From a virus (Duplodnaviria; Caudoviricetes), in the IMG/VR virus record IMGVR_UViG_3300020045_005904, positions 1 to 24,788 of that record: a stretch of DNA of 24,788 bases; one strand, 5' to 3'. This document shows positions 1-24,788 of the stretch, one piece after another (position 1 is the stretch's first letter; each line of letters begins with the position of its first letter). The notes beneath the pieces are model-generated. The model did not search any database. It was not told the origin of the DNA and was given only the letters and a program-made list of their open reading frames with translations. Position numbers and translations under genes: made by a program.

Positions 1-498
1 CTAATTCTTGTGTGTTCATATACTTTTATTTATGAAAAAGATGGAAAGGTTATTTATGATGATAGTAAGAAAAACTCAACACCCTCAATAGCTTTGTTAT
101 TTGATATTTTTAATATTGATTCTCAAAAGTTAGCTGATGGATTAAATGAATATGTAACTAAAGAAGGCACAGAAGGTAGTTGGACTAAAACAAAAATTGA
201 TACTAATAAATTTAAAAAATTATTAGCATCATCTTTAGGTTATGGTTATTACTATGTTAGAGAAACTAAACCAGGTGAAGTAAAAGTTATACCTTTACTT
301 TCAGCTAAAGACTCAGAAAACGCTATTGGTAATATTACTAATACAGAAATTAAATACCCCGGTCCTAACACAAAACAATTAACTATGAAAATAGATACTG
401 AAAGTCCTATATTTGGCATTTCCCAATATCAAGTTTCAGTTAGAAATACCTCAGGTAAATTATTACCTTTGTCTTTAAGAGTTAGTAAAACTAAATAA
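1..498 (+). CDS. Hypothetical phage protein, probably 5'-truncated by the window edge
   Basis: Frame 1 is open from base 1 to TAA at 496-498; the ORF track starts it at GTG 10. No motif I can name. Confidence 0.6.
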   Translation, partial: LILVCSYTFIYEKDGKVIYDDSKKNSTPSIALLFDIFNIDSQKLADGLNEYVTKEGTEGSWTKTKIDTNKFKKLLASSLGYGYYYVRETKPGEVKVIPLLSAKDSENAIGNITNTEIKYPGPNTKQLTMKIDTESPIFGISQYQVSVRNTSGKLLPLSLRVSKTK

Positions 499-506
499 TA
501 TTTATA
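499..506 (+). promoter_or_regulatory. Putative late promoter motif TATTTATA
   Basis: Intergenic, 3 nt before ATG 510; the same octamer precedes six other genes in the window. Confidence 0.6.
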
Positions 507-509
507 ATT

Positions 510-1334
510 ATGAATTTAAAACAATTGATTAGGGAAGTTTTAGAAAATAAGGATTGTTGTTCTGCAGCAAAACCAACTAAAGCGCCTATATTAAATGAAA
601 GTTTGGCCCCACGTGAGATATTATCTGAGGGATTAAAATATCATATAGACAATAAGAAACCGCTTACCGAACATGTTTTCCGTGCTGGTTCAACAGCATA
701 TTTTAACTTATGGGCAGAAGCAAGAACATTATATACTCGTGGTATTTTAGACTTTTCAGGTGATGACTTAGCAATATTAACTGAAACACAATTAGGTGAA
801 TTTGGTATATATGAAGGTAAAAAAGTTCCATTAGATTTTATAATGGAAGAAGAGGAATCATTTCCATTTGAATACAAAGGTTTTAAATACAATATTGAAG
901 TTTTAAGTAATACTACAAACGATAGAGGTCAAAAATTATATAAAATATCAATAGAGGGTATAGGTAGTTACAATGAATATACCAATGAAAGAGATGCTCA
1001 TATTGATGCTAAAAGAGAAATTGATGACCAATTAATGTTTGAAGCTAAAAAGAAACCTAAAAAGAAAAACCCACCAATTGGAAAACCAATGCGTGGTGGT
1101 TCTAAAAAGTTTTATGTTTATGTAAAAGCACCAGGTGGTAAAATTAAAAAAGTATCATTTGGTCAAGCAGGTATGTCTGCTAAAATTAATAATCCTGAAG
1201 CACGTAGAGCATTTGCTGCTAGACATGATTGTAAAAATAAAAAGGATAGAACTAAAGCATCTTATTGGTCTTGTCGTTTACCAAGATATGCTAAGTTATT
1301 AGGATTAAAGTCTAACTTTTCAGGATTTTGGTAA
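510..1334 (+). CDS. Probable internal head protein, multi-domain, with a basic C-terminal domain (KKFYVYVK...KKVSFG...RRAFAARHDC...YWSC)
   Basis: 274-aa ORF. N-terminus MNLKQLIREVLE and several (L/I/M)-x-E sites resemble gp21 substrates. The Lys/Arg-rich C-terminal domain resembles a DUF seen in large DNA viruses (family not confirmed). Confidence 0.55.
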   Translation: MNLKQLIREVLENKDCCSAAKPTKAPILNESLAPREILSEGLKYHIDNKKPLTEHVFRAGSTAYFNLWAEARTLYTRGILDFSGDDLAILTETQLGEFGIYEGKKVPLDFIMEEEESFPFEYKGFKYNIEVLSNTTNDRGQKLYKISIEGIGSYNEYTNERDAHIDAKREIDDQLMFEAKKKPKKKNPPIGKPMRGGSKKFYVYVKAPGGKIKKVSFGQAGMSAKINNPEARRAFAARHDCKNKKDRTKASYWSCRLPRYAKLLGLKSNFSGFW

Positions 1335-1576
1335 TGATAAAGCTACAAGATATATTAACAGAAGATTATGGTGGTAAAGGACCAATGGTTTTACCTCCAA
1401 ACCATAAAGCAGGTTTAAAAGTACCTAAAGGTGGTTCTTGTTGCGCTAACTGTAAATGGTGGAATAAAGAAGAACAAGTTTGTGTAAGTACTTATTATGT
1501 TGAATGGGCAGGAACAAATAAAATTCCTTACGCTGCCGACGAATATTGTACTAATTGGTGGGAACCAATAAAATGA
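1334..1576 (+). CDS. Small Cys-rich protein, HiPIP-like or other metal-binding
   Basis: ATG 1334 overlaps the upstream stop (TAATG). Pattern CANCKWW...C...YCTNWW resembles the four-Cys HiPIP spacing. N-terminus MIKLQDILTE. Confidence 0.55.
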   Translation: MIKLQDILTEDYGGKGPMVLPPNHKAGLKVPKGGSCCANCKWWNKEEQVCVSTYYVEWAGTNKIPYAADEYCTNWWEPIK

Positions 1577-1842
1577 GACCCTACACAGATATAGAAACCA
1601 CAGAAGAATACATCATCAGAGAGTTTGGTGATAATATTGATCCTATAGAATTAATGTGGCATAGGGATGATGAGGATAGATTAGTTGAAATAATAGATCC
1701 GGGACAAGGTTGGAAACTTCAATTTGAAAATGAATTACCTTGGGATTTGGAACCCAACATGTCCATATGTATATTAAGACATGAGTGGCACCGAGTTATA
1801 AAAGGCGAAGGAAAACTTAAAATAAAAATAAATAAATCATGA
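1573..1842 (+). CDS. Cupin (RmlC-like) domain protein
   Basis: ATG 1573 overlaps the previous stop (ATGA). WHRD..DR and EWHRVIKG match the two-His cupin motifs. Confidence 0.7.
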   Translation: MRPYTDIETTEEYIIREFGDNIDPIELMWHRDDEDRLVEIIDPGQGWKLQFENELPWDLEPNMSICILRHEWHRVIKGEGKLKIKINKS

Positions 1843-2459
1843 TTATAACAGAAGAAACATTACGATTACAAAAACTTGCTGGTATCATTAGCGAAAGCCA
1901 ATACAAAGAAAAATTAGCAGAAGTTGATATTAATCTAGATGACAAAGAACAAGCAGTAGTTGATGATGTAAAAGACGAAATGTCTTCTATATTAAAAACT
2001 ATGGATTCTGAATTAGAAAAAGCATCACAATCAACTAATGAAGGTCTGTTAACAGTAGCTAGTATTGCTATTGCTTTGCCGGCTATTATGGGTTTAGTTG
2101 CTAAATTTGGTAAAGCAGCTGGTGCTATGGTTAATAAGGTATTAGGTAAAAAACCAACAGATGAAGATGCTTATAACCAATGGATGAATAAATTATCTCA
2201 TATTGCAGATGAATTGCACCATTTATATATGGCTCCTTTAGAAGCTATTGTTAAGAAATTTGTTAAAGATCCTGCTAAAGCTAAACAAGTAGCAAGTGCT
2301 CTTTTTCACGTAATTGTAGCTTCATTCCTTTTAGCATCAGGTGTTACTGCTGTTAAAGCATTCCAAGCCAAAAACGTATCTTTAGCTACTTTAGAAGGTG
2401 CTTTAAGTGCAGTTAAAGGAGGAGAAATAAAAACATTTATTTCAGACTTATTTAAATAA
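1839..2459 (+). CDS. Hypothetical protein with N-terminal RLQKLAGI motif and two hydrophobic helices; candidate packaged/ejected membrane protein
   Basis: 206 aa, ATGA overlap with the cupin gene. Hydrophobic segments GLLTVASIAIALPAIMGLVA and VASALFHVIVASFLLASGVTAV. Confidence 0.6.
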   Translation: MIITEETLRLQKLAGIISESQYKEKLAEVDINLDDKEQAVVDDVKDEMSSILKTMDSELEKASQSTNEGLLTVASIAIALPAIMGLVAKFGKAAGAMVNKVLGKKPTDEDAYNQWMNKLSHIADELHHLYMAPLEAIVKKFVKDPAKAKQVASALFHVIVASFLLASGVTAVKAFQAKNVSLATLEGALSAVKGGEIKTFISDLFK

Positions 2460-2513
2460 TAATTTATAGACCGATTCATAGCCGGTCGCTTAAAAAATTT
2501 CAAATATGGAGCT

Positions 2514-2543
2514 GTGGCCCACCCTAAAAAGTGGGCTACTTTT
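2514..2543 (+). terminator. Intrinsic terminator
   Basis: Stem GTGGCCCAC (2514-2522) / GTGGGCTAC (2531-2539), loop CCTAAAAA, followed by TTTT. Confidence 0.7.
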
Positions 2544-2545
2544 AA

Positions 2546-2576
2546 TTTGGAAAATATAAAAAAAGATATTATATTA
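2546..2576 (+). promoter_or_regulatory. Putative early/middle (host-RNAP-type) promoter TTTGGAAAAT-N11-TATTATATTA
   Basis: The same bipartite motif with identical spacing occurs at 3964-3994. It resembles the Bacteroidota -33 TTTG / -7 TAnnTTTG consensus. Confidence 0.6.
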
Positions 2577-2589
2577 ACGCATTAAATAT

Positions 2590-3963
2590 ATGGCAAAGAA
2601 AATTGTAATTGTAGGATCAGGAGTAGCAGGTGTAAATGCTGCTACCAAATTAGTAGACAATGGTTATGATGGTAGTTTAATCACCATTATTGATATGGGT
2701 AAAGACCCTTATAACAGAAAACCTGAGGAAGTAATGACAGGTTTCCTGGGTGCCGGAGGTTGGTCTGATGGTAAATTAACTTACCATACAGCAATTGGAG
2801 GTCAATTATCTAAGTACACAGGTGAGAAAAAAGCAATGGCTTTGATGGATGAAGTTATTAACAACTTTAAACGTTTTCACCCCAAACCAGAGGAAGTACA
2901 ATGCTCAAATCCAGTTGAAGAACCAGATTTTATTAAACCATATTTTGGTTTAAGATTGTTTCCTGTTTGGCACGTAGGTACAGATTATCTATCTGAAATT
3001 GCTAAAAACTGGTACGATTATTTAGTATCTAAAGGTGTACAATTTCATTGGGAAGCTAAAGTAACATCTATTGTATTTGATAAAAATTTAGTATTTGTTA
3101 AAGAATTAAATCAATATGTTATTGATAAACAAGGATTTCCTGATTTTGAAATATCTTATGATGAACTTATTTTTGCCGTAGGTAAATCAGGTATTGATTT
3201 TGCTCAACAATTACAAGATAATTACAAACTAGAAACAGAACCAAAATCAGTTCAAATTGGTGTTCGATTTGAGGCACCACAAGAACACTTCCAAAAACTA
3301 ATTGATATTAGTTACGACTTTAAATTGTATCGTAAGTTTGAAGATAAAGGTGTTTCACTTCGTTCATTCTGTACAAACAATAATGCTGCTTATGTTGCTG
3401 TAGAAGAAACATATGGTAATCATAGTTACAATGGTCATGCTAAAAAAGACGAAGCATATAGAAACAATATGACTAATTTTGGTATCTTGATGGAAATCAA
3501 TGGTATTGAAAACCCATTTGAATGGTCTCGTAAAGTAGTAAACGAATTACAGTTTGCTGGAACTGGTTTGTATTATAGCCCATCTCGTCAACCATCAAAA
3601 ACATCAGAAGGTGAAAGAGTTACTACTGTTCAAATTGAAAAATTAGATATAGTAAGACATGGAATGGGTGAGTATTGGAATTACATAGAGGATTTTATTG
3701 AGGATATGAAAAAAGTATTTCCAACACTTAAAGATGATTGGGGTGTTTATGTTCCTGAGGTAAAATATCTTTCACCTGAACCATTAGTTTATCCAAGCGA
3801 TTTGGCTCTTGTAGATTATCCAAATGTTCACTTTGTAGGTGATGCTTTATCAGCTCGTGGTATTACAGTTTCAGGAGCACAAGGGATTTTATCTGTTGAA
3901 AAACTGATTAAAACAGAATGCCCTTGGGATAATATTCAAGGAGATATTATTAATTGGAAATAA
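2590..3963 (+). CDS. FAD-dependent oxidoreductase (COG2509-like uncharacterised dehydrogenase)
   Basis: N-terminal Rossmann motif IVIVGSGVAG, GAGGWSDGKL, IGVRFE, RSFCTN and C-terminal FVGD...RGITVSGAQG. Confidence 0.8.
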   Translation: MAKKIVIVGSGVAGVNAATKLVDNGYDGSLITIIDMGKDPYNRKPEEVMTGFLGAGGWSDGKLTYHTAIGGQLSKYTGEKKAMALMDEVINNFKRFHPKPEEVQCSNPVEEPDFIKPYFGLRLFPVWHVGTDYLSEIAKNWYDYLVSKGVQFHWEAKVTSIVFDKNLVFVKELNQYVIDKQGFPDFEISYDELIFAVGKSGIDFAQQLQDNYKLETEPKSVQIGVRFEAPQEHFQKLIDISYDFKLYRKFEDKGVSLRSFCTNNNAAYVAVEETYGNHSYNGHAKKDEAYRNNMTNFGILMEINGIENPFEWSRKVVNELQFAGTGLYYSPSRQPSKTSEGERVTTVQIEKLDIVRHGMGEYWNYIEDFIEDMKKVFPTLKDDWGVYVPEVKYLSPEPLVYPSDLALVDYPNVHFVGDALSARGITVSGAQGILSVEKLIKTECPWDNIQGDIINWK

Positions 3964-3994
3964 TTTGGAAAATCAAAGAATTTTTATTATATTA
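3964..3994 (+). promoter_or_regulatory. Second copy of the putative early/middle promoter
   Basis: TTTGGAAAAT at 3964 and TATTATATTA at 3985, the same 21-nt offset as 2546/2567; ATG at 4000. Confidence 0.6.
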
Positions 3995-3999
3995 CAAGC

Positions 4000-4248
4000 A
4001 TGAAAACTAAATATGAACCAAGTAGAAAACTAACTAAAGCAGATGGCACTATTGCCTATGTTTGGGAAGGTAAACTTCATAATTGGGAAGGTCCAGCATT
4101 GATTCCTGAAGGTGATAATCGTAAACGTGAATACCATCTTCATGGTATTCAGTATACAGAAGATGGTTGGAAAGAAGCTCGTCGTAATCGTGAAGGTCTT
4201 CCATGGTATAAGACAGCTATGGGTCAAGCAGGTCAAAATAGAAACTAA
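4000..4248 (+). CDS. Small protein with one MORN-variant-like repeat (GKLHNWEGPAL...EYHLHG)
   Basis: 82 aa; the LHxxxGPA motif is typical of MORN-variant repeat phage proteins. Confidence 0.6.
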   Translation: MKTKYEPSRKLTKADGTIAYVWEGKLHNWEGPALIPEGDNRKREYHLHGIQYTEDGWKEARRNREGLPWYKTAMGQAGQNRN

Positions 4249-4249
4249 T

Positions 4250-4780
4250 ATGAAAATAGGATTATGTGGTACAATGAGTGTAGGTAAAACTACATTGGTA
4301 AATGCTTTAAAAGAATTACCTGAATTTGCAGATTATAATTTTGCAACTGAACGTTCAAAATATTTACGTGATTTAGGTATTCCATTGAATACTGATTCAA
4401 CATTAAAAGGTCAATTTGTATTTTTAGCTGAACGTTGTGCTGAGTTAATGAATGAAAACATTATTACAGATAGAACTGTAATTGATGTTATGGCGTTTAC
4501 TAAAGCAGCTAAATCAATTGAATATTATGATGCTGAAGCGTTTTGTGATGCTGCTTATAAATTACTAGAAGAATATGACTATGTATTCTATATTTCACCT
4601 GAAGGTGTTGATATGGAAGATAATGGAGTTCGTGAAACTGATTTAAGTTATAGAGAATTAATTGATTTTACTATTAAAATATTACTTTATAGAAGCCATC
4701 ATAAAATTAAAAATTATACTGAACTATCAGGTACAACTGAGGAACGTATTGCAAAAATGAAAGAGACAATTTTTGGTTAA
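4250..4780 (+). CDS. P-loop NTPase/kinase of the AAA_28 (NadR/Ttd14-like) family
   Basis: Likely start ATG 4250 (MKIGLCGTMSVGKTTL, Walker A), with ITDRTVID and YDYVFY...EDNGVR motifs. The ORF track's upstream extension overlaps the previous gene. Confidence 0.75.
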   Translation: MKIGLCGTMSVGKTTLVNALKELPEFADYNFATERSKYLRDLGIPLNTDSTLKGQFVFLAERCAELMNENIITDRTVIDVMAFTKAAKSIEYYDAEAFCDAAYKLLEEYDYVFYISPEGVDMEDNGVRETDLSYRELIDFTIKILLYRSHHKIKNYTELSGTTEERIAKMKETIFG

Positions 4781-4788
4781 TATTTATA
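4781..4788 (+). promoter_or_regulatory. Putative late promoter motif TATTTATA
   Basis: 3 nt before ATG 4792, the same geometry as 499-506. Confidence 0.6.
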
Positions 4789-4791
4789 ATC

Positions 4792-5262
4792 ATGAAAAAA
4801 TCTGAGTTAAAAGCAGAAATTAAAGAATACATATACGAAATTTTGTCTAATGTAGATGAAATTACAATGGTTGGTCCTGATACTGAAACTTCTGATATTC
4901 CTTCTATATCAAAAACAGAAAAAACAAGTCCTGCTACTGTTAAAGCAGCTTTAGATCAAGCTAAAAAAACTAAACAAGCAGTAGGAGTAGCGGAAGCCGA
5001 AGACGAAGATAGAGAACCTACTAAAGCAGAATTAGAAAAGGAAAAAGTAAAAACCGTTTCTAAATTTAAAGTTAGTAATGATGATTTCCAAGACTTTAAA
5101 ACCAAATTATCTACATTAGTTAAGAAAATTAAAGGTATGGAAAAGGGAGATGAGCGTACTAAAAAAATGGCTGCCCTAAAACAATTTATTAAGAAACCAG
5201 AATTAGTTAAAGCGTTTAAAGAAAGAGACGTTAAAATTGATACTGGTGATTTGGTTAGATAA
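4792..5262 (+). CDS. Hypothetical charged protein, probable internal head protein
   Basis: 156 aa, Lys/Glu-rich; N-terminus MKKSELKAEIKEYIYEIL; late motif upstream. Confidence 0.6.
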   Translation: MKKSELKAEIKEYIYEILSNVDEITMVGPDTETSDIPSISKTEKTSPATVKAALDQAKKTKQAVGVAEAEDEDREPTKAELEKEKVKTVSKFKVSNDDFQDFKTKLSTLVKKIKGMEKGDERTKKMAALKQFIKKPELVKAFKERDVKIDTGDLVR

Positions 5263-5263
5263 T

Positions 5264-5605
5264 ATGAAAAAATTTATTCTACAATTAGTTATAGCGTGTT
5301 TATTAGGTGTAATAATCTATGGGTTATTTACTTATAAACAAGGTTATTCATCTGATAAAGATAAACAATATCAAAAAACAATCGATTCTCTCCAGCTAGA
5401 AATTGGTAAAAAAGATACTATGATTTCTACTTTAGATTCTACTAGAAAGATTTTAGATTCTTTAATTATCGTAGATAAAGCCAAATTAGCAGATATTGCT
5501 GAAAAAGCAAAAAAATATAAAAAACAATATGAGCAAGAACATAATCGCATTAATAATATGTCTGATGATGATATCATCAGCGAGTTCACAGCAGCGTTTA
5601 AGTGA
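5264..5605 (+). CDS. N-terminally anchored coiled-coil membrane protein (i-spanin-like)
   Basis: Start ATG 5264 (MKKFILQLVIACLLGVIIYGLF, TM helix), followed by a heptad-rich exported domain. Confidence 0.6.
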   Translation: MKKFILQLVIACLLGVIIYGLFTYKQGYSSDKDKQYQKTIDSLQLEIGKKDTMISTLDSTRKILDSLIIVDKAKLADIAEKAKKYKKQYEQEHNRINNMSDDDIISEFTAAFK

Positions 5606-5939
5606 TTCAACAGTAATAGTTCCTATTAAATCCTTAAAAAATGCTTTATTGGTTAAAACCGATAGAGATAATCTTAAAAAAGAATTAGTAATAGCTCGTG
5701 ATTCTATTTCCTCGATGGAAAAAGTTATCCTTAGACAGGATACAGCTTTATTTATTTGTGATACTACTCGTATTATATTAGATAGTAAAGTAAAAGACTT
5801 AAAAGGTATTATTGTTTCTAAAGATGGAATGATTAACGAAAGAGATAAAAAAATAACAGACCTAGAAGATAAAATTAGAGGTGCTAAAGCAGCAGTTATA
5901 ATAGCTACTATAGGTTTGATTTTATCTTTGGCACTATAA
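5529..5939 (+). CDS. Exported coiled-coil protein with signal peptide and C-terminal membrane anchor; overlaps the previous gene (spanin-partner-like)
   Basis: Start ATG 5529: MSKNIIALIICLMMISSASS|QQ signal peptide, coiled coil, C-terminal AAVIIATIGLILSLAL; 77-nt overlap with the upstream gene. Confidence 0.55.
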   Translation: MSKNIIALIICLMMISSASSQQRLSDSTVIVPIKSLKNALLVKTDRDNLKKELVIARDSISSMEKVILRQDTALFICDTTRIILDSKVKDLKGIIVSKDGMINERDKKITDLEDKIRGAKAAVIIATIGLILSLAL

Positions 5940-5942
5940 TTT

Positions 5943-7508
5943 ATGAGTCAGGATTTAAAACAAATAATAAGAGAAGAATATATTAAGTGTGCCCAAGATC
6001 CGGCTCACTTTATGAAAAAATATTGTAATATTCAGCACCCACAAAGAGGTCGAGTAATATTCAATTTATATCCTTTCCAAGAAAAAACATTACGTTTATT
6101 TAGAGATAATCCTTACTCAATTGTACTTAAATCTCGTCAGTTAGGTATCTCAACATTAGCAGCTGGTTATTCTTTATGGTTAATGTTGTTCCATAAAGAT
6201 AAAAACGTGTTGTGTATTGCAACCAAGCAAGAAACAGCCAAAAACATGGTTACAAAGGTTAAGTTCATGTTTGATAACTTACCTTCATGGCTTAAAATAC
6301 CAGCAGACGAACATAACAAATTAACGTTAAGATTAAATAACGGTTCTCAAATTAAAGCAACTTCAGCATCAAGTGATGCAGGTCGTTCAGAAGCCGTTTC
6401 TTTGTTGATTGTCGATGAGGCAGCTTTCATTGACCAAATTGGTGAAATTTGGGCCTCAGCTCAACAAACCTTGGCAACGGGTGGTGGTGCTATTGTATTA
6501 TCAACTCCCTTTGGAACAGGTAACTGGTTCCATAAAACATGGGTCTCAGCAGAAAATGCTGAAAACGACTTTTTACCTATTAAATTACCTTGGTATGTTC
6601 ACCCTGAACGAGATGAAAACTGGAGAAAACGCCAAGATGAATTATTAGGAGATCCTAGATTAGCAGCACAGGAGTGTGACTGTGATTTTAGTACATCAGG
6701 TGATGTAGTATTCTACAATGAATGGTTAGAATTCATCACTCAAACAACAGTAAAAGATCCTCTCGAAAGGAGAGGCGCTGACCAGAACTTTTGGGTATGG
6801 GAACCAGCAGACTATACAAGAGATTATATGGTGGTAGCTGACGTAGCTAGAGGTGACGGTAAAGACTTTTCAACTTGTCACGTTATTGACATTGTAACGA
6901 ACACACAAGTTGCAGAATATAGAGGACAATTACCTACTAAAGAATTTGGATATTTTCTAGTAGGTGTTGCCACAGAATATAATCAAGCATTATTAGTAAT
7001 TGAAAACGCCTCTATTGGATGGGCCACTATTGATGCTGTAATTGAAAGAGGTTATCGTAATTTATACCAATCACCTAAATCAGACCAACTCACAGCAGAG
7101 TCGTATTTAAAGACATATGAGGGTTCATCCGATATGACCCCTGGATTTACAATGTCAATGCGTACTAGACCGTTAATTGTGAATAAATTCCGTGAATTTG
7201 TTGGTGATCGTTCCGTAACAATTCGTTCAAAACGTTTAGTTGAGGAAATGAAAGTATTTGTATGGAAAAACGGTAGACCAGAAGCACAAATAGGTTATAA
7301 TGATGATTTAGTTATGCCATTTGGTATAGCTATGTTCTTAAGAGACACATCCTTAAAATTCCAGCAACAATCTCACGATATGACTCGCGCTGCCCTAGGC
7401 AGTATGAGTAAAACTTCGTATATTGGCGCTTATAATCCGAACCAAGTAAAAAATCCATATACTGTACAAACAGATAAAGGGATGGAGGACATTAGTTGGA
7501 TTTTGTAA
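5943..7508 (+). CDS. terL: Terminase large subunit (T4 gp17-like)
   Basis: LYPFQ, Walker A KSRQLGIST, Walker B LLIVDEAAF, coupling motif STPFG, nuclease motifs VADVARG..D and NDDLVM. Confidence 0.95.
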   Translation: MSQDLKQIIREEYIKCAQDPAHFMKKYCNIQHPQRGRVIFNLYPFQEKTLRLFRDNPYSIVLKSRQLGISTLAAGYSLWLMLFHKDKNVLCIATKQETAKNMVTKVKFMFDNLPSWLKIPADEHNKLTLRLNNGSQIKATSASSDAGRSEAVSLLIVDEAAFIDQIGEIWASAQQTLATGGGAIVLSTPFGTGNWFHKTWVSAENAENDFLPIKLPWYVHPERDENWRKRQDELLGDPRLAAQECDCDFSTSGDVVFYNEWLEFITQTTVKDPLERRGADQNFWVWEPADYTRDYMVVADVARGDGKDFSTCHVIDIVTNTQVAEYRGQLPTKEFGYFLVGVATEYNQALLVIENASIGWATIDAVIERGYRNLYQSPKSDQLTAESYLKTYEGSSDMTPGFTMSMRTRPLIVNKFREFVGDRSVTIRSKRLVEEMKVFVWKNGRPEAQIGYNDDLVMPFGIAMFLRDTSLKFQQQSHDMTRAALGSMSKTSYIGAYNPNQVKNPYTVQTDKGMEDISWIL

Positions 7509-7509
7509 A

Positions 7510-7517
7510 TATTTATA
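7510..7517 (+). promoter_or_regulatory. Putative late promoter motif TATTTATA
   Basis: Intergenic, upstream of portal ATG 7538. Confidence 0.55.
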
Positions 7518-7537
7518 GTATATAATAAAACATAAAA

Positions 7538-9439
7538 ATGGCAGATACCAGTTTATTCACCCGATTACAACGACTGTTTTCAACAGACGTAATCATCCGT
7601 AACCAGGGTGGCAACGAATTAAAAGTAATGGATGTTGACTCAATTCAACGTTCAGGAGACATAGCCACTAATTCATTAGTAGATAGATATAACCGTTTAT
7701 ATTCTCCAGCAGCATCTTCTTTATTAGGAGCTCAATTAAATATAAACTGGCAGTACTTACGTACTATGGTTTATTCGGATTATGATAACATGGATTACGA
7801 TGCTATTGTTGCCTCTGCTCTTGATATTGTTGCCGATGAATCTACTCTTAAGAATGATATGGGTGAGGTGCTTCATATTAAAAGTAGTAACGAGGATGTT
7901 CAACAAATCCTTTACAACTTGTTTTATGATGTATTAAACATTGAATTTAATCTTTGGTCTTGGATTCGCCAAATGTGTAAATACGGTGACTTTTTCCTTA
8001 AAATGGAAATTGCTGAAAAATATGGTGTTTATAATGTTATTCCTTATACCGCATACCATATTGAAAGACAAGAAAACTACGATAAAGAACATCCAAATGC
8101 TGTAAGATTTAGATACTCACCAGAAGGTATTTATGCTGGTGGATCAGGTTATTATGGTACTCCTACTGTAGGACAATTTAACGATAACCAACCAGGTATT
8201 TATTTTGATAATTATGAAATGGCTCACTTTAGATTGTTAACTGATGTTAACTATCTTCCTTATGGTCGTTCATATTTGGAACCAGCTCGTCGTATCTTCA
8301 AACAATACGTGTTGATGGAGGATGCTATGTTGATTCATAGAATCTCACGTTCTCCTGATCGTCGTATATTCTACATTAACGTTGGTTCTATTCCTCCAAA
8401 TGAGGTTGAAAACTTCATGCAGAAAACAATTTCTACTATGAAGCGTACTCCGTTAATGGATAACCAAACAGGTGAGTATAACTTAAAGTACAACATGCAA
8501 AACTTATTGGAAGACTTTTACATTCCAATGAGAGGTAATGATACTACTACTAAAATCGAAACCGCTCCTGGTTTACAGTATGATGGTATTCAAGACGTTA
8601 CTTACCTAAGAGATAAATTGTTTGCCGCTCTTAAAGTACCTAAAGCATTTATGGGTTACGATAAGGACTTGAGTGGTAAAGCTACATTGGCTGCCGAGGA
8701 CATTAGATTTGCTCGTACAATTGATCGTATTCAACGTATTACATTATCTGAATTATATAAGATTGCTTTAGTACACTTATATTCTCAAGGTTACACAGGT
8801 GAGGAATTAACTAATTTTGAGTTAGATTTAACTACACCTTCTATTATCTACGACCAGGAAAAAATTGCATTATTAACTCAAAAGGTAGAATTGGCTCAAA
8901 AGATTATGGAAGCTAAATTATTACCTACAGATTGGATTTATGATAACGTATTCCACTTCAGCCAAGATGAGTATGATGAATACAGAGACTTGTTAGCCGA
9001 AGACCAAAAACGTGCTTTCCGTTACAATCAGATTGCCGAAGAGGGTAACGATCCTAAAGTAACAGGTAAATCATATGGTACACCACACGATTTAGCTTCG
9101 TTATATGGTAAAGGAAGAATGTACGATCAACCCGAAAACGTTCCTGTAGGATACGGAGATGATTTAGAATTAGGTCGTCCTGAGGAAAAAGCAACTACTC
9201 GTAATACACAAGATGATAATTTCGGTAAAGATAGATTAGGTGTTAAAGGAATGAAAAATGACGATAACGAATCGGATAGTATCAATCCTAAACCTAAAGG
9301 TGGTTCTCCGTTTGCTTTAGAGGCAAAACAGGTATACCTTAAAAACAGAACTCTAATTGAAAGTTTAGGTAAAAAAGTAACTGCCGAAATTTCAACATTA
9401 GGAGATTCATTGTTAGATGAAAGTAAGTTAAAGGAATAA
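7538..9439 (+). CDS. gp20: Portal protein (T4 gp20-like)
   Basis: SYLEPARR...LMEDAMLIHRISRSPDRRIFYINVG, EDFYIPMRG...IETAPG and LFAALKVP are typical gp20 blocks; follows the terminase. Confidence 0.92.
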   Translation: MADTSLFTRLQRLFSTDVIIRNQGGNELKVMDVDSIQRSGDIATNSLVDRYNRLYSPAASSLLGAQLNINWQYLRTMVYSDYDNMDYDAIVASALDIVADESTLKNDMGEVLHIKSSNEDVQQILYNLFYDVLNIEFNLWSWIRQMCKYGDFFLKMEIAEKYGVYNVIPYTAYHIERQENYDKEHPNAVRFRYSPEGIYAGGSGYYGTPTVGQFNDNQPGIYFDNYEMAHFRLLTDVNYLPYGRSYLEPARRIFKQYVLMEDAMLIHRISRSPDRRIFYINVGSIPPNEVENFMQKTISTMKRTPLMDNQTGEYNLKYNMQNLLEDFYIPMRGNDTTTKIETAPGLQYDGIQDVTYLRDKLFAALKVPKAFMGYDKDLSGKATLAAEDIRFARTIDRIQRITLSELYKIALVHLYSQGYTGEELTNFELDLTTPSIIYDQEKIALLTQKVELAQKIMEAKLLPTDWIYDNVFHFSQDEYDEYRDLLAEDQKRAFRYNQIAEEGNDPKVTGKSYGTPHDLASLYGKGRMYDQPENVPVGYGDDLELGRPEEKATTRNTQDDNFGKDRLGVKGMKNDDNESDSINPKPKGGSPFALEAKQVYLKNRTLIESLGKKVTAEISTLGDSLLDESKLKE

Positions 9440-9450
9440 GAATCTTTATA

Positions 9451-9458
9451 TATTTATA
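9451..9458 (+). promoter_or_regulatory. Putative late promoter motif TATTTATA
   Basis: Intergenic, upstream of ATG 9475. Confidence 0.55.
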
Positions 9459-9474
9459 ACAAAACCTTTGGGGA

Positions 9475-10332
9475 ATGAACATTAAACATTCTAAGTATAA
9501 AAATACAGGAATCCTGTTTGAATTGTTGGTAAGACAAATAACGGCGGATACATTATCGGGTAAAGACTCGAAAGCTACTAATATATTAAAAAAATATTTT
9601 GTTAAAACTGAGTTAGGTAGAGAGTATAAATTATACGAAACAATTACTAAACACAAAAACTTAACAGAAGGTAAAGCAGAGGTTGTAATTAATTCCGTTA
9701 TTGAATCTTCTAAAAACTTAAATAGAGGAGCATTAAAAAGACAAAAGTATAATTTGATTCAAGAAATCTCTAAGCATTATAACTTAGAGGAATTCTTTAA
9801 AACCAAACTGCCCAACTATAAGTCTTACGCTGCATTATATACGTTAGTAGAAATATATAATAGCGAAATGTTATCCAATCCAGACCAAATTATTTCTAAC
9901 AAAATTGCTATTTTAGAAAACTTAACAACAAAACCAGTTGATAAGAAAAAGGTTGAGGATGATTTGTTAACCGAGTTTCAATCATACGATAAAGATTTAC
10001 GTATTTTAACTTATAAAGTGTTATTGGAGAAATTTAATGGTAAGTACGCATCATTAAACGATAACCAAAAAACAGTATTAAAAGAATTCATCAATTCAGT
10101 TGATTCAACTCCTAAATTGAGAGATTTTTATAATACTAAAGTTGTAGAAATTAAAGAAGAATTAACTAAATTAACTAAAAAAGTAACCGATAAGGCAACT
10201 CAAATTAAGTTAAATGAAGTTAATAAAATGATATCTACTTTAGATAAAACCTCTAAAGTGGGTAATGATGATTTGGTAAATTTATTACAATATTTTGCTT
10301 TATTAGAAGAAATTGAAAAAGTAAATGACTAA
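9475..10332 (+). CDS. Helical head-module protein (probable prohead core component)
   Basis: 285 aa between portal and protease, the position of T4 core genes; function inferred from position only. Confidence 0.55.
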   Translation: MNIKHSKYKNTGILFELLVRQITADTLSGKDSKATNILKKYFVKTELGREYKLYETITKHKNLTEGKAEVVINSVIESSKNLNRGALKRQKYNLIQEISKHYNLEEFFKTKLPNYKSYAALYTLVEIYNSEMLSNPDQIISNKIAILENLTTKPVDKKKVEDDLLTEFQSYDKDLRILTYKVLLEKFNGKYASLNDNQKTVLKEFINSVDSTPKLRDFYNTKVVEIKEELTKLTKKVTDKATQIKLNEVNKMISTLDKTSKVGNDDLVNLLQYFALLEEIEKVND

Positions 10333-11182
10333 TTTTAAATACAAGTTAAAGGAACTTAAAGTAGGTGATACCGAAACTCGTGGAGGAAGAAAATCTACTG
10401 TCACTGCTATTGACCCTGAAACTGGAGCTATTACCTGGTCTATTGAGGACGTAGCTGATTTTGAAAATGCTCATAATACTTTAGTTAAAGCAAAAAATTT
10501 TTTAGATAATTTAATATCATCTCCTGGAGCAAAAGGCGATTTCAAATTAAGAACTATTGCTAAAGAAGTTAGAGATGCTTATAATCAGTACCGTACTCAT
10601 TTAAGAAAAAATTATCCCGAAGAATATAATAAAGTATCTTCAGTAAGAGAAGATTCTACTATATCCTCATCTTCAGGATTTACTTCAGGTGGAGAGGGTG
10701 AAAACCATAACGGTCCATCTCCTCGTAAATCAACTTACGGTGCTTATACGCAAGCTGGATTTAAAAAAGTAAATGAGGGTCCTGGAGCTACTATGGGTCC
10801 TGGTCCTGCGGCTAGTGAAACAGGAGTTAAAGATAATGTTTATGTTAAAGACTTTAAGTATAAATTAGTTAACCAAAAAGCATTAAATAAAGCAGCAAAA
10901 GGTATTATCGTTAAACCACTTTGGGAAGAAGATACTAACGTTGAACAATACCTTCAGGATATAAATGTTCAGAATCCTGATAACAAACAATTTATTGCCT
11001 CTCGTTTAATGGGGTTTGATGAAGTAGAAAGAAAATTAAATCAATTAATACCATTATTGCAACAAGCAAAACACGAGACTATGGATTACTACAGACAAAA
11101 ACCAGAATCATTTGGTATTGTTTATGGTACTGATTTAGCAAAAGATTACTTAGATGATTTAATAGAATTATTTAAAAAATAA
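10325..11182 (+). CDS. Hypothetical head-module protein
   Basis: 285 aa; 8-nt overlap with the previous gene; Gly/Ser-rich linkers follow KLKE, SVRE and KVNE sites. Confidence 0.55.
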   Translation: MTNFKYKLKELKVGDTETRGGRKSTVTAIDPETGAITWSIEDVADFENAHNTLVKAKNFLDNLISSPGAKGDFKLRTIAKEVRDAYNQYRTHLRKNYPEEYNKVSSVREDSTISSSSGFTSGGEGENHNGPSPRKSTYGAYTQAGFKKVNEGPGATMGPGPAASETGVKDNVYVKDFKYKLVNQKALNKAAKGIIVKPLWEEDTNVEQYLQDINVQNPDNKQFIASRLMGFDEVERKLNQLIPLLQQAKHETMDYYRQKPESFGIVYGTDLAKDYLDDLIELFKK

Positions 11183-11190
11183 TATTTATA
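11183..11190 (+). promoter_or_regulatory. Putative late promoter motif TATTTATA
   Basis: 5 nt before ATG 11196. Confidence 0.6.
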
Positions 11191-11195
11191 ACAAA

Positions 11196-12119
11196 ATGGA
11201 AAAAACATTACAACAACATTACAACCTTATTAAAGAAGGTAAAGGTGATAAACAACACTTTTTAAAACAAGCTAGAAATTTATTTCCTGACTATATTACT
11301 TCATTAAATGATTTTGATACTACTGTTCATATCTTAAAAAACAAAAGCATCCTTAATGAATCTTTAGGAGGTGTAACTACAGGTCGTAAAGACTGGTGGT
11401 CTATCTTTGATTCTAACTTAAGAGAGGCTGTTGGTGTTAAAGATAAAAAAGAGTATGGTGATCAAAATGAGTTTGAAAAACCTGCTCCTGAAATAACTAA
11501 AGATTTGGAAAGCAATTTCGATAATAGTGACGAAAAAAATATTGACAACGTTTATGGTCAATCATTTTTAATGGGTTTCTATACTGAAATGCAAGACGAA
11601 AAAAATAAAGATAAGAGTGTAGATGAATTAAAACAAATCGTGTTGAAAAACATGGTTAAAGATATTAATTACTACCACACAGAAGCTTCTTTCGGTATTA
11701 AAGGAATTGGATACAAGAAAGATGTAGTTGGAGGTGGAGAACCAGTAGAACCTAAAGGCAAATACAAATCATCAGGATATGGTGATATGCCTAAAACCGT
11801 TAAAGAAGGTTTGAACGAAGCAAAACGTCCTGATATTAATTCTCAAATCAAAGAATTAGAAAAAACATCTCAAGTTGTTGCTCTAGAAGCAAAATTAGCA
11901 TCTATTGATGAGGCAATCGAAAAACGTAAATCTAAATTAGCATTAGCTGAGTCTGAAGAATTAGCAGAAATGATTGATCAATCTATGGTTAAAACCCTTA
12001 ATAAGGAAATCAAAGAACTTGAAAAACATAAAGCTAAAAACCAAAAAATCTACGAAAAGATGGCTGGTAAAGCTAAAGAAGAAGTTATTGACGAGGACGA
12101 AAACATGATGCCCTATTAA
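11196..12119 (+). CDS. Hypothetical head-module protein with C-terminal coiled coil
   Basis: 307 aa immediately upstream of the protease; multiple L/I/V-x-E sites (LIKE, ILNE, NLRE, TVKE, GLNE). Confidence 0.55.
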   Translation: MEKTLQQHYNLIKEGKGDKQHFLKQARNLFPDYITSLNDFDTTVHILKNKSILNESLGGVTTGRKDWWSIFDSNLREAVGVKDKKEYGDQNEFEKPAPEITKDLESNFDNSDEKNIDNVYGQSFLMGFYTEMQDEKNKDKSVDELKQIVLKNMVKDINYYHTEASFGIKGIGYKKDVVGGGEPVEPKGKYKSSGYGDMPKTVKEGLNEAKRPDINSQIKELEKTSQVVALEAKLASIDEAIEKRKSKLALAESEELAEMIDQSMVKTLNKEIKELEKHKAKNQKIYEKMAGKAKEEVIDEDENMMPY

Positions 12120-12120
12120 T

Positions 12121-12726
12121 ATGAAACAAGTTTTAATTGAAACCATACCATTTAAAGTTGCTCCGATGCAACTTACCGAAGGTTTAAAGGCACCTTCTGG
12201 TAATCCCTTAGTTGAAGGTATTTTAGCTACAGCCGAAGTAAAAAATGGTAACGGTAGATATTATCCTAAAGAATTATGGGAGCGTGAAATTGGTAAATAT
12301 AACCAAATCGTTAAAGAAAATAGAGCCACAGGTGAGTTAGATCACCCCGACTCAACTATTATTTCTTTAAAAAACGTATCTCACATTATTAGAGAAATTT
12401 GGTGGGATGGAGATAAGGTAATGGGTAAGTTAGAAATTTTACCTACAGTATCTGGTAATATCTTAAAAGCACTTATTGAAAACAATGTTCAAGTAGGTGT
12501 ATCATCTCGTGGAATGGGTTCATTAAAAGAAATCAATGAAGGTACTTTAGAGGTACAAGATGATTTTGAATTATTATGCTGGGATTTTGTATCAACACCT
12601 TCTAATCCAGGTTCATATATGAATTTAGTTAGAGAAGGTAAAGAAATGCCTACTAAATCATATGCTAAAGTTAATTCTATATTAACAGAAATTTTATGTG
12701 CTAACGGCACATGCCCTATATTTTAA
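12121..12726 (+). CDS. gp21: Prohead maturation protease (T4 gp21-like)
   Basis: NGNGRYY, GELDHP, VSHII, GVSSRGMGS and WDFVSTPS motifs. Confidence 0.93.
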   Translation: MKQVLIETIPFKVAPMQLTEGLKAPSGNPLVEGILATAEVKNGNGRYYPKELWEREIGKYNQIVKENRATGELDHPDSTIISLKNVSHIIREIWWDGDKVMGKLEILPTVSGNILKALIENNVQVGVSSRGMGSLKEINEGTLEVQDDFELLCWDFVSTPSNPGSYMNLVREGKEMPTKSYAKVNSILTEILCANGTCPIF

Positions 12727-12753
12727 CCCCTCTTAGGATAGAATCCTTTGATT

Positions 12754-12785
12754 GACCCTCCCTTAAAAAAGGAGGGTTTCTTTTT
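12754..12785 (+). terminator. Intrinsic terminator
   Basis: GACCCTCC (12754-12761) / GGAGGGTT (12771-12778), A-rich loop, followed by TCTTTTT. Confidence 0.75.
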
Positions 12786-12805
12786 GCGATTTTAGTATCT
12801 TTCGA

Positions 12806-12815
12806 TATACGTATA
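12806..12815 (+). promoter_or_regulatory. Variant late motif (palindromic TATACGTATA) upstream of the scaffold-capsid operon
   Basis: Contains TACGTATA, a variant of TATTTATA/TATGTATA, just after a terminator and ahead of the scaffold gene. Confidence 0.45.
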
Positions 12816-12931
12816 CTCGACAATATACGATTGTTTATATCGTATTATCAAAAAAATATTCTATTACGCTTCGACATTCGTCAACAATAAGCGTACTTCC
12901 AACAAAAATTATTTGAGGACAAACAAACAAA

Positions 12932-14020
12932 ATGGTAAACAGAGACTTATTGAAAGAAGCCATTGCCGATGCTAAAGCAGTTAAGGAAACTGCCATCGCC
13001 AATGCAAAGGCCGCTCTCGAAGAAGCTTTTACTCCGTATTTGAAAGAAAAGTTAGCTGCAAAGCTTTCTGAAATGGATGAAATGGATGAAGCCGAAGAGG
13101 TGACCGAAATGAAAGAAAAGGAAATTGAGGAAAATTACGAAATGGATGAAGCTAAAGAAATTGATGAGGCAGCCGAAATGGACGAAGCCGCTGAAATGGA
13201 TGAAGCTAAAGAAATGGATGAAATGGACTTAGATGAACTTTTAAGAGAACTTGATGCTATGGATGAAGAAGAATCAGCCATGGAAGAAGGTAAAGCCGCT
13301 TACGAGTACGAAAAGGGAAAGAAAGCTGGTGAAAAAGAAGCAATGAATGAAGAAGAAGATTTATTAAACGATCCTAAAGGTCCTACAGCACACGGTAACG
13401 TAGCTGAAGCCGAAGAGGAAGAAGAAGTTGAAGATGAAGAAATCGACATCGAAAACATGGATGAATCTGATCTGAAATCTTTCATTGAATCAGTAATTGC
13501 TGACATGGTAGCTGCCGGAGAATTAGAAGGTGGTGAAGGCATGGAAGGCGAAGAAGAAGGCGAAGAAGAGGAAAGTGAAGAAGAAGTAGGTGTTGAAGCA
13601 ATGGATGAAGTAAATGAAATGAAAAAAGAAGTAGAAGAAGCTAAAAAAGCTAAAGAAAAAGCTGAAAAAGAATTAAAAGAAGCTTTAGAAACTGTTTCTA
13701 TTATCAAAACTGAACTTCAAGAAGTTAATTTGTTCAACGCTAAATTGCTTTACACAAACAAAATCTTCAAAGCTAAAAACTTGACCGAAAGTCAAAAAGT
13801 AAAAGTATTGGCCGCTTTTGACAAAGCCGCTAGCGTAAAAGAAGCTAAATTAGTATTCGAAACCTTATCTGAAGGTATGAAAGAAACTAAGAAGCCTGTT
13901 AACGAATCATTGTTAAGAGGATCTGCTTCTAAACCTGCCGGAGTTGCTGAAAAGAAACCAATTCTTGAAGTAAACGATCAATTCTCCCGTTGGCAGACAT
14001 TGGCCGGAATTAAAAAATAA
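12932..14020 (+). CDS. Prohead scaffolding protein (T4 gp22 position)
   Basis: Extremely acidic (EMDEA repeats, poly-E), coiled-coil ends, located between protease and capsid genes; ends RWQTLAGIKK. Confidence 0.8.
   Translation: MVNRDLLKEAIADAKAVKETAIANAKAALEEAFTPYLKEKLAAKLSEMDEMDEAEEVTEMKEKEIEENYEMDEAKEIDEAAEMDEAAEMDEAKEMDEMDLDELLRELDAMDEEESAMEEGKAAYEYEKGKKAGEKEAMNEEEDLLNDPKGPTAHGNVAEAEEEEEVEDEEIDIENMDESDLKSFIESVIADMVAAGELEGGEGMEGEEEGEEEESEEEVGVEAMDEVNEMKKEVEEAKKAKEKAEKELKEALETVSIIKTELQEVNLFNAKLLYTNKIFKAKNLTESQKVKVLAAFDKAASVKEAKLVFETLSEGMKETKKPVNESLLRGSASKPAGVAEKKPILEVNDQFSRWQTLAGIKK
13072..13270 (+). repeat. Degenerate coding repeats (EMDEA / GAAATGGATGAAGC) in the scaffold
   Basis: Recurrent GAAATGGA(T/C)GAA units, several spaced 18 nt apart; boundaries approximate. 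Confidence 0.6.
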
Positions 14021-14061
14021 CAAAAACACAAACACACACAAAAAAAAACAAAAAAACTAAA

Positions 14062-15816
14062 ATGTCAAACGTACAACAATTATTAGAAAGCGCTGCTGGT
14101 TCTTGGAAGAGCTTGCAAAGCGATGCCGCTAAATTGGCTGGCAAATGGTCTAAGACCGGATTGTTAGAAGGTTTGGTTGAGGTTGATAAAAACAATATGT
14201 CATTATTGTTAGAAAACCAAGCCAAACAGTTGGTAACTGAAACAAACCAAATTTCTTCTAACTCATTTTACACTTCAGGTGGACAAGGTGAAAACTGGGC
14301 TGGTATTGCATTACCTTTAGTTCGTAAGGTATTCGGTACTATCGTAGCTAAAGAATTCGTTTCTGTTCAACCAATGAACATGCCTTCAGGACTTGTGTTC
14401 TTCTTAGATTTCCAATATGGTAACACTAAGACTCCATTTACTGAAGGTCAATCTTTGTATGGTAACCGTAATACTGCTTCTCAATTCCCATTCTCTACTC
14501 CAGCTGCTGAAGGTGGTTTATATGGTGGTACTTCAGGTCGTTTTACTTACGCTACTAATACTTTCTCAGCTTCTTTCCAAGTGTCAGCTTCTTTGACTAA
14601 CACTTTGACTAGAACTGCTGCTGGAACTGGATCTATCATATCTGCCTCATGGTCTGATTGTGATTTTGATTCTGATTACTCTGCTTCTGTAGCCTCTGGT
14701 CAGATGTACAAAATGACCATCACTGCATCTAACAGTACCTTACCTAGCTTTGACCAAGACGCCGTTCGTGGTTTTATAGCTGCTTCTGGTTCTAACTTTA
14801 GTGCTGCTACTTTAGTACCTGCTTTTACAACTTACAACTATTCTGCTAACACTATTAGCTTTGTATTCACTGGTTCAGCTAACTTTGCTTCAACTCCTCA
14901 ATCTGGATCTATTTTCGTTGTTACTTATGAAAAAGCAACTTCTCAAGATGGATTAAACGTAACTTCTGGTGATAACGTAACTAGCGGTAACTTCTCAGGT
15001 CGTGGTGATTTCGAAGCTTCTGGTTCATTCTCAGTTCCTAACTCTGCTTCTTCTACTCAAATCGTTATCCCTGAGATCAACGTTAGAATGCAATCACAAC
15101 CTATCACTGCTAAAACCAAGAAATTGAAGGCAGTATGGACTCCTGAATTTGCACAAGATTTAGCAGCTTACCAGAACATCGATGCTGAAGCTGAATTGAC
15201 TAACATCATGAGCGAGTACATTTCAATGGAAATTGATTTGGAAATCTTGGATATGTTGATCGAAGATGCTGCTGCTGCTACTGAGTACTGGTCTGCAATT
15301 AACAACACAACCATCAGCTCTAACGGAACTTTTGGTTCAGCTGGTTTCTACAACACTCAAGGTCAGTGGTTCCAAACTTTAGGTACTAAAATCCAAAAAG
15401 TATCTAACAAGATTCACCAGTTGACTCTTCGTGGTGGTGCTAACTTCTTGGTTACTTCTCCAACAATCGCTACTATCTTGGAATCAATCCCAGGATTCGC
15501 TTCTACTTCAAACGGTGAAGCTGATCAAATGGAATATGCTTTCGGTGTACAAAAAGTTGGTACTGTAAACGGTCGTTACAAAGTTTACAAGAACCCTTAC
15601 ATGACTGAAAACTTGATCCTTATGGGTTACAGAGGTTCTCAGTTCTTGGAAACTGGTGCTGTATTCGCTCCTTACATTCCTTTGATCATGACTCCATTGG
15701 TGTACGATCCTGATACCTTCACTCCACGTAAAGGTCTTTTGACTCGCTACGCTAAGAAGATGTTGCGTCCGGAGTTTTATGGAAAAATTTATGTTAGTGG
15801 ATTAAACACCATCTAA
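14062..15816 (+). CDS. gp23: Major capsid protein (T4 gp23-like) with a large Ser/Thr-rich insertion
   Basis: LPLVRKVF, VSVQPMNMPSGLVFFLDF, AKTKKLKAVWTPEFAQDL...DAEAEL...EIDLEIL and APYIPL...PDTFTPRKGLLTRY blocks; strongly biased codon usage. Confidence 0.95.
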   Translation: MSNVQQLLESAAGSWKSLQSDAAKLAGKWSKTGLLEGLVEVDKNNMSLLLENQAKQLVTETNQISSNSFYTSGGQGENWAGIALPLVRKVFGTIVAKEFVSVQPMNMPSGLVFFLDFQYGNTKTPFTEGQSLYGNRNTASQFPFSTPAAEGGLYGGTSGRFTYATNTFSASFQVSASLTNTLTRTAAGTGSIISASWSDCDFDSDYSASVASGQMYKMTITASNSTLPSFDQDAVRGFIAASGSNFSAATLVPAFTTYNYSANTISFVFTGSANFASTPQSGSIFVVTYEKATSQDGLNVTSGDNVTSGNFSGRGDFEASGSFSVPNSASSTQIVIPEINVRMQSQPITAKTKKLKAVWTPEFAQDLAAYQNIDAEAELTNIMSEYISMEIDLEILDMLIEDAAAATEYWSAINNTTISSNGTFGSAGFYNTQGQWFQTLGTKIQKVSNKIHQLTLRGGANFLVTSPTIATILESIPGFASTSNGEADQMEYAFGVQKVGTVNGRYKVYKNPYMTENLILMGYRGSQFLETGAVFAPYIPLIMTPLVYDPDTFTPRKGLLTRYAKKMLRPEFYGKIYVSGLNTI

Positions 15817-15844
15817 TATAAAACTTCTTCAAAAGTAAAAGATT

Positions 15845-15871
15845 AAGAGCCGCATTTTTGCGGCTCTTTTT
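15845..15871 (+). terminator. Intrinsic terminator after the capsid gene
   Basis: AAGAGCCGCA / TGCGGCTCTT perfect 10-bp stem, TTTT loop, running into a T tract. Confidence 0.85.
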
Positions 15872-15873
15872 CA

Positions 15874-15881
15874 TATGTATA
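15874..15881 (+). promoter_or_regulatory. Variant late motif TATGTATA upstream of the HNH gene
   Basis: Directly after the terminator; the same variant is at 16539-16546. Confidence 0.5.
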
Positions 15882-15904
15882 ATGGACCCGAAAAATTCTG
15901 GACT

Positions 15905-16486
15905 ATGAAAAAATGTTTAAAATGTAATATAGAAAAACCAATCACCCAATTTTATAAAAAAACAGCTGAAAAAGACGGTAGACATCGTTATTGTAGTGTT
16001 TGTATGAGAGAAGAAAAAAAACAATATTATTCTGAAAATAAAGTAAAACGTGCCGACTACTATAAAGAATACCGAAAAGAAAATAAAGAATATTTTAATC
16101 AATATTGTGCAAATCATTATCATACTAAAAAGGAACTTTATAGAGAATGGAACAAAAACAAATACCATACAGATATTGGATTCAGAATAAAACATGTAAC
16201 ATCAGCTCGAATATCAGAAGCTTTAAAACTATATAATACTCTTAAAAAAGATCGTACTATAGAATATTTGGGATGTAATATGGAAGAATATACTCAATAT
16301 CTAGAATCCCAGTTTACACCAGAAATGACTTGGGATAATTATGGAGAGTATTGGGAAATAGATCATATAAAACCTATAGCTTCTTTTGATTTAAATATTG
16401 AAGAAAATTTATATACATGCTTTTATTATCTTAATACCCAACCCCTAGAAAAAACCCAAAACAGAGAAAAAAGTGATAAAATTTAA
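15905..16486 (+). CDS. Free-standing HNH (endonuclease VII-like) putative homing endonuclease with N-terminal Zn finger
   Basis: Likely start ATG 15905 (MKKCLKC...YCSVC); C-terminal YLGC...MTWDNYG..WEIDHIKP...LNTQPL...N..KS; more AT-rich than the capsid gene. Confidence 0.8.
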   Translation: MKKCLKCNIEKPITQFYKKTAEKDGRHRYCSVCMREEKKQYYSENKVKRADYYKEYRKENKEYFNQYCANHYHTKKELYREWNKNKYHTDIGFRIKHVTSARISEALKLYNTLKKDRTIEYLGCNMEEYTQYLESQFTPEMTWDNYGEYWEIDHIKPIASFDLNIEENLYTCFYYLNTQPLEKTQNREKSDKI

Positions 16487-16493
16487 TATTTTC

Positions 16494-16518
16494 CCCCGAG
16501 AAATCGGGGCTTTTTTTT
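16494..16518 (+). terminator. Intrinsic terminator after the HNH gene
   Basis: CCCCGA-GAAA-TCGGGG stem-loop followed by C and T8. Confidence 0.85.
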
Positions 16519-16538
16519 ACTAGTATAGGCCTATATAA

Positions 16539-16546
16539 TATGTATA
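16539..16546 (+). promoter_or_regulatory. Variant late motif TATGTATA upstream of the amidinotransferase operon
   Basis: Between the terminator and ATG 16576. Confidence 0.5.
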
Positions 16547-16575
16547 GCAAATACAGTTACACTAAATTAAATTTT

Positions 16576-17490
16576 ATGAAAGAGACTCCAAGTCAGTTAC
16601 CAATTCAAAGTTTCGTTATGAACTTTCCATTCTCATTATCAACAGCAGATCCAAACAATATTTGGATGCAAGAGTTAACAGATGAGGAATTAGCAATTAA
16701 TAAACCCAAAGCATACAAACAGTTTATGGATTTGTATAACTTTGTTGCGGGTGGTGCTTTAGTAAACCTATTACCTTCGGAAGGTAATTTTCAAGATCAA
16801 GTTTACGTAGCTAATTTGGGTATTTATTTACCCCATATTAAAAACGAAAACCATATTATTTTATCTAACTTCACTTCAGACCCTCGTAAAGGTGAAGAAA
16901 AAGTAGGAGAAAAATATTTTGATCAAATGGGTTATAAAACAGCTATTTCTCCTTACAAATGGGAAGGTGAGGCAGATTTGAAATACCTTTACGGAAACAA
17001 ATATATTGGTGGTTACGGTATTCGCTCAAACATCAAAGCATATGAGTGGATGGAAGAACAATACAACATGGACATTATTAAAGTGGCTATGGTTGATGAA
17101 TATTTGTATCACTTGGATTGTTCTATTTTTGCTTTAAACACTGAACAAACATTGGTTTGTACTGAATTGTTTGATGAGGAAGAATTAAAAATGATTGAAA
17201 AAGAAACTGAAATCATTGATATTCATATTGACGATGCTTTGGGTGGATTAACTAATTCAGTTCGTTTAGGTAACATGGTTTTATGTGCCTCAAACATTGC
17301 CGAATTAAAAAAATCACACGAGTATTATGAGGGTGAGGTTCACAAAATTAAAACACTAGAAAAAATTTGTGGTGATGCTGGTATGGAACCTGTTATCTTC
17401 AACCTTTCAGAATACATGAAATCAGGTGCTATGTTGTCTTGTATGATGATGCACTTAAACAGAGTTGATCACAATAAAACCTTACTATAA
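16576..17490 (+). CDS. Amidinotransferase / DDAH / arginine-dihydrolase-fold (pentein) enzyme
   Basis: Likely start ATG 16576; DQVYVAN, RKGE, WEGEAD, YHLDC and KSGAMLSC carry the Asp/His/Cys catalytic motifs of guanidino-group-modifying enzymes. Confidence 0.85.
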   Translation: MKETPSQLPIQSFVMNFPFSLSTADPNNIWMQELTDEELAINKPKAYKQFMDLYNFVAGGALVNLLPSEGNFQDQVYVANLGIYLPHIKNENHIILSNFTSDPRKGEEKVGEKYFDQMGYKTAISPYKWEGEADLKYLYGNKYIGGYGIRSNIKAYEWMEEQYNMDIIKVAMVDEYLYHLDCSIFALNTEQTLVCTELFDEEELKMIEKETEIIDIHIDDALGGLTNSVRLGNMVLCASNIAELKKSHEYYEGEVHKIKTLEKICGDAGMEPVIFNLSEYMKSGAMLSCMMMHLNRVDHNKTLL

Positions 17491-18221
17491 TGGCACAAAC
17501 ATTACAAGAATGGTTAAGTACTGAGGTTAAACAACTTCAGAAGATGCCTGTAGGCGAGTTGTCTAATGTATTTTTCTTTAGAGACCCAATTCGTCCTAAT
17601 TATATTGATCACGAGCATTTTTATAGTCCTGCTGATGGAACTATTTTATACCAAAAGTTTATTAAGGATCCTTCCGAACCTGTAGTTGAAATTAAGGGTA
17701 TGAATTATACTCTTCAAGATGTTATGGGCGATGATGAGTACAATAAACCTTCATTAGTTATTGGTATATTTATGTCATTTTATGATGTTCACATCAATCG
17801 TATACCTTACGGAGGTCTGCTGTCATATAAACCACTAGACGCGATTCAATCGACTAACAAACCCATGTTGGCGGTTGAAAAAGATATATTAAATAAAAAA
17901 ATTAACCCCGCAAACATGGAGTACTTAAAGTATAACGAGCGTATGTGGAATAAAATTTATTCACCATCTTTAGATTATACTTATTACTTAATTCAGATTG
18001 CCGACGAGGATGTAAACGTTATTGCTCCATTTACTATGGATCAAAACGATGTTTTTGCTCAAAACGAAAGATTTTCTTTAATTAGATGGGGTTCACAAGT
18101 TGATTTGGTGTTACCATTGGATGATAGATATGATTTTGAGTTATGTTTAGATGATGCTATGCATGTTAATGCTGGCTTAGACCAACTTGTAAAAATTAAA
18201 TTTAATGAATACACAACCTAA
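17490..18221 (+). CDS. psd: Phosphatidylserine decarboxylase-family (pyruvoyl) proenzyme lacking a hydrophobic N-terminal anchor
   Basis: FFRDP.R, SPADG, IFMSFYDVHINRIP, NER, QIA and the self-cleavage motif WG|SQVD; TAATG overlap with the upstream gene. Confidence 0.82.
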   Translation: MAQTLQEWLSTEVKQLQKMPVGELSNVFFFRDPIRPNYIDHEHFYSPADGTILYQKFIKDPSEPVVEIKGMNYTLQDVMGDDEYNKPSLVIGIFMSFYDVHINRIPYGGLLSYKPLDAIQSTNKPMLAVEKDILNKKINPANMEYLKYNERMWNKIYSPSLDYTYYLIQIADEDVNVIAPFTMDQNDVFAQNERFSLIRWGSQVDLVLPLDDRYDFELCLDDAMHVNAGLDQLVKIKFNEYTT

Positions 18222-18942
18222 TCACGAGGACGAGATCTTCAAAGAAAAGCGTAAGCCAAAAAATCCTATTAAGTTCAAGTTACAATTAAACGATGAACAA
18301 AAACAGGCCAAATCCAAAATATTAGACAGTACTATTACTTTATTAGCAGGTGCTGCTGGTTCAGGTAAAACATTACTTGCTTGTCAAATTGGTTTGGAAA
18401 AATTGTTTATGAGAGATGTTGAAAAGGTAATTATTACCCGACCAACAGTATCAAAAGAGGAAATTGGATTCCTACCAGGTGATTTAAGAGAAAAAATGGA
18501 TCCTTGGGTACAACCAATTTATCAGAATATGTTCTTACTTTATGATAAAACAAAGATTGAAGAACTTATTAAAGAAGATAAAATAGAAATTGTACCTGTA
18601 TCATTTATGAGAGGACGTACTTTTGTAAACTGTGTAGTAATTGTGGATGAGGCCCAAAACGTAACACACGAGCAAATGGAAATGATCGTTACCCGTATTG
18701 GTAAAGGATCTAAAATGATTATTTGTGGTGATGATGCTCAGGTGGATTTGAAACAAAAACGTGATTCTGGATTTAAATTCTTGTACACGGCAGCTAAAAG
18801 AATTAAAAGTTTAGAGGCAATATCTCTAAAACAAAACCACAGAGATCCTATAGTAGAGGACTTGATTAATCTATATAACGATGCCTATGAAAGAGGAATT
18901 AGTTTGAATACTACTGGTTCAAACGGAAATTCTAAAAAGTAA
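18205..18942 (+). CDS. phoH: PhoH-family ATPase
   Basis: GAAGSGKT, ITRP, IGFLPGDLREK, FMRGRTF, DEAQN, TRIG, GD..Q.D and HR motifs. Confidence 0.93.
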   Translation: MNTQPNHEDEIFKEKRKPKNPIKFKLQLNDEQKQAKSKILDSTITLLAGAAGSGKTLLACQIGLEKLFMRDVEKVIITRPTVSKEEIGFLPGDLREKMDPWVQPIYQNMFLLYDKTKIEELIKEDKIEIVPVSFMRGRTFVNCVVIVDEAQNVTHEQMEMIVTRIGKGSKMIICGDDAQVDLKQKRDSGFKFLYTAAKRIKSLEAISLKQNHRDPIVEDLINLYNDAYERGISLNTTGSNGNSKK

Positions 18943-18963
18943 ATTAGAGCCATACCCTTTCAA

Positions 18964-18971
18964 TATTTATA
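18964..18971 (+). promoter_or_regulatory. Putative late promoter motif TATTTATA
   Basis: 10 nt before ATG 18982. Confidence 0.6.
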
Positions 18972-18981
18972 CGAAAAAGGT

Positions 18982-19404
18982 ATGGCAACTTTTACTTCCC
19001 AAATATTTGAAATTTTAACTTTAAACGGAGATGATGTAGGATCTTCTGTTACTCAAACTATTAATAATGTTAATTACGTTGATAATAGAATTTTAAGCAT
19101 CCCTACAGGTTCGGTAACAACCTTATTTTCAATGGATGCTGTACCTGGTGCAGGTACTTTTGTAACAAGCAGTATCCAATATATTCGAGTAACTAATAAC
19201 TCAACTGTTGCTCCTGTTAAATTAATTGTATCCTCTTCAACAGAGGCTATGAGTTACTTAATTGCCACCGGTAGCTCATATATGTTGTCTACTAGTAAAA
19301 TGACTGGCAGTACTTCAGGATTATCTTTTGGTGATATACAATCAGTAAAAGCCCAACCTTCAGGAAGTAATGCAAGTATAGAGTATTACATTGTAACCAC
19401 TTAA
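18982..19404 (+). CDS. Small Ser/Thr-rich beta-type virion protein (possible decoration protein)
   Basis: 140 aa, very S/T/V-rich with few charged residues; late motif upstream; precedes the neck genes. Confidence 0.55.
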   Translation: MATFTSQIFEILTLNGDDVGSSVTQTINNVNYVDNRILSIPTGSVTTLFSMDAVPGAGTFVTSSIQYIRVTNNSTVAPVKLIVSSSTEAMSYLIATGSSYMLSTSKMTGSTSGLSFGDIQSVKAQPSGSNASIEYYIVTT

Positions 19405-19413
19405 TAAAATAAT

Positions 19414-20637
19414 ATGTCTAATATTCCTATTTGGCCTGGTTCATCTTCCTTTGCTCAAGTTTCAGCATCATATGCTAATGGTGTTTGGCCACCTCCTACA
19501 CCGTTTGGATTTTACGATAATGACCTACAGTTTCAAACCGATGCTAACAAAGTAGCTAACTTTTGTGCTTTACGTTTAGGTTATCCTATTGAAAACGTAG
19601 AATTACAAGATATTAACTTTTGGGCTGGATTTGAAGAGGCAACTACTATTTACGGAAATGAATTATATGCCTTCCAAACCAGAGACAATTATTTGTCTTT
19701 AGAGGGAGCTTCTACAAGTTTAAATGTAAATGATTCTGTATTTACTCCTACAATGGCCCCTATTGTTAGACTATCTCAACAATATGGTGAGGAAGCAGGA
19801 GCAGGTGGTAATGTAACTTGGTTAAAAGGTAGATTACCTTTAATTCCTGGACAACAACGTTACGATTTGTCAAAATGGGCTGAAGATGAAGGTATTACAG
19901 GTGGTATTGAAATTAAAAATGTTTATTATCAAGCACCTCCAGCAGTAAGTCAATTATATTCTCCTACTTTATTAGCAGGACAGGGCGGTTTAGGAGGTGT
20001 TCCTCCAGCTGGTTTGTATGGGTTTGGATATGGCTACACAAACTATTTGATGATGCCTACAAGCTTTACTATGCAAAATATCCAAGCAATTGAGATGCAA
20101 AACCAAGTAACTTTATCTAACTATTCCTTTAACATTGTAAATAACATTATTTCAGTATTCCCAGTACCAGGTACTGGTGCTTTTAGTGAGGAAGATGGTG
20201 CTGAAGGAGGATTAGATTATGGTATTTATTTAGTATTTGATTTTATTAAAATACAAGATAGATTAGATGCTGTTGTAGCAAATGGTACTAATAAAATTGT
20301 AAATACATCAAACGTTCCTTATCAAAACCCAATATACTCTAAAATAAATTCAATTGGTAGAGCTTGGATTTTTGAATATACTTTAGCTAAAGCAAAAGAA
20401 GTATTAGGATTAGTAAGAAACAAATATTCAACTATTCCTATCCCAGGACAAGAAGTAACATTAAATGGTGATTCTTTAGTATCAGCAGCTACTACAGAAA
20501 AAGAAGCACTTATTGCACGACTAAGAGAATACTTTGATCAAACTTCTCGTCAAGCATTACTTGAAAGAAGACAAGCAGAATCAATAGCTCGTGTTGCTGA
20601 AATTAACCAAGTACCAATGACAATTTTTATAGGATAA
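19414..20637 (+). CDS. Neck / head-tail adaptor protein (T4 gp13-like)
   Basis: RLGYPIENVEL near the N-terminus and WIFEYTLAKAKEVLGLVRNKY..IPIPG..VTLNG near the C-terminus match the gp13 pattern. Confidence 0.75.
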   Translation: MSNIPIWPGSSSFAQVSASYANGVWPPPTPFGFYDNDLQFQTDANKVANFCALRLGYPIENVELQDINFWAGFEEATTIYGNELYAFQTRDNYLSLEGASTSLNVNDSVFTPTMAPIVRLSQQYGEEAGAGGNVTWLKGRLPLIPGQQRYDLSKWAEDEGITGGIEIKNVYYQAPPAVSQLYSPTLLAGQGGLGGVPPAGLYGFGYGYTNYLMMPTSFTMQNIQAIEMQNQVTLSNYSFNIVNNIISVFPVPGTGAFSEEDGAEGGLDYGIYLVFDFIKIQDRLDAVVANGTNKIVNTSNVPYQNPIYSKINSIGRAWIFEYTLAKAKEVLGLVRNKYSTIPIPGQEVTLNGDSLVSAATTEKEALIARLREYFDQTSRQALLERRQAESIARVAEINQVPMTIFIG

Positions 20638-20638
20638 T

Positions 20639-21229
20639 ATGGCTTTATACGGAGGTGCTCGAGATATATCAATGTTTAGAAGAGTCAACCGAGAGTTGAT
20701 GGGAAACATTATATCTCAAGAGGTAGTATTTTACAAGTATAATGTAACTACTACTAAAACAAACATGTATGGAGAATCAGTAGAAGGAAGAAATTTTGCT
20801 GATCCTGTTATATTATTTGCTTTAGTAGAAAGAGGAAGCCCAGAATCACCTACAAGTGATATGGGTGTTGACTTTACATATCCTATAACTGTTAGATTTT
20901 TAAAAGATGATTTATTAAGTCCTTCATTAGATTATAATGCAAGTATGGGTTTTGGTGCTAATCTAAATCCATTACCTGGGAATTATGGTGCTAATATACA
21001 ACCTGCTGTTGGAGATATTATACAGTATGAAAATGGATATTGGGAAATAGATAATACTTATAATACTCAATATTTTGTAGGTAAAGATCCTCAATTCCCT
21101 TACACAGATGGTTTAGGTAATAATCCACTAAACCCTGGATTAGATCAATTTGGTTATAGTGTAGAGGTAAGATGTGATTGTCACTACGTGCCTTCAGATC
21201 GTTTGAACATAATTAAATCAAGAATGTAA
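20639..21229 (+). CDS. Head-closure / neck protein (T4 gp14-like)
   Basis: Follows the gp13-like gene; MYGES and PAVGDIIQY..GYWEI motifs. Confidence 0.6.
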   Translation: MALYGGARDISMFRRVNRELMGNIISQEVVFYKYNVTTTKTNMYGESVEGRNFADPVILFALVERGSPESPTSDMGVDFTYPITVRFLKDDLLSPSLDYNASMGFGANLNPLPGNYGANIQPAVGDIIQYENGYWEIDNTYNTQYFVGKDPQFPYTDGLGNNPLNPGLDQFGYSVEVRCDCHYVPSDRLNIIKSRM

Positions 21230-22236
21230 TGGCTCAAGTTAGAAAACCAATCCCAAAAACCCAAAAACAGCTGTCTAATGAACAGCATGTTCCAACCAAC
21301 CAACAGGCTGGTAATCCTAATAGTTTTAACCCAACACCTACTAACAATAGAGCTTTAAATACATCTTTTAAAGGAGATACTACCAAACCTTTTAGTGTAG
21401 GAATTCAGGATATAGATGAGGCAGTATTTTATTATTTTCAAAACGTAATTCAACCTTCTGTTATACAAAACGGACAGAGATTACCTGTTCCTATTATTTA
21501 TGGTTCACCTGAAAAATGGAAATCATATCAAAAGGATGGGTATTATAGGGACCAGCTTGGAAAAATACAGGCTCCGTTGATTATGTTTAAACGCAACAGT
21601 ATAGACAAAAATAGACAGATAGCTAACAAACTAGATGCTAATCAACCCAACCTGTTACAAGTATTTACTAAAAAATATACACCAAGAAATGCTTACGATA
21701 ATTTTAAGGTATTAAACAACAGGATTCCACAACAGGAATACTATGCTGTTATTATGCCTGACTATGTTACTGTAAGTTATACTTGTATTGTGTTTACTTA
21801 TTACGTAGAACAATTAAATAAGATAGTAGAGGCAATGGAATATGCCTCTGATGCTTACTGGGGTGATCCTCAACGTTATCAATTTAAATCTATGATTGAT
21901 TCGTTTGGTTTCCAAACCGAGTTAGTTAATAACGATGAGCGTATTGTTAGAAGTACTTTTGATATTAAATTAAATGGATACATCATACCTGATGTGTTAC
22001 AAAAAGATATAACAGCCTTACAGAAATTTTCTAATAAAACTAAAGTCATATTTTCAGTTGAAGCAACAGATAATCAAGCTTTCTACGATGGCCGTGTTGA
22101 AGGTGACAGAATTATTACAGAAGATCCAGCACGTGTAAGACACACAACTTTTGTAAACGCTGGAGATGGAACAGGCGATTCAATAGGAAATGTAGGTAAT
22201 CAAGAAGCTCAAAATCGTTCAACAGCAATTGGATAA
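21229..22236 (+). CDS. Tail completion / sheath stabiliser (T4 gp15-like)
   Basis: VPIIYGSPEKW, PLIMFKR and PDYVTVSY...EQLNKIVE motifs; third gene of the neck cluster; TAATG overlap. Confidence 0.6.
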   Translation: MAQVRKPIPKTQKQLSNEQHVPTNQQAGNPNSFNPTPTNNRALNTSFKGDTTKPFSVGIQDIDEAVFYYFQNVIQPSVIQNGQRLPVPIIYGSPEKWKSYQKDGYYRDQLGKIQAPLIMFKRNSIDKNRQIANKLDANQPNLLQVFTKKYTPRNAYDNFKVLNNRIPQQEYYAVIMPDYVTVSYTCIVFTYYVEQLNKIVEAMEYASDAYWGDPQRYQFKSMIDSFGFQTELVNNDERIVRSTFDIKLNGYIIPDVLQKDITALQKFSNKTKVIFSVEATDNQAFYDGRVEGDRIITEDPARVRHTTFVNAGDGTGDSIGNVGNQEAQNRSTAIG

Positions 22237-22241
22237 TTTGA

Positions 22242-22249
22242 TATTTATA
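22242..22249 (+). promoter_or_regulatory. Putative late promoter motif TATTTATA
   Basis: 11 nt before ATG 22261. Confidence 0.6.
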
Positions 22250-22260
22250 TTGGATAAATT

Positions 22261-24788
22261 ATGGCTCAAGTTAGATTTCTAGATCAGGTTCCTGTAGCGG
22301 TATATGACCCAAACGTAGATAATGGTGGTGTAGGACAATCTGTTAATGTATATTATAGTAGTTCATTAGTTTTAGCTAATGTTCCTTTTATAAACTTTAC
22401 AGGTTCTCTTAATGTTTCTACAGGATCTCTTAGTGGATCTAACGGAGTAACAGTAAAAGTAGAAGGTTTTCCTTACTCGGGTTCAGCAACTATTACTGGT
22501 TCTTTAATTATTTCAGGAGCTAATGCTCCCGTTTTAATAGTTTATGGTGGAGCTAGCATAACAGGTAATACATCTATTACAGGTTCTTTAAATGTTAGTA
22601 ACGGAATTACAGGATCATTATTCGGTACAGCATCTTACGCTACTTCAGCATCATATGCTTTATCTGCATCTTATGCTGCAACATCTTCTTATGCTACAGA
22701 TTTTATAGTTTCAGGATCAATTACAGGTGTAGATTATATTGATTTTGATACAAGTGCTTCGGTTACACAACCTTCTATAGCACGTTTATCATGGAATCCA
22801 GCAGATAAAACCTTAGATTTAGGCACAGGAGATGGAAATACTACCCTACAAATAGGTCAAGAAACCGTTTATCCTCCAGTAGTTAACAAAGATTCTATCA
22901 ATCTAGGGGAAGGAACCTTAGTAATGGTAGATCCTACAGATGTTGCTCAAGGAAATCGTATTAGAGTTATTAGAGCTGTTACTAATGGAACTTATCCCTC
23001 TCAATTAATAGTTGGTATATTAACAGAAAATATTGATATAAATGAAGAAGGATTTGTTACTTGGTTTGGTTACGTAAGAAATTTACCATTATCTACTTTA
23101 CAACCAGCAGGAGAAACTTGGACAGAAGGCCAAATTTTATACCCAAACCCAAATATCCCTGGGGGATTAACCAGTATTAGACCATCAGCACCTGCTATTG
23201 ATGCTACGATAGCTGCTATTACAGCAATTAATGGATCTAATTTAACATTATTGGTTAGACCTTTATTAACATTTACTTTAGATGAATTAAATGATGTATC
23301 TGCTTCCTCACCATTAAATGGAGACCTATTAACAAAATCAGGCTCTGTTTGGATAGCAGGAAAACAACTATCAGGTTCATATGGATTAACAGGTTCATTA
23401 AGTGTAACAGGAAGTATAACAGGATCATTTTCAGGATCAGGTATTATAACAAGTGCTTCTTATGCCTTTAGTTCAACAAGTGCCTCATATGCTTTAAGTA
23501 GTTCATATGCTTTATCTAGTTCATATTCTTTAAGTTCTTCTTATGCTCTAAGTAGCTCTTATGCTTTAAGTTCTTCTTATGCTTCTGGTTCAACAAGTTC
23601 ATCTTACTCTTTAAGCTCATCTTACGCTTTAAGTAGTTCATACGCTTTAAGTGCCTCTAACGCTTTAAGTAGTTCTTATACCTTAAGCAGTTCCTATGCC
23701 TTAAGTTCCTCGTATGCCTCAGGTTCAACAAGTGCCTCATATGCTTTAAGTGCCTCTAACGCTTTAAGTAGTTCTTATACCTTAAGTAGCTCATATGCTT
23801 TATCTAGTTCTTTTGCTACTAACGTAGCTAGTGGTATAGCAATTACTGCCTCAAACTTAATAGTTACAGGTACAGCCTCTATAAGTTACTTGGATGTTAC
23901 TATAGAATCAGCTTCTGTTATTTATTCTTCAGGTTCAAACCAGTTTGGTGATGCGGCAAACGATACCCAAACAATGTATGGTACTGTTAATATTTTAACA
24001 GGTCCTTTAAATGTTTCGGGCGCGGCTACTTTTTATAATGGAATTACAGGATCATTATCAGGTTCAATAACAGGTTCAGTATTTGGTACCTCATCTTTTG
24101 CTCTAACAGCCTCTTATGTTACTCCTTTAACACAAAGCGTTTTAGTATCAGGTTCAATATCAACCACTTCAGACTCTACTTTTAACACAGTTCTTGTAGG
24201 ATTAGGAGCAGGTAATATATCTAATAATACTAGAGTTGGTACTAATGCTTTAACAGCCAACACAACTGGCAATAATAATACAGCTATAGGATATAGTGCT
24301 TTACGAGTTAATACTACAGGTAATCGTAATACAGCAGTTGGTACTCTTGCTTTAAGAAATAATACCGCCGGTAGTTATAATACAGCAGTAGGACGTTATG
24401 CTTTAAGAAATAATACAACAGGCACTAGAAACTCAGCTCTAGGTAACAGTGCCTTAAGTTGTAATACAACAGGTGTTTGCAATACAGGTGTAGGATACTT
24501 AGCTTTAGCTTTTAACACAATAGGAACAGGTAATACAGCGGTAGGTAGCAATTCTTTACAAAATAACACAACCGGTACCCAAAACACAGCAGTTGGTACG
24601 AATGCACTTTGTGCTAACACTTACGGTACTAATATTACAGCAGTAGGATACAGAAGCTTAAGAAATAATACTACTGGTAATTATAATACAGGTTTAGGTA
24701 CTACTACTCTACTTAATAATACAACAGGTATAAATAACACGGCAGTAGGTGCAAATTCACTTTTAGCAAATACCATCGGTACTAACAA
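22261..24788 (+). CDS. Long fibre/adhesin-like virion protein, 3'-truncated by the window edge (>840 aa)
   Basis: Read by hand: ATG 22261 MAQVRFLDQVPVAVYDP... with no stop found to the end of the window. Contains TGS/SGS-rich segments, an LDELNDV..P.NGDLL..W fibre motif, SSSYAL hexapeptide repeats and 14-aa NTAVG..AL..NTTG repeats. Confidence 0.85.
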   Translation, partial: MAQVRFLDQVPVAVYDPNVDNGGVGQSVNVYYSSSLVLANVPFINFTGSLNVSTGSLSGSNGVTVKVEGFPYSGSATITGSLIISGANAPVLIVYGGASITGNTSITGSLNVSNGITGSLFGTASYATSASYALSASYAATSSYATDFIVSGSITGVDYIDFDTSASVTQPSIARLSWNPADKTLDLGTGDGNTTLQIGQETVYPPVVNKDSINLGEGTLVMVDPTDVAQGNRIRVIRAVTNGTYPSQLIVGILTENIDINEEGFVTWFGYVRNLPLSTLQPAGETWTEGQILYPNPNIPGGLTSIRPSAPAIDATIAAITAINGSNLTLLVRPLLTFTLDELNDVSASSPLNGDLLTKSGSVWIAGKQLSGSYGLTGSLSVTGSITGSFSGSGIITSASYAFSSTSASYALSSSYALSSSYSLSSSYALSSSYALSSSYASGSTSSSYSLSSSYALSSSYALSASNALSSSYTLSSSYALSSSYASGSTSASYALSASNALSSSYTLSSSYALSSSFATNVASGIAITASNLIVTGTASISYLDVTIESASVIYSSGSNQFGDAANDTQTMYGTVNILTGPLNVSGAATFYNGITGSLSGSITGSVFGTSSFALTASYVTPLTQSVLVSGSISTTSDSTFNTVLVGLGAGNISNNTRVGTNALTANTTGNNNTAIGYSALRVNTTGNRNTAVGTLALRNNTAGSYNTAVGRYALRNNTTGTRNSALGNSALSCNTTGVCNTGVGYLALAFNTIGTGNTAVGSNSLQNNTTGTQNTAVGTNALCANTYGTNITAVGYRSLRNNTTGNYNTGLGTTTLLNNTTGINNTAVGANSLLANTIGTN
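23452..23820 (+). repeat. Coding tandem repeat with an 18-bp unit (SSSYAL), about 20 degenerate units
   Basis: Units like AGTAGTTCATATGCTTTA; includes an exact 44-nt duplication at 23644-23687 and 23743-23786. Confidence 0.85.
24225..24788 (+). repeat. Coding tandem repeat with a 42-bp unit (YadA-head-like beta-roll, N-T-A-V-G-x-x-A-L-x-x-N-T-T-G)
   Basis: About 13 successive 14-aa units such as NTAVGTLALRNNTAG and NTAVGRYALRNNTTG; continues past the window edge. Confidence 0.8.

Follow-up and report, generated by a model that had tools for sequence, protein, structure and literature searches.

Viruses are already known to encode polyamine pathways: Li et al. 2023 (PMC9992855) reported phage ornithine and arginine decarboxylases (ODC/ADC) derived from AdoMetDC, one pyruvoyl enzyme being active on both arginine and ornithine, alongside an ADC-AIH-NCPAH route in chloroviruses and arginase plus ODC in Klosneuvirus. 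In that study AIH was confined to chloroviruses and phages had no arginase; the terms 'phosphatidylserine', 'dihydrolase' and 'amidinotransferase' are absent from its main text. A precedent for use of the phosphatidylserine decarboxylase (PSD) fold on a free amino acid is Ao-ADC1, for which PMC12904898 describes His-assisted Gly-Ser self-cleavage.

Here we analysed a 24,788-nt window (IMG/VR record IMGVR_UViG_3300020045_005904) in which three overlapping plus-strand ORFs encode a pentein, a PSD-like protein and a PhoH-like ATPase. We propose, at a probability of about 0.47, that the first two constitute a conserved two-enzyme module that makes putrescine from arginine at a late stage of infection. 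The pentein ORF (16576..17490; 304 aa; PHROG 12759) encodes a predicted guanidino-modifying enzyme nearest to the ArgZ/AgrE arginine dihydrolases. It meets the ORF of a PSD-fold pyruvoyl decarboxylase proenzyme (17490..18221; 243 aa; PHROG 12670) at a TAATG junction with a 1-nt overlap, and the latter shares 17 nt with the PhoH-like ORF (18205..18942). Upstream lie the Gp23 capsid gene (14062-15816) and an endonuclease-like ORF (15875-16486), and downstream a 140-aa gene and a head-tail adaptor gene; apart from an amended pentein start, this layout confirms the three overlapping genes originally placed between the capsid and neck genes. The dN/dS values of the pentein (against its relative G045) and the PSD-like gene are 0.035 and 0.030, respectively. 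The window itself derives from a large T4-like phage.

The original prediction had set a late-type motif ahead of the operon and started the pentein at 16540. The motif was retained, but the start was moved to 16576, because the ATG at 16540 falls within the promoter-like element ATATGTATA (16538..16546, plus strand) and 116 of the 120 best database homologues listed are 304 aa long. This element, a putative late promoter, is a variant of the ATATTTATA motif found 5' of virion genes in the window. It lies 22-36 nt 5' of a conserved ATGAAA start in 69 of the 71 relatives examined, and in 30 of these 69 it reads ATATTTATA, without the ATG. The pattern ATATKTATA, picked after viewing the data, occurs 10 times in the window, always on the plus strand (expected 2.3 +/- 1.4; 0/100 shuffles), and a sigma-70 promoter scan stayed at chance level (28 vs 27.7). 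Just 5' of the element is a perfect 12-bp palindrome, TATAGGCCTATA (16524..16535), a candidate operator; a loose pattern recovers TAG-containing elements at this site in 62/69 relatives. Farther upstream, a terminator-like hairpin of the intrinsic type with a T run (16494..16518, plus strand; stem 16494-16509) divides the operon from the capsid and endonuclease genes, with comparable hairpins upstream of the pentein in most relatives compared.

Across genomes, a pentein gene lies within 3 kb of 195 of 204 distinct PSD-like genes, every miss being near a contig end (coupling counts 195/204 and 194/195). Rare co-occurrence in related phages was to have refuted the original prediction, which passes this check, since the two genes are almost always together. 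Pairwise tree distances of the two proteins correlate with r 0.93 (n 46), or 0.70 for bacteria alone (n 21). The two are adjacent genes in numerous unrelated phages and bacteria, and one Campylobacter phage carries both with 42 kb between them. Their spread is patchy (2/41 related genomes). In T4-like, P22-like and other phages, the pair sits amid virion genes; in Bacteroides phage DAC16, however, it sits amid replication genes, which counts against the proposed module. Pentein-PSD fusions were absent from 28 matches drawn from 8,000 candidates among longer proteins, which is weak evidence. At E 0.001 or better, viral sequence clusters number 2,453 (PSD) and 1,341 (DDAH/amidinotransferase), canonical relatives included. 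Our literature search recovered no published account of the pair, nor a paper supporting the link made in a GenBank note to AF210249, which we take to be the bleomycin cluster.

PhoH, earlier assigned to the same operon, is likely co-transcribed in the window's phage clade but falls outside the conserved unit: it occurs in 0/61 bacterial-order loci of the pair, and several relatives that keep the pair at 71-92% identity have a PhoH at 36-49%. It was rejected as a pathway member on these grounds and is a passenger in this operon, linked only in that phage clade.

The pentein carries the Asp, His and Cys motifs originally noted, nearly invariant across the family. Its ten best Foldseek matches are all ArgZ/AgrE (TMq 0.78-0.81, E about 1e-21), with DDAH (about 0.7), amidinotransferases (0.66-0.68) and agmatine deiminase (0.60) below. 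AgrE residues N22, D65, N71, R90, E118, R139, Y167, H168, D170 and N219 align with N28, D74, N80, R104, E130, R150, Y178, H179, D181 and N227 of the window protein, and C289 was paired with C264 by its place in the C-terminal motif. Each of these equivalents is retained in 194-196 of 197 family rows. The window pentein therefore has the Cys-His-Glu triad together with the Asn71/Asn219 and Arg90/Arg139 equivalents. The equivalent of N71 is retained in the family, and the title of a PDB entry states that the ArgZ N71S mutant traps an intermediate. In ADI/DDAH, paired arginines hold the substrate carboxylate, according to PMC11659421; the retention of R104 and R150 therefore suggests that the pentein substrate is probably an amino acid. 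Conversely, the protein scores 81.8 bits with the NCBIfam arginine dihydrolase model NF052232, below its cut-off of 450 (penteins of four relatives, 50-89 bits), and about the same, 80 bits, with a DDAH model. It shares 21-23% identity with ArgZ, and among the family-specific residues E132, Q73 and C182, the first replaces an Ala of AgrE, so the pocket differs; all of these weigh against an arginine-to-putrescine module. PF04371 (agmatine deiminase) does not match the window pentein, true PF04371 genes being separate neighbours, and a pentein tree with outgroups has long branches and unsettled bootstrap values.

These comparisons bear on the two pathways originally inferred. The first combined phospho-seryl decarboxylation with amidino transfer to yield a 2-guanidinoethyl-phosphate group carried by a glycan, a protein, a lipid or a base; we now consider it highly improbable. 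An amidinotransferase (AGAT/StrB/HsvA type) was rejected for the pentein, which has 17% identity (23.9 bits) to an amidinotransferase-type neighbour and ranks such folds 28th or lower. The amidinotransferase motifs are PRD and FDAAD, and both are seen in a gene of another locus (L265:9297-10412). PSD ancestry does favour such a modification, as do several glycosyltransferases encoded by a complete relative, two loci near polysaccharide genes (L243, L271), and remote PSD domains with a membrane anchor, whose fusion to ATP-grasp, FemAB or formyltransferase domains shows that PSDs can work in wall or glycan tailoring. Yet the decarboxylase loop is acidic rather than basic, and in bacteria the pair is accompanied by exporters and by enzymes of agmatine or polyamine metabolism. 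Pfam families for serine activation or base hypermodification were absent from 147/155 ORFs of the complete close relative G045 and from 44 ORFs of G051, many ORFs having no match at all. The second pathway, in which an ArgZ-like dihydrolase and a pyruvoyl decarboxylase put to a new use together yield a polyamine, agrees with the fold search, residue pattern and neighbourhoods.

The DVH and WG|S motifs earlier described in the PSD-like protein are likewise present and nearly invariant (D99 in 218/221 rows, H101 in 221/221, G201/S202 in 220/221). It matches PF02666 at 86.8 bits (cut-off 22), with the Asp-His-Ser processing residues and the fold also fitting. That it is an ordinary phosphatidylserine decarboxylase, an auxiliary gene next to the pentein by chance, is the least probable reading considered, despite its database names and despite E. 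coli Psd being the best fold match. It falls far below every Psd cut-off (73.5 bits at best against 183 for the NCBIfam equivalog models), a separate, better-scoring Psd is retained in 5/5 host bacteria, and its coupling to the pentein is near-obligate, with matching trees. Moreover, the loop charge is reversed: segment 169-178, which contains the acidic loop QIADEDVNVI, has a net charge of -2 to -4 in 217/221 rows against +2 in 4/6 host PSD-family proteins, and the nearest lipid PSDs are basic at this place. In the fold search the top match is the E. coli lipid PSD (E 7e-7), with Ao-ADC1 further down (2e-3), which counts against an amino-acid decarboxylase; all TM values are about 0.5, and this search could not tell lipid and amino-acid decarboxylases apart. 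The N-terminus is polar, as originally claimed, in 59/59 family members (maximum 19-residue hydropathy 0.51 or less), but 3/6 other host-bacterial PSD-family proteins are equally polar, so this property alone is no proof of solubility. Two proteins fuse the PSD-like enzyme to an ADP-ribosyltransferase, and viral contigs yielded no locus for one of them (P0242). Plasmid collections gave only distant Psd-like matches (about 30%, none covering 80%), and the ESM Atlas gave PF02666 clusters only.

Gene neighborhoods further constrain the product. Among 60 bacterial-order loci, 46 have an exporter 3' of the pair (MATE 39, ABC 7), four an agmatine deiminase, and two a spermidine-synthase-like gene with ArgB. 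An agmatine-deiminase-like gene adjoins the pair in 9/21 divergent phage-type loci (7/14 groups, scattered across the tree). In several phages such a gene lies directly next to the PSD-like gene and has its W-x-RD, GH-x-D and GG-x-x-x-C motifs intact. Matches occur in 8 of 50,697 GenBank phage records, 6 of them from the Bacteroides DAC16 group, a single lineage. The DAC16 group carries the pair. This link favours agmatine over ornithine, against the proposed module, and it underlies an unlikely alternative in reverse order: an Ao-ADC1-like arginine decarboxylase of the PSD fold, followed by an ArgZ-like enzyme that forms putrescine by hydrolysing agmatine or the N-carbamoylputrescine supplied by an agmatine deiminase of the phage or its host. 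The Ao-ADC1 precedent and the absence of a nitrilase-family (carbamoylputrescine-hydrolase-family) gene from 4/4 phage records tested speak for it, the latter also counting against our reading. Against it, R104 and R150, the expected carboxylate binders, are kept in 196/197 penteins, including those beside agmatine deiminase, and a pentein fully hydrolysing agmatine would make that deiminase redundant.

The exporters raise another quite unlikely reading, in which the pair makes a different small cation, such as N-carbamoylputrescine via citrulline, cadaverine or a guanidino-amine, and the cell exports or stores it as a signal or conflict molecule. A housekeeping polyamine would hardly be expected to have an exporter of its own, and the patchy spread, the family-specific E132, the two ADP-ribosyltransferase fusions and three loci (L265, L471, L474) whose cluster adds a PLP ornithine/arginine-type decarboxylase and an amidinotransferase-type gene all point the same way. 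The exporter also counts against the arginine-to-putrescine module, as do the added genes of the three loci, which would be redundant with a plain ODC. No constant third tailoring enzyme accompanies the pair, however; the closest fold is that of a genuine dihydrolase, whose N71 and N219 have retained counterparts here, and the late virion-module position fits a bulk DNA counter-ion. A broader version, decidedly doubtful, holds that the pair, in some cases joined by agmatine deiminase, is a wholly non-homologous route from arginine to an amine, with an exported cation (such as N-carbamoylputrescine or a guanidino-amine) rather than plain putrescine as its product; bacteria would secrete it through a dedicated MATE/ABC pump, and unrelated phages would repeatedly have moved the genes into virion modules, sometimes ADP-ribosyltransferase-fused, for packaging or host takeover. 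Very improbable is decarboxylation of S-adenosylmethionine by the PSD-fold enzyme for an aminopropyltransferase, with the pentein supplying or deprotecting the amine acceptor. The two genomes whose operon includes a spermidine-synthase-like gene indeed have no AdoMetDC match, but that gene is confined to 2/60 bacterial-order loci, falls below its NCBIfam cut-off, and carries GSDDG where active spermidine synthases have GGGDG. Complete relatives in the window's own clade lack spermidine synthase (0/5) as well as agmatine deiminase (0/5), which also weighs against the proposed module.

In the arginine-to-putrescine module, whose substrates, order and purpose we infer from the genes, coupling, folds, conserved residues and neighbours, the ArgZ-like enzyme is predicted to hydrolyse arginine, releasing ornithine, CO2 and two molecules of ammonia. 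The PSD-fold enzyme would self-cleave at Gly201-Ser202 to form its pyruvoyl group and, once processed, decarboxylate ornithine to putrescine. The decarboxylase probably accepts arginine also, which would explain why the cassette has repeatedly gained an agmatine-deiminase-like gene. The diamine may, in phages, neutralise DNA in packaging or aid late translation, and in bacteria it would leave via the adjoining MATE or ABC transporter. If true, this is a putrescine route from two folds without such a credited role in prokaryotes or phages, and viral genes in their thousands that are labelled 'phosphatidylserine decarboxylase' or 'DDAH/amidinotransferase', and now treated as lipid auxiliary genes, would need renaming. 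It also gives a way into the question of phage-made polyamines in DNA packaging, with cultured Campylobacter Fletcherviruses and the Bacteroides DAC16 group open to direct test.

Set beside the arginine dihydrolase domain of ArgZ (Sll1336) and AgrE (Alr4995; PDB 6jv0, 6juz, 6lrf), the window pentein shares the fold (TMq 0.81), the E-G-x-x-D spacing and the aligned Asn, Asp, Arg, Glu, His, Asp, Asn and Cys residues, but at 21-23% identity it is a stand-alone 304-aa protein with no cyclodeaminase part and a decarboxylase partner. The decarboxylase has the FFRDP, SPADG, DVH-N-R-P, NER and RxGS motifs of short bacterial Psd (PRK05305 type) and E. coli Psd, yet differs from them in apparently lacking the alphaproteobacterial-type hydrophobic N-terminal segment, in a helical insert of about 20 residues, in QIADEDV for QIAGLVARR, and in its separate long branch. 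Ao-ADC1 (PDB 9jer, 9jf5) and PsiD (8x4q), from Aspergillus oryzae and Psilocybe, are likewise PSD-fold pyruvoyl amino-acid decarboxylases, but are fungal and larger (Ao-ADC1 483 aa), with a GGS(T) motif, an N-terminal helical region and 9-13% identity; the window enzyme has RWGSQ in 243 aa and, with Ao-ADC1 below E. coli Psd in fold rank, probably represents a separate repurposing. The systems of Li et al. share with the present pair the predicted net conversion of arginine to putrescine and a pyruvoyl enzyme turned on basic amino acids, but achieve it with other folds.

The pentein gene (16576..17490, +, 304 aa), the gene for a protein resembling phosphatidylserine decarboxylase (PSD-like; 17490..18221, +, 243 aa) and the PhoH gene (18205..18942, +) overlap one another as the original prediction described. 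It had also taken the first two to act together, and the survey bears out their pairing: across all fetched loci minus Campylobacter loci and genome tiles, with the window's own clade supplying more than half of the rows, a pentein lies within 3 kb of 195 of the 204 distinct PSD-like genes and a PSD-like gene accompanies 194 of 195 penteins, every uncoupled case lying less than 600 nt from a contig end. Distances in the two protein trees correlate at r 0.93 (n=46), at 0.70 in bacteria alone (n=21) and at 0.62 within the window's own clade (n=21), where shared ancestry can be a sufficient explanation; 0 of 2,000 permutations were as high in each set. One gene encodes an ArgZ-like cysteine enzyme, the other a PSD-fold proenzyme, and the two are inherited as a unit. 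Both are under purifying selection, with dN/dS values against G045, one of the window's close relatives, of 0.035 for the pentein (median 0.079 over the 53 of 85 sequences whose dS was usable) and 0.030 for the PSD-like protein (median 0.069 over 40 of 89). PhoH accompanies 112 of the 204 PSD-like loci and none of the 61 bacterial-order loci (PSD-like gene, pentein, exporter).

Of 50,697 GenBank phage records, 47 have a match to the pentein and 45 to the PSD-like protein, comprising 40 and 39 Campylobacter phages, 6 and 6 Bacteroides phages, and one Xanthomonas record for the pentein alone. The genes are separated by 42 kb in Campylobacter phage NCTC12673 and lie side by side, within replication genes, in Bacteroides phage DAC16, whose PSD-like protein carries Ser at the position of D99.

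The window, a 24.8-kb virus record, comes from a large T4-like phage and covers its head module; close relatives are IMG/VR genomes of 158-269 kb. The Gp23 capsid gene lies at 14062-15816, and the ORFs 5' of it read, from sequence and gene order, as probable terminase, portal, protease and scaffold genes. Because a protein encoded by G045 carries a type IX secretion tail, a Bacteroidota host is hinted at. G045 (L370-L378) also encodes GroES/GroEL, several glycosyltransferases, laminin-G tail proteins and a cohesin/T9SS-tail protein, and shares with the window an FAD-dependent oxidoreductase-like gene (2590-3963; PHROG 12409) and an AAA_28 kinase-like gene (~4250-4780), both 5' of the packaging genes. 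An endonuclease VII/HNH-like ORF 3' of the capsid gene (15875-16486), found in few relatives, has its first ATG within an ATATGTATA motif.

Upstream of the pentein ORF lie a terminator-like hairpin (16494-16509), a 12-bp palindrome (16524-16535) and a promoter-like motif, ATATGTATA (16538-16546). The pattern ATATKTATA, chosen post hoc, occurs 10 times in the window, always on the + strand, against 2.3 expected, and in 69 of 71 distinct relatives it stands 22-36 nt 5' of a conserved ATGAAA start; in 30 of those 69 it reads ATATTTATA, which contains no ATG. We therefore place the pentein start at 16576, giving 304 aa, the length of most homologues among the matches listed. Since ATATTTATA is also found, in the sense orientation, ahead of many genes of the virion module (498, 4780, 7509, 9450, 11182, 18963 and 22241), we infer a late promoter. 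Reverse-complemented, the motif gives the T4 late promoter consensus, so this clade may use a late sigma specificity of its own. A palindromic element (ACTAGT, TATAGGCCTATA; 16519-16535) between hairpin and motif, with TAG-rich variants in relatives, is a possible operator of the pentein operon.

By the cut-offs of those families, the pentein is outside the ArgZ family and the PSD-like protein outside the Psd family. The pentein scores 81.8 bits against the NCBIfam arginine dihydrolase model (cut-off 450) and 79.8 against that for DDAH (cut-off 300); its strong PDB matches are ArgZ/AgrE only (profile E 1e-28; DDAH 0.009). In its AlphaFold model (pLDDT 93.6), the first ten fold matches are ArgZ/AgrE (TMq 0.78-0.81), followed by DDAH, amidinotransferases and agmatine deiminase. 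AgrE residues N22/D65/N71/R90/E118 and R139/Y167/H168/D170/N219 correspond, with numbering counted along the alignment, to pentein N28/D74/N80/R104/E130 and R150/Y178/H179/D181/N227, and C264 to C289, paired by the C-terminal motif; each is conserved in 194-196 of 197 family rows, L387 being the only broadly deviant one. In ArgZ, R90/R139 presumably hold the substrate carboxylate. Two arginines bind it in ADI and DDAH (PMC11659421). The deviant locus (L387:6069-9060) couples a pentein without most catalytic residues to an intact-looking PSD-like gene, then DUF3326.

The PSD-like protein exceeds the PF02666 cut-off and falls under that of every NCBIfam Psd equivalog model tried; H101, D99 and G201-S202 are conserved in 218-221 of 221 rows. 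Unlike the short Psd found in the same bacterial hosts, it carries a ~20-residue insert and reads QIADEDVNVI where they read QIAGLVARRI. This acidic loop, which would face the substrate, carries a net charge between -2 and -4 in 217 of the 221 rows; of six comparison proteins, four have +2 there and the others 0 and -1. That it is a lipid Psd, as viral psd is treated in PMC11360552, is the least probable reading we considered: another, better-scoring Psd is present in 5 of 5 host bacteria tested. All 59 family members compared have a polar N-terminus, and 3 of 6 comparison proteins also give a low value by this measure. For its predicted structure (pLDDT 91.1), E. coli Psd is the top fold match, ahead of PsiD and Ao-ADC1, with every TM near 0.5, and this ranking does not decide the substrate; Ao-ADC1 shows that a PSD fold can act as a pyruvoyl arginine decarboxylase (PMC12904898).

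Several architectures were seen besides. PSD-like domains of the subfamily seen in the window are fused to a C-terminal ADP-ribosyltransferase (ART) domain in P0241, P0242 and P0271; this ART also stands alone (P0269, P0270), and an ART-PolyVal protein immediately precedes the pair at L272. P0244, a PSD-like protein, has an intein (LAGLIDADG-like domain) just before its DVH motif. A separate PSD-domain group (P0246-P0268), with a hydrophobic N-terminus in the members read, is fused to ATP-grasp, FemAB/GNAT, formyltransferase or methyltransferase domains and may modify amino acids of the cell wall or of glycans. Three bacterial records have PSD-like genes broken by an internal stop or frameshifts (L269:7001-7708, L274, L275), with pentein and MATE remaining, and three tandem 181-aa GNAT acetyltransferase genes immediately follow the pair at L241:1457-3273.

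The recurring partners of the pair are arginine/agmatine enzymes and cation exporters. Our best reading, at slightly under even odds (about 0.47), is that the pair would convert arginine to ornithine and then putrescine, with an optional agmatine deiminase, whose presence this would explain, salvaging some arginine decarboxylation. The reverse order, through agmatine to putrescine, seems unlikely to us; putrescine by either order would have about two chances in three. Agmatine deiminases flank the pair at L250, L254, L263 and L266, and a similar gene touches or adjoins it in 9 of 21 divergent phage-type loci (7 of 14 groups of our own definition). Five of the phage-type genes are confirmed by PF04371, as is that of DAC16, and those at L382 and L451 match solely a profile built partly from the other deiminases. 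Loci with the gene are dispersed over the tree (9 changes, a number no higher in 156 of 500 shuffles), and deiminase matches occur in 8 of the 50,697 GenBank phages, 6 in the Bacteroides group and none in Campylobacter phages. In the complete P22-like phage G051 (49.7 kb), the pair and a deiminase gene follow a 2,548-aa ORF of the virion module, and the genome's 44 ORFs give no further polyamine Pfam match. Nitrilase-family hydrolases were found in 0 of 4 records tested, and agmatine deiminase and spermidine synthase are absent from five near-complete relatives of the window. In DAC16, the deiminase-like gene (DAC16_190; L531:4749-5801) is unannotated and directly precedes the portal region.

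SAM decarboxylation by the PSD-like protein is very improbable; L250 and L254 do carry a degenerate spermidine-synthase-like gene, together with ArgB. We place equally low the original proposal of a guanidinoethyl-phosphate modification: an amidinotransferase-type protein from a related operon is 17% identical to the pentein, and serine-activating, base-hypermodifying and other polyamine families number 0 among the 147 of 155 G045 ORFs scanned with Pfam (two cut to 1,500 aa, many without any match, several hits being glycosyltransferases). Synthesis of another exported amine ranks next after the agmatine route and is likewise doubtful. Bacteria of several phyla share the order PSD-like gene, pentein, exporter, and the 60 distinct loci include 39 MATE and 7 ABC exporters; 14 have none, 9 of them without room on the contig. 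The pair has a patchy distribution, being present in 2 of 41 Hoeflea relatives. A PLP Orn/Arg-type decarboxylase and an amidinotransferase-type gene occur at L265, L471 and L474; at L265:8080-10412 and L471:11070-14410 they follow an exporter, L471 adding a methyltransferase, possibly as a guanidino-amine biosynthetic cluster.

For the preferred arginine-to-putrescine reading, use in phage growth is plausible by analogy, since infection by a Pseudomonas phage increases host putrescine, to the benefit of the phage (PMC11898732); gene position is what suggests a possible DNA-packaging role. Our search of the open literature, which omits most subscription journals, returned no paper on the pair. 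The main text of PMC9992855 reports no AIH outside chloroviruses and never names phosphatidylserine decarboxylase, dihydrolase or amidinotransferase, and its supplements might list such genes. It already describes virus-encoded polyamine pathways, including pyruvoyl ODC/ADC of the AdoMetDC fold, and the pair, as read from sequence, would work like a putrescine pathway of this known kind.
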